This document shows, piece after piece, positions 1 through 64,000 of a stretch of 64,000 nucleotides of DNA. Source of the DNA: a virus. The position numbers and the translations under genes were made by a program. How positions within the stretch are numbered: position 1 is the stretch's first letter; each line of letters begins with the position of its first letter. The notes under the pieces were generated by a model. That model had not been told where the DNA came from. It was given only the letters and a program-made list of their open reading frames with translations, and did not search any database. Location: IMG/VR virus record IMGVR_UViG_3300009528_000013, positions 1 to 64,000 of that record. One strand, written 5' to 3'.

Positions 1-356
1 AGCATAATTTGTCCCAACCCGTAGCTCGGGTCCCGTGGGTTGATTCTATTTACTCGAAATGAGCTTTCGGCAAAGAAATGTCCGCAGATCAACGCGGTAT
101 CGAAGTTCGGAAGATACTCCTTAGAATACTTCAGAATCAGATCGGAAAGAAGTCCGGCTTTTCTTTCGTCAATGCCGTAACTTCCATAGCTCAGAATGTG
201 GGTTCTCAATGCTTTTAACTCTCGATCACGACAATCTCTCAAACTTGGAATTTCGAGAACCATCATCGGCTGAACGGTTTCAATCGGCGCTTCAACGTTC
301 AGAAGAAATATCCCAGAAAAGAAAAAAGCTCCAACAACAAGCTTTCGGAGTAGCAT
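1..356 (-). CDS. Lytic transglycosylase (SLT domain) with N-terminal hydrophobic anchor; truncated by window start
   Basis: Not in ORF track. Manual translation from ATG 356 (GGAG RBS): MLLRKLVVGAFFFSGIFLLNV...LICGHFFAESSFRVNRINPRDPSYGLGQIM. ESSF catalytic Glu and GLxQ motifs are typical of SLT. Confidence 0.75.
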   Translation of the reverse strand, partial: MLLRKLVVGAFFFSGIFLLNVEAPIETVQPMMVLEIPSLRDCRDRELKALRTHILSYGSYGIDERKAGLLSDLILKYSKEYLPNFDTALICGHFFAESSFRVNRINPRDPSYGLGQIM

Positions 357-404
357 AACTTTTCTCCATATCTTGAATTTTTCTGTCTTCTCGTTTCGTC
401 TTCC

Positions 405-704
405 TTAAACCGCCTTTCTCCGAATTAAGGTTTGCCTGGTATCGATTGACATCTTTTCCCAAAAACTGTCCATCGGCTCAATGACTTTTGAAAAGAACCT
501 TTCCCTTGTAGCGTCGTCGAGCTTATCAGGATGTTCAATGACCCACTTCAAACTCTCTTTGAATTTACGGTAGAGAGCAATGAAACGAGCCACCTCCTCT
601 TGCGGCAAGCCCAAACCGAAAAGTCCCCGCTGTGGCTCGCCTTTCTTTCTTTTATTTCTCAAGACGAAGGTCCCGTGCGGCTGATTACTTGGTTTCATCG
701 CCAT
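405..704 (-). CDS. hypothetical protein
   Basis: 99 aa ORF tightly packed in the minus-strand operon. Confidence 0.6.
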   Translation of the reverse strand: MAMKPSNQPHGTFVLRNKRKKGEPQRGLFGLGLPQEEVARFIALYRKFKESLKWVIEHPDKLDDATRERFFSKVIEPMDSFWEKMSIDTRQTLIRRKAV

Positions 705-1347
705 CTTTTAATATAACCTCCGCTTCGGGAATTTCAAGTTTATAGCGACGATATTCTGCAATCTTATCCTTCAGGTCGCCCAGTTCTTCTCTTGTCAATT
801 GCATTAGTGCCCGGAAACCCTCCTCTTCATCGAGTTCCGGTGTAGTAAGGAAGGTTCCGATTCGGTGAAGAATCTTGTCCCAGGATCCTACCATTCGTCC
901 CAGATTGGCCGGCGTCAGCATCCCACTCATAAACTCCAAATCAGCCATAACCCGCACCTGCCGGGAAAGCCGCAAGCCATCCGAAACCAAAATCAGGATT
1001 GCCTGGCGATTCAGATCATCGTCTGTGCTTCGTCCGGATAACGAGAAACTCTCGGAAACTTGCATCTCTTTCAAAGCGATTAGGTTCTGCGGCAATTTCT
1101 CCTTCAGGCTTCGAGCCTCCTCTTCATTCAGTCCATGCATTTGACAGACTTCTTCGAAAGACCGATCGGAAAGCAACCAATCTTTCAACAATGCCTTCTG
1201 AGCTTTTATCTCCAGTGTCGAACCATCAAACTCCAAGCCTTGATCCCAATAGCTTCGCTTCTTTGTGGTGACTGCCTTCGAAAACTTCTTTCCTTCCACT
1301 TTTGGAGTCCCGTCCGGAGTCTCCTCTTTCTTATTCGAAGTCTTCAA
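685..1347 (-). CDS. hypothetical protein, possible N-terminal helix-turn-helix
   Basis: 220 aa ORF overlapping neighbours; WLLSDRSFEEVCQMHGLNEEEARSL is HTH-like. Confidence 0.6.
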   Translation of the reverse strand: MKTSNKKEETPDGTPKVEGKKFSKAVTTKKRSYWDQGLEFDGSTLEIKAQKALLKDWLLSDRSFEEVCQMHGLNEEEARSLKEKLPQNLIALKEMQVSESFSLSGRSTDDDLNRQAILILVSDGLRLSRQVRVMADLEFMSGMLTPANLGRMVGSWDKILHRIGTFLTTPELDEEEGFRALMQLTREELGDLKDKIAEYRRYKLEIPEAEVILKDGDETK

Positions 1348-1543
1348 TATCCATCTCCAATTCTTCGAGATCGAGTTCCCCGTTATGGATAGCTGTCAAT
1401 AGTTCCAGCCTGATGAGACCATGAAGCAAACTTCGGACCGTGACCTTCTGACCAGTGCTTAGGGTCCGCTTTACGCAAAGAAGTTGCAACGCAGATCTCT
1501 CCTTCAAGCTTACCTTCGTCCAAATTCCTTTGTCTTGAGCCAT
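1331..1543 (-). CDS. small ribbon-helix-helix-like DNA-binding protein
   Basis: 70 aa; beta-strand (WTKVSLK) followed by two helices. Confidence 0.45.
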   Translation of the reverse strand: MAQDKGIWTKVSLKERSALQLLCVKRTLSTGQKVTVRSLLHGLIRLELLTAIHNGELDLEELEMDIEDFE

Positions 1544-1559
1544 CGGCTTTCCCTCTCAA

Positions 1560-1991
1560 TTAGATTTGATAAACACAAACTTTAATTTTTTCATTCTCCG
1601 GTTTTTCAACTCTCCAACGATGAACTAACAAGGAAGAAATTTGTTGATCGCTTTTGTAAAAAAGCCCTTCAAGAGCATTCTGGATCAGCGTCGCCACGTG
1701 ATCTAAATCCGGGATTGGATTTCCATCCGGGTTCATGAAATTCTCATCGTAGGCTTCGAAGATATTTAGGAGTAGTTCGACTTCTTGATTTCTCGGGACG
1801 GTTTCGAAAGGACTCGAAACAATCTCGGAGATTTTTACCAAAAGACGTTCAGTGAAATTCTTACATTCTGCGGTTAAAATCATTTTCCTGCCGAACGGTT
1901 TCAACTTCCAAGAGACCGCCCGCATCGGAACCTCGAATTCGCAGATTCTTTTCAAAATGATCTCCCTTCTAAAATAATCCTTTTTGGCCAT
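1560..1991 (-). CDS. rusA: RusA-like Holliday junction resolvase
   Basis: PDLDHVATLIQNALEGLFYKSDQQISSL aligns with the RusA signature DLDNxxKxxxDAL...DDxQV; adjacent to helicase. Confidence 0.7.
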   Translation of the reverse strand: MAKKDYFRREIILKRICEFEVPMRAVSWKLKPFGRKMILTAECKNFTERLLVKISEIVSSPFETVPRNQEVELLLNIFEAYDENFMNPDGNPIPDLDHVATLIQNALEGLFYKSDQQISSLLVHRWRVEKPENEKIKVCVYQI

Positions 1992-4566
1992 CGGTGAGAA
2001 GGCGTTGAGGACGCAGAATAACGTCCGAAAATTTCTTCTTAGTTTTCAGAATTGATAAGACGTAAGTATCAATCGAATCCGGAACGACGAAATCGATAAT
2101 TGTGGTCTTCTTCGTTTGGCCGAGGCGATCTATCCTTCCTTCGCATTGATTCCGATCTCCCCAGGAGAAGTTGGATTCCAGGAAAATTGCGACACTCGCC
2201 GCCGTTAAATCAAGTCCAAGATTTACAGTCGAAATCTGTCCGAGAAAAAGCTGTGAAGTCGGATCATCTTGAAATCTCCTGATCTCCGCAGCACGTTTCT
2301 TTCGGACGGCACCGTAAACAACGGACGGATTTAGTTTCTTTTTTGTAGCCCATTCTTGTACTTTCCGTAACGTATGAAGAAATTGAACAAATACCAAAAT
2401 CTTTGTCTCAGTACCCAGTACTTCTCGCTCCATGTAATCGGTGAATGTTTTGAACTTCGATGTGCCGATCTCAGTAGTCACACCATCGCCATTCGTGATA
2501 AAGCCGCTGTTGATCTGATGCAATCGAAGAAGTTGCGTCAAGACATTGGTCGCAACGATTCTTTCGGTCGTGGATAATTGCATCAAGAAATTTTCCTTCA
2601 TCGAATAATACGCCGCGCTTTCGTCTGCGGAAAGCTTAACGGTTCGAGTTTGATAGGTTTTTGGAGGCAGATCAAACAGATCCTTTCGCGGAAAGGTGAT
2701 CCCGGCCGAATAAAGTCTCTTTCGGAAGTGTTCGATATTTCTCGGTCCGATGAAGGCTTTTCCATCATATCCACCGAGCGTTGCATACATTGCTTTGTAA
2801 TCTGCATATCTGGTTCCGAACACAGAAGCATCAAGGAATTTATATTGCGAAAATATGTCAAGGATATTATTTGGAGTCGGAAGCCCGGTCAGGATCAGTT
2901 TATAGGAAGTCCGAGCAAATGCCCGATAGAAAGCCCATGTGAGTTTTATCCCCGGATTTTTGATCTTGGTCGAATTGGAAACGATGATTCCATTTGCAAG
3001 AATATAATTATGGTTATCTTTGACTTCGAGATCATAAACCCGACCCAATCGCTTTTTTGGATTTTTGAGGGGCCGGAAATTCTCGTCTTTGCGGTTCAAT
3101 TTGATTTGCTCGATTGATGGAACTGTCATACTTTCAGTTATAGAAAACTTTCCCTCATAAGGAGTTTTGTAGTCCATACATCGCGGAATGTAAGGCCGGA
3201 TTAAATTGAAAAATCGAGTCTGTGAATCAGCACGAATCGAAATACAAAGTTGATCTTTCCGAACTTTCGATGAAATTGTTTGAATCCCAAATCTATCTCG
3301 AAGCCAAATCTGAAGTTTTCGAACCTCCTGTGGAGAAAAACCTTGAGTATGAAGTTGGACGCGGTACCAAGAATAGATTTTAACTATTCCATTCATCAAT
3401 AGCTGAGTTTTTTTGACTTTGACTCTAGATCCATCATCGAGATACCAGAACGCTAGCGAAACTTCATCGGCTTCATTGAGAAGTTCAATTGGAACTATTT
3501 TTTTTCCGTTTGGGTAAAATAATTTTCTCCAGCTTTTCGAAGTCTCGGTTGGACTTAGAAAAAAGTAATTAGAACGTCCCCAATCATTTTGAGCAGTAGT
3601 TGTCTGATTTGCGAAGACCTGAAACAATTTCCTTTTGAGATCGAAATATTCTTTTTGTTTTTCAGAATGAACAAACCAAATTTGACCTAGAGTTTTGTGA
3701 ATTGAAGCATCTCCTAACATACAGCCAATCAGAACCTTTCTCTGAAAATCGGAAAAATCCGGCATTGCTTTGTAAATCGAATCTCCGATTTGAAGCTTCT
3801 TTGCACTTCGAATCCCTCTGGAAGAAAAGAATTTATGCGAAGCAGTACAGATCACCGAATATGATTTTGATTTATTTCCGAAGTGTAGTTTCACGAAAGC
3901 ATGAAATCTGGGCTTTCGAAAAACTTTTTTTACTGTTTTCAATTCAACTTGTTCAGTTTGAAAATTAAAACTCCGAACAAGATTGCCTGGTTTCAGATTA
4001 GAGATCCGTTTACTACCATCCGAAGTCTGAACCAATGTATCTCCGCTCAGACATTCGTCTGCGATGACCATATCAAACCCTTTTGCCCGAAATCCTTTTT
4101 CATAAATTCTCACACTTTCGTAGTGACAGACCAATATCTCAGGCGGTTCTTTAACCGCAAGAAGGGAACCGATTTTCTCAAGTCGATTCCCCTCCATGAT
4201 TTCGAATTTTAGATCGCTGTGCTTCTCCAACTCGAATTCCCAGGTACTTAGAACAGACAGCGGACAAACAATCAAAGCCCTCTTAACTTGGCCCTGCTCG
4301 ATCCGATACCGAAGAATGTCGATTGCTGCTTTAGTTTTGCCGCTGCCGATCGGCAAGAGTAAAGCTGCGCAGTCTCGTTTCAAACCAAATTTGAACGTAG
4401 CCAATTGGTGAGCAAGCGGCTTCGTATGAAACCAAGATAGGGGGACTGGAAGCCCTCTCGCAAACTCATCGTACCGCAACTCCATCAGGGTCCCTTTGTG
4501 GGCCTTCTGGAAAAGAGAAAGCTGAGTCGGACTTCCTGGCTGATTTTGCATAGAGTGAATCGACAT
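1969..4566 (-). CDS. SNF2-family (SF2) helicase interrupted by a LAGLIDADG intein
   Basis: Walker A PIGSGKT, LIVCPLSV, Walker B IADE[intein]STKIKN, LILTGLP, motif V NLGLDL, motif VI QCEGRIDRLGQ. Confidence 0.92.
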   Translation of the reverse strand: MSIHSMQNQPGSPTQLSLFQKAHKGTLMELRYDEFARGLPVPLSWFHTKPLAHQLATFKFGLKRDCAALLLPIGSGKTKAAIDILRYRIEQGQVKRALIVCPLSVLSTWEFELEKHSDLKFEIMEGNRLEKIGSLLAVKEPPEILVCHYESVRIYEKGFRAKGFDMVIADECLSGDTLVQTSDGSKRISNLKPGNLVRSFNFQTEQVELKTVKKVFRKPRFHAFVKLHFGNKSKSYSVICTASHKFFSSRGIRSAKKLQIGDSIYKAMPDFSDFQRKVLIGCMLGDASIHKTLGQIWFVHSEKQKEYFDLKRKLFQVFANQTTTAQNDWGRSNYFFLSPTETSKSWRKLFYPNGKKIVPIELLNEADEVSLAFWYLDDGSRVKVKKTQLLMNGIVKIYSWYRVQLHTQGFSPQEVRKLQIWLRDRFGIQTISSKVRKDQLCISIRADSQTRFFNLIRPYIPRCMDYKTPYEGKFSITESMTVPSIEQIKLNRKDENFRPLKNPKKRLGRVYDLEVKDNHNYILANGIIVSNSTKIKNPGIKLTWAFYRAFARTSYKLILTGLPTPNNILDIFSQYKFLDASVFGTRYADYKAMYATLGGYDGKAFIGPRNIEHFRKRLYSAGITFPRKDLFDLPPKTYQTRTVKLSADESAAYYSMKENFLMQLSTTERIVATNVLTQLLRLHQINSGFITNGDGVTTEIGTSKFKTFTDYMEREVLGTETKILVFVQFLHTLRKVQEWATKKKLNPSVVYGAVRKKRAAEIRRFQDDPTSQLFLGQISTVNLGLDLTAASVAIFLESNFSWGDRNQCEGRIDRLGQTKKTTIIDFVVPDSIDTYVLSILKTKKKFSDVILRPQRLLTDGQKGLF
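2974..4053 (-). mobile_element. Intein (360 aa) with LAGLIDADG homing endonuclease
   Basis: Starts CLSGDTLV (Cys codon 4051-4053), ends VYDLEVKDNHNYILANGIIVSN followed by Ser +1; two motifs LIGCMLGDASI and LAFWYLDDGS; inserted in Walker B. Confidence 0.93.
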
Positions 4567-4585
4567 TACGGTCGCGCTCCCTCTC

Positions 4586-5680
4586 TTACGAAACCGGAAT
4601 CGGGATCTGTTGAACGCCGCTGGCAGGGAAAATGTACCGCTGGAATTCGGGCCCGGGCATCACGGAAATCTCATTGGCGGTCCGTTCGAATTCGATCTGA
4701 CCTTCTGGCTCGTCTTCGTCCTGTGCCAAACGAGAGATCGCATTTCCAAGCCCCCACTGAGTCGCCTCGCCCTGTGCGATAAAATGATCAACGAGCGATG
4801 TCCGTTTGCTCTGGGACATCTTCAACTTCACACCAACAACCTCAAGCGCCGTCGCCGGCGACTCGATCCTTTGGAATGAGGCTTGACGAAAGGATGCGAA
4901 CCACTTCTCAAAGGTCTCCAAACGCAGCGTCGCTCGAATCACGTCCTTGATTTCGCTCCAGAAAACGTCGTCTTTCTTCTGAAGTGTCTCGTCTGACCAG
5001 AAATCGCCGATGCCTTTCCGCTCGCCGAGGTGAACCTGCCGAACGATCGTCTCGCCGATCATACCGTTCGTGCATACCAGTCGAATCACATAAGGTTCGA
5101 TCTTGAAACTCCCCGCGCCGACTTCGCTGTTTGAAAGGATCACACCCGGAACCACGCGATCATCTTCACGGATCTCCTGCTCGGAGTGAGGAAGAACAGC
5201 CTTGAGATAAAGATGCTGATCTGTCAGATCACACCGGACGATAGTGACTTCCTCTCCATATTGCTCGAACTCCTCTAAAGCGCAACAGAGAAAGTCGAAA
5301 TTGTCAAGCGGACGGTACCGGGCGCTCAGGATCGCCCGAACTTTGTTGTCCTGAATTCGGATCAACCTCCGCTCCTTTTCCCTCAGCCAAGCGTTCACAT
5401 TGTCGGCGAGCAGTTGCGCCTTGCCAGCTTCTTGAACCCTCTGGTAGTACTTGAACGGGATCCCGGTCTTCTCAGCGAGTTGGCGGTGCGCCCACTGGTT
5501 CAGTAGGAAATCCTCCTTGTTGCCGTTTGTTTGTATGACGAATTGAATATCCGTATCGGCCGGAGAGACCCAGATGTCCTCGCTATCGACCACGACATCC
5601 CTCGAAGTCTCTTTTCTCCGCTCCAATTGCTCAACCAACCGGCTCAAATCCAACCCCTTCATCGGTTCGATAGAATTCAT
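4586..5680 (-). CDS. DUF932-family phage/plasmid protein
   Basis: AHRQLAEKTGIP, VRAILSARYRPLDN, GVILSNSEVGAGS, RLVCTNGM patterns typical of DUF932. Confidence 0.75.
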   Translation of the reverse strand: MNSIEPMKGLDLSRLVEQLERRKETSRDVVVDSEDIWVSPADTDIQFVIQTNGNKEDFLLNQWAHRQLAEKTGIPFKYYQRVQEAGKAQLLADNVNAWLREKERRLIRIQDNKVRAILSARYRPLDNFDFLCCALEEFEQYGEEVTIVRCDLTDQHLYLKAVLPHSEQEIREDDRVVPGVILSNSEVGAGSFKIEPYVIRLVCTNGMIGETIVRQVHLGERKGIGDFWSDETLQKKDDVFWSEIKDVIRATLRLETFEKWFASFRQASFQRIESPATALEVVGVKLKMSQSKRTSLVDHFIAQGEATQWGLGNAISRLAQDEDEPEGQIEFERTANEISVMPGPEFQRYIFPASGVQQIPIPVS

Positions 5681-5719
5681 GACAGACTCCTTTCAGGTTA
5701 GAGTCAAAAGGAAAAGCGA

Positions 5720-5920
5720 TCAGCCTGCTCCTCCAAGTGCGACTTTCTCGACAATGACCCTCTCATCCTTCGCCGTCACCTTGACGGTATCACCGATTTC
5801 AAATCCGGCGTCTTCTAACCAGCGTCCCTGCAGACGAACGCGCGGATAAAATCGGCGAGGTTCTGCCGAGTTCGGTGAAGTCCGATCGACTGTTAAAGTC
5901 CGAAAAGAAATCCTGCTCAC
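5720..5920 (-). CDS. SymE-like (AbrB-fold) type I toxin-family protein
   Basis: PRVRLQGRWLEDAGFEIGDTVKV matches the SymE signature; has its own promoter upstream. Confidence 0.75.
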   Translation of the reverse strand: MSRISFRTLTVDRTSPNSAEPRRFYPRVRLQGRWLEDAGFEIGDTVKVTAKDERVIVEKVALGGAG

Positions 5921-6003
5921 TTCGCCCTCCGTTACTTAACCCTTTGAAATACCATAGTCTTTGTCCATAAAATCAAGAATATGCTTTAGTATCCATAAAC
6001 CCC

Positions 6004-6032
6004 AATATAACACATTCCTTTGTAAAATGCAA
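6004..6032 (-). promoter_or_regulatory. sigma70 promoter driving the symE-like/DUF932/helicase operon
   Basis: Minus strand TTGCAT-17 nt-TATATT in an AT-rich intergenic gap. Confidence 0.7.
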
Positions 6033-6061
6033 CAAAAAAGATGTCCAAGTGGGACAAGGAC

Positions 6062-6280
6062 TTATGACGTTTTTGGAAATTCATCTGTCTGACAAGAATT
6101 TCCCCGATCAACATCATCCTCTCGTTTGTTATCGGTCATTTCGAAGTCAATCTTAACATAGAAGAACCACAGACATAGGCACCAGAAATGAACGGTAGAT
6201 GCCTTAATCCGTTCCAATGATCTGTATCGCCACCATCCCTTTTGCGCCTCTTTGGGTTTCCATCCAATTTCTATTTCCAT
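6062..6280 (-). CDS. hypothetical protein
   Basis: Likely start at MEIEIGWK within track ORF 6062..6427. Confidence 0.45.
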   Translation of the reverse strand: MEIEIGWKPKEAQKGWWRYRSLERIKASTVHFWCLCLWFFYVKIDFEMTDNKREDDVDRGNSCQTDEFPKTS

Positions 6281-6311
6281 CAGCCTTCTCCACTTGCAAC
6301 GACAATTGAAT

Positions 6312-6764
6312 CTATTGTAATCCAAAATCTCGGTAGATGATGCGCTCAATTTGTATATTCTCTCTAACTTTAGCGAGGTTTTCCTTAAACGCAGTGTGAA
6401 ATCGCTGAAAAGCTTCTCTCGTAACATGTAATCTTTTGTTATAGCTTTCCAACGCTCGAAGAAATGGGCGAGGGGGCGACAGATCTAAGACCATACTGAT
6501 TCCATTGTTACCGTGCTTACCATTCCAATACATTAAAACTGGGGCAATTGCTCGAATATCACGTCTCCATCGTCTAAATGTTCTGCTGGCGAATTGACGG
6601 CCGGAGGCATACACTGTAACCAACAAATCCCCGCCTCTGTCTGAGAGACATATCTGTTTGCCGCCCATATTGAAGCATACACCGAAATGAGAACAGACAG
6701 CACCATCTGGAATCGGCATTCCCAACGCCTCGACGCGCAGTTTAATCTCATCGACCCAAGTCAT
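6312..6764 (-). CDS. hypothetical protein
   Basis: 150 aa, ATGA-coupled to upstream gene. Confidence 0.6.
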   Translation of the reverse strand: MTWVDEIKLRVEALGMPIPDGAVCSHFGVCFNMGGKQICLSDRGGDLLVTVYASGRQFASRTFRRWRRDIRAIAPVLMYWNGKHGNNGISMVLDLSPPRPFLRALESYNKRLHVTREAFQRFHTAFKENLAKVRENIQIERIIYRDFGLQ

Positions 6765-7210
6765 AGGTCCTCCTTCTTTCTTCGATCCTGTCTATCCTTA
6801 TCCATCTCGATCTTTAAGAGCTTGAGTCGCTCTAAAAGGCCAACCATAAACCGATCTCTTGTATCGACCTGATAAAAGAGGTCGGTCATTGCTGCGATGG
6901 CATCGGCAAAAAGCTTACCACGCTTCTCAGCCTCACCCATTTTGGATGAGTCTTGCTGTTCTATCTCGGGCGAACCTTGCTCCCCGAATCGTTCGTTCTC
7001 TTCCTGTATCAGGACCGTAACCGACATACCACATCCAACACAGCACTCATCGGTGGTCATAGCACAATCACCATCACGAGCCACACAGGGAGTCATGTCC
7101 GTTTTCTCACGAGGACATTGCCCCAGTATAATAGGATTTCCGAGCAGATACTCTGCTTTGGTTCCTGTGTGATTGAATACCAATTCCCTGAACTCATCTC
7201 CTATACTCAT
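6761..7210 (-). CDS. hypothetical Cys-rich protein
   Basis: 149 aa, CP..PCVARDG..C..CCVGC cluster, ATGA coupling. Confidence 0.6.
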   Translation of the reverse strand: MSIGDEFRELVFNHTGTKAEYLLGNPIILGQCPREKTDMTPCVARDGDCAMTTDECCVGCGMSVTVLIQEENERFGEQGSPEIEQQDSSKMGEAEKRGKLFADAIAAMTDLFYQVDTRDRFMVGLLERLKLLKIEMDKDRQDRRKKEDL

Positions 7211-7419
7211 GATTTACCCTCCAGAGCTTCGATTGTCCAATCTTCTATGATAACTTCCCCTGTCTTCCGTGTCGCTATGAGAGGTTCCGGTCCATCGTAA
7301 TCTTCCGGTCTCGTCTTCTTCATGAAAAAATTCAGGATATTCGCTATCTTGTTCGCGTACCTTTTGAGTAGCTGATCATACTTTTCTTGATCCATCTCGT
7401 TCTCCTGGCTGTCGTTCAT
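7207..7419 (-). CDS. hypothetical protein
   Basis: 70 aa, ATGA coupling. Confidence 0.55.
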   Translation of the reverse strand: MNDSQENEMDQEKYDQLLKRYANKIANILNFFMKKTRPEDYDGPEPLIATRKTGEVIIEDWTIEALEGKS

Positions 7420-7781
7420 AGCTTATGTTTATCGCATCTGTTATGTTCAGACATGTGAGGCCACAAGTAATCTATCGTAACCGCTGGTTCCACACATATC
7501 GAACATCGAAGGATTAAGCTACCCGGTGGGAGTTGACATTCGACTCCCAAGCCCCATTTATCTGAATCGTCTTTCTCCACGTAAGCAACTTTCCCCTTCG
7601 CAACTGTATAATCCTTGCAGAATTTAATCTGTATACCAGCCATCGCCCTTCCCCTTCTCTTTTGGACTGGAGAGACTGCAAGATTCTTCCTTTCCATCTG
7701 TATACCCCTCCCAACCAGGCCTCTTACATCCACTTGGCGGCTCATCTTCCCGCCTGTTCTTAAACTCTTCGTACCAGACAC
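7416..7781 (-). CDS. hypothetical protein, C-terminal Zn-binding motif
   Basis: CSIC...HMSEH; true start uncertain. Confidence 0.5.
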   Translation of the reverse strand: MSGTKSLRTGGKMSRQVDVRGLVGRGIQMERKNLAVSPVQKRRGRAMAGIQIKFCKDYTVAKGKVAYVEKDDSDKWGLGVECQLPPGSLILRCSICVEPAVTIDYLWPHMSEHNRCDKHKL

Positions 7782-7793
7782 ACTCTGAACATT

Positions 7794-7994
7794 TCATGGG
7801 TTCTTTCTTCGACGAGGTTTGTAAGTTTCAAGACAACGCTTGCGCCTGTCTACCCGCGTTTCTTCGTCGCAATGATAGAATAATGCACGACATTCCGGTC
7901 TGTCCAAAGGCCATTCGCAAAGAGCACACTGACGGCGCGATAGAAATCGTTTTTGATTACGACTTAGAGTTGCTAATTGCTCTTTCTCAGTCAT
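7794..7994 (-). CDS. hypothetical Cys-rich protein
   Basis: 66 aa, CALC..C..C. Confidence 0.5.
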   Translation of the reverse strand: MTEKEQLATLSRNQKRFLSRRQCALCEWPLDRPECRALFYHCDEETRVDRRKRCLETYKPRRRKNP

Positions 7995-8202
7995 CCCATT
8001 CGGCCTTCCTTTCTGGATCGCAAATGTGCCTCTTAAATCGCGGCTTCAGTATTTTGGTATCTTGAAATCCGAACTCGCGCCCGCATTCCCAACAACGAGC
8101 CTCCGCCCAACTGTTCATTCTACTGCCATCTGGCAGAGGATCTCCATCAGTATAGGCGATACTGAATTCTCTAACGATGCCGTCGTTACATTTCAACTTC
8201 AT
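7987..8202 (-). CDS. hypothetical Zn-finger protein
   Basis: 71 aa, CWECG...HIC. Confidence 0.55.
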   Translation of the reverse strand: MKLKCNDGIVREFSIAYTDGDPLPDGSRMNSWAEARCWECGREFGFQDTKILKPRFKRHICDPERKAEWDD

Positions 8203-8371
8203 GATTTCCGTTCCCTCACTCAGGGACGGTTCGGTAGGCTCATCACCGGATCATCAGTCTGGTTCCTGTACCCGGGTCCTACTATCGCACCGAGCCGGTC
8301 CCCTTACACCAGTTCAGGTTAGGGCTGTTGCGAGCAAACCGCCCCTGAGTTTTCAGTCAAGTTGCGCTGAT

Positions 8372-8698
8372 CTAAAACAGCATTCCCCGCAACTCTTTTT
8401 CGACGACCGCCACCCGTTCGATCATTCGCGCAACACAACCCGCAGTTTCTTCCATGAAATTCGCAAGAGGCGGGGTTGAGGGGTCGATCGGTTCTTCAGG
8501 CTTTCTGGCCTCTTTGCCTGCCACTTCATCTCTGAAGCACTCCAGGTCGAAGATAGCGTGGTCCAGATCTACCAGTCGCTGAAAGATTGCAGCATGCTTC
8601 ATCAACTCTTTCCCTATACTTTCTTCAGCTACCTCTTTCTTCGGTTCCAGTTCTACGGACATCGCTTCTCCTTTCTGATTTGGGAAGGGTGACTTCAC
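8372..8698 (-). CDS. hypothetical coiled-coil protein
   Basis: ORF with AGGAG RBS before internal Met (MSVELEP). Confidence 0.55.
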   Translation of the reverse strand: MKSPFPNQKGEAMSVELEPKKEVAEESIGKELMKHAAIFQRLVDLDHAIFDLECFRDEVAGKEARKPEEPIDPSTPPLANFMEETAGCVARMIERVAVVEKELRGMLF

Positions 8699-8710
8699 TG
8701 TGAGAAGGCG

Positions 8711-9121
8711 CTATGGGGTTGTTCGAGTCCGACAACCAGATCCAGTTCTTTCTTTGCCTTGCGTAGTTCTTCTTCCTCTTTCAGGAGTTTCGCTTTCGGC
8801 AATCCGTTGCTTTCCATCGTCATATCCTCCTTTCAAGGCGGCTTGGTCGGGTTCGGGCCGGCTCAAAAATTGCTTAACTTCGATAGCATTGAAAAAGACA
8901 ACTATCTCTCGACCATCAAAACTATCACGAACGATTTCTCCAACAGGGCCACCCTTGCATAGCCTGCGTGTATTCCTCTTTCCCCACTTGCCGGGGAGAA
9001 CGAGAGTAATCCCTGCATTTTCTTCTGGCATACCGACCGATTGGCGCAGAGCAATCGATGCGTTACATTTTTTGATAATTTCTTCCACGGTCATCCTATT
9101 CCTCCTCCTTTCTCCTGTCAA
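8711..9121 (-). CDS. hypothetical protein
   Basis: 136 aa ORF in operon. Confidence 0.5.
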   Translation of the reverse strand: MTGERRRNRMTVEEIIKKCNASIALRQSVGMPEENAGITLVLPGKWGKRNTRRLCKGGPVGEIVRDSFDGREIVVFFNAIEVKQFLSRPEPDQAALKGGYDDGKQRIAESETPERGRRTTQGKERTGSGCRTRTTP

Positions 9122-9149
9122 GGACGGCTTGGCCGATTACGAAACACAA

Positions 9150-9524
9150 TTATCTTACGATTGGCTTAATATGCACACGCCTATCATAGATCGAACAAAA
9201 ATGTTTCTGAGGATGCACACCCTCAACATATTCAAGGAGCGCCATGTTCGCTATGTCCACAAGCAACTCATCGTTGCCCGTCTCCCTATACTGCTTCGCG
9301 CGCTGTATGATCTCGGAAATCCTATCATACTGGGGCTTGGAAGCACTTCCTATCTTTCCATACCGCAATGCCCCTATGATAAGCCGGTTGCGCATCAACT
9401 GCTCAAAATCCGGCGACCACTCCGAACGCTCCAACAAGCCCAAATCAACACTACCTTCGGCAAAAATATCAGACAAACCAAGTTGATCCAGCAGATGCTT
9501 CCTAATATCGTCATGAATACTCAT
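9150..9524 (-). CDS. possible MazG-like all-alpha NTP pyrophosphohydrolase-related protein
   Basis: GALRYG and ELLVDIANMALLE resemble the ExxDxAN motif of MazG-like folds; family call tentative. Confidence 0.4.
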   Translation of the reverse strand: MSIHDDIRKHLLDQLGLSDIFAEGSVDLGLLERSEWSPDFEQLMRNRLIIGALRYGKIGSASKPQYDRISEIIQRAKQYRETGNDELLVDIANMALLEYVEGVHPQKHFCSIYDRRVHIKPIVR

Positions 9525-9565
9525 TCTTCCTTACCTTTTTTTTGGCTGTGGTTTCTTTGCCATCG

Positions 9566-9778
9566 TCACATCTTCCTCCTCAGAGACGGTGTCGGTTGGA
9601 CCTTCAAAATTCTGCGGCAAAGTGTAGAGCCGTTGAGTCGGTCATAACCCATCGTCATCGGACACCGATCCCCTGCTCTTAAATTGCAATTAAGCGGACG
9701 GTCTGTATCAAATTTATGACCGCGTGAGCATACGAATTTCATAGCCGTAAGAGTGGCCGCGGCAACGGGCCGAACCAC
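9566..9778 (-). CDS. small Zn-ribbon hypothetical protein
   Basis: CSRGH..C..CP..C. Confidence 0.45.
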   Translation of the reverse strand: MVRPVAAATLTAMKFVCSRGHKFDTDRPLNCNLRAGDRCPMTMGYDRLNGSTLCRRILKVQPTPSLRRKM

Positions 9779-10200
9779 CTACCTTTCATTTTCAATACTG
9801 ACTCGTATGAATAGAATCTGGTAAAGTTTGGGCTACAAATTTCTCCAAATAATCCGCTCCCCTTGGTCTCTGCTACTTGACAGATGAGGAATGTTCCTGG
9901 CTTACAACGCCCGTCAACGTAGTAGTATATACCCGGTTCCGTCGGAGGTTCTTCTCTTGGACTGATAAGCTCTTTCGTTGAAATTCCGAAAGGGTAGTTC
10001 TTCAGGTTGCTCTCCGGACCGTGATAGATCACAGATTCTGACTCTTCATCGTACCGCCACTGGCCGGGGAATAATTCATTCAGCCGTTCTGCCATCAGCC
10101 TACAAGACTCCGGAGTGAACATCACATAGTCAGACCTCATCACATTAGCTTTTTGGATCACTACTTCGATAGTTTTGTCAGACATTATTCTCATCTCCAT
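9739..10200 (-). CDS. hypothetical protein
   Basis: 153 aa; PPTEPGIYYY...WFGPL pattern seen in small phage proteins. Confidence 0.55.
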   Translation of the reverse strand: MEMRIMSDKTIEVVIQKANVMRSDYVMFTPESCRLMAERLNELFPGQWRYDEESESVIYHGPESNLKNYPFGISTKELISPREEPPTEPGIYYYVDGRCKPGTFLICQVAETKGSGLFGEICSPNFTRFYSYESVLKMKGRWFGPLPRPLLRL

Positions 10201-11173
10201 GTTTGTAGAATTTTCTCCAAACTGACCGATAGGTTTTCCGAACTACAAAATCGTCCCAAAATTCTCGATCCACATTTTTGGGAAGATCGCTCAACTCCGA
10301 TAGCCGTTCCAACTTATCCATCGTGGCTTCCAATGTCGGAGCAACTTCGGTCGTGTAGTCCAGTTCACCCCACTTAACCGATTTTAGATATTCAGCTAAC
10401 CTCAGAGGAAAGGTGATCGTCCCGTGTTCCAGGATTTCCTCTACCTCGAAGGCTGCACGAAGGGCATGGGAGATTGCCTTCCAGTCGATTCCCTTACTTT
10501 CTTTTGCAGCTTTAGCTCGTTCTCCGTAGTTCTCACAGAACTTTTCGAGTATAGAATAAGCATAACCGATCGATACCGTCTCTTGGATCTGGCGACCACA
10601 GACTTCATAGGTAGGCAATCCCATTTTGTCAGTCCCAAAAAAAATGTGTTCTCCTCCGGGGAGAAAACCCCATACTTCTTTCAGCCGCTTCTCGATGAAT
10701 CCCATCTCAATTTGAAGTTCAAGAAATTTCTTCGCCCGCTCCGCCGCCTCCAGCCTACTCCCTTTGATCCCATACTTGGCTGCCTGCTTGCGGGCATAGC
10801 CCACAAACGCCTTTAGGTTCTTGGTCAAAAAGCGATTGCGGTTAGCTACAATATCCTCCCATATTTGACTGGATTCCAAGATCATATCGTCTGGAGTGTA
10901 GAGCATATCGAGCGCAATGGTCTGTCCTTCGCAAGCCAGCTTGATGAAATAGTGAAAAGAATATATCTCGGTATCCACATCCCACGGCTGGTTCTTCCGT
11001 CCCTCGCCGGTCCTGGCGGTGGAAAAGGAAACATTCTTCGGGATCCTGCCCAACAATACCTGCTCTCCGGTCGGCATGAAGACTCCCTTATAGTCCATAT
11101 CGGAAAGCTCAGTATTTGTGCCGTAGAGATGACTCCCGAAAATCGTTTTGACAATGATATTCAGATTTTCCAT
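10178..11173 (-). CDS. RlaP-like / T4 NrdC.11-like Pol-beta superfamily nucleotidyltransferase
   Basis: FGSHLYGTNTELSDMDYKGVF (GS...DxD), GYARKQAAKY, WKAISHALR. Confidence 0.85.
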   Translation of the reverse strand: MENLNIIVKTIFGSHLYGTNTELSDMDYKGVFMPTGEQVLLGRIPKNVSFSTARTGEGRKNQPWDVDTEIYSFHYFIKLACEGQTIALDMLYTPDDMILESSQIWEDIVANRNRFLTKNLKAFVGYARKQAAKYGIKGSRLEAAERAKKFLELQIEMGFIEKRLKEVWGFLPGGEHIFFGTDKMGLPTYEVCGRQIQETVSIGYAYSILEKFCENYGERAKAAKESKGIDWKAISHALRAAFEVEEILEHGTITFPLRLAEYLKSVKWGELDYTTEVAPTLEATMDKLERLSELSDLPKNVDREFWDDFVVRKTYRSVWRKFYKHGDENNV

Positions 11174-11367
11174 TCCGCTTCTTCCAGCTTTGCCCTTGTC
11201 TTTGAGATCACAGCTTCAATTGCACAACTTGTACAGTGACCCGCTCGCGGTGGCTGTGCCCGTTTGAGAGGAGTCTTTTCTGTTGGCTTATTCCGCATCC
11301 AACCCCTGCATTCAGAACATTTCAAACGAACATCCCGTCTGCGAAACTCCTCAGTGCTCCAGGGCAC
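11161..11367 (-). CDS. small Zn-finger protein
   Basis: CSEC...CTSC. Confidence 0.5.
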   Translation of the reverse strand: MPWSTEEFRRRDVRLKCSECRGWMRNKPTEKTPLKRAQPPRAGHCTSCAIEAVISKTRAKLEEAEWKI

Positions 11368-11387
11368 GACATCCTCCTTTTTCTAAT

Positions 11388-11636
11388 TCAACAGGACTTC
11401 CTTTTAAGCCACTCTTTGCGTTCTTCATCATCCTCGTATCGTAATGCCGTAGTCAACAGATTTGGCTTGTTACCAGCAACACTATTGAGTCTCGGTAGAC
11501 CGTGATGACAATGATCGTGTAGATCGTCTATAATCTCCGATAAAAGATCTAAGACATCTTGTGCCTGTCCATCATCTTCTAACTTGGTCTTTAACCAGAT
11601 TAGAGATCTTTGCATGATGTCGAATGTGCTGCTCAT
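11388..11636 (-). CDS. hypothetical protein
   Basis: 82 aa, coupled. Confidence 0.55.
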   Translation of the reverse strand: MSSTFDIMQRSLIWLKTKLEDDGQAQDVLDLLSEIIDDLHDHCHHGLPRLNSVAGNKPNLLTTALRYEDDEERKEWLKRKSC

Positions 11637-11971
11637 ATTTCTCCTTCTTCAACTAAATGCGACTTAGCCGGAATAATTTGGCCGTCCTGGATCTGCCATC
11701 CAGAAGGGAATTGGTCTCTTATGTAACTGAAGACCACTTCTAAGTCCCTTAAATGTCCCACAAACTCAACTTCGGGAGGTTCTAAATAAGCAGCGGGATA
11801 ACGAACCACCACCAAATCTCCCGAATGGTAAATCTCCGCTTTTCCCTCCGGAGAAAATCCCCAACACCAGGGGGGACACTTTGCGTACTCTCGCGATTCT
11901 TTTGCCATCTCCTCTATCCCCCTACCTTGCTCGGCTCTGGACCGTAGTGGTGTGCTCCGAGAAAGATCCAT
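11633..11971 (-). CDS. hypothetical protein
   Basis: ORF in operon; start uncertain. Confidence 0.5.
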   Translation of the reverse strand: MDLSRSTPLRSRAEQGRGIEEMAKESREYAKCPPWCWGFSPEGKAEIYHSGDLVVVRYPAAYLEPPEVEFVGHLRDLEVVFSYIRDQFPSGWQIQDGQIIPAKSHLVEEGEI

Positions 11972-12372
11972 CGGGTATCGCCGAGCGGAGAACGTTCCCC
12001 GGTGACTCGGACAGTGATCTCAACGATTGCACCATCTCCCGGCACGCTCTCTAAATAGTTTTGGATTGGCCCCGTCCAATTGATCTCCTGGTCCGTCTTT
12101 TCGTCATGCAACATCCCGCAGTAGGGACGATGCCCCCCCGACCAGTAATCTCTTTTGAACCCGCGGATTACCAACCGGTCAATCTCTAATATCTCCAGGA
12201 CTTCTAACTTTATCCCCGGAGGAACCTTAATCGCCAACTTCAGACGAATTCTAAGGTCCGCATTATCTGGATCATGAGCCCGTATAGTCCCTGAACCAGT
12301 CTCCACCACTTTTCCAGAAAGATTGCGTAATTCATATCGGTAACTATATTCGATCATCGCATTTACCTCCAC
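11914..12372 (-). CDS. hypothetical protein
   Basis: 152 aa ORF in operon. Confidence 0.55.
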   Translation of the reverse strand: MEVNAMIEYSYRYELRNLSGKVVETGSGTIRAHDPDNADLRIRLKLAIKVPPGIKLEVLEILEIDRLVIRGFKRDYWSGGHRPYCGMLHDEKTDQEINWTGPIQNYLESVPGDGAIVEITVRVTGERSPLGDTRWIFLGAHHYGPEPSKVGG

Positions 12373-12692
12373 AATCCGAAGTGCTCAGCGACCTCCTGTA
12401 TCGAAGTTGCGGGAACAAAAAGACTGTCCCATCGACCCTTAGTCCCTCCGCAAGCCATCCATCCATGCTCTATCACATCGGAACAATGTCCTTGAGCGAT
12501 CGGAAGATGTTCGAGTCCCATCTTCTTGAGAATGGCTTTACTTCTGTCATCGACGTAGAAAGACTCGAATCCGGTAACTCCCCCTTTGACGATGCTGAGG
12601 ACGGCGCCCTCTAATTCAAAGGTTACTTCTACAGACGATTCCTTGCCTGTCGAACAGTTACCACGTATTGCTTGTACGACTATTTGTTCCAC
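12363..12692 (-). CDS. hypothetical protein
   Basis: 109 aa ORF in operon. Confidence 0.55.
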   Translation of the reverse strand: MEQIVVQAIRGNCSTGKESSVEVTFELEGAVLSIVKGGVTGFESFYVDDRSKAILKKMGLEHLPIAQGHCSDVIEHGWMACGGTKGRWDSLFVPATSIQEVAEHFGLWR

Positions 12693-12698
12693 GATTAT

Positions 12699-13292
12699 TT
12701 ATCTCCCGTCATTATGGATCATGTCCAAGTACGCATCGTGATTATCTCTCCAATCTCCTCTTTCTATATCTTTTCGTACTTGCTCTTTCCAGTGTATCGG
12801 ATTTCCTGTGAAACCTTCAATCCAGAAGTTAGCCCATAGCCACCACTCGGGAGCAATCAGCCAAGAGTATTTATCTGCCCTCTTCAGAAGTGATTGCGGG
12901 ACCCCACTCTTCTCGGTATGACCTGCAACAAGCTGATAACCCTTATCTCCGAATAAGAGACTTGCGATTCTGGCCCCTAAACGCCAGTGGTTATCTTTTG
13001 CCTTTGGATCTGATAAGTATTGAAGCCCAATATGCCCGATGTCGTGAAGAAGAATACATATAATTTCCCAGGGTTTCGGATATGTTCCGTATAATCTACG
13101 CCATGCCTTGAACACGTAGTAGCTGTGTATCGAAGAATGGCAACCAATTAGAACGCTCCGAGTTCCTTCCGTCATCACTCTTGCCCTTTCACGATGATCT
13201 TTCCGATCGCGGCCTCTGCTTTCAATCCACAGGCTTCGCACAAACGTAGAGACCGTTCCACCTTTTCGTCTCGTATCCAGGCTACTGCCCAC
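12699..13292 (-). CDS. HD-domain phosphohydrolase
   Basis: H..IHS...LLHDIGH...NHW...GH...ADK: H, HD, H, H, D arrangement. Confidence 0.75.
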   Translation of the reverse strand: MGSSLDTRRKGGTVSTFVRSLWIESRGRDRKDHRERARVMTEGTRSVLIGCHSSIHSYYVFKAWRRLYGTYPKPWEIICILLHDIGHIGLQYLSDPKAKDNHWRLGARIASLLFGDKGYQLVAGHTEKSGVPQSLLKRADKYSWLIAPEWWLWANFWIEGFTGNPIHWKEQVRKDIERGDWRDNHDAYLDMIHNDGR

Positions 13293-13459
13293 CGTTGCAC
13301 ACCTAATTTAGCAAAGCAGGCTGAGCACCGGCAAGTCTCGATGAGTTGCGGTACAGTAATCGGCCTACGCCAGACCACTCTTAGAACTTCAACTAGCTCC
13401 TGTTTCGTCGAAGGTTTTGTGATCGTAAACATGACACTCCTTCCGAAAGATCGGATCAT
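13175..13459 (-). CDS. hypothetical Zn-finger protein
   Basis: CSAC...CEAC. Confidence 0.5.
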   Translation of the reverse strand: MIRSFGRSVMFTITKPSTKQELVEVLRVVWRRPITVPQLIETCRCSACFAKLGVQRWAVAWIRDEKVERSLRLCEACGLKAEAAIGKIIVKGQE

Positions 13460-13480
13460 CTTTCTTTGCCGGATACCAGA

Positions 13481-13897
13481 TTATGCCGTCCGGCGTCTTC
13501 GGGTCGAACTTATTCCGTGTCTTCCCGCCCATTTCTCAATAGCCTCCGCAAACTCCTTTGAATGTTTCGGACAGTGATTGAGGACAAGCTCCGTTATCCC
13601 GGTCTTGACTTCAATTTTCCCCCACCCGGCGTCAATTTCCCTTTCTCCGATATGGAAAACAGACGCAGGACAGAAAGAGCACTTTTGCGATGCCCGTAAA
13701 ACCATAGTTTCTCGATCTCCCGATACTCGCTTGACATGGCCGTGATCTCTTCCGCAGCCAGGACACGGTACTTGTGTCCAAATTACCAGTGATTCCCCGT
13801 CCCTCACCATCTTAACGTTACTCCGATAGACAGCACCACAGCGACAATATACTGTATCGCTCGGAACTTCTTCAAAGACACTCCAATCAATGGTCAC
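13481..13897 (-). CDS. hypothetical Cys-rich protein
   Basis: CRCG, CPGC, CSFC, HCPKH. Confidence 0.55.
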   Translation of the reverse strand: MTIDWSVFEEVPSDTVYCRCGAVYRSNVKMVRDGESLVIWTQVPCPGCGRDHGHVKRVSGDRETMVLRASQKCSFCPASVFHIGEREIDAGWGKIEVKTGITELVLNHCPKHSKEFAEAIEKWAGRHGISSTRRRRTA

Positions 13898-13912
13898 TGT
13901 ATCCTCCTTCTA

Positions 13913-14653
13913 CTAACTCGCTTTTCGAAGTCTCGATAGATTCGGCTTCTTCCTAACTTCGGTAAACCTCGATAGCTCTTCGATAAGTTTCTGGATTTCC
14001 GACCAAGATGGCTCAGGTAGATGATGTCCTTTGGAATCCGCACCGATATTGACGAAATCCGGCGCGATTGCTTCCATCCACTTCACCATTACATCCAGAT
14101 CGAACTCCATGATCGGTTCTAGAGTTATCATTATGCTCAAGCCGACTTTCGATCCGGCTTTCGATACCAGTTCCATTGCCGAAGCTCGCTGTGGGAGACT
14201 TGGAGCGCTCGAAATACTTATGAAGCCCTCTTGTTCCGTGGGGAACAATCCAAGTGATCCTGACCGGACTGGCCGCGTCTGGTACCGATTCGTTTCAATC
14301 GTCGTACCGAGTGTGGTGCGCTCCGGGAACCGGCTCATGAACTCAAGAAAGCGGGCCGAATTCTTCGTCTGGAAAAGATACTGATTATCGAAGAGACGAC
14401 AGTACTTCAGGACCTGTAAGATCCAATCCGCAGAAATGCGATCTGCGAACATATCCGTTGAGCTTCCCAAAAAGATAAAGTTCCCCTGTCCCAGATCAGT
14501 TTTCATTTCCTTCGGAACGAGGCGAAAAATTCCCTGATTCGGGTGAACATAACAGTAAGCGCACTTGTGCGGGCACTGCCCTCGAATCGGATTCCAAGTA
14601 TCAGTGATCCAGGGATACATGTTCGACTTGCCGGACTGTTTGTTCATCGGCAT
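13913..14653 (-). CDS. DUF5131 / phage Gp37Gp68-family radical-SAM-like protein
   Basis: TWNPIRGQCPHKCAYCY (CxxxCxxC), FLGSSTDMF, YLFQTKN, GTTIETN, LEPI, VNIGADS. Confidence 0.85.
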   Translation of the reverse strand: MPMNKQSGKSNMYPWITDTWNPIRGQCPHKCAYCYVHPNQGIFRLVPKEMKTDLGQGNFIFLGSSTDMFADRISADWILQVLKYCRLFDNQYLFQTKNSARFLEFMSRFPERTTLGTTIETNRYQTRPVRSGSLGLFPTEQEGFISISSAPSLPQRASAMELVSKAGSKVGLSIMITLEPIMEFDLDVMVKWMEAIAPDFVNIGADSKGHHLPEPSWSEIQKLIEELSRFTEVRKKPNLSRLRKAS

Positions 14654-15314
14654 CTGGAATTCCCTCCGCTTTTAGTTTTTCGAGATCTGAGTACTCGAGT
14701 CGTTCTTCCCAGGAGAAATTTAGAACCCAGTCCCAAGGATCGGCATTCCATCCGTAACCCCGTTCTTGATTCAGAGCGTCCCAGGTTTCCCTGAATTCCC
14801 GACGATCACCGGAAGGAAAACCTTCACAAATGACACTGGCCTCACCGATCCCCTGAAGCTCCTCGACGCGCCGATTGGTCAATGTGAGATACGTCCGAGC
14901 CGCGAACCCAGGCATGAACCTCGAAGGCAGATACCTTCTTTTCCACTGCCAGATTACGTCCTCTCTCCCCTCGGGGGTCCCCGTTCTTCGAAGGACCGGC
15001 TCACCATCGCTTTCGTATCTGACCTCCTTCGATGGAAGTGGTCCTTGCACCAACGGCTCTCGAACCCAGAGCAAATCGCCGGGCTGATAAGTGCACAGAT
15101 TGAGCATTTCGCCTTCGGTATATCGCTTGCCTTTCCATCCCCAGACCAAGGCACAGTTAGCAAGCGGGGTATAAACCGGCTGTGGAACGACCACCCGGCG
15201 CGATTCCCCCTTCAGGCGCTCCCGGATCCTTCGCACCGAATCAACAGTCATCGGAATCGGTTTAATTCTCATCAGCATTCTTCCTTTCAGTTTGATACCG
15301 TATTTATCTGGCAA
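14601..15314 (-). CDS. ASCH/PUA-like phage protein
   Basis: RRVV.PQP, GDLLWVREP, PSRFMP..AAR..L.L...RVEELQ.I, F...W...N...W..DPW motifs. Confidence 0.6.
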   Translation of the reverse strand: MPDKYGIKLKGRMLMRIKPIPMTVDSVRRIRERLKGESRRVVVPQPVYTPLANCALVWGWKGKRYTEGEMLNLCTYQPGDLLWVREPLVQGPLPSKEVRYESDGEPVLRRTGTPEGREDVIWQWKRRYLPSRFMPGFAARTYLTLTNRRVEELQGIGEASVICEGFPSGDRREFRETWDALNQERGYGWNADPWDWVLNFSWEERLEYSDLEKLKAEGIPDADEQTVRQVEHVSLDH

Positions 15315-15585
15315 ACTTCTCTCGTGTCTGGAGTATCTTCTTGCGAATGTTTTCCGGAGTTACATCATCGATTGGCAATATCATCTCACTTTTAACAACA
15401 CCCGCATCATCGCAGAATAAACAAGATCTGGCGATTTGCCGATAACCCCCCGTTGGATTCCCCAATAGACCCCACCGCCCTGCTCTACGATCATTTGACG
15501 TTCGACTTCCTCCTCCATTGGTGTAAGCGCCTCTTTTGCCTCCATCCTTTCCTCTTCCCTTTATCGTTTTGGTTCAGCTATATAG

Positions 15586-15765
15586 CTACACGACAGTCGG
15601 AATCCACTCGTCGTTGTGAATCCGGACGAATGCCACGACACCCTCACAGTGATCGCAGTACATCTCGACCTCAACATAATCTTCGTTGATTCTTTGGATG
15701 TCGAAATTGCTGAAGCTATCGACTCTGGTGTGGCACTTCGGGCAGTATATCTTGATCTTCTCCAT
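15586..15765 (-). CDS. small Zn-ribbon protein (59 aa)
   Basis: Manual translation MEKIKIYCPKCH...YCDHCEG...; below track cutoff. Confidence 0.55.
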   Translation of the reverse strand: MEKIKIYCPKCHTRVDSFSNFDIQRINEDYVEVEMYCDHCEGVVAFVRIHNDEWIPTVV

Positions 15766-15788
15766 GTCTATCCACTTCCTTGTTCTTA

Positions 15789-16466
15789 TTAGCTAATTCT
15801 ACCTATGATCTCTCTCGGAATAATCCACGGCGTTGTATGCGTTCCAGATGGTGCTGAATCTACCCAATATACTTGGATTCCGACATCAAATTTAGCGCGA
15901 TAAAACGAGGCGGCAGAAAGAAGTCTCTCCGCTCTTGCTCGAATATCCATCCAACTCGATAGACTCCGAAGATGACGAGTATTTGAATTAGCAAAGCATG
16001 AGGCAAGAACCCTCCACTTCTGTTCCTTTAAGTCTCCGCACTGGCACCCTAAAAGCGCGACAGGACTTTCATCTGAGTACGCGAGAGGATTTCTACGACG
16101 GAAAGCCCGCAATAAGATTTTGGCATCCGGATCCTCTCCGGCCGAGTACACAAAAATCCCCAGAGAGTCTTCGAATGCCTTGATCCTCTCGTTTAACTGA
16201 TAAATCAGATTACCTCCAATCCGCCGCGGCTCTACCTGATTGAGAAAGATATTGACAGGACTGAGCGATTGAAAGCTATCTTCTCGGACTCGGACAACCT
16301 TGAGGCACTTCTGCATCCTAATCCTCCCACTCGTTAGCCAGCGTTGTGAGTTGTTCCCGGTAATCCTCTTCATCTTGTTCTCTCGATTCCCACAGGTCGA
16401 CATCTCGAAGATTCTCCCAGACTTCATCTCGAACCAAATCCGAGAGTACCGTCGGACCAGCCTCAC
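15789..16466 (-). CDS. hypothetical protein, paralog of 21438..21845
   Basis: C-terminal ~140 aa (GGNLIYQL...FEDSLGIFV...CQCGDLK...LSSWM...TTPWIIPRE) matches the paralog; N-terminal part of the track ORF may not be translated. Confidence 0.6.
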   Translation of the reverse strand: MRLVRRYSRIWFEMKSGRIFEMSTCGNRENKMKRITGNNSQRWLTSGRIRMQKCLKVVRVREDSFQSLSPVNIFLNQVEPRRIGGNLIYQLNERIKAFEDSLGIFVYSAGEDPDAKILLRAFRRRNPLAYSDESPVALLGCQCGDLKEQKWRVLASCFANSNTRHLRSLSSWMDIRARAERLLSAASFYRAKFDVGIQVYWVDSAPSGTHTTPWIIPREIIGRIS

Positions 16467-16471
16467 CCTCG

Positions 16472-16717
16472 TTAATCCTCCGCGATTCGGCCAAGATAGA
16501 ATCCGGGATAACGCTTTTTCTTCTCTTCTCGACTAAGAGGTTTCTGTGATTCTGTATTGCACTCCGGAACAGAAACCCCCGCGTCGTTCATTCTGATTTT
16601 GATCTCTGGTGCGGTGCACATTTCGTCGGAACAAAACTTGCAGTCGAGGTTATCGCATTTTACGATCATCGGCCATACCCTCCTGATCGTCTCTGCCCGG
16701 AACGGGCTGATCTCCAA
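16472..16717 (-). CDS. small Cys-rich protein (DUF1540-like pattern)
   Basis: KCDNLDCKFCSDEMCTAPEIKI; likely start MIVKC. Confidence 0.5.
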   Translation of the reverse strand: MEISPFRAETIRRVWPMIVKCDNLDCKFCSDEMCTAPEIKIRMNDAGVSVPECNTESQKPLSREEKKKRYPGFYLGRIAED

Positions 16718-16767
16718 AAGGTGGTTGTAACTGCTGACAGCCTGCGGCGAGCCAGTAGAGGAACTGC

Positions 16768-16942
16768 GCCAGCCGATTTCTATTCGATGGATCCGCTTCC
16801 AACCAAAAGCTACAGAATTACGGTTGAATCAAAAGAGTTTCAATCCTTGTTTTAATGGATAGGTATCTAAACCAGTCGAATCGTCGGTAACGACTGTGAT
16901 GTTGAGGTTTCAATCCTTGTTTTGATGGATCGGTTCCGATAG
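16768..16942 (-). CRISPR. Mini CRISPR array: 3 repeats (36 nt; middle one intact, outer ones half-degenerate) and 2 spacers (34 and 33 nt); no cas genes in window
   Basis: Minus-strand repeats: 16942-16907 CTATCGGAACCGATCCATCAAAACAAGGATTGAAAC; 16872-16837 GTTTAGATACCTATCCATTAAAACAAGGATTGAAAC; 16803-16768 GTTGGAAGCGGATCCATCGAATAGAAATCGGCTGGC (degenerate). ATTGAAAC 3' end and ATCC/GGAT stem are typical of type I/III repeats. Confidence 0.8.
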
Positions 16943-16956
16943 TTTATCTACCAATT

Positions 16957-17088
16957 CTATCCCCTTTCTTTCGATCCGACCGGTCCTCTCGGAGGCGCAT
17001 CGGGTCGCTTGCAGACGAAGACGAGACCTGCAGTCGCACTGAGAATTATGAAACTCAGAATGATCCCTGTAATCCAACTACCGGACAT
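16957..17088 (-). CDS. small single-pass membrane protein (43 aa)
   Basis: Manual translation MSGSWITGIILSFIILSATAGLVFVCKRPDAPPRGPVGSKERG with GGAG RBS. Confidence 0.6.
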   Translation of the reverse strand: MSGSWITGIILSFIILSATAGLVFVCKRPDAPPRGPVGSKERG

Positions 17089-17098
17089 GGTATTCTCC

Positions 17099-17311
17099 TT
17101 AGAGTTGCCACACGTTTCCGTATCTGACTTTTACGAGTTCCGCACCGAATCCCTTTCGGTTCATCACTGAAGCAACCAGATCAGCTTCGCTCCTTGCCAT
17201 CCTCGTAGCGGCTACCGGGTCGGATGTCAATTCTGGCGTATTGTCCACCCCAGTAAACTTTATGAAGTATCCTGCTCCACTTCTTACGATACGATCCTTC
17301 TTCAGAGTCAT
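17099..17311 (-). CDS. hypothetical protein
   Basis: 70 aa with GGAG RBS. Confidence 0.55.
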   Translation of the reverse strand: MTLKKDRIVRSGAGYFIKFTGVDNTPELTSDPVAATRMARSEADLVASVMNRKGFGAELVKVRYGNVWQL

Positions 17312-17320
17312 AGCATTCTC

Positions 17321-17683
17321 CTACTCCTTATACCGAATAAATTTATAGTACCAATCCCGCTGTCCAGTATCACCGAAGGAAAAAAAGTCAAAGCGCTTAG
17401 CAGTCAACTCAAAGATAGCAACCCTACCGCTCTGCATATCAACTTCGACTTCTTCTCCATCTCCATCCCGCGTACCTCTTCCGATGTTGACGATCTGATC
17501 ACGGAAACAGCAGCGGTGCTCGAAATCAAGATGACTCGTATCAGTCTTTTTTCTTCTCAGCGTACCGATGTTCCTCGCAACGCTGACCCACAGGCTCGAC
17601 AATTTTTTCAAGATAACCCCACTCTCCAGTCTCTTCGTCAATTTCCCATTCGATCCGTATGTACTGAAACGCATATTTTGCAA
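17321..17683 (-). CDS. hypothetical protein
   Basis: Track ORF; real start probably ~80 aa from the C-terminus. Confidence 0.4.
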   Translation of the reverse strand: MQNMRFSTYGSNGKLTKRLESGVILKKLSSLWVSVARNIGTLRRKKTDTSHLDFEHRCCFRDQIVNIGRGTRDGDGEEVEVDMQSGRVAIFELTAKRFDFFSFGDTGQRDWYYKFIRYKE

Positions 17684-17777
17684 GCTTTCCGCATATATTA
17701 CAAGTCAACATCGGGCTCTCTCCTTTGCTTCGCCTGCCAATCCCATTTTTAAATACTTCTTCCAGTAATCCGGCCAA
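17541..17777 (-). CDS. small Zn-binding hypothetical protein
   Basis: CNICG...CEEH; likely start MLTCNIC. Confidence 0.45.
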   Translation of the reverse strand: MAGLLEEVFKNGIGRRSKGESPMLTCNICGKLAKYAFQYIRIEWEIDEETGEWGYLEKIVEPVGQRCEEHRYAEKKKD

Positions 17778-18040
17778 GTCTGCTTGATCTTCCCTGCATT
17801 CTGGGGATCTGCTCTATCGAGAGCTTTCCCCAAGCACTGGACGAAAGAACCCCCGAATTTTATCATAGCAGATGCGACCATAAGGGCTTCTTCAAGATTA
17901 GAGAGACCCACTAGTCCTCTTTCCTTCGGTTTTATGCTCCTCAATACGATCTCATGTGCGTCAAGGATACCAAACGGTTGCCGTTCTTTATCCACTGGAA
18001 CCCGCTCTCCGCTCATCGAATCTCCTTTTGCCTTGAGCAA
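17705..18040 (-). CDS. hypothetical protein
   Basis: FGGSFVQCLGKALDRADPQNAGKIKQTWPDYW is a recurrent small phage-protein pattern. Confidence 0.55.
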   Translation of the reverse strand: MLKAKGDSMSGERVPVDKERQPFGILDAHEIVLRSIKPKERGLVGLSNLEEALMVASAMIKFGGSFVQCLGKALDRADPQNAGKIKQTWPDYWKKYLKMGLAGEAKERARC

Positions 18041-18629
18041 TAATCCTCTTGGCTTTCTCTATCATCTTTTTCCGTTGTTCCCCGGGCAAACCTGCAAAAA
18101 CCGCAGACTCTACCATTTCCTCTAATGCCTCCAACAACTCAGCGATAAGGCAGACATCTGCGCCAAGCTTTTCGTCTTTCCCCTTCTCTCCGATGACCTG
18201 TTGAATTCGTTCCCGCAGAAGAGATCGAATCATCAAGGACCGAGTTGCTTCCGGCGTCTCTTCGGCCATTCGATTTATCTGGTCAATCATCGTTCTGGGC
18301 ATAAACAATGTTATCGATCTTGCTTCAATAATCAAAGGTTCTCCGCCATCCCAAGTTCGATTGCGATAAGGGCTTCCATCTGGATTGACCGTTTTTAGAA
18401 TGACAGAAGGATAAAATTGAGCCATCAATTCTACTTTCGGTCGAATACTGTGAAATGCTTGCTTTGTTCCAACAACTTCATAGAAAATATCTTCGCTCGA
18501 AACATAAAAATCAGGCTGATACGTAGTCGATCCCAGCCGAAATCTCTTAGATTCATATTCCCAGTCCAATCCTTTCGAGTCCAAAAAATCTGCGAAGATT
18601 CTTTCACACGGGAACATCTTCTTCGGCAT
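17988..18629 (-). CDS. PD-(D/E)XK-fold domain (T7 endonuclease I-like) fused to ribbon-helix-helix domain
   Basis: WEYESKRF...YQPDFYV...FYEVVG (canonical Lys replaced by Val); ITLFMPRTMIDQINRMAE...TRSLMIRSLLRE is RHH-like. Confidence 0.65.
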   Translation of the reverse strand: MPKKMFPCERIFADFLDSKGLDWEYESKRFRLGSTTYQPDFYVSSEDIFYEVVGTKQAFHSIRPKVELMAQFYPSVILKTVNPDGSPYRNRTWDGGEPLIIEARSITLFMPRTMIDQINRMAEETPEATRSLMIRSLLRERIQQVIGEKGKDEKLGADVCLIAELLEALEEMVESAVFAGLPGEQRKKMIEKAKRIIAQGKRRFDERRAGSSG

Positions 18630-18828
18630 TGATCTTCACCTTTCCTTCGGAAGACATTCTCCCTGGAATTGAAAAGTCTCCGATGACATCTTCGGAACCT
18701 TCGGATCTGGAACGAAAAATGTCCAGAACCCGCCGAACCAATTCAGACAAAGAAATACCCTTCAATTCCGCCGTATCCCTTACCCAAACGAATAAAGGAT
18801 CTGAGATAAAAATCTGGATTTTTCGCAT
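18604..18828 (-). CDS. CopG/ribbon-helix-helix transcriptional regulator
   Basis: MRKIQIFISDPLFVWVRDTAELKGISLSELVRRVLD; first gene after a consensus promoter. Confidence 0.8.
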   Translation of the reverse strand: MRKIQIFISDPLFVWVRDTAELKGISLSELVRRVLDIFRSRSEGSEDVIGDFSIPGRMSSEGKVKINAEEDVPV

Positions 18829-18885
18829 CTGTTAAAACCTCCTGATTTTTGTTATATTCCATTTATACCCCGTTTATGTTCCTTA

Positions 18886-18914
18886 AGTATAACACTTTTT
18901 CAAAGCAAAGTCAA
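18886..18914 (-). promoter_or_regulatory. strong sigma70 promoter
   Basis: Minus strand TTGACT-17 nt-TATACT. Confidence 0.85.
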
Positions 18915-19059
18915 GCATTTTTTCTCAAGACATAAGCACAAGGAACACAACAACTTGGAGGCTCTTCCAAAAGGCCGCGATCAAAAATTTAAGGATGGAA
19001 TCGCTAATATAAAGGGGGTCAATGACTTAACAACTCCACCCCATTAGAATTGACGCAGA

Positions 19060-19524
19060 TCAAAAAAAGCTCATCTGAGGATCCCGCTCGGCCTTCTCAA
19101 CCTCTTTCTTCAGAATCCGCATGGCATCGAGAACCGGGTGTACGATCTCTCCTCCCCGCTTCCGATAGATCATCGCTCGGAGATCTTTCAACTCATGCGC
19201 CTCCCAATCGGTCAGGCCTCGCTCTAAGGCTTCGATCATCATCGGGGGAAGCTCAACACCGGACTGCTCTCTCCGCATCACCTTCGCTCCAATATGAAAA
19301 TAGATCTGGGAGTGCTCGGCCGACATCGGAGCACGGAGACTTGCCGTATAAAGGTAAGCGCAGATTTCCGCATCGCCGACTTTCGGAACCTCATCGTCTT
19401 CGCAAGTCAAACCCACGAGTCCGAGTACCAGTCGTTCCTTCTTGATCGCTTCCAACAGCCACTCAGGAAGCGTGTCGGCCCAACCCAAGTCACCGACAAC
19501 CAATCTGTTCTCCTTCTCTTTCAC
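19060..19524 (-). CDS. hypothetical protein
   Basis: 154 aa, AGGAG RBS. Confidence 0.65.
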   Translation of the reverse strand: MKEKENRLVVGDLGWADTLPEWLLEAIKKERLVLGLVGLTCEDDEVPKVGDAEICAYLYTASLRAPMSAEHSQIYFHIGAKVMRREQSGVELPPMMIEALERGLTDWEAHELKDLRAMIYRKRGGEIVHPVLDAMRILKKEVEKAERDPQMSFF

Positions 19525-19573
19525 GAGGTCTCCTTTCGTATTAAATAGACCTGGTATGCAAATGACATTTCTC

Positions 19574-20089
19574 CTATCCCCCGTGGTCGGGAATAATAAG
19601 GCTGGTTTTCACGCCGTCCTCCTTGCAGATCCAGATCACCGACTTCCGGAGCCAGTACTTCACCAAGAGCAACGGCTTATCCTGCCACAACTCCATCCGC
19701 TTCCCAGTCTCACTCCACTTGAAGAACTGATTGTCGGTCTTGGCAACGGTATCACCGTTCAACAATGTGATCCGAGTGATTCGTGACATTCGATCCCCTG
19801 CGAGTCTTGCCCTTCGCAAGATCTCTTCCAAGACCTCGAATTCTCGAATGATAGGCAACATAGCTTTCGCCCAGGATGGATCAGCTAACAGATCCGTCCG
19901 ACCCCTATACTCCTTCACTACCGGCCGTAGATCTTCGATGTCGGTCTTAACCAGAGAAATCAGAAAATCCCGATGGTCTAAACGATCTGGCTCGGCTGCC
20001 AGGAGACTGACGACTTTACCAAGTTGCCGCTCGGCGTACTCCGTCAACTCCTCGGTCGACAATTCAGTTACTGGTTTTTCAATTCCCAT
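19574..20089 (-). CDS. hypothetical protein
   Basis: 171 aa ORF in operon. Confidence 0.6.
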   Translation of the reverse strand: MGIEKPVTELSTEELTEYAERQLGKVVSLLAAEPDRLDHRDFLISLVKTDIEDLRPVVKEYRGRTDLLADPSWAKAMLPIIREFEVLEEILRRARLAGDRMSRITRITLLNGDTVAKTDNQFFKWSETGKRMELWQDKPLLLVKYWLRKSVIWICKEDGVKTSLIIPDHGG

Positions 20090-20100
20090 AGTCTTTTCCT

Positions 20101-20511
20101 TTACCTTTTCTTGATCCCCTGAAGGATGTTCTTACGCATTTTCGACAGGCTCAGTAACTGCCGATCAAACTTCACAATCTTATTGCTCAGATCAATCAGC
20201 ATCTTCATCTCATCGTCCGACGCCTTTCGAACAATCTCCTCCCCGCCGACGAAACCCGGAGCAAACTCCCGAGTAAAGATTACGTCATCGCTTGGCTTTG
20301 TTGCTTCTTCCGTATCTCCTTCGGGAAGAGTTTGCCGCGATATGAACTTCTGATATTCACACGCCGCTCTCCGAAGGTCCGTAATCAGACCCTCGATCTC
20401 ATCCACATCAATAGTGGCCGTCCATCCCTCATCATCATAAATACCGATCGTATCAGATCGTTCGGTACCGTCGAGCCATCCGTATTGAATTTCCATCGTT
20501 GCCTCCTCCAT
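20101..20511 (-). CDS. hypothetical protein
   Basis: 136 aa ORF in operon. Confidence 0.6.
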   Translation of the reverse strand: MEEATMEIQYGWLDGTERSDTIGIYDDEGWTATIDVDEIEGLITDLRRAACEYQKFISRQTLPEGDTEEATKPSDDVIFTREFAPGFVGGEEIVRKASDDEMKMLIDLSNKIVKFDRQLLSLSKMRKNILQGIKKR

Positions 20512-21434
20512 TATCCAATCTGATCTCCGATTTCGCCTTTCTCTAATTTCTCAAATACTGCTGCCTTCTCTTTCAGCTTGGCTTTCAACTGAGAGTGCTT
20601 CTCGAATTGAAAGGTAATCGTCTTATGCGCTCCCGGCTCGATTCGAGAAGTCTCCGATTGAGTCTCCTTCTCAACGTAGAAATCTAATCGATAGGGCCTG
20701 AGGAAGCTGAGGTCTGTCCGCGATTCGAGAGAGTAAATGAAATAAGCTCGAACCTTTCGGATTACTCCACCCTGAATCGCTTCCTCTTCGTAGAGGATTC
20801 TGGCCTTAGCACCTTCTGGCCAGATCAAGGTCATCGAAGGCTTCCACTCCCATCGTTGCGCTTCCTTCAACCATCCGGCGTGTTTTCGCAGCCATCGCCT
20901 CTCGGCAATCAATGCCTTCTCGTCAGGCGACAGTCTGAGTTCTTCTTCTCGCTCTTCGGATACCGGCTGGAAATCCAGACTCTTGCCCTCAATCACCACA
21001 GTAGTCTCCGCCTCCTCTTTCTTCGGCACCTTCGGAGCGACGGCCGGAGCAACGATCGTCGCTTCAGCTTCTTCTGAACGCTCCCCCTCTCCGCCGAACT
21101 TGTCCATGACCAAAATCTCAAGGAGTTCTGACGGCGAGCGCCGCTGGCTTCTTCCGGCTTCGAGTAGAAGACGTTTCACTTTGGGTTTCAAAAAGAACAG
21201 CGAGACCTCAAGCTCTCCGGAATGGGACAAACTCCGCTGGAATCGCTCTGTGTTCTTTTGACGATCCCAGACATCACGGAGTTCTTTTCGTAGGCCGACC
21301 TCGCGCGATACTCCGATCGCTCTGTAAATCAGCCAGTCCCAACTGATCCCCTCCTCCTCTCGAATCCTTTGAGCCTCCTCCCAAGCCTTCAGGCCCAACG
21401 AGATTTTCTTCCGTTCCAATCTATTCTCCTCCAT
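20511..21434 (-). CDS. hypothetical protein with possible RHH-like segments
   Basis: 307 aa; SLFFLKPKVKRLLLEAGRSQRRSPSELLEIL is RHH-like. Confidence 0.6.
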   Translation of the reverse strand: MEENRLERKKISLGLKAWEEAQRIREEEGISWDWLIYRAIGVSREVGLRKELRDVWDRQKNTERFQRSLSHSGELEVSLFFLKPKVKRLLLEAGRSQRRSPSELLEILVMDKFGGEGERSEEAEATIVAPAVAPKVPKKEEAETTVVIEGKSLDFQPVSEEREEELRLSPDEKALIAERRWLRKHAGWLKEAQRWEWKPSMTLIWPEGAKARILYEEEAIQGGVIRKVRAYFIYSLESRTDLSFLRPYRLDFYVEKETQSETSRIEPGAHKTITFQFEKHSQLKAKLKEKAAVFEKLEKGEIGDQIG

Positions 21435-21437
21435 TAG

Positions 21438-21845
21438 TTACAACGTGGTTCTGCATAGAACCTCTCTCGGAATGACCCACGGGGTCGTATATGATCCGAC
21501 AGGAGTTTGACTCACCGGCCTCGATAGAACGGCACTTACATAGCCGACATCGGGGAGATGCCGCGATACCACCGCTCGGAGTTCCATCCAACTCGACAGC
21601 TTCAGAAATTGATGGGTCTCTTGACGAGGATCGTTCGGCTCTCGCATTCTCCACGCCTGCGCTTTTAATTCTCCGCATTCACACCTCAGAAGAACAACGG
21701 GACGTAGGGAATTAAAAGCGTTCAGCAGAAGCGCGGGATTTTGGGACCATCCCCACCCCGGATCAGTCGGAAAAACAAAGATTCCCAGAGAGTCCTCGAA
21801 AGCGTCCGTCCTCTGATCCAACTGATAGATCAGACCGCCCCCCAC
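21438..21845 (-). CDS. hypothetical protein, paralog of 15789..16466
   Basis: GGGLIYQL...FEDSLGIFV...CECGELK...LSSWM...TTPWVIPRE. Confidence 0.65.
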   Translation of the reverse strand: MGGGLIYQLDQRTDAFEDSLGIFVFPTDPGWGWSQNPALLLNAFNSLRPVVLLRCECGELKAQAWRMREPNDPRQETHQFLKLSSWMELRAVVSRHLPDVGYVSAVLSRPVSQTPVGSYTTPWVIPREVLCRTTL

Positions 21846-21944
21846 TCGCCGTCCCTCTCCTCTCGAAATAGCCCCCCGAGAAAAATGCTGATTGGACTAA
21901 CCGACCAAAATTTGTTTTCTCTGATACGAACGACCTTATAGCAT

Positions 21945-22439
21945 TCATTCATATTCAGAATCCTCCTCTCGATTGAAACTTTCCCAGTCGCTTTCTTCGG
22001 CAAAGCTGAAATAATCCGGTATGCCGATGATCAGATGATCCAGTATCTGGATGCCCAACAGCTTCCCCGCCTTCCTTAGCCGGTTGGTGGAGTTTCGATC
22101 CGCATCCGACGGTGTGATGTTGCCGGACGGATGCACATGAATTAGAAGAATACTGGTACAGTTTGCTAAGATCGCCGCCTGGAAAACCTCCCGGGGTTCG
22201 ATGAAGCTCCGGTCGATTGTTCCTCTGGAAATTTCCTGCATCCCCACGATGCAATGATTTGTATTGAGGAAAACCACGTAAAAAGTTTCCACGGTCTCCG
22301 CTCTTAAAAAGGCGAAATGCTTTACCACCGACTCAGGGCTGGTGAACTGCTGATCGTATCCTGGCCGATCCTCTCGAATGAGTTGAACCCGCCAACGCGG
22401 TATGGCTGTTTCGGACATCTTTCCCTCTCTTTCAGTCAT
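21945..22439 (-). CDS. RadC-like JAB/MPN domain protein
   Basis: ETFYVVFLN...GTIDRSFIEPREVF...IHVHPSGNITPSDAD...LLGIQILDHLII. Confidence 0.9.
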   Translation of the reverse strand: MTEREGKMSETAIPRWRVQLIREDRPGYDQQFTSPESVVKHFAFLRAETVETFYVVFLNTNHCIVGMQEISRGTIDRSFIEPREVFQAAILANCTSILLIHVHPSGNITPSDADRNSTNRLRKAGKLLGIQILDHLIIGIPDYFSFAEESDWESFNREEDSEYE

Positions 22440-22665
22440 GTTTCAAATCCGCAGTTGGAAACCAATACCGATCCCTCGACACAGGCACTGACACAACCTC
22501 CGCCTCAAGAGCCACACCGGTATCCCAATTATAAACTTCATCGCCACACTCCGTACAGACCACAATCGGGCACCGCTTCCCCTCTGCCTGACACGCCTCG
22601 CAATCCAAATCCCGACAGAGCGTTTTCTGTCGGCACCTTCCACAGAACATCCGGTAATACATCAC
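22432..22665 (-). CDS. small Cys-rich Zn-finger protein
   Basis: CGRC, CEAC, CTEC. Confidence 0.55.
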   Translation of the reverse strand: MMYYRMFCGRCRQKTLCRDLDCEACQAEGKRCPIVVCTECGDEVYNWDTGVALEAEVVSVPVSRDRYWFPTADLKHD

Positions 22666-23147
22666 GCCTCCTTAGATCCTTCGCCGAAGTGAGGAACCTG
22701 GGAAAATTCCAGTTCATAATGCCAGGACCCAAGACTCAACTCACGAAAAGGTAGTTTTTCGAGATACCCCTGCTCTTCGCACCAAACTAAGGCTTTCGGA
22801 AATTCCTGATACAGGCCCTCCTGAAAATCCGGATCCTCCGGCTGCTTCGGGTGCAACCGCCGGTACTCTCTTTGCAACTCTGCCGGGTCGATCTCACGTA
22901 AAGCTTTGCAACATGCGACCACCTCGTAATCTTCCATCGTCCCAACTGAAACTACGAAGATGGCGCCCTTCGGAATTTTTTCCGCCTGCGTTGTTTCAGC
23001 CATCACCCTTTCCCTTCTGAGAGTGGGACTTTGTGCCCCAGGCGATTCTTCCCCGACTTCCGGATCTCCCTCCCTCCGCAGTTTGCCGTGTCCAGGCGGT
23101 CGCAGTCCCGACAGGCTAACCGACCACTCATCTGTACCGATAGACAT
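22662..23147 (-). CDS. hypothetical protein
   Basis: Likely start MAETTQ. Confidence 0.5.
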   Translation of the reverse strand: MSIGTDEWSVSLSGLRPPGHGKLRREGDPEVGEESPGAQSPTLRRERVMAETTQAEKIPKGAIFVVSVGTMEDYEVVACCKALREIDPAELQREYRRLHPKQPEDPDFQEGLYQEFPKALVWCEEQGYLEKLPFRELSLGSWHYELEFSQVPHFGEGSKEA

Positions 23148-23229
23148 TCTGCTGTCAGACTTCCAGGGGGAAGGGTGAAACAGGTGCTTCTGATTCTTGA
23201 TCTCATGTCCAAACGCCTCCTTCCTTCAG

Positions 23230-23559
23230 CTATCCTTGCATCTCTTCCGCCTCAGCAATCGCCTCCCGGATGTCAGTTCCATCGAGACAAGTCTTCTCAA
23301 AACCGGCCCGCTCAATCTTCTCAACCAGGTCTTTTGCGGCTTGGAGAAGTCGGGACTCGATCCACTCTTCGCCCTCCCAAAGGGAATCTTCCGGTTCTCC
23401 GACTCGGTCGATTGTTCTCGTAGGTAAGGTATCAAAATCCCGGACCCGAACCTCGACCCCACGCGGACATTCAACGTGCTGAACTCTTCCGTTTCTCACT
23501 TCGACTAAGACAGTCTTCATCGCTTGATCCTCCTTAACCAAAGCCACCAAAGCCACCAT
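23230..23559 (-). CDS. hypothetical protein
   Basis: MKTVLVEVRNGRVQHV..P.GVEVRVRDFD pattern; similar N-terminus to 25887..26195. Confidence 0.55.
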   Translation of the reverse strand: MVALVALVKEDQAMKTVLVEVRNGRVQHVECPRGVEVRVRDFDTLPTRTIDRVGEPEDSLWEGEEWIESRLLQAAKDLVEKIERAGFEKTCLDGTDIREAIAEAEEMQG

Positions 23560-23722
23560 CTTCGTTTCTTCCGCTTTTCGTCTTTCTTCTTTTTTTCCTT
23601 GTGTCTACGCACCGAGTCGAAGACCATTTGCCTAAACTGAGGATTAACTCCTTCCTTCTTTGCGGCCTCGATAAATCTCGTTGCGATTTTCATCGCTTGG
23701 TCCTCTTTCGGTTTCGAGTTCG

Positions 23723-24094
23723 CTACCCAGACGATTTCTCCGCTTGCTTCTTGAGACCCTCCCTGTTGTAGTCTTTCGACCGCTCGATCACACAGAGTAT
23801 TCTCCAGGTATGCTTCGCCTCCTGAATCAATTCCACGAATCGCCTTTGTTCTTCCGCTGCCGCATCCTGTAGGCGATCGAAGTCGTTTTCCGCGACTTCG
23901 GCTTGAATCGAAATGCCCGATTGGCCCTCCATTACATGAGCGCGACCGCTGGACGTGAAGTACGGCATCTTTTCGGCCAACGCTCTGCCCAGAGCCATCT
24001 CAGTCGCTCCGTCAACTTTCGGATCCAACTCCACCCTCGCAGTGATCGTACCGCCTCGAACTTCTACGTCGGTAAACTTCATCGGTCCTCTCAT
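23723..24094 (-). CDS. hypothetical protein
   Basis: 123 aa ORF. Confidence 0.55.
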   Translation of the reverse strand: MRGPMKFTDVEVRGGTITARVELDPKVDGATEMALGRALAEKMPYFTSSGRAHVMEGQSGISIQAEVAENDFDRLQDAAAEEQRRFVELIQEAKHTWRILCVIERSKDYNREGLKKQAEKSSG

Positions 24095-24128
24095 CTGAAC
24101 GCTCCTTTCGGTTTTCCAGACCGGTGAT

Positions 24129-24398
24129 CTATCTCACTCTTATCTCAACTCGATCGCCGGCTTGTGCGGATTGCAACCGAACAATATCTTCCGCCACAAA
24201 CCAACGCTGCATCCCGAAGACCTTTGGAAAACTATATCGCTTGCCCGTGGCCGACTCGACGGGCCTTCGAAGCCCTAATTCCTCGCACTTCGCCCTTAGT
24301 CTTCCCGTCTCGTCCTCGAAGAACTCGAAGGTTAAGACCGAAGGTTTCCTTTTGTTAATCACTGTCGTACCTCCCTCCGGTACTCTTCGCGGGATCAA
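24129..24398 (-). CDS. hypothetical protein
   Basis: 89 aa ORF. Confidence 0.5.
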   Translation of the reverse strand: MIPRRVPEGGTTVINKRKPSVLTFEFFEDETGRLRAKCEELGLRRPVESATGKRYSFPKVFGMQRWFVAEDIVRLQSAQAGDRVEIRVR

Positions 24399-24430
24399 AT
24401 GTGTCTCGCACGATTTCTCTCTGGTCTATC

Positions 24431-25108
24431 TCACGACGCAACATCCTCAACATCGGTTTGCTCTTCTTCGGCTGCCCGGGCCTCCAGAAGCATCGCTTTG
24501 GCAGTCATCTGATAGTCTGCCTCCGTCATTTCCGGTCGGATACCTCCTAAGCCCCAGGCCCCTCGATGGTCGGTATCGTACTGGTTGTCTCCACTCCAAA
24601 CTGTCCAGTCTCCATCGACCAGTTGAAGCCGAATTTCCAGATAGAGTCCGTCCTCATCATCTTCCGTCGAATCAGGATACTCGAACCCTTCTGGAAAAAG
24701 AAACGATCCGAGAGATGTAAGCCGTTCGGCGATCGCTTCGGCCATCTTACTGTCCTTATCCTTTCGATCAGCTATTTCTTGTGCAACTCGTTCAGCCATA
24801 TACCAGACCAGCAAATCCCACAACTGAGGGCTGCCCCAAACGATTTTGGCACCGTTGAGCCCGGCGATCAACTCCAGCGGATGACTCAGACCCAATCTCT
24901 CCGCGTCTTCGCTCAGTGCTTCCCAGATCTCTTCCTCGAACTCTTCGTACAACTCCGTGGTCTCCACGTGAGTCATCATCCCGGAAAACCCACCGACGCC
25001 ACCGCATTCTAAGAGACCTTCGCAAGTAATCTCGAAGGCTGTCCCGTACTGCCGCTCCATCCAGTCTCTGAAACTCTGAGTCGGCTTTCGAGTTTCGATC
25101 ATCTGCAT
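24431..25108 (-). CDS. acidic hypothetical protein (two domains)
   Basis: 225 aa, Asp/Glu-rich, GGAGGTGA RBS. Confidence 0.65.
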   Translation of the reverse strand: MQMIETRKPTQSFRDWMERQYGTAFEITCEGLLECGGVGGFSGMMTHVETTELYEEFEEEIWEALSEDAERLGLSHPLELIAGLNGAKIVWGSPQLWDLLVWYMAERVAQEIADRKDKDSKMAEAIAERLTSLGSFLFPEGFEYPDSTEDDEDGLYLEIRLQLVDGDWTVWSGDNQYDTDHRGAWGLGGIRPEMTEADYQMTAKAMLLEARAAEEEQTDVEDVAS

Positions 25109-25142
25109 AACGCAATCACCTCCTTCCCGCGTTCCGACTTAT

Positions 25143-25418
25143 CTAACCTCTCTGGAAATCAACCATCGCTGAGGTGATCTCGCTCTCCAACGCCTTTTCG
25201 AACAACGCATCCCAGACGGCTTCTTTCAGATCTTCAGGCTCAGTGGAAACGATACTCCAGTGAGTTTGACCACTGCTTATTTCGTATGACTCGCAAACGA
25301 AACAGTGGACCACCTCCGCCTCCAACTTGCCACTGCGATCGGTCTCTATCTCAACCTTTAGTGCATAAAACTTCTTGTTTCCCGTCTCCTTGCACTCAAG
25401 AACCTCGAACTGTGACAT
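25143..25418 (-). CDS. hypothetical protein, paralog of 25452..25682
   Basis: F.VLE.....K.FYALKVEI.....V..C.VCE.YE.......IVS.EP. Confidence 0.65.
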   Translation of the reverse strand: MSQFEVLECKETGNKKFYALKVEIETDRSGKLEAEVVHCFVCESYEISSGQTHWSIVSTEPEDLKEAVWDALFEKALESEITSAMVDFQRG

Positions 25419-25451
25419 CCGCGCTCAACTCCTTTCTGTAAATCTCTACGA

Positions 25452-25682
25452 TTACATCGTATCGATGATCTGATCCTCCATCGATTTGATCGCCTCCTCC
25501 ATTTCTCCGGGCTCGACGGAAACGATCTCACAGGTAGTGCTGTCCGAATTGAACTCATAATTCTCGCAGACAACGCAATCGGCGACGGCAAAGGCTCCGC
25601 CACCGTATCCGATCTCGATTCTCAAAGCAAAGTACCTCGTCGACGATGTCTGCTCGTTTTCAAGAATTGTAAACTTCAACAT
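25452..25682 (-). CDS. hypothetical protein, paralog of 25143..25418
   Basis: Start refined to MLKFTILENE (ATG 25682). Confidence 0.6.
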   Translation of the reverse strand: MLKFTILENEQTSSTRYFALRIEIGYGGGAFAVADCVVCENYEFNSDSTTCEIVSVEPGEMEEAIKSMEDQIIDTM

Positions 25683-25686
25683 CTCC

Positions 25687-25890
25687 TCATCCCTTTCTGT
25701 AAATCTTGACCACGACAGGATGACTCCACTCGTAGTGGATCTCATCGTGGTCCAGATCGTGTTCTTTGCAATACCGGAAGACGTACTCCTCGACTGCCTC
25801 TCCAAGCATACCCAGATCCATCTGAACAATGTCGTCGATGTCGAGCGCTTCTCCGTGGATTAGTTCTCGCTTCATCACGGTCCCTCTCAC
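25687..25890 (-). CDS. acidic hypothetical protein
   Basis: 67 aa, coupled. Confidence 0.5.
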   Translation of the reverse strand: MRGTVMKRELIHGEALDIDDIVQMDLGMLGEAVEEYVFRYCKEHDLDHDEIHYEWSHPVVVKIYRKG

Positions 25891-26195
25891 CTTTCATTTT
25901 CGACTTTGATCCACGCCCCTTCTTGGACTGCTTGTTCCGCTCGTTTCATAATGTCGTTGACATACCGACGATTCCGATCCGAAGAGATTGCAGAAGATAA
26001 GATCGCAGGCCAGACATTCAGTTCAGCCGTATCTCCGAGCGTCGTTACAAACGGCCCGGACTCGTCTTCTGGATCGGGAGATTCTTGGCCATCGTAATTC
26101 ACTACGATCACCTGCACCTCAATGCCGCAACTGATCACGCTCTGAACGCAACCGCCCTCGATCTCAACGATCACCTTCGTTGGTTCGCTCATCAC
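25887..26195 (-). CDS. hypothetical protein
   Basis: KVIVEIEGGCVQSV...VIVVNYD pattern. Confidence 0.6.
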   Translation of the reverse strand: MMSEPTKVIVEIEGGCVQSVISCGIEVQVIVVNYDGQESPDPEDESGPFVTTLGDTAELNVWPAILSSAISSDRNRRYVNDIMKRAEQAVQEGAWIKVENER

Positions 26196-26514
26196 TCTTT
26201 TTCTCCTTTCGATACCTTACCCAGGCATCGGCCAGCCGATCCATATCATCGGTACTGATGTGCATCCCGCCGTTCAACAGTATCCCGCGCCTACAAGATA
26301 TGGGATCGAAATATACCGTCTCAGTCATAGTGGTGTGTTCAAGACGAAGTACACCGATCTGAAACGTGCCGTTGCGTCCGGTACAAACGGAATCTTCTCG
26401 CAGGCTATCAATGCGGATTCGTCTGATCATTGTCTCACCCCCTCTCAACTGCCGCCTCTCGATGGCCGAGACGATCCCAGAGAGATCTGCATAATTCCTC
26501 TTCATCTTCCTCAC
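26164..26514 (-). CDS. hypothetical protein, paralog of 26435..26854
   Basis: GRNGTF...F.PIS...G..LNGG..I..DDMDRLADAW; likely start MIRRIRI. Confidence 0.6.
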   Translation of the reverse strand: MRKMKRNYADLSGIVSAIERRQLRGGETMIRRIRIDSLREDSVCTGRNGTFQIGVLRLEHTTMTETVYFDPISCRRGILLNGGMHISTDDMDRLADAWVRYRKEKKSDERTNEGDR

Positions 26515-26854
26515 TCATGAAAACAGGATGGAAGAAGTGACCCGTATCCTCTAACACCGCCTTCTTGAACTCCTCATACGTTCTGATCTCGCTTCCTTCT
26601 GCTTCGTCAGACCTCGCCCCTATCTTTCCAAGCCAGGCCTTTGCCAATCGGGTCATGTCCTCGAAGCCGATACGGAACCCGGCGTTCAACCTCACGCCCT
26701 GCGCTCTCGAAATGAATTCAAAAACGACGAACTCGCACTGGTTCGTCCAGGCGATCATCGTCTGGATGCCGAAACTCCCATTCCGTCCGACAGTCCACGA
26801 CCCGTCCTTTAGATCAGTTACTTTGACTTCGATCTCTCGTGCCACGTCGTTCAC
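26435..26854 (-). CDS. hypothetical protein, paralog of 26164..26514
   Basis: GRNGSF...FEFIS..QGVRLNAG..I..EDMTRLAKAW. Confidence 0.6.
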   Translation of the reverse strand: MNDVAREIEVKVTDLKDGSWTVGRNGSFGIQTMIAWTNQCEFVVFEFISRAQGVRLNAGFRIGFEDMTRLAKAWLGKIGARSDEAEGSEIRTYEEFKKAVLEDTGHFFHPVFMSEEDEEELCRSLWDRLGHREAAVERG

Positions 26855-27066
26855 CTCCTCTCAATTGCAGGAATCCCCTGATTGATTCTATCATGCATCC
26901 CTTCGCGAAACTGACGACAAATCTCTGTCCCTGTAACAGGCCACCAAGTCGTCAGTCCATGCCTGAACATCTCTGTGGGATGCTCCTTCGCCAGCTTAAT
27001 CGCTCGCACATAGTCTCTCAATGATACTTTCTTCCCCACTGCCGATAACGTAATAAATCGCATCAT
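26851..27066 (-). CDS. hypothetical protein
   Basis: 71 aa preceded by start-associated sequence variant AGGAGTGAAAACCGATG. Confidence 0.6.
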   Translation of the reverse strand: MMRFITLSAVGKKVSLRDYVRAIKLAKEHPTEMFRHGLTTWWPVTGTEICRQFREGMHDRINQGIPAIERR

Positions 27067-27083
27067 CGGTTTTCACTCCTTTC

Positions 27084-27314
27084 TTAGTATCTACCCCCAA
27101 CCAAACTGACCGACAATACCTCCGATCCGGCTGACTTCAGATTCTCCCATCGCTCCGGCGAAGGATCTCGTCTTACGTCGGGATGGTCGCACTTCTGCCA
27201 GCCAAACTCCGGCTGCTCATCTCTGAGCGGGTTATGCTCGCAGCGACAGCATTTACGATGATCGACGAATTCTCCGTCTGCCGGGCAACTGTCCAAAATG
27301 CACTCGATCTTCAT
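27084..27314 (-). CDS. small Cys-rich protein
   Basis: C...CP...CCRCEH...CDHP. Confidence 0.5.
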   Translation of the reverse strand: MKIECILDSCPADGEFVDHRKCCRCEHNPLRDEQPEFGWQKCDHPDVRRDPSPERWENLKSAGSEVLSVSLVGGRY

Positions 27315-27336
27315 CGGCGATCTCCTTCCGAACGGT

Positions 27337-27717
27337 TCACGCGGCCATCATCAGAATTGCCCTTTGCTCCAACCCTGCTCGATGAGCTACCTCCGCAGCG
27401 AGTTCTGCGACAAATTCTTCAGTCACCAAAAATATCGCATTGGGATTGCTTTCCCGGGCGAACTTCACTGCGGCAACTTCACCAGAGACTTTCAGCACAT
27501 TCACGATGTCCTTGATCTCCCGAAAGCCGTAGCCGTCGAACTCGGTATCCCAACACTCACGCCCGCCACAAAACAGATTGAGATCACCAACGCTCATCAG
27601 CGGAGCTTCGTTGTCGTCGGAGTCCGGCCCCATCTCGACAAGCTCGACCACACCGTCTATCGCCGCACGACATCTCGAACAGAGCCAGGGGTAGTCCTTT
27701 CCTGTCAGGTATTCCAT
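27337..27717 (-). CDS. hypothetical protein
   Basis: 126 aa, GGAG RBS. Confidence 0.55.
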   Translation of the reverse strand: MEYLTGKDYPWLCSRCRAAIDGVVELVEMGPDSDDNEAPLMSVGDLNLFCGGRECWDTEFDGYGFREIKDIVNVLKVSGEVAAVKFARESNPNAIFLVTEEFVAELAAEVAHRAGLEQRAILMMAA

Positions 27718-27738
27718 TGTCTTCTCCTCTTCTTTTTT

Positions 27739-28155
27739 TTAGGAGGCATCTAACGCTTCCTCGATAGCCGTCCTGACCACCTCAGACGAGCAGGACAAAC
27801 CCGACTCGATTCCCTTCTGAACGTTGTGCCAGAAGTCTTCAGGCAAGTCCATCGTGTTCAGATCAATTCCTAACTCGTCACGGGCTGTACCCCGAACGTC
27901 ATCGCGCCCCAACATATAAACTCGATCCACGTAGTCCTGGAGACCAAGACGCTTCCATACTTCCCAATATGCTTCCTCTCTGATTCCTCCGATGGTCATC
28001 GGAGCACCATCAACCCAAATCTGTCGAGGCGCGTCTGGATAGTGATGGTTCACCAGCGCCTCGATCGCTTCCCGGAACTCCTCATAGTCACGCATTATCG
28101 AGCTCACTCCCTTCTTCTTTGCTTGCTCGTTCTTGGAGTATCTTATCGAGTTCAT
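27739..28155 (-). CDS. acidic hypothetical protein
   Basis: Likely start MRDYEEF. Confidence 0.55.
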   Translation of the reverse strand: MNSIRYSKNEQAKKKGVSSIMRDYEEFREAIEALVNHHYPDAPRQIWVDGAPMTIGGIREEAYWEVWKRLGLQDYVDRVYMLGRDDVRGTARDELGIDLNTMDLPEDFWHNVQKGIESGLSCSSEVVRTAIEEALDAS

Positions 28156-28369
28156 CGGTTAAGCGGTAGGCTGCCTCCCGGATGATCGAAGCCTCCTGCG
28201 GATTCAGTTGGATCATCGCCGCAATCTTCAGATCGGCAAGCGTGCAGACCCGCTCCCAGTCCCTTCCCGTCCTGTCCATCTCCGCCTGCATGTAGTCCAG
28301 TAGTTCCTGGATTATCTTCCCCCGCTTTACCTCAGCTCGAATCCTGCGTTCTCTTCTTGAGATTTTCAT
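28088..28369 (-). CDS. hypothetical protein
   Basis: 93 aa. Confidence 0.5.
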   Translation of the reverse strand: MKISRRERRIRAEVKRGKIIQELLDYMQAEMDRTGRDWERVCTLADLKIAAMIQLNPQEASIIREAAYRLTDELDKILQERASKEEGSELDNA

Positions 28370-28414
28370 CGGAACCTCTCTGATCTCTGTCGATGAGGAC
28401 AGAGCATCAGACCT

Positions 28415-28846
28415 TTATGCCGTTTTCCAATCGTTCACCATGTTTGCCAGATCATACAAGTCGTCAGAAGTGCAGGAAAGCAAACGCATGAACTTTCTTG
28501 CTGTCTTCTGGCAAGCCTTGTGGGTACGGATTACTACACTTACTTTTGTGTACCCATATTCAGAAGCAAACTCGTCAATGTCCATCAGTCCAACCGTAGC
28601 GTCACCAAGTAGCATGGAGAGCAGGTCCATCTTCTGCGGCGCCTTGTTGGCGATGTTGTTCCAGAAGTCGAAGCGGCTACTGTGATTCGCAAAACGGAAT
28701 ATCAGAACCCAGTGTGGCCGCCAATCGTCCGACCAGGGACAAGGCTTCTCATCCAACTGCTTGGCTTGAAACTTGATACCCTCGATAGTCACCTTCGCAT
28801 CCTGTTCGTTCATCGCCCTGATCCTCCCTATAATTTGAGATCGCAC
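28415..28846 (-). CDS. hypothetical protein
   Basis: 143 aa; DIDEFASEYGY pattern recurrent in phage early proteins. Confidence 0.6.
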   Translation of the reverse strand: MRSQIIGRIRAMNEQDAKVTIEGIKFQAKQLDEKPCPWSDDWRPHWVLIFRFANHSSRFDFWNNIANKAPQKMDLLSMLLGDATVGLMDIDEFASEYGYTKVSVVIRTHKACQKTARKFMRLLSCTSDDLYDLANMVNDWKTA

Positions 28847-29063
28847 CGGCTCACGAACTTAGGTGGCACAGTTTGCACAATACCGCCTCGTAACTCAGAC
28901 GGTTACTCTCTTACCGTCAATAACCACTATCCTCTCCCCTATCTTCTTTGACTGATACGAAATCTCCATCCGGATCCCGCAACTGCTACAGTGAATCGGA
29001 GTGGCCTTCTGAATCAGCCCTATCCCATCGTCCAGCATACTTTTTAAAGACATCACTTCCCCC

Positions 29064-29480
29064 TCATGATTTATCCTTCTCGGTACCAGCAGTGCAGCCC
29101 AGATAGTCATTGATCTTCGAACATAGTCCATCCATCGCCTCGCAGGTCTCCCTCGAAATATGTTTCCCCGAGCCAATCGCATCTGTACATTGCGTCAACA
29201 CATCGAGGACCTGTATCAGCAGTTCCTTGGTCTGAATTACTTCCAGACCGGGAAGCCCCTTTAGGACTTCTTTCATTTCTTGATCCTGATCCTTTCCGGT
29301 TTCCATTCGTATCACCATCCTTTCCATCAGAGGCCATTGTAGCCCAGAAATACCTCGACCCTCGAAATCAGATCCTCCAGTGTCTCGATAGTCTTCTCCG
29401 AAGCATGCATACCCGGGCGCTCCGCATCCAGACTGCGCTCCAGTGCTTCGATGGCTCCGATCAATCGTGCCCCTGTCCAA
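29064..29480 (-). CDS. hypothetical protein
   Basis: Likely start at MVIRMETG/METGKD. Confidence 0.4.
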   Translation of the reverse strand: MDRGTIDRSHRSTGAQSGCGAPGYACFGEDYRDTGGSDFEGRGISGLQWPLMERMVIRMETGKDQDQEMKEVLKGLPGLEVIQTKELLIQVLDVLTQCTDAIGSGKHISRETCEAMDGLCSKINDYLGCTAGTEKDKS

Positions 29481-29740
29481 GCTATATCGATCTCCAAGAC
29501 TTCTCTCTTCTGTTCGATTGCCATCTGATCGTCGGACTCATCGAGAGTCCAACCGCAAGTATCGCATTCTACTTTGGAGATCGGAATCGTTCTCCCAAAG
29601 ATCATCGTCTGTCCGATAAACTTGTTGTGGAGACGACCTCCGCATCGATTGCATCCCATCGGCCATCCGAAAGAGCAATCAGGACAATTCGGATCTCCGA
29701 CCTCGTGCTCTTTTCCAAGACTCGATAATAGTTTTTTCAC
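29327..29740 (-). CDS. hypothetical Zn-finger protein
   Basis: CPDC, CNRC, CDTC; C-terminus resembles 29064..29480. Confidence 0.55.
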   Translation of the reverse strand: MKKLLSSLGKEHEVGDPNCPDCSFGWPMGCNRCGGRLHNKFIGQTMIFGRTIPISKVECDTCGWTLDESDDQMAIEQKREVLEIDIAWTGARLIGAIEALERSLDAERPGMHASEKTIETLEDLISRVEVFLGYNGL

Positions 29741-30240
29741 GACCGACTCCGAACCTCCAGCCCAAACTTCTCTCCGACCTTGGGCGTGACATCATCGAGA
29801 GATACCGCGACCTCTCCCATCCCGATATACCTTCTCCCGCAATTGATCCAATCGATTGCCTTGCAAGAAGCATCTACGATCAGATCTGCAGACGGAAGAA
29901 GCTCGGAAGCTTTGACCATCTCACACGCCAGACGTACCACCCGCTCGGTCGTAGAAATATCGTCTGCCATACGGTCACAGACGAAACCCTCCCGCCTAAT
30001 CCGACCCTCCGGTGACAACCTCTGGGACGTTGCGGATTGACTCGGATTCGGGGTCCACCAATACCCCTTCCAGGTTCCGTACTCCGCCATCCGCTGGTAG
30101 GCTTCTCTTTTATCTTGCGAAGTAGGCAACAAAGCACTATTGTACTCGAGCTTGTACTTCTTCTTCATCGGCTCCCTCCGCTTGCTTTCCGACCCTCGCA
30201 ATCTCACGCTTGATCTTGACCAGTTTACAGTGTTCCTCAA
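29737..30240 (-). CDS. hypothetical protein
   Basis: Likely start MKKKYKLEY. Confidence 0.5.
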   Translation of the reverse strand: MRNTVNWSRSSVRLRGSESKRREPMKKKYKLEYNSALLPTSQDKREAYQRMAEYGTWKGYWWTPNPSQSATSQRLSPEGRIRREGFVCDRMADDISTTERVVRLACEMVKASELLPSADLIVDASCKAIDWINCGRRYIGMGEVAVSLDDVTPKVGEKFGLEVRSRS

Positions 30241-30499
30241 CCGCCTTTCTCAACCTCTCCCTGCAGGCCGTGATGTGTTCCCGCGCGGCGTCCACCAGAT
30301 AGTCCAACGCCTCTTCCGAAGTACCGAAGCAATTATACTTCTCCTTCGAGATCCGCGCTGGTAGAGACCGCCATCCCAAGAGCTTCTCCTCCTTCGATCT
30401 TCGCCCTATGATGAAGCTCTTCTCCGTCTCCTTTTCGACCTCGACCTTGGAAAGATTGGCCCTGCCATATCTAAAACTGGCTACAAAGATCTTGCTCAT
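30137..30499 (-). CDS. hypothetical protein
   Basis: 120 aa; KVEVEKETEKS pattern. Confidence 0.55.
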   Translation of the reverse strand: MSKIFVASFRYGRANLSKVEVEKETEKSFIIGRRSKEEKLLGWRSLPARISKEKYNCFGTSEEALDYLVDAAREHITACRERLRKAVEEHCKLVKIKREIARVGKQAEGADEEEVQARVQ

Positions 30500-30682
30500 G
30501 TGTTCACCCCTTTCAAACGATTAGCAGAAGTTTTTTCGGGGCTTCCAGGACTTAGAACCTCTGCACTGCCCCCCGACCCCCGCAGGGCGGGGGTCGCCAG
30601 TCCTTCTCTGTTATCTCAGCGGTTTCATAGAACCTCCTTTCTTTGGGTTATCCACAGCTCTTCCCATTCGCATCAATCCGAT

Positions 30683-31144
30683 CTATATCTCTTCGGAGGG
30701 GTCTCCCCTTGCAAGGAGATCGTCTCCTGCCTCAGTGCGCTGGTAAGAGGCTGCAAGCGCCAAGTGTTCTAAGACCTCCGGCCTCTCGATCTTTCTCACG
30801 GCATCTGGCACGGGCTCCTGGATTGTTCTGCTGACCGAGATGTAATTCCTCTTATCGGTACGGTAGATCTGGACCTCGAGGGTTCGACCTCCGCCAAGTT
30901 CAGTTCGAGTGCCCATCAGTAAATCTGACTTGTCGGTGTCGAACCTCGCCAACTCGCCATCACCATGCCGGAATCTGTGCACCATAGGTTTCACCTCCTT
31001 ATCCTTTCTATTTCCCCTCTCGCAAAAAAACCGGGCAATCTCTTCCAACCTCGCCTTCTGGTTCTGGTTCATCCCACGTGGGATCACCACCGCTGGCAAA
31101 CTCTCGTCGAGGTTAATCTCTGCCGTGTGATAGGGGCACGGCAA
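30683..31144 (-). CDS. hypothetical protein(s)
   Basis: Internal strong RBS AGGAGGTGA before MVHRFRH suggests an internal start. Confidence 0.5.
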   Translation of the reverse strand: MPCPYHTAEINLDESLPAVVIPRGMNQNQKARLEEIARFFCERGNRKDKEVKPMVHRFRHGDGELARFDTDKSDLLMGTRTELGGGRTLEVQIYRTDKRNYISVSRTIQEPVPDAVRKIERPEVLEHLALAASYQRTEAGDDLLARGDPSEEI

Positions 31145-31367
31145 GGGATAGCCGCACTCTATCTCCGGAACATCTTTGTCCGGCTTCTTGCAGTACAGAG
31201 TCTCGGTTTTTATTCTCCCCCCGCTCCTTCTTCTCCCGATACTTCATAAGGCATAAAGGACATGTCAGCACAATGAACTCCAGACAGATCTTCCGTAACT
31301 GTTCGTCCACAGAAACAGTCCAGTGGTGCATTCATCTTCTGACATTCCGGCTCGTCGCAATGTGCAA

Positions 31368-31682
31368 TCACACCATGCGGAAACTGTTTTCCGCATTCAG
31401 GACAGTGGACCGAATCACTACCGCAGACCGGACACTTGCGGGGATTTTCGGAAGTTCGGTACCGCAGGTCCGTCCGAAGAGCTTCCCCGCCCGGGTCGGG
31501 TACCTGTTCTCGAAAGCCTCACACAGCACTTCGTAAAAGTCCGGGTCCCGATCTACAACCCCGATCAACGCTTCGAGACACGACGGCCCCAACCGGCTCA
31601 CCAATATCGAAACGACTTGTTTCAAATCGGGCTCCCCGGGAGAAAGCGTCAACCCTTCTTCCTCTTTCTCAAGATCGTCCAT
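31368..31682 (-). CDS. hypothetical protein, first gene after tandem promoters
   Basis: 104 aa, AAGGGAG RBS. Confidence 0.55.
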   Translation of the reverse strand: MDDLEKEEEGLTLSPGEPDLKQVVSILVSRLGPSCLEALIGVVDRDPDFYEVLCEAFENRYPTRAGKLFGRTCGTELPKIPASVRSAVVIRSTVLNAENSFRMV

Positions 31683-31779
31683 TTCAGTGCTCCCTTCTTC
31701 TGAAGTGATCGTTGCAAGCTTCTGTCTCCAAGTTGGAAGCCGGACTACAGCCCGCGGCCTCCGATTGATTTATGCCTTT

Positions 31780-31808
31780 AATATAAGGATATATGTCCAC
31801 AAAATCAA
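31780..31808 (-). promoter_or_regulatory. sigma70 promoter (downstream member of tandem pair)
   Basis: Minus strand TTGATT-17 nt-TATATT. Confidence 0.6.
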
Positions 31809-31827
31809 GTACTTTCTTTTCCTTTAT

Positions 31828-31856
31828 ATTATATTGTGCGCCAAAGACTTATGCAA
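31828..31856 (-). promoter_or_regulatory. sigma70 promoter (upstream member of tandem pair)
   Basis: Minus strand TTGCAT-17 nt-TATAAT. Confidence 0.8.
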
Positions 31857-31963
31857 AAAGCACCGGCGTAACAAGTCCAAATTCATCTGAAGCCCCTTTC
31901 TATCAGAACGATACCCGAAGACCGACGACCGAACAATCCCGGCCGCCGGCCTTCCTCGACGGT

Positions 31964-32416
31964 CTATTCGACAGGCACCGGCATCACGATCCCGTAGCTT
32001 CGCCCCGTGATCTTTAGATGACTGACGTTCAGATCGTCCCTCAGATTCGAGTACCGATCCTTGAGGTATCTGAGCGCAAACCATCTGACCTGCATGTGGT
32101 GTACCCAGTCGCCGTCAACTACAACGTCTACGCTGAAATCGGCCCGGTAGTCCACCGTCTCGATGTGAACAATCTTTCGTAGCTCGGGCATCGGTCTTGC
32201 TTTCATGTCTGGCAATGGCATCTTCGGTCTCCCTTCCTTCAGGCCTATAGTCGGCATTGTTCTTTCCTCCTGGTCGGTTCGGGAACTGGAAGCCAGCCCT
32301 CGGTGCAATGAGGACACGGCTGCCAGTCGATCGCACCGGACTTCTTCTTTCCGGCAGCGACCTCGTTCGTTCCGTCGCAGACCGTGCAGATCAACGCTTC
32401 CCATCCGTGATCCCAT
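31964..32416 (-). CDS. hypothetical protein
   Basis: Real start probably MPTIG or MPLPDM (C-terminal ~95 aa). Confidence 0.45.
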   Translation of the reverse strand: MGSRMGSVDLHGLRRNERGRCRKEEVRCDRLAAVSSLHRGLASSSRTDQEERTMPTIGLKEGRPKMPLPDMKARPMPELRKIVHIETVDYRADFSVDVVVDGDWVHHMQVRWFALRYLKDRYSNLRDDLNVSHLKITGRSYGIVMPVPVE

Positions 32417-32655
32417 GAGATATGGTTTCGGAGAGGTGCATGGATGTGAACGCAGACCCGGGTGAAGTTGATGATACGGAATCCTCGTTGCTGCAAGAGC
32501 CCGAGGAATGCGGACAGACTTCGACCGGACTTTCTACCGATCTGGATCTCCGAGTCGAAGTCTCCGGTAAGCTGAACCTTGAAGCCGTCTTCCTTTGCGG
32601 CTTTGCTGAGATACTGTCTTGCTGTCACGTTCAATTCAATCGCCTCCTTTCCCAA
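32245..32655 (-). CDS. hypothetical Zn-finger protein
   Basis: CTVC...CPHC; GGAG RBS. Confidence 0.5.
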   Translation of the reverse strand: MGKEAIELNVTARQYLSKAAKEDGFKVQLTGDFDSEIQIGRKSGRSLSAFLGLLQQRGFRIINFTRVCVHIHAPLRNHISWDHGWEALICTVCDGTNEVAAGKKKSGAIDWQPCPHCTEGWLPVPEPTRRKEQCRL

Positions 32656-32811
32656 ATCTACTTTACTGATCCCGCCTCTCGCAATCGGAGTACCCGAGCT
32701 TTCTCCTGGAGGTACTCGAGTTGAGATGCGGTGACTCTTCTGACTCCCCGCTTCCCGGTGTTCTTTCTCTTCGGGCCTCCAATCGACTTCAGCTTCGCAG
32801 TCGTTGCTTCA

Positions 32812-33255
32812 TCAAGCAGGTCTTCGATTTTCACAGCGAGCTATCGCCTCCTTTCCAATTACCCAGAATACAGCCGGCCGATTTCTAGCCAACCACTTTT
32901 CTGCATCTTCTGGATCTACGTGACATTCATATCCGACGAACTCTCTACCATGACTCATTACTGCCAGGTGCGCAAACATCTCCGTAACGCCCTCGTGGGA
33001 ATAGTCTGCTGCCATATCTGCCGCAAGATAGTCAGCCGGATAATCGCCTCCGTACTCACATCTCGCCAACTCCAGAAGCTCTTCCCTCGATGCACTCTCA
33101 AACCAGGGCGTCGCATCGAAAGAGACTTCGACTGCATAATCGTCGGAATGACACTCTGCCTTTATCAATCTGATCGCCTCCTCTCGGTTGTTTCTGATCT
33201 TTGGACATGAAGAGGGGCCTCGCGGTTGAGCCCCTCCCCCGCAACGGATTCCCAC
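32812..33255 (-). CDS. conserved-looking hypothetical protein
   Basis: VSFDATPWF...CEYGGDYPAD...GYECHVD..AEKWL pattern. Confidence 0.6.
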   Translation of the reverse strand: MGIRCGGGAQPRGPSSCPKIRNNREEAIRLIKAECHSDDYAVEVSFDATPWFESASREELLELARCEYGGDYPADYLAADMAADYSHEGVTEMFAHLAVMSHGREFVGYECHVDPEDAEKWLARNRPAVFWVIGKEAIARCENRRPA

Positions 33256-33271
33256 CGTCTCCTAAGTCCTT

Positions 33272-33544
33272 CTATCCGGTCGCCACACCGCACTTCTTAC
33301 AATCGGTAAAGTAGTGCTTCACGCTGGCGCCCATCGAAAGGCCGTCGAGATGCTTCGTCGTTGTTCCCTTCCAGACGAACGACATCCGCTGCTTGGCGAT
33401 CTCCCCGCAGGTTACGCAGACTGTCGGGTACTCGAGGACGATCAGCGTCCCCTCCTGAAAACCTCCATCAGGAACCAAACAGGGCGCTCTCGCCCGCCCC
33501 CGATCCGCTGCTTTCTTGATCAGCTTCAGATTTTGCGTGTTCAT
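33272..33544 (-). CDS. small Zn-finger protein
   Basis: CVTC...CKKC. Confidence 0.55.
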   Translation of the reverse strand: MNTQNLKLIKKAADRGRARAPCLVPDGGFQEGTLIVLEYPTVCVTCGEIAKQRMSFVWKGTTTKHLDGLSMGASVKHYFTDCKKCGVATG

Positions 33545-33894
33545 AGTTCCCCCCTCCTTTCCGACCTCGAGCTTTCTGGAAACTGGACCCTGAATATAAA
33601 TCCAGTACCATCGTCGGCGTTGTCGTCGTAAGTCACTCCGTCGTCGGCTTCTTCCTCTCCATCTCCCTCTTCATCCTCATCCCCACACTCTTCCCGAACA
33701 AAGTCTGCATACGGGTCAAGCTCATCGCTCAAATCCGGCAAGTCTGCACCATACCTGAAACTTCGTTCGATACCCGCAATCTCCTGAGCTAAGTCGGGCA
33801 CCGGGTTCACCTCCTTTCGAGACCGTCTTTTCACCTCACCGGAGCATTGAAACCCGATGGAAGTGAAAGCCCATATCGAATGCAACACTGACAA
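33541..33894 (-). CDS. very acidic hypothetical protein
   Basis: Likely start near VNPVPDL; D/E-rich (possible DNA mimic). Confidence 0.4.
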   Translation of the reverse strand: MSVLHSIWAFTSIGFQCSGEVKRRSRKEVNPVPDLAQEIAGIERSFRYGADLPDLSDELDPYADFVREECGDEDEEGDGEEEADDGVTYDDNADDGTGFIFRVQFPESSRSERRGEL

Positions 33895-34237
33895 GCTCCT
33901 CTTCGGACTTCGCTTCCTCTATCCGATCCTCGAATCCCCTGGACAGGCTCTCGGACCCGACAACCGCATCCACAACCCCGAGCTTCGCCCGAAGCGCTCT
34001 CTTCATCGGCTCTCGCTCTTTCTCTTTCTCTGCCCGTCGAGCATACATCTCTTTGACGTACTCGTCGATCTCCTGATGGGTCACTCCTGCTCGGGATAGC
34101 GCATACACGAGCCTCTCTTCGGCCTCGCGGCAGAGTGTTGCCGCCGAGCAGACGTGCCCCTGAATCAGACGGGCTCCTGCATCCTGAACCCGCGAGCAAG
34201 CGCCCTGCAGTACGTTCACGATGTCTTTGTTTAGCAT
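33836..34237 (-). CDS. hypothetical protein, family A paralog 1
   Basis: Start refined to MLNKDIVNVLQGAC (ATG 34237) after start-associated sequence. Confidence 0.7.
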   Translation of the reverse strand: MLNKDIVNVLQGACSRVQDAGARLIQGHVCSAATLCREAEERLVYALSRAGVTHQEIDEYVKEMYARRAEKEKEREPMKRALRAKLGVVDAVVGSESLSRGFEDRIEEAKSEEELVSVAFDMGFHFHRVSMLR

Positions 34238-34437
34238 CGGTCTACTAACCTCCTCTCGTCTGCCTCTTCTTCTATTTGCCACTTTCCACACATCGCACAG
34301 TGCCCATCTCCCAGATACTGGAAGAACGTAACTTCTCCGACGTGCCCGCAATGAATGCACCTCAGTGGTTCAAGTGTACACTCCGCATTGATCACATCCT
34401 GCACTGTATAGGATTTTCTATCCGCCACCCGGCTCAC
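34231..34437 (-). CDS. small Zn-ribbon protein
   Basis: CIHCG...CAMCG. Confidence 0.55.
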   Translation of the reverse strand: MSRVADRKSYTVQDVINAECTLEPLRCIHCGHVGEVTFFQYLGDGHCAMCGKWQIEEEADERRLVDRC

Positions 34438-34850
34438 CTCCCCCCTTTCAGAGTTTCCTTTTCCCGATCCCTGGATCTTGCCGAAAGCTGGAAACCCATG
34501 TCGAATGTAATGCCGACCAGATCCTCAACGTCCTTCGCCTCTGTTATCCGATTCTCAAACATATCGGTCAGATCCGGGGCCACTGCAAATACGACCCCGA
34601 GCTTCGTCAGCATTGCTCTCTTGAACCACCAGAGATCTTCCAGATCCTGTCGAGCGCCCAACTCTCTGATATACTCGGCGACCTCTCCTGAATCTACTTC
34701 TGGTCGGCTCCCAACGTACACAAGCCTTTCATCGGCTTCCCGACAGTTCATAGATGCAGAACGTGCGTGGCCTCGCGCTATACACTTATTCGCTTCCCAA
34801 ATCCGTGCACAAGCTCCCTGCAGTACGCCCTTGTTCTCTTTACTAAGCAT
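34434..34850 (-). CDS. hypothetical protein, family A paralog 2
   Basis: MLSKENKGVLQGACARI...CREADERL...KRAM..KLGVV...FENRI.EAK..E.LV..FDMGF aligns with 33836..34237. Confidence 0.7.
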   Translation of the reverse strand: MLSKENKGVLQGACARIWEANKCIARGHARSASMNCREADERLVYVGSRPEVDSGEVAEYIRELGARQDLEDLWWFKRAMLTKLGVVFAVAPDLTDMFENRITEAKDVEDLVGITFDMGFQLSARSRDREKETLKGGR

Positions 34851-34892
34851 CGGTCTGTCACCTCCTCTCGTTGTCGTTCTGTTTCTGTTTCA

Positions 34893-34955
34893 TCTCGCTA
34901 ACAGAGCCGGTGGCGTGCGGCCCCGTTTTCATCGTTACCGAATCATCGGGCGAGA
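34893..34955 (-). ncRNA. Type I hammerhead ribozyme HHR-A (variant core CCGAUGA); predicted cut after UUA between 34899 and 34898
   Basis: Minus strand: UCUCGC CCGAUGA UUCG-GUAA-CGAU GAA AACGGGGCCG-CACGCCAC-CGGCUCUGUU A GCGAGA; stems I, II and III all pair. Confidence 0.82.
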
Positions 34956-34957
34956 AC

Positions 34958-35284
34958 TCAGACTACGTTCGGCCAACTCAGCAGTTGTTCCTCAGTCAGC
35001 TTCCCATAATACTCGGACTTCAGCAAGCGCCACTTCTTCTCTCCGTTCACCAGCCACTGAACCTCCAGGCGAAGCTTCTGCTTTCCAAACTTCATCCGAA
35101 GATTTCGCTTCCCAAGAGGCATCTCCTTCTTCAGATGACCCCAGCGATCTATTCGCCAGCCCTCAATAAGCGGATTTAGGAGCCACTCTTTAATCCGGTT
35201 CTTCTTGCGCTCGATCTTCAGGCTATGGTCCGTTCTCGGATGTCGGTTGACTTTCTCCATCCGGCGTATCATTTCCCTGTCCAT
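34958..35284 (-). CDS. hypothetical protein, family B paralog 1
   Basis: KEWLLN...DRWGHLKK...KFGKQ..RLE.QW...SEYYGKLTEEQLLSWPNVV. Confidence 0.7.
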   Translation of the reverse strand: MDREMIRRMEKVNRHPRTDHSLKIERKKNRIKEWLLNPLIEGWRIDRWGHLKKEMPLGKRNLRMKFGKQKLRLEVQWLVNGEKKWRLLKSEYYGKLTEEQLLSWPNVV

Positions 35285-35299
35285 CGGTCTGTTCACCTC

Positions 35300-35713
35300 C
35301 TATCTCGCCATACACTCCTTCACGTAGTCGTTGACCTCGATGATATCTACTTCTTCCCGACTGATCACGTACCCGATCCTCCCCTCCGCTTCCCGGCAAC
35401 ACTGCGACGCTGTGTGTGCCCGACCCCGAATCAAACTCCGCTTCGCCTCACAGATTCCCGCACAAGCAGAATCCAGAATGCGCTTGTTCTCTTTGCTGAG
35501 CATCGGTCTGTTCACCTCCTTCGCCGCCTTATAAGATTCTTTCCACAATTCGACTATCTCATACAACTCCCCATGCGTCAGACCAAACTGTTCACGGCAA
35601 GCAGAATACGCAAAAACCATATCGCTGCCCGCTGCCCGATCCAGAAAGTCCTGGGGTGTCTCACACTCTCTCGCCAGTCTCTGTAATCTCTGAAGCTCCG
35701 GTATCTGTTTCAT
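35300..35713 (-). CDS. hypothetical protein; C-terminal 67 aa (ATG 35503) is family A paralog 3
   Basis: Internal start-associated sequence AGGAGGTGAACAGACCGATG in frame. Confidence 0.6.
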   Translation of the reverse strand: MKQIPELQRLQRLARECETPQDFLDRAAGSDMVFAYSACREQFGLTHGELYEIVELWKESYKAAKEVNRPMLSKENKRILDSACAGICEAKRSLIRGRAHTASQCCREAEGRIGYVISREEVDIIEVNDYVKECMAR

Positions 35714-35731
35714 CTTGCCACCCTTTCAAAA

Positions 35732-35944
35732 CTACGGCCCGCATCCCTCCGCCCTGTCTGCACACCCGTTGCACTGATACCCCTGTTTCACATCCTTGAG
35801 CGTCAGAACATCCTCGTCCCCGCACGTCGGACAAGGATAGATACGAGGATTATCTGAGGTCGCAGCACGCAGCGCAGACCGTCCGTCCGGGTCGGCGAAG
35901 TCAATCGCAAACTCGTCTTCGTCTCTTTCTTCGTCGTAATACAC
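35732..35944 (-). CDS. small Zn-finger hypothetical protein
   Basis: GRSALRAAT..NPR.YPCPTC...GYQC..CAD. Confidence 0.65.
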   Translation of the reverse strand: MYYDEERDEDEFAIDFADPDGRSALRAATSDNPRIYPCPTCGDEDVLTLKDVKQGYQCNGCADRAEGCGP

Positions 35945-35984
35945 GGGCTTTCACCTCCTCTTTCTTTTTCTCTCGATTCCAGAT

Positions 35985-36524
35985 CTACTCATCGGATTCC
36001 GAATCATCACACTTCCAGAATCCGTAATCCGCCCCGTCTCCAGGACTCGCCCCGAAGTAATATCCCTCCGGAGCAATGGCGTCGAGCGCATCGAATAGAC
36101 CCCGAAGGACCCAACGCTTGCTCTCTTCGTTGCCTCCGGATTCCACTATTTCTACGAATTCTAACTCACGCCCTTCGGCCTCTTCAGGCTTTACTTCGGC
36201 AAGTGCCGCGATAAACTTCGGGATCAGATCGTCGGCGAGCATCGTTCCCTCGCTGACCGTTCCCCTAATGCTGGTCTCCGGCCTCTCGATCTCTTCGACC
36301 TCGTGCTTCTCTGCGAAGTCCAGTTCCCGAATGTTCACGGCGATCCTTTTGAGATCATTCATAGGTTTCTCCAGATCTGTCCGTACTTCTCTGAGACTCG
36401 GAAGCACTTGCTCAGCGACATCCAAGGAAACCGTCCTGCTCCGCATATCGAGTTCTTCGATCAGTTCTCCGATCCGCGACTTGGCGCTTCTCAGCGTCTG
36501 TATGGTGACGACCATAGGTATCAC
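35985..36524 (-). CDS. acidic hypothetical protein
   Basis: GTVSEGT..DDLIP.F...LFDALD..APEGYYFG..PGDGADYGFW pattern. Confidence 0.65.
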   Translation of the reverse strand: MIPMVVTIQTLRSAKSRIGELIEELDMRSRTVSLDVAEQVLPSLREVRTDLEKPMNDLKRIAVNIRELDFAEKHEVEEIERPETSIRGTVSEGTMLADDLIPKFIAALAEVKPEEAEGRELEFVEIVESGGNEESKRWVLRGLFDALDAIAPEGYYFGASPGDGADYGFWKCDDSESDE

Positions 36525-36616
36525 CTCCCTTCGATCTCGTTCTCTTCTTTCATCTCACGACCCAGGCCAGTGGCGTATGACCCAGGTTTCATCCTGTCGG
36601 AATCGTCAGGTGAGAT

Positions 36617-36907
36617 CTACTTAATGAACAACTGTTCTACTCCGTAGATTCCCCAGATCTCGTGCCGGTCGTCCTTAAAAGCCGTATGCCAGAGCAATCG
36701 GCCTCGGACTTTGATCAGCATCATAAACGATGTCCCGAGTCGAGCGGAACTGAAAACTGCGTCCACGTGAGTCCAACCGAGGATGTCGAAATCTCCGCTT
36801 TCGACATCTAATTGCTTGACATCGCTGACCGTAGCGATCTGAATCTGGCTGGCGATCTTCTTGTTCAGAGTCAAGACTTCGACCTTGATAATCTGTTCTC
36901 GCTTCAT
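36617..36907 (-). CDS. hypothetical protein
   Basis: 96 aa after start-associated sequence. Confidence 0.65.
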   Translation of the reverse strand: MKREQIIKVEVLTLNKKIASQIQIATVSDVKQLDVESGDFDILGWTHVDAVFSSARLGTSFMMLIKVRGRLLWHTAFKDDRHEIWGIYGVEQLFIK

Positions 36908-36949
36908 CGGTCTGTCACCTCCCCTCCTTCGGAATCTTCAGGCGAGACT

Positions 36950-37204
36950 TCAATACACCAGCGCTTCTGCAGCATACACCAAGTTCGCCAAGTCGAGCGC
37001 ATCCATCTGGAATTGATCAGCGACCCGGTTCATACGACGGATGAACCTTTCTGCCCGTTCCTGATTGATCGCATGGAACGAGACGAACGGAAGCTGGCCG
37101 CCGCCGAATCCTCTTTCTGGCCTACTCAGTCGGTGGTCGACCGACCTATCGGTTTTGTCGTGATCTCCGAGATGGCTCGTGAACGTCTTCAGTTCGATTG
37201 TCAT
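36950..37204 (-). CDS. hypothetical protein
   Basis: Start refined to MTIELK after start-associated sequence. Confidence 0.6.
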   Translation of the reverse strand: MTIELKTFTSHLGDHDKTDRSVDHRLSRPERGFGGGQLPFVSFHAINQERAERFIRRMNRVADQFQMDALDLANLVYAAEALVY

Positions 37205-37288
37205 CGGTTTGTTCACCACCTTTCTCTTGTTGTCCTATGCCTGTTTAACCTGTTTTCTCAGGAGACGGGCACGGGCCCGTCTGCACAC

Positions 37289-37603
37289 TCAGACAACGTT
37301 CGGCCAACTCAGAAGCTGCTCTTCGGTCAACTTCCCGTAGTACTCCGATCTGACCCGGTGCCATACTTTCTTGTCGGACTCCCACCACTGTTTCTCCAGA
37401 CGGACAACCTGCTTTCCAAACTTCAATCGGAATTTCCACCGTCCATCGTCGGTCGTCTTCTGAAGATGGCCGAAGCGATCTTCCGACCAGCCATTGGCAT
37501 TCAGTAGCCATTCCTTGACCAGCTTCTGTTTCCGCAACGCCAACTTTTTTCTGGGTGCCGTCGGTCGGTAAGGTTCCACTATGCGTATCAGGCCTCTGTC
37601 CAT
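37289..37603 (-). CDS. hypothetical protein, family B paralog 2
   Basis: Identical C-terminus SEYYGKLTEEQLLSWPNVV to 34958..35284. Confidence 0.7.
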   Translation of the reverse strand: MDRGLIRIVEPYRPTAPRKKLALRKQKLVKEWLLNANGWSEDRFGHLQKTTDDGRWKFRLKFGKQVVRLEKQWWESDKKVWHRVRSEYYGKLTEEQLLSWPNVV

Positions 37604-37638
37604 CGGTTCGCCTCCTCTCCGTTGACCGCCCTGAACGC

Positions 37639-37839
37639 TCACTCGACATTCAACTCTAACAAACCATCGACCTCTACCTTCAACTTAAACCGGAACCCGA
37701 GTTCGCCATCCTTGCGATCTATCGTGATCTTCTCAACTGCTCTATCAAGATCACCGAACTCTTCTTCGACCGCCTCGATTGCTTTGGATAACTCCTCGGT
37801 CAGACGATGTGCGAAAAAAATGCTCTTCTCTTTTGTCAC
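37639..37839 (-). CDS. hypothetical protein
   Basis: 66 aa, GGAGGTGA RBS. Confidence 0.55.
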   Translation of the reverse strand: MTKEKSIFFAHRLTEELSKAIEAVEEEFGDLDRAVEKITIDRKDGELGFRFKLKVEVDGLLELNVE

Positions 37840-37845
37840 CCGCCT

Positions 37846-38136
37846 TCACCTCCCTTCTGCCGATCGCCTCATTCGGTCAATCATCTCGACGTTTTTGTCC
37901 CGGAGATATTCGGAGATTTTTCTCCGAGCAACGTCAAGCTCATCCTGAGCATCTCGCAACGAAGCCAGCGCCTTGTATGAGAAGTCTCCCCTAAACCACT
38001 GTCGAGCATCGAGGACGTGACCGATCGCCTCCCGCATACTCCTGTCAACGGGCGTACCCCCCTCCACAGATTTCGCCATAGACTTTGCCATAGACTTTGC
38101 CATAGACTTTGCCATAGACTTTGCCATAGACTTCAC
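37846..38136 (-). CDS. hypothetical protein with N-terminal MAKS repeats
   Basis: GGAGGTGA RBS; 12-bp tandem repeat encodes (MAKS)x5. Confidence 0.6.
   Translation of the reverse strand: MKSMAKSMAKSMAKSMAKSMAKSVEGGTPVDRSMREAIGHVLDARQWFRGDFSYKALASLRDAQDELDVARRKISEYLRDKNVEMIDRMRRSAEGR
38069..38133 (+). repeat. 12-bp tandem repeat GACTTTGCCATA x~5
   Basis: Directly visible. Confidence 0.95.
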
Positions 38137-38169
38137 CTCCCTTCGGTCTGTTGTAACTTACAACGTTTT

Positions 38170-38870
38170 TCATGGGAGTCATGAACAGACCTAAACCCCT
38201 ATGAAAATACTGTGATGTGGATCCGATTTTGAAAACGTAACTTCCGAAAGATCACACCAGAAAGACAAACGCCGAAAGTCTGACCTGTTTCCACTAACCC
38301 CTTGACCCAGAATGTCCTGAACGATTTTCAAGCCCCTCCGAAGAGAAGAAAGAAAGACCGAAAATCCGGATCCTTATCGCATTGATTCTATTGAAGTTAA
38401 GTGCGTTTATGACTCCCACTTTTCTGCCCTTTCAATACTTAGGTTCCAAGAACCCGGACCCTTATCACATTGTTTTTTAAGGCGCTTAGGTGCAGTTATG
38501 ACTCCCACCAAAACTGTCGTAAGTCGAAAAAGGGCGGTTTTTTCGACCCCTCATCGCATTGTTTTTTAAGGAGCTTAGGTGCAGTTATGACTCCCATTTA
38601 TTTACACACACAGCACCCCCCTCTCTCTAAGTTTTTACTTTTCCCCCCTCTGTCAAAAAAACAAGTACTTGGTTCCTTGTTACCCCCTTCTCAGACCCCA
38701 GACCCATAGAATAGTACTAGCTCAGAAATAGTCTATCCGTAGATAATATCTTTCTATATCAGTACGCTTAGTGTACTATATGTTATGTGTGTTCCTATAT
38801 GTGTGTGTATGTTTATGACTCCCATAAATACACTTAACTCCTTTATTTACAATGCGATAAGGGTTCGGCT
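38170..38870. repeat. Iteron-like repeat region, putative replication origin
   Basis: Three 47-48 bp direct repeats at 38372, 38460 and 38549 (CCTYATCRCATTG...TTATGACTCCCA); further TTATGACTCCCA at 38813; inverted copies at 38173 and 38820-38862; AT-rich tract 38700-38830; no long ORF. Confidence 0.6.
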
Positions 38871-39143
38871 TTTCCTGGGGGATTGTGCCTAACTTGTTGT
38901 TTTCCTTGACATTACGGAAGAAAGTCGGCAACCGAATCGGAGAGAATCGGAGAGCACCACTCGGTCGATTACCAGATTCTGGTCTCTCAAACCCCCTGGG
39001 ATTCTCTTGAACAGCGTCCTCCGATCTGAGAAGACGGTTCTCTCCCCTATGTTTTCTTTTCTAAGCCCTTTTCTTGTGTTTGAAAGCCCCCCCCAAAGGG
39101 AAAAAGGGTCCCCAATCTGTTAGAAATCTATTGGTTCTCTTGC

Positions 39144-39209
39144 ATCTCACGACCCTGGCCAGTGGAGTTTGGCCGTGGGTTTCGTCCTATTGGACTCATC
39201 GGGCGAGAC
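39144..39209 (-). ncRNA. Type I hammerhead ribozyme HHR-B (variant core CCGAUGA); predicted cut after GUC between 39151 and 39150
   Basis: Minus strand: GUCUCGC CCGAUGA GUCC-AAUA-GGAC GAA ACCC-AC-GGCCA-AACUCCAC-UGGCC-A-GGGU C GUGAGAU; canonical stem II and GUC triplet. Confidence 0.88.
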
Positions 39210-39373
39210 TACGGCAAGCTTGCTCGGATATGAAGTCTCGATTCAGCTTCTTCGGTTGCCCGTCTCAGTCTGTCTAAGCCAACCTCCCTTCGCCGATCAT
39301 CGGTAAGCTTTTGCCTCATCCTGTAGACGCCGTGCAGGCGCCGGTCGAGTTCCGAAGAGCTCATCTCGATCAT
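39209..39373 (-). CDS. small hypothetical protein (54 aa)
   Basis: Manual translation MIEMSSSELDRR...IRASLP with AAGGAG RBS; stop codon abuts HHR-B. Confidence 0.5.
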   Translation of the reverse strand: MIEMSSSELDRRLHGVYRMRQKLTDDRRREVGLDRLRRATEEAESRLHIRASLP

Positions 39374-39490
39374 CTCCTTATGGCAATCTGGGTTGAATTT
39401 TCAGCGCCGCTCGGATCCTGAGTACCCGGCGTACACGCTTCAGACGCTTTCGCTGTGCAATCTTTTCTTTCACGGACATCGCCTCTCCTT

Positions 39491-39685
39491 TCACAGAACG
39501 TTCAGATGCGCAACGAAGCAACTGAACCCACCCCGTACTTCCTGAAGCTTCAACTGGAGCTCGTCCAGATACGCCGTCTCCCTCTTCTCGACAATCTTCT
39601 CCTGTTGTTCGTCGATCTCTGCGACCGACTTTGTAATCGCGGCTACGTCGTGGTACATCAGTTCGACCGATTGTTCTATTGTCAT
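39491..39685 (-). CDS. small coiled-coil hypothetical protein
   Basis: 64 aa, GGGGGGTGA RBS. Confidence 0.55.
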   Translation of the reverse strand: MTIEQSVELMYHDVAAITKSVAEIDEQQEKIVEKRETAYLDELQLKLQEVRGGFSCFVAHLNVL

Positions 39686-39765
39686 CTAATCACCCCCCGC
39701 TCCTTCTGTCTCCTTTTATTCTTCGACGGTTCTGACTATTGCCTGGTATTCCCTCCTACCTCGGA

Positions 39766-39951
39766 CTATGATTTCTGTCCGATGGCTTTTGCCTGTTTGC
39801 GTGTGGCGTAGATCCCCTCCTCTTTTCCGTTGACATATAATCGGATTCGAGAATTGAGGGACTTCCCCAGGGATACTATTTTGTACTTGTTTCCCTGGGA
39901 GTTTATCCATGCCCCTATGAAAAGTTCACGATTCTCAGTCTGCTTTGCCAT
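39766..39951 (-). CDS. small hypothetical protein
   Basis: 61 aa, GGAG RBS. Confidence 0.5.
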   Translation of the reverse strand: MAKQTENRELFIGAWINSQGNKYKIVSLGKSLNSRIRLYVNGKEEGIYATRKQAKAIGQKS

Positions 39952-39975
39952 CGTTCTCCATTCTCCATTCTCCTT

Positions 39976-40437
39976 TCACTCTTCGACGGTCCCGGTCACT
40001 GTCCCCTTTGCACCGCACTTCGGGCAGGGGTCGAGCTCGAACGATTTGTAGATCCATCCGCACTCCAGGCACTCGATCATCATCCTCGCCTTCAGACCGC
40101 CACGGGACCGGCAGTATCGGGTTGCACCGAGACGTTCTCTTTCTTCCTGGAACGTATATCCGTGTCCGGTGTGGGGATTTGCGATATGGATGATCTCGTG
40201 TTTCAGGACTTCTCCGAGCTCGTGATTCCAACCGAACTCGTCGAAGTAATGTCCTGAGATGGTCAGCAAGAAGCGGTCGTCTTTCCGAAACCATCGAACT
40301 TTCGCCGCCACTCTTCTCAGTCGCTCCGAGATCTGAATCTCTACATTTCCCACTTTCAGGTAGGGGTAGCACTCATCCCGAACATCTGAAAGCATCTCCC
40401 AGATCTCATCGGGCGTCGGTCGTTTTCTGAACGGCAT
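39976..40437 (-). CDS. SprT-like zinc metalloprotease with C-terminal Zn ribbon
   Basis: VLKHEIIH (HExxH), GHG..F, CLECG...CPKCG; start refined to MPFRK. Confidence 0.85.
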   Translation of the reverse strand: MPFRKRPTPDEIWEMLSDVRDECYPYLKVGNVEIQISERLRRVAAKVRWFRKDDRFLLTISGHYFDEFGWNHELGEVLKHEIIHIANPHTGHGYTFQEERERLGATRYCRSRGGLKARMMIECLECGWIYKSFELDPCPKCGAKGTVTGTVEE

Positions 40438-40478
40438 TGGTCTATTCACCACCTTTCATTTGCTATTGTGATCTGTTA

Positions 40479-40541
40479 TCTCGCTAACGGAGTCGGTGGA
40501 GTACGACCCCATTTTCATCCTTTTGGAATCATCGGGCGAGA
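40479..40541 (-). ncRNA. Type I hammerhead ribozyme HHR-C (variant core CCGAUGA); predicted cut after UUA between 40485 and 40484
   Basis: Minus strand: UCUCGC CCGAUGA UUCC-AAAA-GGAU GAA AAUGGGGUCG-UACUCCAC-CGACUCCGUU A GCGAGA; compensatory changes versus HHR-A in stems II and III. Confidence 0.82.
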
Positions 40542-40729
40542 ATGATCTGTCGGTGTGCTTCGATCAGTTCGAGTCCGGCGACCGCTTCCTTCGCTACTAT
40601 CATTGCCGATCGGTACACATCTTTCTCCGGATCAGCAATGCCCTCTTTGGCATAATTGGCCCCCTCCTGAAGACGCTCGATTGCTTCGATCAGAAGAAGT
40701 TTATCCGATTTTTCCATTTCGCTCACCAC
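40529..40729 (-). CDS. small helical hypothetical protein
   Basis: 66 aa; its TGA stop is the UGA of the HHR-C core. Confidence 0.6.
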   Translation of the reverse strand: MVSEMEKSDKLLLIEAIERLQEGANYAKEGIADPEKDVYRSAMIVAKEAVAGLELIEAHRQIILAR

Positions 40730-40834
40730 CTTTCAGATCAAGCATTTCTTTGGGCTTTCTTTAAGTTATCTTTTAGGAGTATTTTAACATACCAATTTGG
40801 AAAGTCCAAAAAGCCCAAGTCTTCCTTGTCAACC

Positions 40835-40992
40835 CCCTTGTGTGCATCCCCAAGTCCATCCCCTTGCCCCTTGTGTGCATCCCCAAGTCCATCCCCTTGC
40901 CCCTTGTGTGCATCCCCAAGTCCATCCCCTTGCCCCTTGTGTGCATCCCCTTGCTCCTTGTGTGCATCCCCAAGTCCATCCCCTTGCCCCTT
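40835..40992 (+). repeat. 33-bp tandem repeat array (CCCCTTGTGTGCATCCCCAAGTCCATCCCCTTG), about 4.5 units with one shortened
   Basis: Directly visible; a 30-bp duplication follows at ~41012-41072. Confidence 0.9.
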
Positions 40993-41179
40993 GTCCTTTG
41001 TCCTTTTGTCCGATGTGTGCTTGTTCATGTTCTTTTGTCCGATGTGTGCTTGTTCATGTTCTTTTGTCCGATTGTGTCCTTTTGGAATTACATCTACAAA
41101 AGACCGATTTTTGGCATAAATGCAAACAGGACAAGGTATTGCTACCTTGTCCTGTTGCAACAAAGCCCCTCGACCGATG

Positions 41180-41626
41180 TTACTCGGTCAACTCAAAGGC
41201 TTTGATTTTTCCCTGCTTCAACATCCGATCCAGTACCCGCTTGGCGGAGTCATCCTTCGTTGGAAATTCAAACTTGTCACAAGCTTCTTGACAAGACTGA
41301 TACTCGACGCCGTCGACGGTGCAGGGCTTTGAACGCCCACCATTGCTATTATCATTGCTGGTGGCGGACTTGGCTTTGCTCGGGTACGTGACACGTGTTG
41401 TCGGGTTCTGAAGTTTTCCCTCGGTGTTCTTGGTAACTTCCACAACTATCCGAACAGCATGCCCGAAGCCCTTTACCGTAGCCTTGAGAGCCTTGAGTTC
41501 ATCGGAGTTTTCCAATCCACTCTTGGCCCCCTCGAAAGCCTTTGCTTCGCGCTTCTCCTCGATCAGATCTATCTCTTCGATCGAGAAACCCAAAGCAGCA
41601 GCCTTTTTCCTGTCGATGCTTTCCAT
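41180..41626 (-). CDS. putative DNA-binding protein with C-terminal NUMOD1-like HTH; first gene of the leftward arm
   Basis: Start MESIDRKK after GGGAGGTGA RBS; KPCTVDGVEYQSCQEACDKF is NUMOD1-like. Confidence 0.6.
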   Translation of the reverse strand: MESIDRKKAAALGFSIEEIDLIEEKREAKAFEGAKSGLENSDELKALKATVKGFGHAVRIVVEVTKNTEGKLQNPTTRVTYPSKAKSATSNDNSNGGRSKPCTVDGVEYQSCQEACDKFEFPTKDDSAKRVLDRMLKQGKIKAFELTE

Positions 41627-41886
41627 TGTGTTGTCACCTCCCCTCTGTGTGGGATGTTTGGCAGTCGGACATAAGCCCGAAAGCCTTGTATTTGCTTTTG
41701 TGTTACACCTCACACATAAGCAAATGGCGTGCCAAGTCCTGGGACTGCTGCCCTAAGCCCTTGCGGGCGGTGAAGATAAAAGTTTATGTATGCCAAAGCT
41801 CCCTCGACCGATGCTTGCTGATTAGGCTCAAATGAACCAAAGCGGCGGCTGCTTTGCACCACTTGGCTGTAATGCACCGGGCAATA

Positions 41887-41991
41887 TGCAAGGGGATGGA
41901 TGCAAGGGGATGGATGCAAGGGGATGGATGCAAGGGGATGGATGCAAGGGGATGGATGCAAGGGGATGGATGCAAGGGGATGGATGCAAGG
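41887..41991 (+). repeat. 14-bp tandem repeat TGCAAGGGGATGGA x7.5
   Basis: Directly visible. Confidence 0.95.
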
Positions 41992-42009
41992 CAGGAAAGC
42001 AAAGGACAC

Positions 42010-42087
42010 TTGAAGCTTGAAGCTTGAAGCTTTATGCCTATACTTGTAACTTGTAACTTGTAACTTGTAACTTGTAACTTGTAACTT
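42010..42087 (+). repeat. 7-bp microsatellites (TTGAAGC x3, CTTGTAA x6)
   Basis: Directly visible. Confidence 0.9.
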
Positions 42088-42390
42088 ATGCTTTGCACCT
42101 TGACAAGACACACTTGGCCTATGCCGTTGTGTGTGATGGACTTAGAGCAGGATTGTCTGACAAGTGGAAAGGGGAAGATACAGAAGGAATGGCGTAACCG
42201 GATGGCAGACAGGCGTTTGTGAAAATGTAAAACAATTTGAGATGGAGATGGCATTAGAGAAAAAAATCCTATGTCCGGCAAAAAACTTTCATTGAAAAAT
42301 ATACAGAGATAATAGGTTATGATTCATCGGCTTACGGATAGCGTTCGTCGTATATTTTGGGGCAGAAATAATTTTTTGGAAAAAAAGTAC

Positions 42391-42419
42391 TTGACAGGGG
42401 GGTGATGTGCGCATATTTT
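42391..42419 (+). promoter_or_regulatory. sigma70 promoter for the rightward arm
   Basis: TTGACA-17 nt-TATTTT with upstream A/T tracts. Confidence 0.7.
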
Positions 42420-42462
42420 AGGGGCTGTGGTCACGGGTTGGGGGGGGGGCGAGATACTGTTT

Positions 42463-42555
42463 CTGTCATTCACACCGCTTCGACACGTTTCACTCGTAGT
42501 ACCTGGGCGGGTTTCGATTTCGCCCTGTCATTCACACCGCTTCGAATACGTTTCA
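42463..42555 (+). repeat. Pair of 30/31-nt direct repeats separated by a 32-nt hairpin-forming spacer
   Basis: CTGTCATTCACACCGCTTCGACACGTTTCA (42463-42492) and CTGTCATTCACACCGCTTCGAATACGTTTCA (42525-42555). Confidence 0.85.
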
Positions 42556-42683
42556 TTTCCGGTTGGGGTCGTTGTGAGGCCAAAAGGCGTAGCTTGCGAT
42601 GAAACCGCTGGAAAGCTTACGCTCCCCCGACCCTGACTGCATTGGGACACTGTTTCTGTATTTGGATAATTGCGGGAGGTACT

Positions 42684-42851
42684 ATGTGGGTGATTGCGGC
42701 AAAGAATTGTTATTGTCATACTTGCGGAAGGGAATTTCATCACATGGGAATTGCGTGTCACCGAGCAATGCACAGAGATCGAAAAGAGGATTGTCGGATA
42801 ACGTACACTCGTAGCGATACTTATATTCATACATTTTCGACCAGAATTTAG
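42684..42851 (+). CDS. small C2H2-type zinc-finger protein (55 aa)
   Basis: GGAGGT RBS; CHTC...HRAMH. Confidence 0.6.
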   Translation: MWVIAAKNCYCHTCGREFHHMGIACHRAMHRDRKEDCRITYTRSDTYIHTFSTRI

Positions 42852-43191
42852 ACGGCATCGAGTTTCGATCTTGGGTCAAGAGGGCGGTCGGGGGCGTCTC
42901 GGTAATATATGGCATCAAATACCGTTAGGTTTCATTTTCATCGAAGACAGTGAGTGCGACCGGCCTGTGACGAGACTGCCGGATGGCGATCGTGGTTAAG
43001 GCTACAATCGAAGTGGGGTTTCAATCCTCTGATCGTCTTCTTGACCTGGGTAATTGGGAGGAGTGGTAAGGAATTGGCGACGGACACCGAGGAATTGATC
43101 GAGGTTACTGTGGAGACGGATCGGGAAGTATTGATCGGGGTGGCGGTGGAGACGGATCGGGAAGTATTGATCGGGGTAGAGGTATAGCGCT

Positions 43192-43557
43192 ATGATCCCC
43201 GCCCGGCGCTATACCTCTACGGAGGGACTGATGGCGACGATATACTTGATACAGGGTGAGCAGAAAGTTTTGAGATTTGAGGTAACGGACGGTGCAGGGC
43301 AGGAGGTGGACTTGACGGGAGTGGGATTGGCGTTAAAGATTGTTCAGGCGGAGGATTTGACAACGGTGATGTGTGAGAAGGTGACGGGGGATTTCGACGT
43401 AACGCAGAAGGCTCGGGGGATAGTGAAGTGCACGTTGACATCGGCGGATTTGGCGACGGCGGGGAATTGGTTGGGGCAACTGAAGATGACGTTTGTGGAT
43501 GCGACGATTGACAAGAGTGTGCGATTTGATTTAGTGGTAGAGACGGCGATAGCTTGA
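43192..43557 (+). CDS. BppU N-terminal-like Ig-fold virion protein
   Basis: LRFEVTD..GQEVDLTG...A.GIVKCTLTSADLATAG...QLKMTF pattern; likely start MATIYL. Confidence 0.6.
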   Translation: MIPARRYTSTEGLMATIYLIQGEQKVLRFEVTDGAGQEVDLTGVGLALKIVQAEDLTTVMCEKVTGDFDVTQKARGIVKCTLTSADLATAGNWLGQLKMTFVDATIDKSVRFDLVVETAIA

Positions 43558-43575
43558 GAGGGCTATCGTTTTTTT
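43547..43575 (+). terminator. intrinsic terminator
   Basis: CGATAGC-TTGAGAGG-GCTATCG followed by T7. Confidence 0.8.
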
Positions 43576-43727
43576 ATTTAGGGTGATCGAAGATGCTGAC
43601 AATTAAATTGAGAAAGCGGTCGAGGGGGAGAGAATTCTGAGGGCTCCCGGCATTTTTGGCGACAATTTAATATCGGGAAGGGCCGGGTAACTCTTCGCAA
43701 TCGCGTCTGGTCGGCTGTGTTGTTGAC

Positions 43728-44120
43728 GTGGCTTTTGGTTCGGAGGATTTGATGTGGACAGCTATCGGCGAGGGATATAATCCGCCACCTGTGGCGAGGG
43801 TAAAGAAGCCGCGGCCGACGCCGGCGTCTCCGCCTAAGAGCGGGCAACCGGCAGATCCGGGGAGGTGTGAAAAGTGTGGAAACTCGCTGAGTATCCCGCG
43901 TCATTGTGATCTATGTGGATATGAAGGAATGGGTGTATTATTGGGTGGGAGTCTTCCTTCTTACAATATGCTCTGCTTGAAAGAGGATGGTAGCCATCCT
44001 CCTTTTCCATTTGAACTCTGGGGTTTTATCGCGTTTATAGTAAGAAGTGAAACTGATTTAGAGCAAGCTATAATTGAGAATAACGCTGAGGAAGAACGAA
44101 GACGAATTGCGAGAATTTAG
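43728..44120 (+). CDS. hypothetical Zn-finger protein immediately upstream of terminase
   Basis: CEKCG...CDLCG; not recognisable as TerS. Confidence 0.5.
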   Translation: MAFGSEDLMWTAIGEGYNPPPVARVKKPRPTPASPPKSGQPADPGRCEKCGNSLSIPRHCDLCGYEGMGVLLGGSLPSYNMLCLKEDGSHPPFPFELWGFIAFIVRSETDLEQAIIENNAEEERRRIARI

Positions 44121-44135
44121 GGATGAGGGAATGGG

Positions 44136-45668
44136 GTGGACTTGAAACGGTTACAGACATCGGATATAGCGGACGTGGTGGAGGATTTGGGGACGGTACT
44201 CGAGGTGCGGGATGCGGTGGATCGCGGGGACTGGGAATTTTTGTATCGGGTGATCTTCGGATACCAGGTAGAGGCTTTTCATCGGAAGTGGGTAAACTTT
44301 CAGAATCGGAATCGGTTTACGGTGATAGCTGGACCTCGAGGTTTTGGGAAGACGATCACTTGTACGAAGGGGTTTGTATTGACGAAGAGCGTAGAGAGTC
44401 GGGAGCGGCGGGTATTGTTGGTGGGAAAGACGTTGCCCCAGTCGCGGAAGGTACAGCGGGAGATTCGTTTACAGTTACAGCGCAACGAGACGATGAAAGT
44501 TTTCGGACCGTTTTTCGATGAGGGCAGCACGGATACGGGAACGGAATTGATCTTTGCGGGTCGGCGGAGTTTGGATTCCGAGCCGAACGTCTCTTGTATC
44601 GGGATCGGTTCATCGAAGATTGGCGGTCATTACGATACGATTTTGTGTGAGGATTTGGTGGATGCTTCGAACTGCAGTGGGCGGAACGCGGAGCTACTGA
44701 GGGGTTGGGTATTGGAGGAACTGATGGGGATGTTGTTACCGGACGGGGAGATGCACTTCGTTCAATCGCGGTATGGGCCGGCGGACTTATGGGTAGATTT
44801 ACGGCGCACGGGGATCTTTGAGATGTTACAGACTGCGGCGCTGGTGGACGATCGAGGGGAGCCGAGCTTAAATGGTCAGTCTATTTGGGAAGCGATGATT
44901 TCGACGGAGGAGTTGAGACGACGGCTCAAGGTGATGGGCACACCATTTTTTCTGGCACAGTATCAGCAGGACCCGTCGGCGTTGGGACGGATGGGACAGA
45001 TACGATTTCGGGAGAGTGCGGTAGCGAAGAAGCGGTTGGGAGAGTTGGAAGTCCCTCCGATGGAGAAGATATGCGGGGTAGATTTGGGGGCATCGTTGGG
45101 CAAGGTAGGAGCGCGCACGGTATTCACGGTAGCGGGGAAACTGGAATCCGAGGGGACTGAGGCGCATCGATCTTGGTTACTGGACATCCGGGCGGGGGAA
45201 TGGGAGTTGGACGAGATCGGGCAGGTATTCAACGAGATAGATTTGAAGTGGGGACCGGATTTGAAATTCAGGTGTGAGGCGAACGGGGTGCAGCTTCTGA
45301 TAGCAAATGCACAGGGGGTGACGCACGAAGTAGAGCCGGTGCACGTTTTTGAATCTCGACCGAAGAGGAGACAGCGCCTGGCGATGAAATTCAATTCCGG
45401 TGCGGTGGGATACGTGGAGGGCTTAGAGGATGAGATGGAGGAATTTTGGGAGTGGCCGGATTGGTATCGGGAGGACGTTTTGGATTCGGCTGACTTGGCG
45501 CTCGGAGGATTGGATGAGCCTACCGGGGGCGACTTCGATTCGATGACTGCGGAAGGAGAATTCAGAGGCACAGAGCCGAGAGCGCGGGAGGTGCTGCTTG
45601 AGCTATTACGGGAGCGGAATACAACGGTTGGCAAGGGTCCAAGGAGGGCTCGACTGCAGCTTGCGTAA
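44136..45668 (+). CDS. terL: terminase large subunit
   Basis: Walker A AGPRGFGKT, GGHYDTILCEDLVD, FLAQYQQDP, nuclease ICGVDLG and EDVLDSA. Confidence 0.92.
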   Translation: MDLKRLQTSDIADVVEDLGTVLEVRDAVDRGDWEFLYRVIFGYQVEAFHRKWVNFQNRNRFTVIAGPRGFGKTITCTKGFVLTKSVESRERRVLLVGKTLPQSRKVQREIRLQLQRNETMKVFGPFFDEGSTDTGTELIFAGRRSLDSEPNVSCIGIGSSKIGGHYDTILCEDLVDASNCSGRNAELLRGWVLEELMGMLLPDGEMHFVQSRYGPADLWVDLRRTGIFEMLQTAALVDDRGEPSLNGQSIWEAMISTEELRRRLKVMGTPFFLAQYQQDPSALGRMGQIRFRESAVAKKRLGELEVPPMEKICGVDLGASLGKVGARTVFTVAGKLESEGTEAHRSWLLDIRAGEWELDEIGQVFNEIDLKWGPDLKFRCEANGVQLLIANAQGVTHEVEPVHVFESRPKRRQRLAMKFNSGAVGYVEGLEDEMEEFWEWPDWYREDVLDSADLALGGLDEPTGGDFDSMTAEGEFRGTEPRAREVLLELLRERNTTVGKGPRRARLQLA

Positions 45669-45800
45669 ATGATTTGAAGGGGATTGAGGTTGTGGAAACG
45701 CTCGTGGGATCGAACGCCTGGCAGTGGATGCAACTTGGGTCTGCGGTGAGGTGAGATCCATTTCCATATTTCAATCCCCTTCGACGGGACAGGTTCAGAT

Positions 45801-46055
45801 ATGAAGAAAACAGTTCGGGTTACTCAGATCATTGAAGTTGAAATAGACGAAACGAAATTCGATGATGAGTTCCTGGAGGAATTCCGTAAATCTTTTTATC
45901 CATTCCATACGATTGAAGGGCACATAGGGCACTTAGCTCAGATGTATGCGCGCGGTCTGATCGCTGATGGAAACTTCATCGAGGGTTATGGGAAGCCGGA
46001 AGAGACGGGCATCAAATTCAAACTTGCTGATTTCGAAGTGGAGATCGTCGAATAA
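45801..46055 (+). CDS. acidic hypothetical protein
   Basis: 84 aa between terL and portal. Confidence 0.6.
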   Translation: MKKTVRVTQIIEVEIDETKFDDEFLEEFRKSFYPFHTIEGHIGHLAQMYARGLIADGNFIEGYGKPEETGIKFKLADFEVEIVE

Positions 46056-46057
46056 GT

Positions 46058-47443
46058 GTGACGAGAGGAGCACGGCGAATGCCCTTTAGAGTAAATCCTG
46101 CTATGGAAACTTCTCAAGCTTTGACGGTTAAAGCGCAGGATATCCGGAGCGAGATGATGGATCGGAAGGAGCGGGAGGGGGAGGATTACAGTTCCGGTAT
46201 GGATATGATCGCGCCCGGGCGGCGAGATTCCAGATACGTGAAGGGGCGTGATACCACCTACGATGACTACGCCTTCCCGGAGTGGCAGCCGAGAACGGGC
46301 CGGCTGTCTTATGCGATGCTTCGGAAGATTTACGAGAGATCTTCTTACGTTCGGCCGTGTGTGGATGCACTGGTTCGATCGGTCTCATCGTTGCCATGGG
46401 TCGTCCGTCCATTCAGGGGTGGTGACGAGAAGAATGCGAGCGCGGTGAGGGAGTTTCTGCGGGACCCGAACTCGAACGAGGAGAGTCTACGTAAAATCTT
46501 TGGACAAGTTTTGACCGACGTGATGGTGATTGACGAAGGGATCATCGAAAAAATCAAATCGTTGGACGGCACGCTTTTGGAGATAATGGCTCGGGATGGC
46601 GCGACTTTTATTCCGATCAAGGATGTGCACGGTATTCTCTATGGGTACGTTCAGAAGATGGAGCCGTATGACCTCGTAAAGTTTACTAAAGATGAAGTGA
46701 TGTACTTCGAGCTTTATCCGACTACGTGGACGGCTTATGGACTTCCGATCATTGAGACCATCGTCAATGAGATCGCATCGCTGATGTTCTCCGTGCAATG
46801 GATCGCCGACTCGTTCACAGAGGATAAGATCCCACCGGGAATTTTGGTATTGGATCACATTGCGAAGGACGCTTACGAGCGAGCCAAAGCCGAATTTCAG
46901 AGCGGAGAGGATAGTCAGTTTACTGTCAAGCTATTTCGGAACGTCGGTAAGGCGGAGTGGATTGAACTCAAGCGTGCCAATGCAGATATGCAATTGGCCG
47001 AGTTGAATATACAAGTCGAGCGCATCGTCTACCGAAATTTTGGATTGCAGCCGTTTGAGATGGGGGTCACGACCGAGATCAACCGGGCGACCGCAGAGAT
47101 GGCGCTGAAAGTCTCGCAATCGCGGGTCTTCAAGCCATTGATTCAGATGGTAAACTATGCGATGAACCTGAGTCTCGTTCACCCGGTCTTTTCGGACGTA
47201 TACTTCAAGCTGATTCCGATGGACTTGGGGGATCCATTGTCGCGGGCCCAGACGATTTCGAGCTACGTGAAGCAGGAAATCATAACGAAAGAGGAAGCGC
47301 GTTGGTTGATCGAGGACGAATTTTTTGTCGAGGGGGGCTTGAGTGGAACGGAGAGCGACTTCAAATCTGCGAAGGGGGAACTGAGTGATGAACGAGACCG
47401 ACATGGAGAGGAGCGAGACGAAAGTCGAGAAGACGGGGACTGA
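46058..47443 (+). CDS. portal protein (HK97-like)
   Basis: VRPCVDALVRSVSSLPW, FLRDPN, YGLPIIE, PPGIL, NFGLQPFEMG, ITKEEARW; follows terL. Confidence 0.9.
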   Translation: MTRGARRMPFRVNPAMETSQALTVKAQDIRSEMMDRKEREGEDYSSGMDMIAPGRRDSRYVKGRDTTYDDYAFPEWQPRTGRLSYAMLRKIYERSSYVRPCVDALVRSVSSLPWVVRPFRGGDEKNASAVREFLRDPNSNEESLRKIFGQVLTDVMVIDEGIIEKIKSLDGTLLEIMARDGATFIPIKDVHGILYGYVQKMEPYDLVKFTKDEVMYFELYPTTWTAYGLPIIETIVNEIASLMFSVQWIADSFTEDKIPPGILVLDHIAKDAYERAKAEFQSGEDSQFTVKLFRNVGKAEWIELKRANADMQLAELNIQVERIVYRNFGLQPFEMGVTTEINRATAEMALKVSQSRVFKPLIQMVNYAMNLSLVHPVFSDVYFKLIPMDLGDPLSRAQTISSYVKQEIITKEEARWLIEDEFFVEGGLSGTESDFKSAKGELSDERDRHGEERDESREDGD

Positions 47444-48152
47444 GAGATTGACTTGCGTGGTTTACGATGTCGAGATCGCAAAGGAAGTTCGTACCGTTGA
47501 ACGAGGATGGGATGACCCGGGAGGGATGGGTTTTGCTTCGGCGGTCGCCTACGACTTCAAGACCGATCGGTATCATTTTTTCCTGCACGAAGCGGGAAAG
47601 GCCGGTCTGCTGAATCTTCTGCGAGACCGCGTGGTGGTGACGTTCAACGGTGTCAAGTTCGACAGCAGAGTCGTCCTGGGGAATCACCGCGTCGCTGATT
47701 TTGTGTCCGATGGAATGGTTTTGATCTCTGGGACTCGGGTCTTCTGCGAGCCGTCGCTCAAAGGAGGCGAAGTCTTGAATACGATGCGGACGGCCGAGTG
47801 GATTGAGTTGGATCTTCTGCTGAGGTACGTCCAATCGCGGTTCGGTTGTGCTTCGGTTATGGAAGCGGAAGAGTTACTGGGAGATAAGACGATCTACGAT
47901 GGAACATTCGGCCTGGACGGATTGGCCGAAGGGACTCTGGGTCTGAAGAAGATCGGATACGGATCGAAAGCCCCGCTGTTGTATCAGCAGGAAAGATATG
48001 ATGAGCTTTTGAGCTATAATCTGCACGATGTCAGATTGACCCGGAAGCTGCTGGAACAAGCCCGAAATTCGGGCGGTATTTTGACCGATAGCGCGAGGCG
48101 AAGCGTTCGAATTGATTTAGGGAGGTTCTGGACATGGGAGAGAAACGGCTGA
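47385..48152 (+). CDS. DEDD/RNase H-like 3'-5' exonuclease (YprB-like)
   Basis: VVYDVEI, TFNGVKFD, LDLL, LDGLAEGTLG, YNLHDVRLT. Confidence 0.8.
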   Translation: MMNETDMERSETKVEKTGTERLTCVVYDVEIAKEVRTVERGWDDPGGMGFASAVAYDFKTDRYHFFLHEAGKAGLLNLLRDRVVVTFNGVKFDSRVVLGNHRVADFVSDGMVLISGTRVFCEPSLKGGEVLNTMRTAEWIELDLLLRYVQSRFGCASVMEAEELLGDKTIYDGTFGLDGLAEGTLGLKKIGYGSKAPLLYQQERYDELLSYNLHDVRLTRKLLEQARNSGGILTDSARRSVRIDLGRFWTWERNG

Positions 48153-48769
48153 AGGTGTTCTTTGATTCTGAGTTTACCGGGTTGCATCAGCAGACAACCC
48201 TGGTGAGTATCGGCCTGATCGCGGAGACCGATGAGACGTTCTACGCCGAGTTTATCGGTTGGGATCAGAGGGCTCTGAAAAATAAGTGGTTCAAGAAGAA
48301 CGTCTTTGAGCATTTGCTCTACGATCACACATTTACAGTGCGCGGCTTTCCCGATGAGGTGCGGACCAGGAACAATCCGCAGCACATTAAAGCCAACTTG
48401 GGCCAATGGTTCAAGGTTCTCCTCGATCGGCATAGTGCAGTAAAGATCGAACTCTGGTCGGACTGTCTGGCATACGATTGGGTCCTTTTTTGCGAGCTTT
48501 GGGGCGGTGCGCTGAAGGTTCCTGATGAGATTTACTACATCCCCTTCGATCTGTGTACGCTCCTCTGGATAGTTGGAGAAGATACGGACGTGAATCGGGA
48601 AGCGTTCGCCGGACTTTTCTCTTCCAAAGCGGACAAGCACAATGCGCTCTGGGATGCGCGGGTGATCCGGAAGTGTTATAGAAATTGCACTTTGAAAGCC
48701 CCCGATTTCAATCGTGGGGATGAAGAAGTGCTGGCCGAAGGCCATTCTCACAGATCAACTCAAGTATAA
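48134..48769 (+). CDS. Rv2179c/DUF5051-like 3'-5' exoribonuclease; C-terminus replaced by an inserted element
   Basis: FFDSEFTGL, LVSIGL, FYAE, AYDWVLF, HNALWDAR; last ~29 codons come from the IS200/IS605 insert. Confidence 0.8.
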   Translation: MGEKRLKVFFDSEFTGLHQQTTLVSIGLIAETDETFYAEFIGWDQRALKNKWFKKNVFEHLLYDHTFTVRGFPDEVRTRNNPQHIKANLGQWFKVLLDRHSAVKIELWSDCLAYDWVLFCELWGGALKVPDEIYYIPFDLCTLLWIVGEDTDVNREAFAGLFSSKADKHNALWDARVIRKCYRNCTLKAPDFNRGDEEVLAEGHSHRSTQV

Positions 48770-48954
48770 GTGAGAGCTTGAGGGCATACAGGCAGTTTAG
48801 GTCTGTGAAAGGAATATGCACAAAGTACCTCCCGGAGGTAGGTGTCTCTTGGAGTAGTGGCTGTTTGGCACAGCCCTCGGTAGTTGCATGGAACTAGGTT
48901 CTTTGCGATGACCGCCCGATAATCCCCCCGGCTTCAGTCGTGGGGGAGTGTCAA
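48680..48954 (+). mobile_element. Non-autonomous IS200/IS605-family element (PATE-like, 275 nt), possibly retaining an omegaRNA
   Basis: Left end: TTAT target at 48676-79, AAAG at +16..+19, hairpin CCCCCGATTTCAATCGTGGGG. Right end: TAAT at -35..-32, hairpin CCCCCCGGCTTCAGTCGTGGGGG, terminal TCAA. No tnpA/tnpB ORF inside. Confidence 0.8.
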
Positions 48955-48986
48955 GCCCGTTCCTTTCCCGATAAGGACATAGGCAG

Positions 48987-49544
48987 ATGCATGAATCTTG
49001 TCTTGCATTCGGAATGAGGTGTTTGGGTCGAGAAGAGATTGAGGGGAAAAGTGTCCTCGAGGTCGGCTCTTACGACATAAACGGCAGCTTCCGTCCTCGA
49101 ATTAAATCTTTTGGCCCGAGCGAATACATCGGAATAGATTTGATGAGTGGGCCGAGGGTCGATCTGGTTCTTTCGGCGGAGAGGGTCATAGAGCATTTCG
49201 GAGAGAATCGATTTGATGTCGTGCTCTCTACCGAAGTTCTTGAGCACGTAAGGGACTGGAAGAAGGTTATTTCGAACATTAAACGGGTTTGTAAACCGCG
49301 AGGGATGATTCTAATTACAACGCGATCTCTTGGTTTTCCCCACCATACTGCTCCTTTCGATTTCTGGCGATACGAACTATCCGATATGGAGCATATTTTC
49401 TCCGATTGCGAGATACAGCTATTACGAAAAGATCCTCAGGTCCCGGGGGTTTTTCTCAAGGCGTGGAAGCCCGATCCGTTCTCCGAAGTTGATTTATCCG
49501 ACTATGAAGTGTTCGGTCCGATAGATCCGCTGAACGGGGAGTGA
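48987..49544 (+). CDS. class I SAM-dependent methyltransferase
   Basis: VLEVGSYDING, YIGID, FDVVLSTEVLEHV, DFWRY. Confidence 0.85.
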   Translation: MHESCLAFGMRCLGREEIEGKSVLEVGSYDINGSFRPRIKSFGPSEYIGIDLMSGPRVDLVLSAERVIEHFGENRFDVVLSTEVLEHVRDWKKVISNIKRVCKPRGMILITTRSLGFPHHTAPFDFWRYELSDMEHIFSDCEIQLLRKDPQVPGVFLKAWKPDPFSEVDLSDYEVFGPIDPLNGE

Positions 49545-49580
49545 GTAAGGCGCGTAATAAATTAGAAAGTGAGGTACTGA

Positions 49581-50441
49581 ATGGGCGATGAACCGATTTT
49601 TGGGCTGATGATGATCGCTTCGACCGATGAGACGTACATCGAGCAGAGTCTGACGCCGTTCTTGGAATCGGAGCGTATTGTTGAGATCAACGTGCTGCTT
49701 TCTCAGGGGCATTACTTCTGCGGCAGAGAGATCACGCCTGACAGAACCGAGGAGATCTTAGAAGGCCTGAAGTGTCCGAAGTTGAAGATCACGAAGGAAG
49801 AGTACCCGAGTGAGGCGTTCGTGAGAAATCTGGGGATGAGTCTGTTCCAGGAGAGCGACATGATCTTGGTTTTCGACCCGGATGAGATCATCTTGCCGCC
49901 AATGCTGGACAAAGCTATGGATTGGATCGAAGTACATCCCTACCAGCTTTATTCGATGACATTTACCGGGTACTGGAAAGACGTGAACCATCAGCTTGTG
50001 ATCAAGCATCCGACGGGCGTGGTCGCTGTGAGTCGGGATGTCCATTTCGACGAGGGGCGAATTGCCCGGGGCTGGAGAGAGATAAACATTCCTGCGCATG
50101 AAGTCCATTTCCATCATTTCGGATTGGCGCTTCCGCCAGAAGCGCAACTTGAAAAATGCCGACGAGTACCCCTTCATCCACTCTGGTACGAGCGAATTTG
50201 GAAGGGTTGGATCCCGGGAATGGAGAACCTTCACCCAATAGTCCCGGACGCTTGGCCAGGAGTCGCTGAAGTTGAGCCGGATCCGGCTTTGATTAAGTAC
50301 CTGGCACAGTTCGAGGCTAAGAAAAAAAAAGTCGTCGAGGTTGAGATAGAGGAGAAGGTAACAACAGATGAAGGAACTGAGCCCAAGCGCAGCAGTAAAT
50401 CTGGGAGGGCTACTGGTCGGGGACACGCTCAGAGTGGCTAA
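49581..50441 (+). CDS. glycosyltransferase family 2-like protein
   Basis: RNLGM...ILVFDPDE (DxD), FHHFG. Confidence 0.7.
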   Translation: MGDEPIFGLMMIASTDETYIEQSLTPFLESERIVEINVLLSQGHYFCGREITPDRTEEILEGLKCPKLKITKEEYPSEAFVRNLGMSLFQESDMILVFDPDEIILPPMLDKAMDWIEVHPYQLYSMTFTGYWKDVNHQLVIKHPTGVVAVSRDVHFDEGRIARGWREINIPAHEVHFHHFGLALPPEAQLEKCRRVPLHPLWYERIWKGWIPGMENLHPIVPDAWPGVAEVEPDPALIKYLAQFEAKKKKVVEVEIEEKVTTDEGTEPKRSSKSGRATGRGHAQSG

Positions 50442-51150
50442 GTTTTTGAAGACCGCACGGCAATTTCTTGCGCCGAATGAGGGGATGGTAGCATTTTGCG
50501 ACGACTGGAATGCAGGAGTCGTGGATCTCTTTATACGATCTTCGGATATCCCGATCTCAGAATCGGCGGTTTTTCCTTTTGCGGAGATCCTGAATCGTGC
50601 GGGAAGAAAACAGAGATCGCGTGATTGGGACGGTGACGTTGAGCTTTTCCGGGTCGACCCAGAAGTGGAAAAGGCCGGATATCCTTTCGACAGAGTTTTT
50701 TACCCGATCTTGCCGGATCTCCACGACGATCTGACAGAATTTGAAATTGCCTTCGCGCATACACCGGAAGTCGATCTCCCCGAAAAATTCATCGCGGTTC
50801 ATCCGTCTTCGGTCTCGAAACGAAAGGAAATTCCGGCTTTGTTTGCGGCGGAGTTTCCGTTTCCAGTTGTGAACGTTGGGGGAAAAGACGAAAGAACAGT
50901 TCGGGATGCTCAGGTTGAGAATGGCCGGCCTCTGTGGGAGACCGCTTGGATCTTGAAGCAGGCGGTGGCGACGGTCGGGATTTGTTCATCGATCACGCAG
51001 TTGGCGGCTCAGATCGGGTGTCGAACGGTGATGTGTCATTACGAAGAATGGTGTTTCAAGTTTCTCGGTGTCCGAGATCTCGGTGGCAGAGATCTCTTGA
51101 ATCCAGGCAGAATTCAAATTGAGCAAATGGTTGAAGTCGCAGTTGGATAA
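50368..51150 (+). CDS. glycosyltransferase family 9-like (heptosyltransferase-type GT-B)
   Basis: LVGDTL, FIAVHP, VVNVGG, LWETAWILKQA..VGICSSITQLAAQIG. Confidence 0.7.
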   Translation: MKELSPSAAVNLGGLLVGDTLRVAKFLKTARQFLAPNEGMVAFCDDWNAGVVDLFIRSSDIPISESAVFPFAEILNRAGRKQRSRDWDGDVELFRVDPEVEKAGYPFDRVFYPILPDLHDDLTEFEIAFAHTPEVDLPEKFIAVHPSSVSKRKEIPALFAAEFPFPVVNVGGKDERTVRDAQVENGRPLWETAWILKQAVATVGICSSITQLAAQIGCRTVMCHYEEWCFKFLGVRDLGGRDLLNPGRIQIEQMVEVAVG

Positions 51151-51159
51151 AGGAAATCG

Positions 51160-51417
51160 ATGCTATTAGCTCTTCAGATCGTAGCGGGTGCCGTTCTCAC
51201 ACTGTTACTCGTTCTGCTTGGATTTCTGTCGAGGAGAATTTCGCAGAATGAAAAGCGGATTCATGAGATCGAAAAGGTTATCGCAAAACTTTCAAATGAT
51301 GTTCAGCATCGGCTGACTGGAGTTGAGACCGATCTGAAATGGATCAAGAAGGAGCAGGAAACTCAGAGTAAGACACTGCAAAGGATTGAAGATTTTGTCA
51401 GAAAGGAAGGAGACTGA
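51160..51417 (+). CDS. small membrane protein with coiled coil (holin/XhlA-like)
   Basis: One TM helix followed by heptad repeats; AAGGA RBS. Confidence 0.55.
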   Translation: MLLALQIVAGAVLTLLLVLLGFLSRRISQNEKRIHEIEKVIAKLSNDVQHRLTGVETDLKWIKKEQETQSKTLQRIEDFVRKEGD

Positions 51418-51764
51418 TGATTGCGAAAGAGATCAGGACGACAATCTTGGGTTTGATGGGTGAGGTATTGGATCTCCTGCGAATTAGTCCGCTGGACGAT
51501 CGGCAGGTGGACCAGATCAAGACTACGCTCAAGAACACCGTAAATCGAGAGCTGGTTCGGCTTCTGGAGAACCTCGAAGCGCAGAAGGTGATCAAAAAGT
51601 GTGAATGTCTGGAGAAGCTGTTGGCCGAAAGGGATCCGAAAGAGCGACGTAGGCTTTTCGGAGTCCGGGATGCCTGCGAAAAATGTGAGGGATCGGGCTA
51701 CATCGATATAAAGAAGCCGGTCCCGAAGAGGAAGAGTGCGGAACATGCAGAATCTAAATCTTGA
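51417..51764 (+). CDS. hypothetical protein
   Basis: 115 aa; CECL...CEKC. Confidence 0.6.
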   Translation: MIAKEIRTTILGLMGEVLDLLRISPLDDRQVDQIKTTLKNTVNRELVRLLENLEAQKVIKKCECLEKLLAERDPKERRRLFGVRDACEKCEGSGYIDIKKPVPKRKSAEHAESKS

Positions 51765-52887
51765 AATCGAGAAGATCAAGGACATTTCGGACTACGATCC
51801 AGATGGAACAAAAGACTGGGCGGCATTGAAGCCAGACGGAACAAAAGACTGGGCGGCATTGAAGGATGATGCCCGGATTTGTGCGGGATGGTACGCCACA
51901 TTCTTGGACCCGGACAAAGAGATCAAGTTCAGTGAGGTGGAGATTGTCGCTGTCGCCGTCAAGGTTTACAAGGAGATTGCGCGGTGTAAGAAGCTCGATC
52001 CAGAAGAATATAAGTATACCGTGAATCCCGATGAGATGAAATCGGCGGCGAAGAAGCTCTGGGAGAGGGTAGCGAAGGAACTGAGTAAGACTGAGATCGA
52101 GATTCTACTCAAGGAGGCCGAAGAGAATGCCAAAGTCGATAAGGAACAAGGAAAAGGTCAGAAAGAGACAACGGAAGAAGAAGAGAAGGACGATGAGTAC
52201 GCTGAAGTGAAGCCATCGGGCGATAAGAAGGGACGAGAGGTCACCGTTGAGGAAGTCCTGGAAAAGTTCGAATCGTTCCTATTGAGGAAGCCGTTTCTCT
52301 ATTTGGTCGGTGGTCTGGCTAACAATGGCAAAACAACCGGAGACATCGATATTTTGGTCAAAGCGGAAGAGGATTTACCGGACTCGTTCAGGATCCCATT
52401 GGAGTTTAGAATCTATCGGATGTTTGCACCGGAGGATCGACCTCGCGTCCATATTTTATATGATCTCTATCAGGGTCCGTTCACTACGCACTACGAGTTA
52501 GCGGATTTGAAAGTCGATAATCACGAGGAATTTGTTCGGGTCGAAATGAGTAGAGATTTGGAAGAGGAGAAGGAGGACAAAGACGGAGTTCTCTCGGAGA
52601 TTGAGAAGAGTCTGGGCGAAGAAGGGTTTCCAGAAGAGTTTGTGGAGAAGGCGCGATTTCATTTGGAAATTCAAAAAGCCGAGTTTGGATTGGCCGGGAA
52701 AGAGGGCGTGGCCGCGAATCGTGAAGCGAAACAATCGATGCGTCAAGACCGGGTTGTGATGAATAGAAGATTCTATCCGCAGAAGACCTCAGTTTCGGCG
52801 ATGATGGCATATCGAGTCCAGGAGACGTATTCGGTTTCACAGACGTTGGATTACTTGCAGAAATTATATGAACGAGGAATTCGATGA
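51736..52887 (+). CDS. multi-domain head-module protein with Pol-beta/MNT-type nucleotidyltransferase domain; C-terminus resembles a ligase N-terminal segment
   Basis: YLVGGLANNGKTTGDIDILV (GG...DxD); 33-bp duplication at 51799-51864; C-terminal RFYPQK. Confidence 0.7.
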   Translation: MRNMQNLNLEIEKIKDISDYDPDGTKDWAALKPDGTKDWAALKDDARICAGWYATFLDPDKEIKFSEVEIVAVAVKVYKEIARCKKLDPEEYKYTVNPDEMKSAAKKLWERVAKELSKTEIEILLKEAEENAKVDKEQGKGQKETTEEEEKDDEYAEVKPSGDKKGREVTVEEVLEKFESFLLRKPFLYLVGGLANNGKTTGDIDILVKAEEDLPDSFRIPLEFRIYRMFAPEDRPRVHILYDLYQGPFTTHYELADLKVDNHEEFVRVEMSRDLEEEKEDKDGVLSEIEKSLGEEGFPEEFVEKARFHLEIQKAEFGLAGKEGVAANREAKQSMRQDRVVMNRRFYPQKTSVSAMMAYRVQETYSVSQTLDYLQKLYERGIR

Positions 52888-54305
52888 ATTTTGAAAAGGA
52901 CGAAGATTTTGTGCTCAAGTCCGGAGCGATCCCGCAAGTAGCGATCGAGAAGAAGTACGATGGGATCGTCCTGGTGACTTTTTGTTCTGGGGACAAAGTT
53001 AAGATCTTTACGGACAGCGGCAAGTGGGTTGAGAGCAGTCTTCCGGATCTTGTCGACGAGGTTCCAAAAATAAGGGACCGCGTTAAGAATTTCTGTTTGA
53101 TTGGAGAAATGGAATACTGGGTTGGTGGAAAGCATCGTCCCAGAGAAGAGATGGCGGCGCTCCTGCATAAAAAGGAAGTCATCACCAGGAAGACGATTAC
53201 CTATAATGTCTTTGACTGTCTATATTACGACCGGGACATCCATAAGCTCACGAAGAGAGAGCGCCGGGAATTCTTGGAGAAATTCGCGTTTCCGCAATCG
53301 ACGATGGGCGTACCAAGTGAAAGTTTGATTCTCAATCTGACGCCTTCGCTGTATTGTGAGACGCTGAAAGAAGCCGAGTCTGCCCTCCAGAAGTGTCTGA
53401 AGGCCCCTGGTTCAGAAGGCGCGATGATCAAACTTCTCGATACCGCTAGCTCGGGATATAGTATGTCAGGCATGACTTCTGGGGTCTTCAAGCAGAAAAA
53501 GTTCGCCGAAGTTCACTGTCTTGTCGGTCAGGTAAATTCGACGAAGGTTGGGCCGGACACTTTCAATTACGAATTGTATTTGCGATTCCGGCCGTCGGAT
53601 AAGGTTGATCCGAAACGGGTGAAGGAAATCAAAGGCAAGGAATACGTCTACGTCGGACGTAGTTACAATACCAACATCAAGGCTCAGATCGGAACGGTTT
53701 TGACGATGAAGTTTCATACTATGAATTTGTACCACGACGATGAATCAGGTTTCAATCGCCTTCATTTATATGAGCCGATAGTCGTTGAAATTTGGGTTGA
53801 AAAAAAGGAGCCGGATTATTTTTCGATTGCAATTAAGATCGGTCAGACTGTCAATTTGTTAATCGAGAAAGCTTTCACGAAGGCGATGGATTTGTTGTGG
53901 AGAGTGCCCCCCGAAGAAATGAAAAACTGGGTCCCCGGCTATCGCCGGAGCGCAGAATTCGATAGTGGTGTTCTTAAAATGGAGACTGTGCCGGATGAGC
54001 TACGCAAAGGGCGATTTGTCTGGTTTGTCACCGATGAGCCCGAGATAGATGTTGAAAAAATGAATAAGCAACTTAGCATTGAGAAGATGAAGCACCCCTT
54101 TCCGAAGCTCACCAACAAAAAGGTCTCCGATCTTGAGGAGGGCGAGGGTACGTATCCGCGAAAAGGTGGAAGATTACGGGGCGTTAGCGTCGGCAGAGAT
54201 GAGGATGGGTACTACGTTTTCACACATCGGTCGCGATCGAAATCGTATCCTTCTGTGAAAGATATTCCCGATAGGGTGGTTCAGCAGGTCGAATCCACTG
54301 GTTAA
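52884..54305 (+). CDS. ATP-dependent DNA ligase-like protein
   Basis: Motif I EKKYDG, III LIGEME, IIIa YNVFDCLY, RERREFL, IV EGAMIK, V KQKK, OB-like C-terminus. Confidence 0.85.
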   Translation: MNFEKDEDFVLKSGAIPQVAIEKKYDGIVLVTFCSGDKVKIFTDSGKWVESSLPDLVDEVPKIRDRVKNFCLIGEMEYWVGGKHRPREEMAALLHKKEVITRKTITYNVFDCLYYDRDIHKLTKRERREFLEKFAFPQSTMGVPSESLILNLTPSLYCETLKEAESALQKCLKAPGSEGAMIKLLDTASSGYSMSGMTSGVFKQKKFAEVHCLVGQVNSTKVGPDTFNYELYLRFRPSDKVDPKRVKEIKGKEYVYVGRSYNTNIKAQIGTVLTMKFHTMNLYHDDESGFNRLHLYEPIVVEIWVEKKEPDYFSIAIKIGQTVNLLIEKAFTKAMDLLWRVPPEEMKNWVPGYRRSAEFDSGVLKMETVPDELRKGRFVWFVTDEPEIDVEKMNKQLSIEKMKHPFPKLTNKKVSDLEEGEGTYPRKGGRLRGVSVGRDEDGYYVFTHRSRSKSYPSVKDIPDRVVQQVESTG

Positions 54306-54314
54306 GGAGAAGAG

Positions 54315-57300
54315 ATGGGGAGAGTCAAATATCGAGCCAAAATTCTGAAAATCGAGGGGGACAATGTTCACTTCTCCATTCCAACTGAAGTTTTCGCACG
54401 GACAATTCCCGACTTCGAAGGTTTCGATCTAGCTGACCCCTTAACGCTGAAGGCCGATTTTCTTGACATCGAGAAGATATTCTATTTGGGAAGCAAGGGG
54501 AGACTAAAGAATCAATTTGCGAAATTGGTTCCGGAGGATGTCAAAACAATTTTCGATCCAATGTGTGGGACTGCTCTGTTTTTAGCGGAGATGGCGAAGC
54601 AAGGAAAGAGGATCATTGCAAACGATTACTCGACGGCGCCTTTTTATACCGCCCGGGCGATGTTTTTGAAAAATAAGCCGAACGAAGAAGAGTTCAAAGC
54701 ATTTCTTAAATCTGTAAATGAAGTCGAGGGGTACTATTTTCAAAATGCAAAAAAACTCTTTCCAATCCTGGCTGGTAGGAAGCATGCTCAGAAGTTTATA
54801 GATGGATATATCCTTCGGGCGAGGGAGGCGAAGTTTGGACATTACTATCTTGGAGTGTTGTCTGCCTGCCTCTTGAATTGGTTTGGGTCGTTTGGCGGAC
54901 CGTATCGAAAATGGAGTTTTGCAGAATTCAAATCCAAGCTCGGATTTTACGCGAAGCAACTACGTTCTTTCGAAATCGAGGGGACAGTTACCAATTTAGA
55001 CGCCTTGACGATGGAGATTCCCTCGGTCGATATGATTTACTTCGATCCACCGTACTCGGAAAAACTGTTCAAGTACATCACAAAGTTTGGAAAGTTGAAT
55101 GCGATTCTACTTCAGAAGGATTGGGATAAGAAAGAAGTTACCCAGGATCAGGTACAGGCGCTTGCTGAAAAGTTGGCCGGGCATTGCAAATATCTCTTTG
55201 TTTCGACTAGTCCCGCCTGTCCGATCAAATGGAAAGCGCTTTTTGAAAGAACGAAGCGCCAGGCCAGTCAGAAACGCTTCGCTCTGACTGGTTCCGGAGC
55301 AATCGCAGCCAGCTTACCATCAGCACAGCAGAACAAAAGAAGAATGTCGGAGATCCTCTGGGTCTCCGTTCGGAAGTCGGAGGGAGAGGAACAAGAAAAA
55401 GCAGAGATTGAAAAAGCGAAAGCCGATCCCTTTAGCGTTTACCCCGACGAGAGCGGGGACTACAGTTATATGATGCACACTCACGCGAGAGGGCGATCGG
55501 TCCACGCGGATTTGCGAATTCAAAGCCTGGGAAAGGAGTTCTTGGTCGGATGGACCCTAATGATTCAAAGAGAAGGTGCGATCAAAGAACCGATTCTCTC
55601 GATGGGCGATTTGAGAAAGATCAATGCCGATTCTACGAAATACTACAAAATCAATTTGCAGACGGGCGAGTGGGCGGAGAGAGAGAAGAAAAGTACGAAA
55701 CCAGGAACGACAGTTCGAGTCGAATTGGTTGCGACTCGCAAATCTCCGGAACCGAAAAGTTGGATGACATTTGAAGGTGTCGTTAAACCAGGAGTCCTCG
55801 GAGCGACGAAGGAATTTCCCGGGGTATTTGTTATTGTCGATCGGGGGAAGGCGGAGTACCTTTCGCAAAAGCCGTGGCTCCACGAATATTTTTTTGATGG
55901 GAAGGTTCTTAAGAAGGGACGATTCTTTTTCCGTCAGCTTCGAGCCTGGAAGACGAAAAAATCTGATGATGAGCCCGATCAACAGGAGATTCTCGGCAGC
56001 GAAGTGTTGTGGAATCACATAGCGGATCTGAACAGCCGGGCTTTTGCAGTTTTGAAGGGTGAGGGAATGACCGATGAGGAGATCCGGCAATGGATCGAAC
56101 CGCAATTGATTGAGGTCATGAAAGAAATGGGTCTGCCCGCGGAATCGGAAGTTTCAGTCGATGATCCGATGGATAGGGGACTGAAAGAAGAAGATATTCT
56201 GAAAGCTTTCGTCATTCCGCCCGGCAAGGAAGAAGGTCTGGGTCCAGAGCTCGGGTGGCTTTGTATCAATCCCGACGATCAGATTCCTTACGTCCTTTCG
56301 AACCGAGCCATCGAGCAGGGTTTCCTTCCACCGCCGACCATTAGTGCGCTTCCGAAGCATTGGAGAAAACACGTTAAGACGGAAGAAGAGTATTGGACGG
56401 TGAAGGATAAGCCGAAGGCATTCGAAATGCGAAAGGTTTTGGTCAAAAGATGGAAAGAGGAAGGGATCCTGAGTAAAGCTCAGAAGGGGGACCGGGATCC
56501 TTTTGGGAAATCTGTCGAGAAGGAAGCGCCGGTCGAGGTTCTCTGGGTCGGGTCGAGAAGAGACGAATGGGAAGCAATCGAGAAAGCTCGTCATCGCCAT
56601 GACACGTGTATGGAATGCTCTCATAAGCCGGTACTCGAGATTATCTGGGCAAATGGTCACGGGCACGCTTGGTTCTGCTGGCCTTGCTTTGTGAAGTGGC
56701 TTGGGAAGGAGACCAATCCGTGGTCCGGAAAAGGCGATGACGTTGATTATGTGAAGCTCGTCAAAGACGGCGAGGCAGCGAAAAAATTTGCCGACAATCG
56801 GAATCCGAACATTAAAGAGCAACTGGCGGAGTATTTTGCGAGTGAAGAGATCAAAGGTGCTGCTAAAGAGTTTGAAGTTTTTCTTGAACGACTTAAATCC
56901 GAGAAGGATTCCAAACCCGAGTCTGTCGGAGTTTCGAAAGCTGCCGTGACCGAATTTCGATTCACGTATCAGTTTTGGAAGGGTCCGAAGGTTGTCCGGG
57001 AGGGTCCGACACGTGAAAGATTCTTGCTCTGGATCAAAACCGGAGAAAAGTACTTGATTTTTAAGCTGAATGATAATATATTAGAGGCTGACGAGACTGG
57101 CGGAATGATTCGGGAAGATAATTGGGGCAATGAAGAGTACCGGAAGACTGGCTATGTCAAGCCCGGGACTCCCCTGAATCCGACGACGGATACTCCATCG
57201 TTCATTCGACTTTTGGGTTCTGGGAAAGCGATTATGCTGATCGACAAGCCTGAGTTGAAAAAGATTCAGTTTAAGGGCAAGAAACTGAAAGGAGTGTTTC

Positions 57301-57368
57301 TCTTTAAGCGTGCGGAGGATCATTGGTACGTCGAGAGAACGCCAGCAGAGCCTGGCGGTGAGACTTGA
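54315..57368 (+). CDS. polyprotein: N6-adenine DNA methyltransferase + LigD-type 3'-phosphoesterase + Zn finger + degenerate second phosphoesterase-like domain
   Basis: YLGSK, DPMCGT, IANDYS, YFDPPY (Dam/D12-like); MHTHARGRSVHADLR...FEGVVKPG...IVDRG (PE); CMEC...CWPC; second PE-like fold from 56940. Confidence 0.75.
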   Translation: MGRVKYRAKILKIEGDNVHFSIPTEVFARTIPDFEGFDLADPLTLKADFLDIEKIFYLGSKGRLKNQFAKLVPEDVKTIFDPMCGTALFLAEMAKQGKRIIANDYSTAPFYTARAMFLKNKPNEEEFKAFLKSVNEVEGYYFQNAKKLFPILAGRKHAQKFIDGYILRAREAKFGHYYLGVLSACLLNWFGSFGGPYRKWSFAEFKSKLGFYAKQLRSFEIEGTVTNLDALTMEIPSVDMIYFDPPYSEKLFKYITKFGKLNAILLQKDWDKKEVTQDQVQALAEKLAGHCKYLFVSTSPACPIKWKALFERTKRQASQKRFALTGSGAIAASLPSAQQNKRRMSEILWVSVRKSEGEEQEKAEIEKAKADPFSVYPDESGDYSYMMHTHARGRSVHADLRIQSLGKEFLVGWTLMIQREGAIKEPILSMGDLRKINADSTKYYKINLQTGEWAEREKKSTKPGTTVRVELVATRKSPEPKSWMTFEGVVKPGVLGATKEFPGVFVIVDRGKAEYLSQKPWLHEYFFDGKVLKKGRFFFRQLRAWKTKKSDDEPDQQEILGSEVLWNHIADLNSRAFAVLKGEGMTDEEIRQWIEPQLIEVMKEMGLPAESEVSVDDPMDRGLKEEDILKAFVIPPGKEEGLGPELGWLCINPDDQIPYVLSNRAIEQGFLPPPTISALPKHWRKHVKTEEEYWTVKDKPKAFEMRKVLVKRWKEEGILSKAQKGDRDPFGKSVEKEAPVEVLWVGSRRDEWEAIEKARHRHDTCMECSHKPVLEIIWANGHGHAWFCWPCFVKWLGKETNPWSGKGDDVDYVKLVKDGEAAKKFADNRNPNIKEQLAEYFASEEIKGAAKEFEVFLERLKSEKDSKPESVGVSKAAVTEFRFTYQFWKGPKVVREGPTRERFLLWIKTGEKYLIFKLNDNILEADETGGMIREDNWGNEEYRKTGYVKPGTPLNPTTDTPSFIRLLGSGKAIMLIDKPELKKIQFKGKKLKGVFLFKRAEDHWYVERTPAEPGGET

Positions 57369-57381
57369 GGAGGTTTTGAGA

Positions 57382-58803
57382 GTGGACAAGAAGCTGATTC
57401 AGAAAAACTTATCGTTTAAGGACCCGATTCAGAAGGACCACTACAAGGAGTACGAAAAAGAAGGAAAGTGGTACGTCGAAGCCCTTGCTTCGACCGATGA
57501 AATCGACAGTGAAAACTTTAGGATGACTAAGCCTGCTTTGGAGGACTTGGTTAGGGATGCTCGCGTCTTAACCACTGTTCTCCATAATCATCTGAAAGAT
57601 GAAGAGATCGGAGCAATCGAGGAGGCAAAGGTCGTCTTGGTTCAAAAAGAACCGGAGATTTGGGGTGCATGGCTTAAAATTCTGATTTCGAAGACTGTTC
57701 CTGATATCTGGCAGAAGATCAAAGAGAAGGTTCTGAATAAGCTTTCGATCAAGGGGATAGCTGAGTCGCGCTCGACGCAGGACAAACGCCGAGGGATTAT
57801 CGAGGAGGCAATTGCTTACGAAGGTGCCGAGGTCTCGATAGTTTCAGTCCCGACGCTGAAGACTGCTGAAATCCTGTCTTACTATGTCGAGAAAATGAAG
57901 AGGAACGGAGGAGGACTTCCAATGGAAATCAAGGATCTGGAGAAGATCGGCTTAGGTCCTGCGAAAGAGGCGATCCGGGATCTGCTTGGGCTCACGGCAG
58001 AGGATGAGCAATGGGGCAATATCGAGAAGATCATGGATCTGATCGAGGTCGAGGTCAAGAAAGACGAGGGCGGTGGCGAGGAGGAGGTTGAGAACGACCT
58101 GAAGAGTCAGATCGGGAAGGTTCTGACTGCCCTGAAGAATCTGCGTGGCCAAGTGGAAGGGGGTACCCAGAAGCTCGTTGACGACGTGATCGCCTTGGTC
58201 GAAGCTGTGGAAACAAAATATCCTGCCCCACAGCAGAAGTCGAAAGAGGAAGAGGACGCTGTGAGGATAGCCGCGGAGAAGGCCATAAAGGATGCAAAGG
58301 ACGCCGCACTTCAGAAGTCCAGGGAGATCGCTGCGGGGATGACAGAAGGCCTGGAGAAGCAAATCGCCGATCTTCCCGAAGCAGATCGTGGCCCTCTCAC
58401 TGCTGTTCTCAATACGCTGAAGGAGCTTTCAAAAGCGGTTGAGAAGGGAGAGGGAGAGAAGAAGGAGAAGGGGAAAGGGGGGGAGGAGAAGAAAAAGTCC
58501 ACCGACGAGGTCGTCAATGCCATCGAGGAGACTCTGCAGGAGGTTCAAAAGAGCGTTAAGGACGCCGCCTCCCAGATCGAGAGCGATCGGCTCGTTGAGA
58601 TGGCCGAGCAGGTGGTCACAATGAAGACGGAAGTGGAAAAACTTTCGCAAGTAATGTCAAAGCTTCCCATTCGAAAGGGTTTGACGAGAGAAGGGGAGCG
58701 GCGAGATCAGGAGAAGAAGCCTTTCACCGAGGATAAGGCGTATCAGGACTTGGAGCCTCGGGATAAGCTCGGGTTCCTGTTTGGGAAGTTGGAGGGGAAG
58801 TAG
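57382..58803 (+). CDS. HK97-type prohead protease fused to acidic coiled-coil scaffolding domain
   Basis: EALAST..D, VLHNH...IG, KLSIKG, EVSIVSVP; start refined to GTG 57382 after AGGAGG. Confidence 0.85.
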   Translation: MDKKLIQKNLSFKDPIQKDHYKEYEKEGKWYVEALASTDEIDSENFRMTKPALEDLVRDARVLTTVLHNHLKDEEIGAIEEAKVVLVQKEPEIWGAWLKILISKTVPDIWQKIKEKVLNKLSIKGIAESRSTQDKRRGIIEEAIAYEGAEVSIVSVPTLKTAEILSYYVEKMKRNGGGLPMEIKDLEKIGLGPAKEAIRDLLGLTAEDEQWGNIEKIMDLIEVEVKKDEGGGEEEVENDLKSQIGKVLTALKNLRGQVEGGTQKLVDDVIALVEAVETKYPAPQQKSKEEEDAVRIAAEKAIKDAKDAALQKSREIAAGMTEGLEKQIADLPEADRGPLTAVLNTLKELSKAVEKGEGEKKEKGKGGEEKKKSTDEVVNAIEETLQEVQKSVKDAASQIESDRLVEMAEQVVTMKTEVEKLSQVMSKLPIRKGLTREGERRDQEKKPFTEDKAYQDLEPRDKLGFLFGKLEGK

Positions 58804-58878
58804 CGCGGATATGCGTTTCTCCCCGTCAGTCAGTTATTTTCAGAAGTAACTCACAACAATCGATAGGAGTCTGGTGAG

Positions 58879-60024
58879 ATGGATCAGATCGAGAAAGCGT
58901 TGAAGTTAAGCGATGTCGATGTCTTGGTTCCAAAAGAGATCGACAGGGTGATCCAACACCTGGCAACATTCGACAATCCGATTCGCGCGAACATGCCCAG
59001 ACGGACAGGTTCGGGCAAATCCTGGATTCTCGTGCAGAGGACTCCTGCTACTGACAATAAGATTGCCTTCTACAGCCCCGATACGAAGACATTTACCACC
59101 GGCGGAAAGGGCACCTACGCCGATCAGGAATTCACGTATCGGACCATTGGCGTCAACGGTGAGATCATGCGTACCGCAGTTCTCGCCACCAAGGATCAGC
59201 TTGATCTGAAGACCGAGGAGATTGAACAGAGGATTCTGGAGTTCAAGAACAAGGAAGAGTGGTGCATGATCTGGGCGAAGCATTTCGCGGCTCCGAACGA
59301 GAATTACGAGTACGACGGGATCGACACGTTGATCACCGACGCTCGGACTCTTCGGATAGCGAATACCGCGGTCGGGGCGGCACTCACTCTCGCCAAGATG
59401 GATGAGTTCATCGACAAGTGCGCACCGTTTAAGCCGAAGATGCTGATTATGTCGTTGGCTGCTCGGCGTCAGTTGTCGAGCGCACTTCAGCCGCAGCAGA
59501 TGTTCCTGGACATGATGGACGTGAAGGGCGGATTCCGGGTACCCTCGTACCTCGAAATTCCGATCTTTACCTCTTCGAATGTCCCGGATACGATCGGTCT
59601 CAATGCTGATGGGTACGCCGCGCAACGGTTGGTGTCAACCTACGTCTCCGGGACTCAGTTCACCATTGTCGGTGATGTGAGTCTGGACTATAAGGTTGGG
59701 GCCACGGTCAACATGGATTGCGGGGCAGACGGCATCATCGCCGCTACCATCTCGGTTGTCTCTTATTCATCGCCGAATACGACGGTGACTATCAGCGCGT
59801 CACTCGCAACGACCAATCTGTTGACCACGATCATCACCGGATCTACGACGACTCTCTTCGCGCTTAACTGGGATTTTCTGTGGGTCGGTGAGCGCCAGAA
59901 GCTGACGTATGAAGAGATCAAGCTTTCGAGTCAGTACACGAGTTTCGACATCTTCGAGGACGTTACCGTCGTGTTGTCGAATCCTCTGCCTCAAGCCAAG
60001 CTGACCGGAGTTAAGATCGGCTAA
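58879..60024 (+). CDS. major capsid protein (HK97 fold) with inserted beta-rich domain
   Basis: Position after protease/scaffold; LVPKEID, IRANMPRR, KEEWCMIW, YDGI, TLAKMDE, GIP-equivalent LEIPIFTS. Confidence 0.85.
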   Translation: MDQIEKALKLSDVDVLVPKEIDRVIQHLATFDNPIRANMPRRTGSGKSWILVQRTPATDNKIAFYSPDTKTFTTGGKGTYADQEFTYRTIGVNGEIMRTAVLATKDQLDLKTEEIEQRILEFKNKEEWCMIWAKHFAAPNENYEYDGIDTLITDARTLRIANTAVGAALTLAKMDEFIDKCAPFKPKMLIMSLAARRQLSSALQPQQMFLDMMDVKGGFRVPSYLEIPIFTSSNVPDTIGLNADGYAAQRLVSTYVSGTQFTIVGDVSLDYKVGATVNMDCGADGIIAATISVVSYSSPNTTVTISASLATTNLLTTIITGSTTTLFALNWDFLWVGERQKLTYEEIKLSSQYTSFDIFEDVTVVLSNPLPQAKLTGVKIG

Positions 60025-60045
60025 GCGCAGGTCCTGAATTTTACT

Positions 60046-60090
60046 GAAGAGACGTTTTGGAAGACGAAACTTCTACGAGTCTCTTCTTTG
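60046..60090 (+). terminator. hairpin after MCP, probable terminator or attenuator
   Basis: GAAGAGAC...GTCTCTTC followed by TTTG. Confidence 0.45.
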
Positions 60091-60103
60091 TGGAGGATTT
60101 GAG

Positions 60104-60577
60104 ATGAGAATGTATTCTGAGAAGTTTTCAAAGATCGCCTGGTTTCAGATTTGGACTTACGATGAAGTCGTAACTGTCGAGAAAGGTTATGCCAAGGTTA
60201 CTCATCCGAATTCGATCATCGCTCTGAAAACGCCTCGGAAGGGGAGTTTCGTGGAAGTGCCGGAAGTACCGGAAGTCCTGCCGGACGCTGAAAACACCGA
60301 AGTTGAGACGGCTGAGACCGAGACGATTGAAGTCGAGACGGCTGAGACCGAGACGGCTGAAGTCGAGACGATTGAAGTCGAGACGATTGAAGTCGAGACG
60401 GCTGAAGGGGAGACGCCAAGTCCCATGACATTTGAGTTGGATGAGTCGCCCGAAGAGAAAAGTGATGATCAGAGTCAAGCCGAACCTCCGACCGAGGAGA
60501 CCGCCTTGACCGTAGAGGATGTCGAGGTACTGGTAACGAGGTCGGGACGCCCCGGGCGAAAGAAAAGGAAGAGGTAA
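60104..60577 (+). CDS. acidic head-associated hypothetical protein with ETAE/ETIEV repeats
   Basis: Low-complexity E/T repeats at ~60295-60405; basic C-terminus. Confidence 0.65.
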   Translation: MRMYSEKFSKIAWFQIWTYDEVVTVEKGYAKVTHPNSIIALKTPRKGSFVEVPEVPEVLPDAENTEVETAETETIEVETAETETAEVETIEVETIEVETAEGETPSPMTFELDESPEEKSDDQSQAEPPTEETALTVEDVEVLVTRSGRPGRKKRKR

Positions 60578-60589
60578 GCGGAGGCGGTA

Positions 60590-61123
60590 ATGGCGATTGT
60601 ATCTCTTGAAGAGGTCATTCAATTCCTAAATATGACAGAGAGCTTCAAATTGACGATGGTTACTGAAGCGATCAATGAACTGATCCCAGATCTTTGCGGA
60701 AGAGTTTTCGATTTAGCTACTTACACCGAGAAAATCTTCTTGCGCTTTCCGAATCTCGTTCTACGTCTCAGTAACTATCCGGTTGTTTCCATAACATCTT
60801 TGACGAATAAGGCCGGAACTACTGTCACACCACTCGATGAAGATCTTGCGGCGGGACTGGTGATGTTGCAAACGGACTACTGGGATGGTATTAGTTCCGA
60901 TGCGACTATTCCGACAGATATTTTCGACATAACATATCCTGCGGGGTATACTACTATCCCAAAGATGTTGAAGATCGCTGCCTTTGCCATTATCGAAGAT
61001 CGGATGGAGATCGGCGATACCAGCATCACGAAACAGAAATTGGACGATCGTTCCTTCGAGCGTAAGCGTGCATTGCCTCCGCTCGCCATAGAGATTTTGG
61101 TACGGTACGGCATGGTGATTTGA
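60590..61123 (+). CDS. head-tail connector (gp6/gp15-like adaptor)
   Basis: VSLEEV..FL, L.NYPV.SITSL, ITYPAGY..IP..LK.AA, LPP....IL.RY. Confidence 0.75.
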   Translation: MAIVSLEEVIQFLNMTESFKLTMVTEAINELIPDLCGRVFDLATYTEKIFLRFPNLVLRLSNYPVVSITSLTNKAGTTVTPLDEDLAAGLVMLQTDYWDGISSDATIPTDIFDITYPAGYTTIPKMLKIAAFAIIEDRMEIGDTSITKQKLDDRSFERKRALPPLAIEILVRYGMVI

Positions 61124-61124
61124 A

Positions 61125-61712
61125 ATGCTGAAGCCCTTTTTTAAGACAAAGATCACGCTTCTCCATCGCCGCTTCGAAATTTACGACGGCCCAGTCCAAA
61201 GCACCCTCCCATTTTCAGCGATACCAGCCGGTTCTTGTCTTGCCTTCACGTTGTCAGAAGCGAAGACCTTGACATTCGATATAACCGGAAAAAAGAATTC
61301 GACACCTGTTTCCGAATCGGTTGCCCTCACAGCAGAAGTTGAGAACCGGGGCTTCCAGCTATTCGATACCTTAGATTCGATTGCAGCGACTGGCGATTTG
61401 GGTGGAAACGTTAAAGTATATCCTTTGCGGGGAGATGGTTCTCCGGCCACCGGATCCGAAACCGGAGAAGATATTTTGGTGGATAAGTCTGCCGATCCTT
61501 ATACAATTTCCGTCGAGGTCCCGGGCGAAGCCCGCGCGCTACGTCAACGGTTTAAGTATTTTTTTCCAAATAGGGATGATATTGTAGAGGGACTTGAATT
61601 TTTAGATAGTGGAGTGAAATATAAAGTTGAATCGGTTGTTCCGATCAGGGGCTTTCCGAATTTCGTTTCGCATTTGAAAGTGGTGGTCAGCCGGGAACCT
61701 TACGAACTCTGA
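61125..61712 (+). CDS. neck protein, C-terminal head-closure-like domain
   Basis: Follows adaptor; KYKVESV.P...HLKVV. Confidence 0.55.
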   Translation: MLKPFFKTKITLLHRRFEIYDGPVQSTLPFSAIPAGSCLAFTLSEAKTLTFDITGKKNSTPVSESVALTAEVENRGFQLFDTLDSIAATGDLGGNVKVYPLRGDGSPATGSETGEDILVDKSADPYTISVEVPGEARALRQRFKYFFPNRDDIVEGLEFLDSGVKYKVESVVPIRGFPNFVSHLKVVVSREPYEL

Positions 61713-61715
61713 GGT

Positions 61716-63980
61716 GTGAAATTGAAAATTGATATTTTGGTTCCAACGAGAAATGGTCTGAGCGATTCTGTGCAGATGTTCGATTCTTTACAGAGGACAA
61801 CCAGCCGGTACCGTTTAACCATAATTGATTCGGAGAGTTCAGACGGAACTCCAGAGTTCTTTGAAAGCCAGAGTATCCGGGTTCTGAGAGTTCGTGACCG
61901 AGGTTTCGGGCACGCCATAAACACGGGTCTGGAAATAGTTGAAAGCAATGTTTTTGTTCTTTTGAACAATGATATAGTTCTTACCGAAGGGTGGCTCGAA
62001 GGCTTGCTCGATACGAAAGAACGAGCCGGGAAGAGCGTTGGTTTTGTGGGTCCGGTAAGCAATTACGCCAAGAATCATCAGAAGGTCGTGGTACCTGAGA
62101 GGGGGGCGCTCGAAGACTTTTCGAGAAAGCACCGGTCGGAACATGCTGGCATGATTACAGAAATCGGAACTCTCGGATTTTTCTGCACCCTGCTTGATTC
62201 TGAGATGATCAATGAGGTCGGAGAGCTTGAAGAGTGGGGGCCGGGTGGTTTCGAGGACGATGACTATCAAATTCGGGCGTGGGAAAAAGGCTGGAAAACG
62301 TTACTGAACAAAGAGGTCTTCATTTTTCACCGCGGAGGGCAGACCTTTCAGCGGGAATTTGGAGGTCAAGAACGGGTCTTTGATAACCGATTTCGGTACT
62401 ACGAAAAGCATTACCGGCCGGAGCCGAAGATCGTTGCAATTTACCGGGTGCATAATGACAGAGATAATTTCATTGATTCCTTAGAACAGACTTCGAAGCA
62501 AGTTGATGTGATTTACGTTTTCGATGATCGGTCCGACCCTCCGTTACGTGAGATTATTCAACATTTTCCAAAAATCAAGAGGTACTACTACAAGGAGCCG
62601 GACCAGGGATTCGATGAATACGCAGATCGGATGGTCCTGTTGGGGTGGTTGGAAGGATGTGGTTGCGATTGGGCATTGGCTTTGGACTCCGACGAGCAGC
62701 TTGAAGGATATGTTACCTTTCAAAAGCTCCACGACCTCGTTCGAGTTCCAGATCCCTCAATTCGGCAGATTATTTTTCCTGAGATCACCTTCTGGAATCG
62801 TACCCATTATCGGAATGACGGTCTCTGGGCCGATATGACGAGAGGAAAACTTTTCCGTATCGGGCCAGAAATGAGTTTGAGCCGACACGGAAACAGACAG
62901 TCCTTGCCAGGGCTACACTGTTCATCGTTCCCCTTGTACCCGGAGGATTGCCGAAGAGGTACTACTCTTCGAGTTTTGCATTACGGATACAATTCGGAAG
63001 AACAGCGGGAAAGGAAGTTTGAATTTTACCAGGATGGAGACCAAGAGAAGAATGTCAATTGGATCGGTGCTCCTGACTACTCGCATCTCCGCGATGAGAG
63101 TCGGATGCTTCTCGTAAAATATGTACCGGGAGTACACGCCTCTCTGAACATCTTAGCTAGACTGGAGGATTTAGCCGATCTCTCCGAAGTGCTACTCGAA
63201 TCTTGGGGAGCGTTTCAACAACGATTGATTTATCTCGATCGGGATCCAGAGTTTTTTGTCGAACCCGATCATCGGAGCCCAATTCTTCCCGACATCGATC
63301 AACTTAAAAAGCTTTTCCAGGTCGAAGTAATCTTCGGGAAATGCAAAGACTTTTCGGCTAAGCGAAATCTTCTTCTTTCGCAGTCGCAAGAAGATTGGGT
63401 TTTTTCTCTCGATACGGATGAACGATTTGAGGGCTGGCCGATCCTTCGAAAGTTGCTCGACTTTCCTACGGATGCCTGGATGTTTTGGGTCCAGAATCTT
63501 AGAAAGGACGGGCGGCATACGATTACCGAGCGTGTGCGGCTGTTTCATTTAGATAATCGGGTTCGTTGGTCGGGAGCGATTCATGAGCATATCGAAGTAT
63601 CGGGAGCGGTCTCAGTTTCGCCCGTGGGAATTGTGCATCTGGGCTTTCTCAAAGAGGAAGAATTTCTTCAAGAAAAACTGCGAGACTACGAGGCAAAGAT
63701 TCGTTCCGAATTAGAAAAAACTCCGAATGATCCGATCCTGCTTTTTTCATTGGCTCTTCATCTCCGAGAGAAGGGAGAAGACGGAGTAGTCGAGTTGTTG
63801 AGAAAAGCAATTCGGCTTGATCCGAAATTTGTTCAGGCAAGAACAGAATTGGGTTTGATTCTTCTTCGAGAGTCCCGGGATCACATTTCTTCAGCGGTGG
63901 ACATTATGCCGGATTCTTATCCTCTGAAACAAAGCTACCAGACCTTACTTGGGAGCGTCAATGATTTCACTCAGGATTAA
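61716..63980 (+). CDS. multi-domain glycosyltransferase family 2 protein with C-terminal TPR
   Basis: ILVPTRN, IIDSES, N.G, LLNND, GGFEDDD; second GT-A domain (FDDRS, LDSDE); third (FSAKRN, LDTDE, IHE, HLG); TPR-like end. Confidence 0.85.
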   Translation: MKLKIDILVPTRNGLSDSVQMFDSLQRTTSRYRLTIIDSESSDGTPEFFESQSIRVLRVRDRGFGHAINTGLEIVESNVFVLLNNDIVLTEGWLEGLLDTKERAGKSVGFVGPVSNYAKNHQKVVVPERGALEDFSRKHRSEHAGMITEIGTLGFFCTLLDSEMINEVGELEEWGPGGFEDDDYQIRAWEKGWKTLLNKEVFIFHRGGQTFQREFGGQERVFDNRFRYYEKHYRPEPKIVAIYRVHNDRDNFIDSLEQTSKQVDVIYVFDDRSDPPLREIIQHFPKIKRYYYKEPDQGFDEYADRMVLLGWLEGCGCDWALALDSDEQLEGYVTFQKLHDLVRVPDPSIRQIIFPEITFWNRTHYRNDGLWADMTRGKLFRIGPEMSLSRHGNRQSLPGLHCSSFPLYPEDCRRGTTLRVLHYGYNSEEQRERKFEFYQDGDQEKNVNWIGAPDYSHLRDESRMLLVKYVPGVHASLNILARLEDLADLSEVLLESWGAFQQRLIYLDRDPEFFVEPDHRSPILPDIDQLKKLFQVEVIFGKCKDFSAKRNLLLSQSQEDWVFSLDTDERFEGWPILRKLLDFPTDAWMFWVQNLRKDGRHTITERVRLFHLDNRVRWSGAIHEHIEVSGAVSVSPVGIVHLGFLKEEEFLQEKLRDYEAKIRSELEKTPNDPILLFSLALHLREKGEDGVVELLRKAIRLDPKFVQARTELGLILLRESRDHISSAVDIMPDSYPLKQSYQTLLGSVNDFTQD

Positions 63981-64000
63981 AGATCGTGCAACGCCCTATC

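Follow-up and report, generated by a model that had tools for sequence, protein, structure and literature searches.

A leaderless two-spacer CRISPR mini-array with a type I-B-associated repeat in the genome of a tailed phage

INTRODUCTION

What would a phage do with CRISPR repeats and spacers but no Cas proteins, and is such a locus a CRISPR array in the first place? This question is raised by positions 16768–16942 of the window, by which we mean the whole 64-kb stretch of DNA analyzed here, the first part of a linear 117,770-bp virus record in IMG/VR (CheckV completeness of the record: 87%). A first-pass annotation, made from the sequence alone, had described the locus as a Cas-less, leaderless two-spacer mini-array embedded in an early operon, with the minimum needed to release two crRNAs and with a repeat that might also identify the host. 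We find that the locus, hereafter array 1, is a genuine two-spacer CRISPR mini-array read on the minus strand, and that its repeat recurs in a second array of this genome (array 2), which lies outside the window. The reading that we prefer, at a probability of roughly 0.55, is that array 1 lends guide RNAs to the type I-B machinery of the host for use against competing elements. The readings weighed below are not fully mutually exclusive.

RESULTS

Carrier genome

The record encodes a portal protein, a tail tape-measure protein, an N-acetylmuramoyl-L-alanine amidase, a DNA ligase, several methyltransferases, and a cluster of glycosyltransferases. The portal, tape-measure, and amidase genes identify the virus as a tailed phage, and the amidase suggests that its host is bacterial. 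The host is probably a bacterium with a type I-B system rather than a Sulfolobales archaeon. Genes on the minus strand, running from ~42 kb down to 1 kb, are non-structural, and the structural genes run rightward from 44 kb. The phage DNA was found in a single sequencing run, which is its probable source (a subsurface metagenome from 2017), and no RNA run was listed among the runs containing this DNA.

Six-frame searches of the 117.8-kb record returned no Cas6, Cas1, RAMP, or DevR/Cas7, while the control genomes did give matches, and no Cas family appeared among the top Pfam or PADLOC families of 150 ORFs. The description of the locus as Cas-less thus holds for the whole 117.8-kb record. Close relatives of the phage are missing from IMG/VR, as judged from the protein encoded next to array 2, its family alignment, and the probable large terminase. 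The terminase had no relatives in that database, the array 2 neighbor protein returned nothing, and the family alignment returned only matches at 28–30% identity. A comparison of the 2 kb around array 1 with INPHARED also gave no match. Two long relatives (117.6 kb and 57.7 kb) were detected at the protein level.

Anatomy of array 1

All parts of array 1 are given here as read on the minus strand. Repeat 1 (R1, 16942–16907) keeps the hairpin and the AUUGAAAC tag in its 3′ 24 nt (16907–16930), which agree with the family core at 23 of 24 positions; the single core mismatch is a T-to-C change, a natural variant that is seen in host arrays too. The 5′ 12 nt of R1 have diverged and match repeat 2 at only 6/12 positions. 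After spacer 1 (S1, 16906–16873; 34 nt, GC 0.50) comes repeat 2 (R2, 16872–16837), which is complete at 36 nt and has a core identical to that of host arrays (24/24). Spacer 2 (S2, 16836–16804; 33 nt, GC 0.33) then leads into a decayed terminal repeat (R3, 16803–16768), which retains GTT and ATCCAT in its 5′ half but has lost the AUUGAAAC tag and the hairpin's 3′ side. The periods of the array are 70 and 69 nt. This anatomy agrees with the first-pass annotation in the position of every repeat and spacer, in the two spacer lengths, and in the state of each repeat (3′ 24 nt kept, middle repeat intact, 5′-side similarity in the last). Spacers in host arrays of this repeat family measure 32–47 nt, with a mode of 35–37 nt, and ~5% of 1119 are 34 nt or shorter; S1 and S2 are thus near canonical length, at the short end of the family range.

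Family membership was established with the Rfam model CRISPR-DR7 (RF01320), whose curated gathering score is 37 bits. R2 passes this threshold (minus strand, 16837–16873; 40.8 bits, E 5e-6), and R1 falls slightly below it (minus strand, 16907–16943; 35.9 bits, E 1e-4). R3 was not detected by the CRISPR-DR7 model. When R3 was scored at one pre-specified position only, directly after a 33-nt spacer, its 5′ half was better than 99.6–99.9% of random genome windows (empirical P 0.0008–0.004). In a threshold Rfam scan of the whole 117.8-kb genome, three CRISPR-DR7 matches were the sole RNA families found. It is normal for the terminal repeat of a CRISPR array to decay from its 3′ end, and the decayed R3 shows that array 1 is read in the same direction as the surrounding genes.

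A Logan contig assembled independently from the source run covers positions 15500–18500 with zero differences, and array 1 is therefore not an assembly artifact or a chimera. The predicted fold of the locus as a whole is unremarkable (z = −1.46).

Surroundings and transcription of array 1

Upstream of array 1 lies an ORF for a 43-aa hydrophobic protein (16957–17088, minus strand), which has an AAGGAG ribosome-binding site and no family match. Its stop codon (16957–16959) is 14 nt from R1, exactly as annotated earlier, which leaves no room for a leader; array 1 is leaderless. Downstream, a gene for a 65-aa Cys-rich protein (16472–16669, minus strand) has a weak DUF1540 match and an AGGAGG motif 9 nt before its ATG, and its start lies 98 nt past R3. 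The array is co-oriented with this operon, and its decayed repeat is the distal one. The wider neighborhood belongs to the non-structural arm of the genome and contains weak matches to RHH-type regulators and small unknown ORFs. The word "early" in the earlier description of the operon is to be read as a deduction from gene order only.

The nearest strong sigma-70-like promoter candidate (18886–18914, minus strand) lies ~2 kb upstream and reads TTGACT-17-TATACT, a 10/12 match with a TG element. This site is a likely source of the transcript that would carry array 1, although we treat it as a lead only; promoter-like sites are no more numerous in this region than in shuffled sequence. A scan for promoters and terminators beside array 1 found nothing that exceeds shuffles, and within 250 bp the only candidate for a promoter of its own was a 9/12 promoter-like match (17073–17045), which is within chance expectation.

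Repeat family and the question of the host

At least 120 genome contigs, drawn from more than 15 phyla of bacteria and archaea, contain the 24-nt 3′ core of the repeat (the hairpin with the AUUGAAAC tag) in identical form. Its carriers include Spirochaetia, Bacteroidota, Desulfobacterota, Cloacimonadota, Planctomycetota, and Clostridia, as well as Methanosarcinales, ANME-2, Bathyarchaeia, and many others. In these host repeats, the 5′ 13 nt vary freely, and among the matches listed the best agreement of a host repeat with the 5′ part of the phage repeat is 9/13. Because the core is invariant and the 5′ part is free in host arrays, the seemingly truncated R1 keeps everything that the family conserves. 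The same invariance means that the repeat cannot name the host, and the earlier suggestion that it might do so has to be dropped. More generally, this is a caution for host prediction, as the CRISPR-DR7-type repeat family is unusable for host assignment.

Comparing the repeat with host genomes, a check proposed in the first-pass annotation, did connect the family to a CRISPR type. Host arrays with the identical core adjoin type I-B cas7, cas5, cas3, and cas1 in all three loci that were annotated (Methanosalsum, Herbivorax, and Desulfobacteraceae), which establishes the association of the family with type I-B. The processing core of the phage repeat is thus common to type I-B systems across bacteria and archaea.

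In type I-B systems with 37-nt repeats, Cas6b yields an 8-nt AUUGAAAC 5′ tag (Richter et al., PMC3479195). Trimming leaves a few nucleotides at the 3′ ends of the crRNAs, and cleavage requires no more than one repeat (PMC3479195). Since Cas6b needs only one repeat, R1 and R2 should suffice to form the 5′ ends of two crRNAs. R3 cannot be cut, and crRNA 2 would therefore need trimming, but a dead R3 is no obstacle when 3′ ends are trimmed anyway. Judged by its repeat cores, array 1 retains what two crRNAs with the AUUGAAAC 5′ tag would need, and the earlier claim that it holds the minimum for two such crRNAs with an 8-nt handle agrees with this.

The same core was found in 17 IMG/VR contigs, as a solitary repeat in 15 and as a one-spacer array in two. 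Both formats of this repeat family are thus in use among viruses. The 15 contigs with solitary repeats are mutually unrelated. In 4 of the 17 viral contigs, the repeat unit sits 10–25 nt before a start codon on the same strand; a rule by which solitary repeats always lie just before a start codon was considered and rejected as not general among the 17.

As a separate observation, five loci from one study (the GMC samples) share an identical full 37-nt repeat although their bins are assigned to Bacteroidales, Desulfobacterales, and Cloacimonadota, which points to mis-binning of array contigs or else to a very recent transfer.

A second array in the same genome

Array 2 (84310–84419, plus strand) consists of a repeat, a 36-nt spacer, and a repeat, and its two repeats score 37.8 and 50.5 bits with CRISPR-DR7. 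It starts 6 nt past a stop codon and ends 32 nt before the next start. Its spacer has one match in its own genome, at 84512–84547, within the gene directly downstream (331 aa), where 27/36 nt agree. Read in frame, the spacer encodes KSSYPAVDYIAV, which is identical to the peptide of the adjacent gene at 12/12 residues. All nine nucleotide differences between the spacer and the phage's own gene are synonymous, and five of them fall within the first nine positions of the spacer, which is where a type I seed would be. Within this family of phage proteins, no N-terminal motif is better conserved than the KSSYPAVDYIAV peptide. From these sequence relationships, the array 2 spacer appears to derive from a homologue of the phage gene, with the carrier's own copy protected by mismatches. 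An exact search of IMG/VR with a codon-degenerate form of the spacer returned 0 matches, and no exactly matching genome was found.

A relative from another metagenome (SDBU01002100.1) has array 2 in the same place. Between the two phages, repeat 1 agrees at 37/38 positions, the spacer at 34/36, and repeat 2 at 36/37, whereas the gene beside the array agrees at 221/309 and its third codon positions at 51/97 (53%). This difference between the spacer and the third codon positions argues that the spacer has been kept by selection as a specific sequence. Array 2 shows that a guide directed at a conserved motif within a family of phage genes can be retained over long periods as a fixed heirloom. Since the spacer and the mRNA are of the same sense, base pairing would be possible with DNA and impossible with the transcript, as expected for type I rather than type III targeting at array 2.

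The two genes flanking array 2 (83212–85447) are paralogues with 31% identity. Their family is GT-A-like, has a DxD motif, and matches Glycos_transf_2 weakly. Metagenomes yielded twelve homologues, and 0/12 carried a Pfam annotation.

Searches for targets of the array 1 spacers

S1 and S2 have no match in their own genome at up to nine mismatches, nor at the peptide level with up to four substitutions. The search of both spacers against IMG/VR that had been proposed earlier came back empty, with 0 matches in an exact search. BLAST against INPHARED phages and PLSDB plasmids produced chance-level partial matches only (E of at least 0.07). A search of 48 repeat-carrying whole genomes gave no full-length match with up to three mismatches, and nothing beyond chance was found in the host loci that were fetched. 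In the opposite direction, the phage genome was compared with 1119 spacers from the fetched host arrays and had only chance matches of 12–17 nt, which provide no link to a host.

DISCUSSION

Guide lending as the preferred reading

We infer a course of events for array 1 that starts with its transcription within the leftward non-structural operon of this ~118-kb tailed phage. Host Cas6b would cut R1 and R2 at 8 nt before the end of each repeat, and two crRNAs starting with AUUGAAAC would be released, with their 3′ ends trimmed by host nucleases. The type I-B Cascade and Cas3 of the host would load these crRNAs and destroy DNA with matching protospacers. S1 and S2 would probably target mobile elements that share the cell, competing relatives among them, and the outcome would be heterotypic superinfection exclusion. 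As it has no leader, array 1 cannot acquire new spacers, and it would serve as a fixed, inherited weapon.

The strongest functional evidence for this guide-lending reading comes from array 2 and not from array 1. A spacer that originates from a homologue of a phage gene favors superinfection exclusion, and this spacer is conserved in a relative whose neighboring gene has diverged. Against guide lending by array 1 stand the failure to find a protospacer for S1 or S2 in any of our searches, the position of both spacers at the short end of the family range, and the dependence of crRNA 2 on trimming. The phage is a clean example of a virus equipped with the RNA half of a CRISPR system alone, and this at two sites in its genome.

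Alternative readings

Array 1 could instead be an anti-CRISPR RNA, either a Racr-like decoy for Cas6b and Cascade subunits or a Cracr-type silencer of host promoters. In the Cracr-type variant, the spacers would pair partly with promoters of host cas or defence genes, and Cascade would repress these genes. As an anti-CRISPR RNA of either kind, array 1 would be expressed early together with other anti-defence genes. The setting of array 1 is compatible with such a role, as the array lies in the non-structural arm, downstream of the strong promoter-like site and of weak RHH-type regulators and among small ORFs. Its degenerate flanking repeats resemble the psi-repeats of Cracr arrays, the core is solitary in 15/17 of the IMG/VR contigs, no viral target of S1 or S2 emerged from our searches, and a crRNA need not have a target to compete for Cas proteins (PMC10651486). 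However, array 1 is not a solitary repeat and lacks a promoter of its own above chance within 250 bp. Its spacers are near canonical length, whereas the tested Cracr array has shortened ones, and full-length matches to S1 or S2 with up to three mismatches are absent from the 48 repeat-carrying genomes. Moreover, array 2 behaves as a sequence-specific guide under selection. On balance, we consider an anti-CRISPR RNA unlikely. Quite unlikely, in our judgment, is a composite of two roles, in which array 1 would be no weapon against rival phages but an early type I-B counter-defence RNA, whose two guides, on a core common to hosts of many phyla, would reprogram Cascade to silence host cas or other defence genes, and Cas6b would also process phage mRNA at both arrays. 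Should the array 1 spacers turn out to match host defence genes, the newly described viral crRNA-like silencers would extend to this type I-B family.

The state of the outer repeats raises the further thought that array 1 is no more than an inert relic: a fragment of a host array, gained by recombination, now decaying, and without function for the phage. R3 is largely destroyed, the 5′ part of R1 is unlike that of R2, and the locus has no leader, no cas gene, and no target that we could find. Yet the decay is uneven, since the cores needed for processing still agree at 24/24 and 23/24 positions, the single deviation being a natural variant; the orientation of the array agrees with that of its operon; and selection maintains array 2, whose repeat is the same, in this genome and in a relative. 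We regard a relic as improbable for these reasons. A still less probable reading makes the repeats themselves the functional part, as sites at which host Cas6b would divide polycistronic phage mRNA, with the spacers secondary. Both arrays do sit in tight intergenic gaps inside operons, and some solitary repeats in other viral contigs lie 10–25 nt before a start codon on the same strand, but this arrangement is not general among the 17 viral contigs, and mRNA cutting leaves the selection on the array 2 spacer unexplained.

Comparison with known arrays

Guide lending by a mini-array is a known viral trick rather than a new principle, and array 1 is a further member of a class that has been described. 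Phage and prophage mini-arrays (Faure et al. 2019, as summarized in PMC6858448 and PMC11656645) are leaderless and often target, in close relatives though not in the carrier itself, the genes that adjoin the array. The arrays of our phage resemble these in having one or two spacers and repeats that belong to a cellular CRISPR family, and in lacking both cas genes and a leader, and array 2 is also alike in that its spacer is aimed at a homologue of the adjacent gene while the phage's own copy is mutated. Array 1 fits the description of a leaderless phage mini-array: it lies in a virus genome, has two spacers where such virus-borne arrays have one or two, and is without cas. A difference from these arrays is that our phage has two, one in each transcription arm. 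The modest extras that the phage adds to the class are two arrays per genome, placement inside an operon without a leader, and long-term retention of a guide.

The Saccharolobus portogloboviruses SPV1 and SPV2 also carry arrays, with promoter-bearing leaders and spacer turnover (Medvedeva et al. 2019, PMC6858448). These arrays are likewise virus-borne and cas-less, with one or two spacers and two array regions per genome, and a further likeness is that targets lie close to the arrays and point differences avoid self-targeting. Unlike SPV1 and SPV2, our phage leaves no room for a leader, and its array 2 spacer is nearly unchanged between diverged phages.

Solitary repeats can act as RNA anti-CRISPRs, known as Racrs (Camara-Wilpert et al. 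2023, PMC10651486). Array 1 shares with them the cas-less mimicry of repeats within a phage genome and would, like them, bind Cas6 and Cascade subunits. However, a Racr is a single repeat with its own promoter and no canonical spacer-repeat arrangement, whereas array 1 has two intact cores and two near-normal spacers, and it does not qualify as a Racr or a solitary repeat unit. In Cracr arrays, which have two or three spacers and imperfect repeats, Cas effectors repress promoters of host cas or toxin genes (Liu et al., bioRxiv 10.1101/2024.10.29.618823), and some such arrays are predicted for type I-B (bioRxiv 10.1101/2024.10.29.618823). Array 1 is similar as a phage array of this size with imperfect repeats, and the poor processing of the last Cracr repeat, with its long 3′ tail, counts as another likeness. 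The spacers of Cracr arrays originate from host CreA/CreR and match promoters of cas or toxin genes in the host; the spacers of array 1, for their part, are not shortened.

With regard to cellular arrays, the repeat length, the hairpin, and the AUUGAAAC tag are like those of the type I-B arrays of Methanococcus maripaludis and Clostridium thermocellum (PMC3479195) and of CRISPR-DR7. Array 1 departs from cellular type I-B arrays in lacking cas genes and a leader and in having only three repeats, one of them complete. With a repeat score and a spacing typical of the family but neither adjacent cas genes nor a leader, it is best called an orphan array.

Other features of the window

At 42463–42545, in the divergent region between the two gene arms, the window contains two perfect 21-nt direct repeats that are 62 nt apart. 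They did not match the Rfam CRISPR families and are probably regulatory. On the minus strand at 1972–4566, a gene for an SNF2-type helicase is split by an intein with a LAGLIDADG homing endonuclease.

Follow-up and report, generated by a model that had tools for sequence, protein, structure and literature searches.

The window analysed here, 64,000 nucleotides of DNA from an uncultured phage of 118 kb, carries several related elements of about 66 nt next to stop codons on its minus strand. The earlier note had described three of them, at 34893-34955, 39144-39209 and 40479-40541, and all three (A, B and C) were present there with the sequences claimed. A covariance model was built from A, B and C and then used to find further copies, which revealed one more complete copy (D) and a shortened remnant (E), so that the count of three has to be replaced by four copies and a remnant. 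The complete type I hammerhead architecture ascribed to A, B and C was found as well, namely a stem I of 6-7 bp whose 5' and return strands enclose, in this order, the core CCGAUGA, the hairpin of stem II, GAAA, the hairpin of stem III and U-H, and the predicted cut positions agree with those given before (Table 1).

Table 1. Hammerhead elements of the window and the leaders that would follow their cuts
Feature	Position	Strand	Core	10.1/11.1	Cut site	Predicted cut between	Score and remarks
Hammerhead A, type I	34891..34956	(-)	C4	U.U	UUA	34899 and 34898	90.3 bits to covariance model R1
Hammerhead B, type I	39143..39210	(-)	C4	G-C	GUC	39151 and 39150	83.1 bits
Hammerhead C, type I	40477..40542	(-)	C4	U.U	UUA	40485 and 40484	92.4 bits to R1
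Hammerhead D, type I	36551..36616	(-)	CUGACGA (canonical)	U.U	GUC	36559 and 36558	71.4 bits, E about 1e-17
Remnant E	36895..36948	(-)	CUGAAGA				20 bits, E 0.003; stem I 5' strand, core and stem II kept
Leader after cut at C	40438..40484	(-)					47 nt, purine-rich, predicted 5'-OH start; ends at ATG 40437 of SprT-like gene
Leader after cut at D	36516..36558	(-)					43 nt; ends at ATG 36515
Leader after cut at A	34851..34898	(-)					48 nt; ends at ATG 34850

In E the retained parts run straight into a ribosome-binding site and ATG 36907. GAAA, stem III and the cut site have been deleted, and E is incapable of cleaving. Stem III of the copies is long, with 10 bp and a conserved 8-nt loop. B has a mosaic-like appearance, its 5' half resembling A and C and its 3' half resembling D.

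Position of the elements among the genes

The spacing between stop codon and element is 0-3 nt in each copy, and the stop codon adjoins stem I in all five elements, E included. Stem I of B abuts TAG 39211-39209, stem I of A begins 2 nt after TGA 34960-34958, and the nearest ORF upstream of C, of 66 aa with a GTG start and itself doubtful, ends in the core's own UGA. The leaders of A and C, from the predicted cut to the next ATG, have the lengths of 48 and 47 nt reported earlier. The gene downstream of C gave a Pfam SprT-like match (E 6.5e-07), the leader of E is nearly identical to the leader following A, and what comes after B is not a gene but a non-coding stretch of about 750 nt, rich in repeats.

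The segments between the predicted cuts measure 1334, 2592 and 1660 nt. Hence the proposed unit of ~4.25 kb is divided by D into the latter two, the earlier sizes being wrong because four copies and a remnant are present rather than three. The designation of the region as an early operon and first-expressed transcript was an assumption, on which the promoter and terminator scans were uninformative: between 33.0 and 43.2 kb, sigma-70 promoters and intrinsic terminators were no more numerous than in shuffles. Pairing of loop III with the downstream ribosome-binding site was also considered by eye and dropped, as it involved 3-5 complementary bases at most and was inconsistent among the copies.

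Fold, covariation and comparison with Rfam

The minimum-energy fold was a three-way junction in B and C and nearly so in A, and minimum-energy folds together with the descriptor placed three helices in the correct order at one junction in all four copies. Fold z-scores of A, B and C ranged from -2.7 to -3.1 on the minus strand vs -1.3 to -1.9 on the plus strand. Across the four copies 93.8% of cells were paired, and the hammerhead structure outscored every slid register and every shuffle. As had been claimed, the copies differ by compensatory changes, with six base pairs altered on both sides, and contain G-U wobbles that pair on the minus strand alone; these eight G-U cells make the fold strand-specific. 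One difference within stem I is an A-U pair in D at the position where A and C have G-C.

The unpaired core bases were fixed among the four copies, while loop II was variable. D and E carry the full consensus of the core strand C3-U4-G5-A6-N7-G8-A9, and A, B and C have C4 instead. G12-A13-A14 and the A15.1-U16.1 pair were invariant in all four copies, and base 17 at the cut site was never G (adenine in A and C, cytosine in B and D). At 10.1-11.1 a Watson-Crick pair was found in B only, the other three copies having U.U. In a sample of viral contigs, 37 of the 104 occurrences of this stem II come after a hammerhead core. A strict descriptor (C-Y-GANGA, stem II ≥3 bp, GAAA, stem III ≥3 bp, U-H, stem I ≥5 bp) matched the 64-kb window exactly four times, at A, B, C and D, all on the minus (coding) strand, whereas the mean over 300 dinucleotide shuffles was 0.03 matches, with never more than one. 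As regards a tertiary contact between the regions of stems I and II, which fast cutting requires, stem I can be extended past an internal loop in all four copies, with a different pairing sequence in each, although these helices are short enough to arise by chance.

At gathering thresholds, Rfam detected only CRISPR repeats and no ribozyme, both in the window and elsewhere in the phage, and no copy reached the gathering score of RF00163, RF00008, RF02275 or RF03152. The best scores were those of B to HH9 (16.1 bits, threshold 52) and D to type I (13.1 bits, threshold 34). The Rfam/Infernal check proposed in the earlier note thus left all copies below threshold, but D did align end to end with Hammerhead_1 (RF00163) at 13 bits, with every core base matched. 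The type III relatives described below gave E values of 1e-6 to 1e-2 against Hammerhead_3 (RF00008), and canonical ones among them likewise fell under the threshold (30-44 bits vs 48.5). Because the curated thresholds also miss these canonical relatives, the silence of Rfam on the phage copies is uninformative. With the families of clan CL00010 (RF00163, RF00008) the copies share the three-way junction, the core C3-N4-G5-A6-N7-G8-A9, G12-A13-A14, A15.1-U16.1 and a cut-site base other than G; they differ in the C4 of A, B and C, the U.U at 10.1/11.1 of A, C and D, and the long stem III.

A type III lineage and the C4 core variant

The 29-nt 5' half of the elements recurs at 27 loci in metagenomes and 14 in genomes. 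With few exceptions these loci form good type III hammerheads, in which stem-loop I consists of the same two strands as stem I in the window, and by this sequence comparison the window elements represent a circularly permuted form of a type III hammerhead lineage that is widespread. The type III relatives are rich in compensatory variation, their stems varying freely around a fixed core. Fold, core, covariation and homology to this large lineage all concur that the copies are genuine hammerhead-type RNAs, for which cleavage is predicted. We therefore regard A, B, C and D as probably four paralogous type I hammerhead self-cleaving ribozymes, and E as one dead remnant.

Twelve of the 14 genome contigs matched by the scan come from Patescibacteria (CPR) assemblies. 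In the type III arrays of these bacteria the stem I strands, the core, stem II and the junction-proximal bases of stem III are identical to those of the window copies, and UUA and GUC cut-site subtypes, several copies per locus and C4 variants occur as well. However, stem I is there closed by a loop of 3-6 nt and stem III is open, whereas in the window stem I is open and stem III capped; at locus L364 the arrays moreover border short non-coding repeats and not genes. The apparent concentration of the lineage in Patescibacteria hints at the host of the phage. As the phage's CRISPR repeat was absent from 301 sampled Patescibacteria genomes, the idea of a CPR host has the hammerhead lineage as its one source.

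The proposed search of related phages for the motif yielded no relative, either by blastn of 7.5 kb against INPHARED or by three protein-seeded scans of IMG/VR (SprT-like protein, 176-aa protein and portal protein). A scan with the conserved stem III loop returned 42 loci and no homologue, and this loop appears private to the phage. The matches of a first, loose pattern scan were due to chance (best fetched contig 17.7 bits, E 0.16). The sole entry in the sequencing-run listing for the phage was a subsurface metagenome, its probable source sample, with no RNA run.

In A and C, the C4 found in three of the four full copies is combined with the U.U mismatch at 10.1/11.1. Natural hammerheads with this mismatch are on record, and when introduced by mutation it gave more cleavage activity than any other mispair there (PMC3088659). 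U4 hardly ever varies in other hammerheads; C4 is a rare, documented natural variant, and U4C is described as reducing hammerhead activity considerably in vitro (PMC3088659). A natural U4C hammerhead of a viroid is described, in the paper that cites it, as slow in vitro and sufficient in vivo (Ambros and Flores 1998, cited in PMC3088659); it has the same substitution in a type III ribozyme of a plant RNA replicon, whereas here the variant is fixed in three type I paralogues of a DNA phage. Since three of four copies carry a change reported to lower activity in vitro, constitutive fast cutting is not to be assumed. D should be a normal, fast cutter, and the U4C copies A, B and C probably cut more slowly or in a condition-dependent manner.

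Otherwise well-formed C4 variants were present in unrelated contigs (L208/L289, L290, L272, L346, L347, L353, L359 and L367), and C4 recurs in at least four other independent hammerheads. A and C diverged by compensatory changes yet retain C4, so the fold remained under selection after the U4C change. Covariation of C4 with the loop I sequence GCGU in the relatives was rejected because the U4 members L368 and L372 share the loop; their association probably reflects shared descent.

Proposed RNA processing and its alternatives

Starting from the observed sequence, fold, covariation, placement and homology, we infer cleavage, its rate and every downstream effect as follows. The elements would be transcribed within a long minus-strand message, and each folded three-way junction would cut itself after H17. 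The ribozyme would stay intact on the upstream fragment, forming a structured 3' terminus that bears a 2',3'-cyclic phosphate, and the downstream fragment would have a 5'-OH on 6-7 nt of the former stem I strand, followed by a short unstructured leader. Cutting would thereby divide the polycistronic RNA into 1.3-, 2.6- and 1.7-kb pieces, which could then differ in stability and translation. The statement that 5'-OH RNAs escape 5'-monophosphate-dependent decay does not settle their fate, as any protection by a 5'-OH end depends on the host: the cleaved product of the glmS ribozyme is degraded by cellular RNases (PMC6765202).

Such protein-free segmentation of mRNA is an already published, unproven hypothesis for phage loci with multiple hammerheads. 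In prophages, multiple hammerheads flank genes and cut during transcription in vitro, and cutting of polycistronic phage RNA or formation of circles was proposed for them (Perreault et al. 2011, PMC3088659); the same work had reported the U10.1-U11.1 mismatch and the U4C variant. As in those prophages, several intergenic hammerheads lie here on one strand and flank single genes or short gene blocks, with the same proposed role. The phage and host are different, all window copies are paralogues belonging to a single lineage, a core variant is common to three of these copies, and each copy adjoins a stop codon. The locus therefore supplies fresh examples of an arrangement known in phages since 2011, with a few unusual details, and is fairly ordinary.

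It is rather unlikely, in our estimate, that the copies are mostly dead relics, of which at most D cuts while A, B and C persist as inactivated repeats forming stable intergenic hairpins, for instance as 3' stabilisers or as neutral repeats. The reported strongly impairing effect of U4C in vitro in three of the four copies, the additional U.U mismatch in A and C and the low Rfam scores would fit such decay, and E shows it under way and demonstrates that a junction can lose its ribozyme. Against this, every copy retains the remaining unpaired core bases despite drift in loop II, A and C, both with C4, differ by compensatory changes that indicate a maintained fold, and C4 recurs in independent well-formed hammerheads and works in vivo in the viroid variant. 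A somewhat less likely possibility is that the C4 copies are slow by design and act as conditional switches: the ribosome terminating on the upstream ORF would cover the 5' strand of stem I, and cleavage would follow the state of translation or ions and so tune the ratio of joined to separated messages. The stop codon next to stem I in all five elements and the presence of one fast-type and three slow-type cores on one predicted transcript agree with this, as does the suggestion of Perreault et al. that slower phage variants may be regulated (PMC3088659). The switch is nevertheless pure inference, stop adjacency may simply reflect the tight packing of phage genes, and the ORF upstream of C is the doubtful one noted above.

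We consider it very improbable that the segments become circles. Stem I strands would be interchangeable between copies, segment ends would re-pair as a nicked hammerhead, and reverse ligation or an RtcB-type ligase of the host would circularise coding messages of 1.3-2.6 kb or link segments in a different order. The type I copies of the window resemble a type III hammerhead in which loop I is replaced by whole genes, which is the geometry such a reading requires. RNA between two cuts would have a 5' strand and a 3' ribozyme able to re-pair, the geometry used for ligation in viroid and retrozyme circular RNAs, but those are 0.2-1 kb non-coding replicons or retroelement RNAs of eukaryotes and not putative phage messages. 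Circles were sought in multi-hammerhead phage loci and not found (PMC3088659; PMC6765202), and no RtcB was found in the phage. Still less probable is an explanation at the DNA level, by which shared boundary sequences promote recombination and the exchange of gene cassettes, the RNA fold being incidental. The composite halves of B, the deletion joint in E with the leader of A, and the behaviour of hammerhead, leader and ribosome-binding site as a repeated module speak for it. However, the G-U pairs function on one strand only, the compensatory changes keep pairing and not sequence, conservation is highest at the single-stranded catalytic bases, and the lineage elsewhere shows free stem variation around a fixed core.

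The general picture of the hammerhead is unchanged by this locus, and the lineage to which it belongs points to a large set of ribozymes unreported at curated Rfam thresholds. The role of genomic hammerheads in bacteria and phages is an open question (PMC6765202). The locus is a compact natural test set for it, with one canonical, three U4C and one deleted copy of a single lineage on one predicted transcript. Cleavage and fragment fate here would tell whether U4C represents a defect that is tolerated or a means of tuning, and whether cutting alters the expression of flanking genes.

Hammerhead copies in the phage

On the minus strand, the sequences of A, B and C matched their description in the earlier note. 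Each comprises a stem I of 6-7 bp, the core strand C-C-G-A-U-G-A, a stem II of 3-4 bp with a tetraloop, and G-A-A-A, followed in the 3' part by the stem III hairpin, U plus a base other than G, and the strand that closes stem I. The sequence also bears out the predicted cuts (34899/34898 in A, 39151/39150 in B and 40485/40484 in C) and the leader lengths of 48 nt (A) and 47 nt (C).

A covariance model made from A, B and C (R1) was scanned against the entire 117,770-bp virus record, and gave five matches, all on the minus strand and all within the A-C region. The three elements first counted are real, but the further full copy D and the truncated remnant E had been overlooked. One stem I pair differs by copy, being A-U in D, G-C in A and C, and G-U in B, and the leader of D is 43 nt long. 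In E, the stem I strand, the canonical core strand and stem II are retained and joined directly to a ribosome-binding site and ATG, while nothing remains of GAAA, stem III and the cut site; its leader is almost the same as that downstream of A. Owing to D, the proposed segments of 1.33 and 4.25 kb are wrong, the predicted pieces being 1334, 2592 and 1660 nt. The distance between stop codon and stem I is 0-3 nt in all five elements.

No gene directly follows B. Instead there is ~750 nt of non-coding DNA, with no convincing ORF, that contains three tandem 89-bp repeats and a partial fourth, the latter corresponding to the conserved 19-nt end of the unit. It may serve as a regulatory region or an origin, or encode an array of non-coding RNAs.

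Features of the phage record (window positions unless stated otherwise)
Feature	Position	Strand	Remarks
Hammerhead A	34893-34955	minus
Hammerhead B	39144-39209	minus
Hammerhead C	40479-40541	minus
Hammerhead D	36551-36616	minus	R1 71 bits; core C-U-G-A-C-G-A fully canonical; GUC site
Remnant E	36895-36948	minus	R1 20 bits
Stem III loops	about 34911-34918, 36571-36578, 39164-39171, 40496-40503
89-bp repeats past B	38372-38600; partial fourth 38813-38831
RlaP protein, 331 aa	10178-11173	minus	Pfam RlaP, E 1.4e-11
SNF2-type helicase gene	1969-4566	minus	intein-interrupted; LAGLIDADG homing endonuclease
ATP-dependent DNA ligase, then 1017-aa protein	52884-57368	plus	D12-class adenine methyltransferase domain in the latter
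Lone CRISPR-DR7-type repeat	16837-16873	minus	Rfam
Two-repeat, one-spacer mini-array	about 84310-84419 of the whole record (L292:410-519)		elsewhere in phage

Fold, covariation and C at position 4

The thermodynamic fold gave the three-way junction in B and C, and nearly so in A. Fold z-scores of A-C were lower on the minus strand (-2.7 to -3.1) than on the plus strand (-1.3 to -1.9). When both strands of the window were scanned with an otherwise strict hammerhead descriptor permitting C or U at position 4, exactly four sites were obtained, namely A, B, C and D, while 300 dinucleotide shuffles gave a mean of 0.03 matches. Pairing statistics were taken from a model-guided alignment of these four copies: 93.8% of the cells were paired, both sides had changed in six pairs, and G-U occurred in eight cells. 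The paired share fell to 34-49% in every slid register. The unpaired catalytic bases were constant except at positions 4 and 7, and loop II was unlike in each copy. A-D and the remnant E are real hammerhead-family elements.

With 15-20 nt of flank, stem I could be extended past an internal loop in all four copies by a pairing sequence that differs each time, a modelled extension that may weakly fit the extended natural hammerhead form. It should be further pointed out that stem III is capped by an 8-nt loop almost constant in the four copies, while the closing pairs covary. No homologue with the same loop was found in the IMG/VR scan, and no pairing partner was identified.

The U4C substitution is rare, yet not restricted to the studied phage. 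C4 was seen in otherwise well-formed hammerheads of viral contigs (L208/L289, L290 and L272) and also in L346, L347, L353, L359 and L367. According to Perreault et al. (PMC3088659), in vitro activity drops considerably with U4C but is enough in vivo for a viroid. The same authors note that natural hammerheads can have U.U at 10.1/11.1, a mispair that allows more cleavage than any other there when introduced by mutation (PMC3088659). Because A and C diverged by compensatory changes with C4 kept in both, their sequences argue that the fold remained under selection after the substitution.

Precedent and predicted RNA ends

In prophages, multiple hammerheads flank single genes or short gene blocks and cleave during in vitro transcription, and they were proposed to convert long phage transcripts into gene-length messages; spliced or circular products were considered, and none was detected by the authors (PMC3088659). 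The mRNA segmentation suggested in the earlier note is therefore a standing published hypothesis rather than a new one. What hammerheads do in bacteria and phages was still counted as an unsettled question in a review of 2019 (PMC6765202). The arrangement of A-E is already known, and its function is putative.

The ribozymes most likely fold soon after the polymerase has passed and cut after base 17. Because they are of type I, nearly the whole ribozyme would be left on the upstream fragment, as a stable 3' structure with a cyclic phosphate end. The downstream message would have a 5'-OH at its start, and a short leader rich in purines would precede a strong ribosome-binding site. Whether the 5'-OH stabilises or destabilises the RNA depends on host RNases, and the glmS ribozyme product is degraded after cleavage (PMC6765202). 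Since every one of the five elements has its stop codon so close, the stem I strand would be covered by a terminating ribosome, which could couple cutting to translation. RtcB was not found in the phage, and a look-up of sequencing runs listed no RNA run with this sequence. An RlaP-family nucleotidyltransferase is encoded, the family being linked to RNA repair, and the genes next to it were seen to include neither a ligase nor a kinase as partner.

Relatives and Rfam placement

DNA and protein searches found no related phage. In a sample of viral contigs, the stem II sequence common to C and D (U.U at its base) directly followed a hammerhead core strand in 37 of 104 distinct occurrences, and many of the contigs with this stem II carry several hammerheads each. 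A motif scan with the 29-nt 5' half (stem I strand, core and stem II) recovered 27 metagenome and 14 genome loci, nearly all being well-formed type III hammerheads. Their stem-loop I is built from the same two strands as the open stem I of A-D, the junction-adjacent stem III bases agree, and the UUA and GUC cut-site subtypes are both present. From these shared features we infer that A-D are circular permutations of the type III lineage, with stem I opened and stem III capped by a hairpin.

Patescibacteria (CPR) assemblies account for 12 of the 14 genome hits (L363-L376), and no paper linking hammerheads with CPR was found in the literature searched. One Parcubacteria contig (L364) carries nine type III hammerheads within 4 kb, and compensatory changes are plentiful in their stems I and II. 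They lie on one strand (L364:2300-6700) at 135-440 nt spacing with no ORFs between. Interspersed with them is another repeat, a structured motif of ~90 nt in which compensatory changes occur as well. The arrangement resembles an array of small RNAs processed by ribozymes. As for the phage itself, its CRISPR repeat was not found in 301 sampled Patescibacteria genomes. Its DNA ligase and D12-class methyltransferase genes share an arm with the portal gene.

Rfam reported no ribozyme at gathering thresholds. Under permissive settings, B gave 16 bits against HH9, and D gave 13 bits against the type I model in an end-to-end alignment with all core bases matched, its score being lowered by the length of stem III and by U.U. 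Canonical relatives, whose scores of 30-44 bits stay under the 48.5 threshold, go likewise unreported, so the silence of Rfam on A-D is not informative; the lineage scores under the threshold throughout L363-L376. It is noteworthy that curated thresholds are blind to this entire hammerhead lineage, that U4C is fixed in three paralogues beside one canonical copy (D), and that the phage elements are type I permutations of a type III lineage found chiefly in CPR genomes.

What the first reader, a model, noticed from the sequence alone, without database searches (positions are those of the whole stretch)
39144..39209. Shared non-canonical core: C at position 4 in all three copies, U.U at 10.1/11.1 in two
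Seen: all three cores read CCGAUGA rather than the consensus CUGAUGA. HHR-A and HHR-C also have U10.1.U11.1 in place of G10.1-C11.1 and cut at UUA, whereas HHR-B keeps GUCC/GGAC and GUC. Established: U4 is part of the conserved uridine turn, so standard pattern searches would miss these. Inference: retention in three diverged copies argues for selection, either a tuned slow-cleaving variant or one that needs a ligand or protein. I cannot confirm whether this exact variant is already described.
Basis: partly seen in the sequence, partly recalled or inferred. Interest (0 to 1): 0.75.

Follow-up and report, generated by a model that had tools for sequence, protein, structure and literature searches.

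The report
Phage hammerhead ribozymes with C4 core

Summary
The letters reported are all correct. Three type I hammerhead motifs on the minus strand (40479-40541, 39144-39209, 34893-34955) read CCGAUGA. Two have U10.1.U11.1 and cut at UUA; one has GUCC/GGAC and GUC.

The set is incomplete. A covariance model found a fourth intact paralogue (36552-36616) with canonical CUGACGA, U.U and GUC, plus a degenerate remnant (36895-36949) with CUGAAGA. C4 is therefore not shared by the whole family.

Stems covary. Across the four copies the only core positions that vary are 4, 7 and 17, so the core is under selection. Retention of C4 itself is explained by common descent.

C4 is not unique to this phage. 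One restrictive IMG/VR pattern gave 16 complete C4 hammerheads (types I and III); the A4/G4 control gave none. Earlier notes from this scan report C4 phage hammerheads on other DNA too.

Published work already describes U4C (a viroid, weakened in vitro) and natural U10.1.U11.1.

Most likely these are working, possibly slowed, ribozymes that cut the early polycistronic mRNA about 45 nt before the next start codon. Cleavage is untested. No relatives' DNA or RNA reads could be obtained.

The parts
40479..40541 (-). Type I hammerhead copy (HH_40.5k). Core CCGAUGA with C4 at 40534. Stem II is UUCC-AAAA-GGAU (U10.1.U11.1). Stem III is 10 bp with loop UACUCCAC. Triplet UUA; predicted cleavage between 40485 and 40484. 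The stop codon UGA of the upstream ORF (40531-40529) is U7-G8-A9 of the core. The next ATG is at 40437, giving a 47-nt leader.
39144..39209 (-). Type I hammerhead copy (HH_39.2k, the finding's own coordinates). Core CCGAUGA with C4 at 39201. Stem II is GUCC-AAUA-GGAC. Stem III has a small internal loop and terminal loop AACUCCAC. Triplet GUC; predicted cleavage between 39151 and 39150. It starts at the G of the upstream ORF's TAG stop codon (39211-39209). It is followed by about 1 kb without a convincing ORF.
   Evidence: (RF00163 20.7 bits, cut-off 34)
36552..36616 (-). Canonical core CUGACGA with U4 at 36608. Stem II is UUCC-GACA-GGAU (U10.1.U11.1). Stem III is 10 bp with loop UACGCCAC. Triplet GUC; predicted cleavage between 36559 and 36558. 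The next ATG is at 36515, giving a 43-nt leader.
34893..34955 (-). Type I hammerhead copy (HH_34.9k). Core CCGAUGA with C4 at 34948. Stem II is UUCG-GUAA-CGAU (U10.1.U11.1). Stem III is 10 bp with loop CACGCCAC. Triplet UUA; predicted cleavage between 34899 and 34898. The next ATG is at 34850, giving a 48-nt leader.
36895..36949 (-). Probable degenerate fifth copy. It keeps GUCUCGC-CUGAAGA-UUCC GAA GGA. GAAA and stem III are replaced by the GGAGGUGACAGACCG-AUG leader of the next gene. AGCGAGA then lies inside codons 2-4 of that gene. It has U at position 4.
   Evidence: 21 bits, E about 1e-3

Best explanation
The window is part of a 117.8-kb uncultivated phage genome. Its leftward early operon of small genes of mostly unknown function is punctuated by four paralogous type I hammerhead ribozymes in the sense orientation. 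Each begins at or within a few bases of the stop codon of one gene. Three of them end about 45 nt before the start codon of the next gene.

Inferred mechanism: the nascent polycistronic RNA folds into the three-way junction and cuts itself after H17. The upstream mRNA then ends in a compact hammerhead fold with a 2',3'-cyclic phosphate. The downstream mRNA begins with a 5'-OH and the leader GYGAGAU. This uncouples the stability and expression of neighbouring early genes.

The C at position 4 (three copies) and the U.U at 10.1/11.1 (three copies) are tolerated natural variations of the hammerhead core. They probably lower the intrinsic cleavage rate without abolishing it. C4 is inherited by descent among paralogues and interchanges with U4 within the family.

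Shown: the motifs, their covariation, core conservation, gene context, and the recurrence of C4 elsewhere. Inferred: self-cleavage, its rate and its biological role.
For: Motif and structure:
- Four full hammerhead motifs against 0.05 expected.
- On the four-copy alignment, 95% of cells are paired and 6 pairs change on both sides. None of 500 shuffles reaches the observed pairing or covariation, and slid controls give 34-49% paired.
- Among core columns only positions 4, 7 and 17 vary, while 23 of 50 non-core columns vary. Positions 7 and 17 are the known free positions.

Context:
- All copies lie on the coding strand next to stop codons, with leaders of 43-48 nt to the next ATG.
- The genome is a virus record with a portal gene and divergent early and late modules.

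C4 elsewhere:
- 19 IMG/VR loci match CCGANGA-GUCC-N4-6-GGAC-GAAAC, and 16 of them are complete type I or III hammerheads, often beside canonical U4 copies.
- The A4/G4 control pattern found 0 loci.
- C4 is kept at the orthologous site in contigs only 78% identical.

Literature:
- Clustered hammerheads flank genes in prophages. The U4C viroid variant stays infectious. U10.1.U11.1 occurs naturally and is the best-tolerated mispair (PMC3088659).
- Hammerheads flank small non-conserved ORFs in phage contexts (PMC6155905).
Against: - No cleavage data exist for these RNAs.
- Published in vitro work says U4C 'considerably decreases activity' (PMC3088659 citing Ambros & Flores 1998).
- All single mutants of the CUGA U-turn had low co-transcriptional activity in a type III hammerhead (PMC9901934).
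- Perreault et al. built a C4 Aedes construct ('cCgauga'), and the Aedes examples appear among their inactive RNAs. This is a weak test, because consensus Aedes hammerheads were also inactive.
- Three copies combine C4 with a mispaired 10.1/11.1, or sit on a 6-bp stem I with no obvious loop II/stem I tertiary contact. They could therefore be very slow.
- Rfam scores are below the cut-off.
- No related phage DNA could be obtained to test conservation across genomes.
Confidence: 0.68

Rival explanations
1. The three C4 copies are catalytically dead or nearly dead relics, and only the U4 copy (36.6k) cuts. The conserved fold of the C4 copies is kept for another reason. Candidates are a 3'-end stabiliser, an RNase or protein recognition site using the conserved loop III (NACKCCAC), or simply recent duplication.
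For: U4C and other U-turn mutants have low activity in vitro. An Aedes C4 construct appears among the inactive RNAs. Loop III, which plays no part in hammerhead catalysis, is conserved in all four copies. A decayed remnant shows that copies in this phage do die.
Against: If the C4 copies were dead, the other ten essential core bases should drift like the stems do. None has changed, although non-core identity is 62-80%. Stems II and III keep pairing through double changes. In IMG/VR, C4 hammerheads have otherwise perfect cores, persist at 78% flank identity, and A4/G4 variants are absent. That pattern fits tolerance of C, not decay.
Confidence: 0.17
2. The C4 (+U.U) core is a conditional ribozyme. 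Cleavage would need a particular condition or partner, so cutting of the early transcript is timed. Candidates are low pH (protonated C4 restoring the U-turn hydrogen bond), a different metal because the G10.1 N7 ligand is missing, or a phage or host protein bound to loop III.
For: Another phage core variant (A6C, Bcep176) shifts metal preference to Mn2+ (PMC7151607). That paper's introduction names the G10.1 nitrogen and the A9 phosphate as metal ligands, and U10.1 removes one of them. Perreault et al. speculate that slower phage variants may be activated by conditions or signals. Loop III is conserved.
Against: There is no direct evidence. The U4 copy shares U.U and loop III with the C4 copies, so these features are not specific to C4. 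C4 occurs in many unrelated phage hammerheads with ordinary G10.1-C11.1 and unrelated loops. This argues for simple tolerance rather than a dedicated switch.
Confidence: 0.12
3. Chance resemblance, or a different RNA family that only looks like a hammerhead.
For: There is no Rfam hit at gathering score.
Against: There are 4 hits against 0.05 expected. Twelve or thirteen of 13 core positions match in each copy. The three stems covary. The best Rfam hit in a local scan is Hammerhead_1 for the 39.2k copy; for the 36.6k copy it is the RAGATH-1 hammerhead, with Hammerhead_1 also listed.
Confidence: 0.03

Closest known systems
Type I hammerhead ribozymes clustered between genes of phages and prophages (Perreault et al. 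2011, PMC3088659; Rfam RF00163, clan CL00010)
   Same: Three-way junction with stem I open. Core C-Y-G-A-N-G-A / G-A-A / A15.1-U16.1 / H17. Sense orientation in intergenic gaps of an operon of small genes of unknown function. Several copies lie within a few kb.
   Different: Three of the four copies have C4, and three of the four have U10.1.U11.1. Stem III is unusually long (10 bp) with a conserved 8-nt loop. Stem I has no obvious bulge for a loop II contact. Rfam scores are 13-21 bits against a cut-off of 34.
U4C variant of a viroid hammerhead (Ambros & Flores 1998, as cited in PMC3088659)
   Same: The same single change at core position 4. Reported as weakened in vitro yet sufficient in vivo.
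   Different: That case is a type III hammerhead in a replicating plant viroid RNA. These are DNA-encoded phage type I motifs. I could not read the original paper.
Natural hammerheads with a U10.1-U11.1 mismatch (Perreault et al. 2011, Figure 5; Ruffner et al. 1990 as cited there)
   Same: Stem II starts with U.U. This is described as the best-tolerated mispair at that position.
   Different: Here it is combined with C4 in two copies.
C4 hammerheads in other IMG/VR phage contigs (e.g. L168/L177/L173, L169, L179-L181 type I; L166, L167, L172, L174-L176, L182 type III)
   Same: CCGAYGA core with all other core bases and all three stems intact. They sit in intergenic phage contexts, often next to canonical U4 copies.
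   Different: They are unrelated in stem sequences. All have G10.1-C11.1, but the search pattern required it. They have short stems III.
RAGATH-1 hammerhead (RF03152)
   Same: A hammerhead core variant. It is the top local Rfam hit for the 36.6k copy.
   Different: It scores 19.8 bits against a cut-off of 56.3, so the copy is not a member.

Membership tests
Hammerhead ribozyme (type I) | Three helices around a junction, with the 5' and 3' ends in stem I | tested here: met
   MFE folds. 95% of pair cells are paired and 6 pairs have double changes.
Hammerhead ribozyme (type I) | Core strand C3-U4-G5-A6-N7-G8-A9 | tested here: not met
   Met in full only by the 36.6k copy (CUGACGA). The 40.5k, 39.2k and 34.9k copies read CCGAUGA, so U4 is replaced by C. 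U4C is a documented natural variant (PMC3088659), so the three are filed as variant paralogues of a member, not as consensus members.
Hammerhead ribozyme (type I) | G12-A13-A14, A15.1-U16.1 pair, H17 at the cleavage site | tested here: met
   All four copies have these. H17 is A, C, C, A at 40485, 39151, 36559 and 34899.
Hammerhead ribozyme (type I) | Watson-Crick pair at 10.1/11.1 (usually G-C) | tested here: not met
   G-C occurs only in the 39.2k copy; the other three have U.U (pair 18-29). A natural U.U exception is documented.
Hammerhead ribozyme (type I) | Rfam RF00163 gathering score (34 bits) | tested here: not met
   20.7 bits (39.2k) and 13.1 bits (36.6k). No hit was returned for the 40.5k copy, and the 34.9k copy was not scanned on its own. 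C4 hammerheads from other phages also fall just short, at 28.7-38.4 bits.
Hammerhead ribozyme (type I) | Stem I / loop II tertiary contact or pseudoknot needed for fast cleavage | tested here: inconclusive
   Loop II is AAAA, AAUA, GACA or GUAA. Stem I is 6-7 bp with no evident bulge. I identified no covarying pseudoknot by eye.
Hammerhead ribozyme (type I) | Site-specific self-cleavage giving 2',3'-cyclic phosphate and 5'-OH ends | not testable with these tools
No RNA data were available.
Phage/prophage clustered hammerheads | Several copies flanking single genes or short gene blocks in a phage operon, in sense orientation | tested here: met
   Four copies and one remnant lie within 5.7 kb on the coding strand of a virus record.

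The most novel reading that the evidence does not exclude
Position 4 of the hammerhead core is really a pyrimidine (Y) position in phage ribozymes. In this phage the C4 + U10.1.U11.1 combination makes conditionally active (pH-, metal- or protein-tuned) ribozymes that time the break-up of the early transcript. The U4 paralogue would serve as the constitutive cutter.
Probability: 0.12. Interest if true: 0.6.

Novelty: new member of a known kind. Interest (0 to 1): 0.3.

Why it matters
Hammerhead searches and textbooks treat U4 as invariant, and Rfam cut-offs drop C4 copies. This locus adds to evidence that C, but not A or G, is tolerated at position 4 in phage hammerheads.

It also offers a convenient natural experiment. 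One phage carries four paralogues that differ in U4/C4, U.U/G-C and GUC/UUA on a shared scaffold. A small kinetic study could measure what each change costs. Beyond that, it is an ordinary example of clustered phage hammerheads, whose biological role is still an open question.

Tried and rejected
Searches for relatives of this hammerhead family:
- Four pattern scans of IMG/VR gave only coding-sequence chance matches.
- One scan each of the metagenome and genome collections gave only chance matches.
- blastn of the early region and of single copies against GenBank phages found nothing.

Related phages through proteins:
- Terminase back-translation in IMG/VR found nothing, or only 22%-identity loci.
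- The protein database does hold terminase relatives at 66-89% identity (P0002-P0007).

Ideas rejected:
- An alternative register that would give a canonical core. None exists in GCCCGAUGA.
- Loop III pairing with the downstream Shine-Dalgarno sequence. It works only for the 40.5k copy (GGUGG/CCACC), not for 34.9k or 36.6k. This was checked by eye only.
- A coding constraint on C4. Only the 40.5k copy overlaps an ORF (…CUC GCC CGA UGA), and U4 would merely shorten that ORF by one codon.

Papers I could not read: Ambros & Flores 1998 and Nelson & Uhlenbeck 2008 are not held.

Full report
**What is there.** The finding's coordinates (39144-39209) read on the minus strand as GUCUCGC-CCGAUGA-GUCC AAUA GGAC-GAAA-[stem III]-GUC|GUGAGAU. 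This is a complete type I hammerhead layout with C at position 4.

- Two homologous elements lie at 40479-40541 and 34893-34955. Both have CCGAUGA, a stem II that starts with U.U (UUCC AAAA GGAU and UUCG GUAA CGAU), and the triplet UUA.
- MFE folds give the three-way junction for the 40.5k and 39.2k copies. The 34.9k copy keeps stems I and III, but its MFE swaps stem II for a CCGA/UCGG pairing that extends stem I.
- There is no canonical CUGAUGA…GAAA string in the window.
- Rfam finds no hammerhead at gathering score. In a local scan the 39.2k copy reaches 20.7 bits on RF00163, whose cut-off is 34.

**A fourth copy changes the picture.** A covariance model built from the three copies was searched over the whole 117,770-bp virus record. 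A four-copy model was then run without filters over the window.

- Both found a fourth intact element at 36552-36616(-), at 71-84 bits.
- It reads AUCUCAC-CUGACGA-UUCC GACA GGAU-GAAA-ACCUGGGUCA UACGCCAC UGGCCUGGGU-C|GUGAGAU.
- Its core is canonical (U4, C7). It has U10.1.U11.1 and cuts at GUC.
- A fifth, weak match (36895-36949, 21 bits) keeps stem I 5', CUGAAGA and stem II. It has lost GAAA and stem III to the GGAGGUGACAGACCG-AUG leader of the next gene.
- So C4 occurs in three of four intact copies and U.U in three of four. The statement that the whole family shares C4 is wrong.

**Is it real and under selection?**

- A generic type I descriptor gives 4 hits in the window against a mean of 0.05 in 100 shuffles.
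- On the four-copy alignment A4, 95% of pair cells are standard pairs and 6 of 20 pairs change on both sides. None of 500 shuffles reaches the observed pairing or covariation. Slid controls give 34-49% paired.
- Non-core identity is 80% for 40.5k/34.9k and 78% for 39.2k/36.6k. Between these two groups it is 62-70%.
- 23 of 50 non-core columns vary. Among the 13 core columns only positions 4, 7 and 17 vary.
- Positions 7 and 17 are the two positions the hammerhead consensus leaves free (N7, H17; consensus as given in PMC3088659). The conservation pattern therefore mirrors hammerhead function, except that position 4 behaves as C or U.
- C4 copy 39.2k is closest to the U4 copy. The U4 remnant shares stem I letters with the 40.5k/34.9k group. 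This points to at least one switch between U4 and C4, or recombination, inside the family.
- Retention of C4 in three paralogues is expected from descent alone. It is not evidence of selection for C.

**Context and likely mechanism.**

- The record is an IMG/VR virus genome, 87% complete.
- Plus-strand late genes, including a portal, start near 43 kb. A long minus-strand block of small genes, almost all without family matches, runs leftwards from about 42 kb.
- All hammerheads are in the sense orientation.
- The 39.2k, 36.6k and 34.9k copies start at or within two bases of the stop codon of the preceding ORF. In the 40.5k copy the ORF's UGA is U7-G8-A9 of the core.
- Predicted cleavage leaves 47-, 43- and 48-nt leaders before the next ATG.
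- The 39.2k copy precedes about 1 kb of repeat-rich non-coding DNA.
- This is the arrangement Perreault et al. described for prophage hammerheads. They proposed that it cuts long phage transcripts into gene-length mRNAs (also PMC6155905).
- I infer the same here. Cleavage itself is not shown.

**Is the variant known or common?**

[quoted passage not shown] U10.1-U11.1 occurs in natural hammerheads and is the best-tolerated mispair.
- The primer table of that paper includes an Aedes 'cCgauga' construct, and the Aedes examples are listed among inactive RNAs.
- Deep mutagenesis found low activity for all single U-turn mutants (PMC9901934).
- I found no paper describing C4 in phage hammerheads.

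Database evidence on C4:

| Test | Result |
|---|---|
| IMG/VR pattern CCGANGA-GUCC-N4-6-GGAC-GAAAC | 19 loci (about 1 expected by my estimate) |
| Of these, complete type I or III hammerheads with intact stems | 16 |
| A4/G4 control, 5-nt loop II (against 14 C4 loci with a 5-nt loop) | 0 loci |
| C4 at the orthologous site, L168 vs L173 | retained at 78% flank identity |
| Other hammerheads in the C4-bearing loci | 11, all U4 |
| Rfam scores of C4 copies from other phages | 28.7-38.4 bits, below the cut-offs; U4 sibling in L172 scores 48.1 |

- Several C4 copies sit beside canonical U4 copies. For example, four U4 and one C4 lie within 2.3 kb in L168 and L177.
- C4 is therefore a recurrent minority variant that selection specifically tolerates.
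- The Rfam scores explain why such copies go unrecorded.
- Earlier notes of this scan report C4 phage hammerheads in several other genomes. I treated them as leads and tested the claim with the scans above.

**Limits.**

- No DNA of related phages could be obtained.
Conservation across phages and in vivo ends are therefore untested.
- Pattern scans for this family elsewhere gave only chance matches.

**Verdict.** These are genuine paralogous phage type I hammerhead motifs, and the letters reported are correct. The non-canonical features are each already described, and C4 recurs widely. The family includes a canonical U4 copy. The element is a new member of a known kind. Its modest added value is a natural U4/C4, U.U/G-C, GUC/UUA comparison set on one scaffold.

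Noticed in passing
Any other note on 'three ribozymes' in this window should be updated to four plus a remnant.
   Followed up: yes
window 36895-36949 (-): A hammerhead remnant whose stem I halves (UCUCGC / GCGAGA) now bracket the Shine-Dalgarno sequence and ATG of ORF 36617-36907. It could be a relic, or a hairpin that sequesters the start site.
   Followed up: partly
window 38137-39143 (-): About 1 kb without a convincing ORF lies directly after the 39.2k hammerhead. It holds about four direct repeats of roughly 50 nt (GGGAGTCATAA..GCAC..AATGYGATAAGG) and one inverted partial copy (CATGACTCCCATG near 38180). It looks iteron-like, so it may be a replication origin or a set of repeated small transcription units.
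   Followed up: partly
loop III of all four copies (e.g. window 40494-40501): The 8-nt loop NACKCCAC is conserved although the stem below it covaries. Loop III plays no part in hammerhead catalysis. Pairing with the downstream SD fits only one copy.
   Followed up: partly
window, minus strand, e.g. 34850-34870, 36905-36925: A conserved GGAGGUGACAGACCG-AUG leader precedes several early genes. It contains CCGAUG, which explains part of the excess of CCGATGAG in the window (10 matches against 3.6 expected).
   Followed up: partly
window 16837-16873 (-): A single match to the CRISPR-DR7 repeat family (40.8 bits, cut-off 37) inside the phage genome. It may be a phage-borne CRISPR repeat or mini-array.
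   Followed up: no
L168 (minus strand, reverse-complement coordinates 2881-5228) and L177 3123-5272: IMG/VR contigs with five type I hammerheads in about 2.3 kb: four with U4 and one with C4. The C4 copy is conserved in a third contig (L173) at 78% flank identity.
   Followed up: partly
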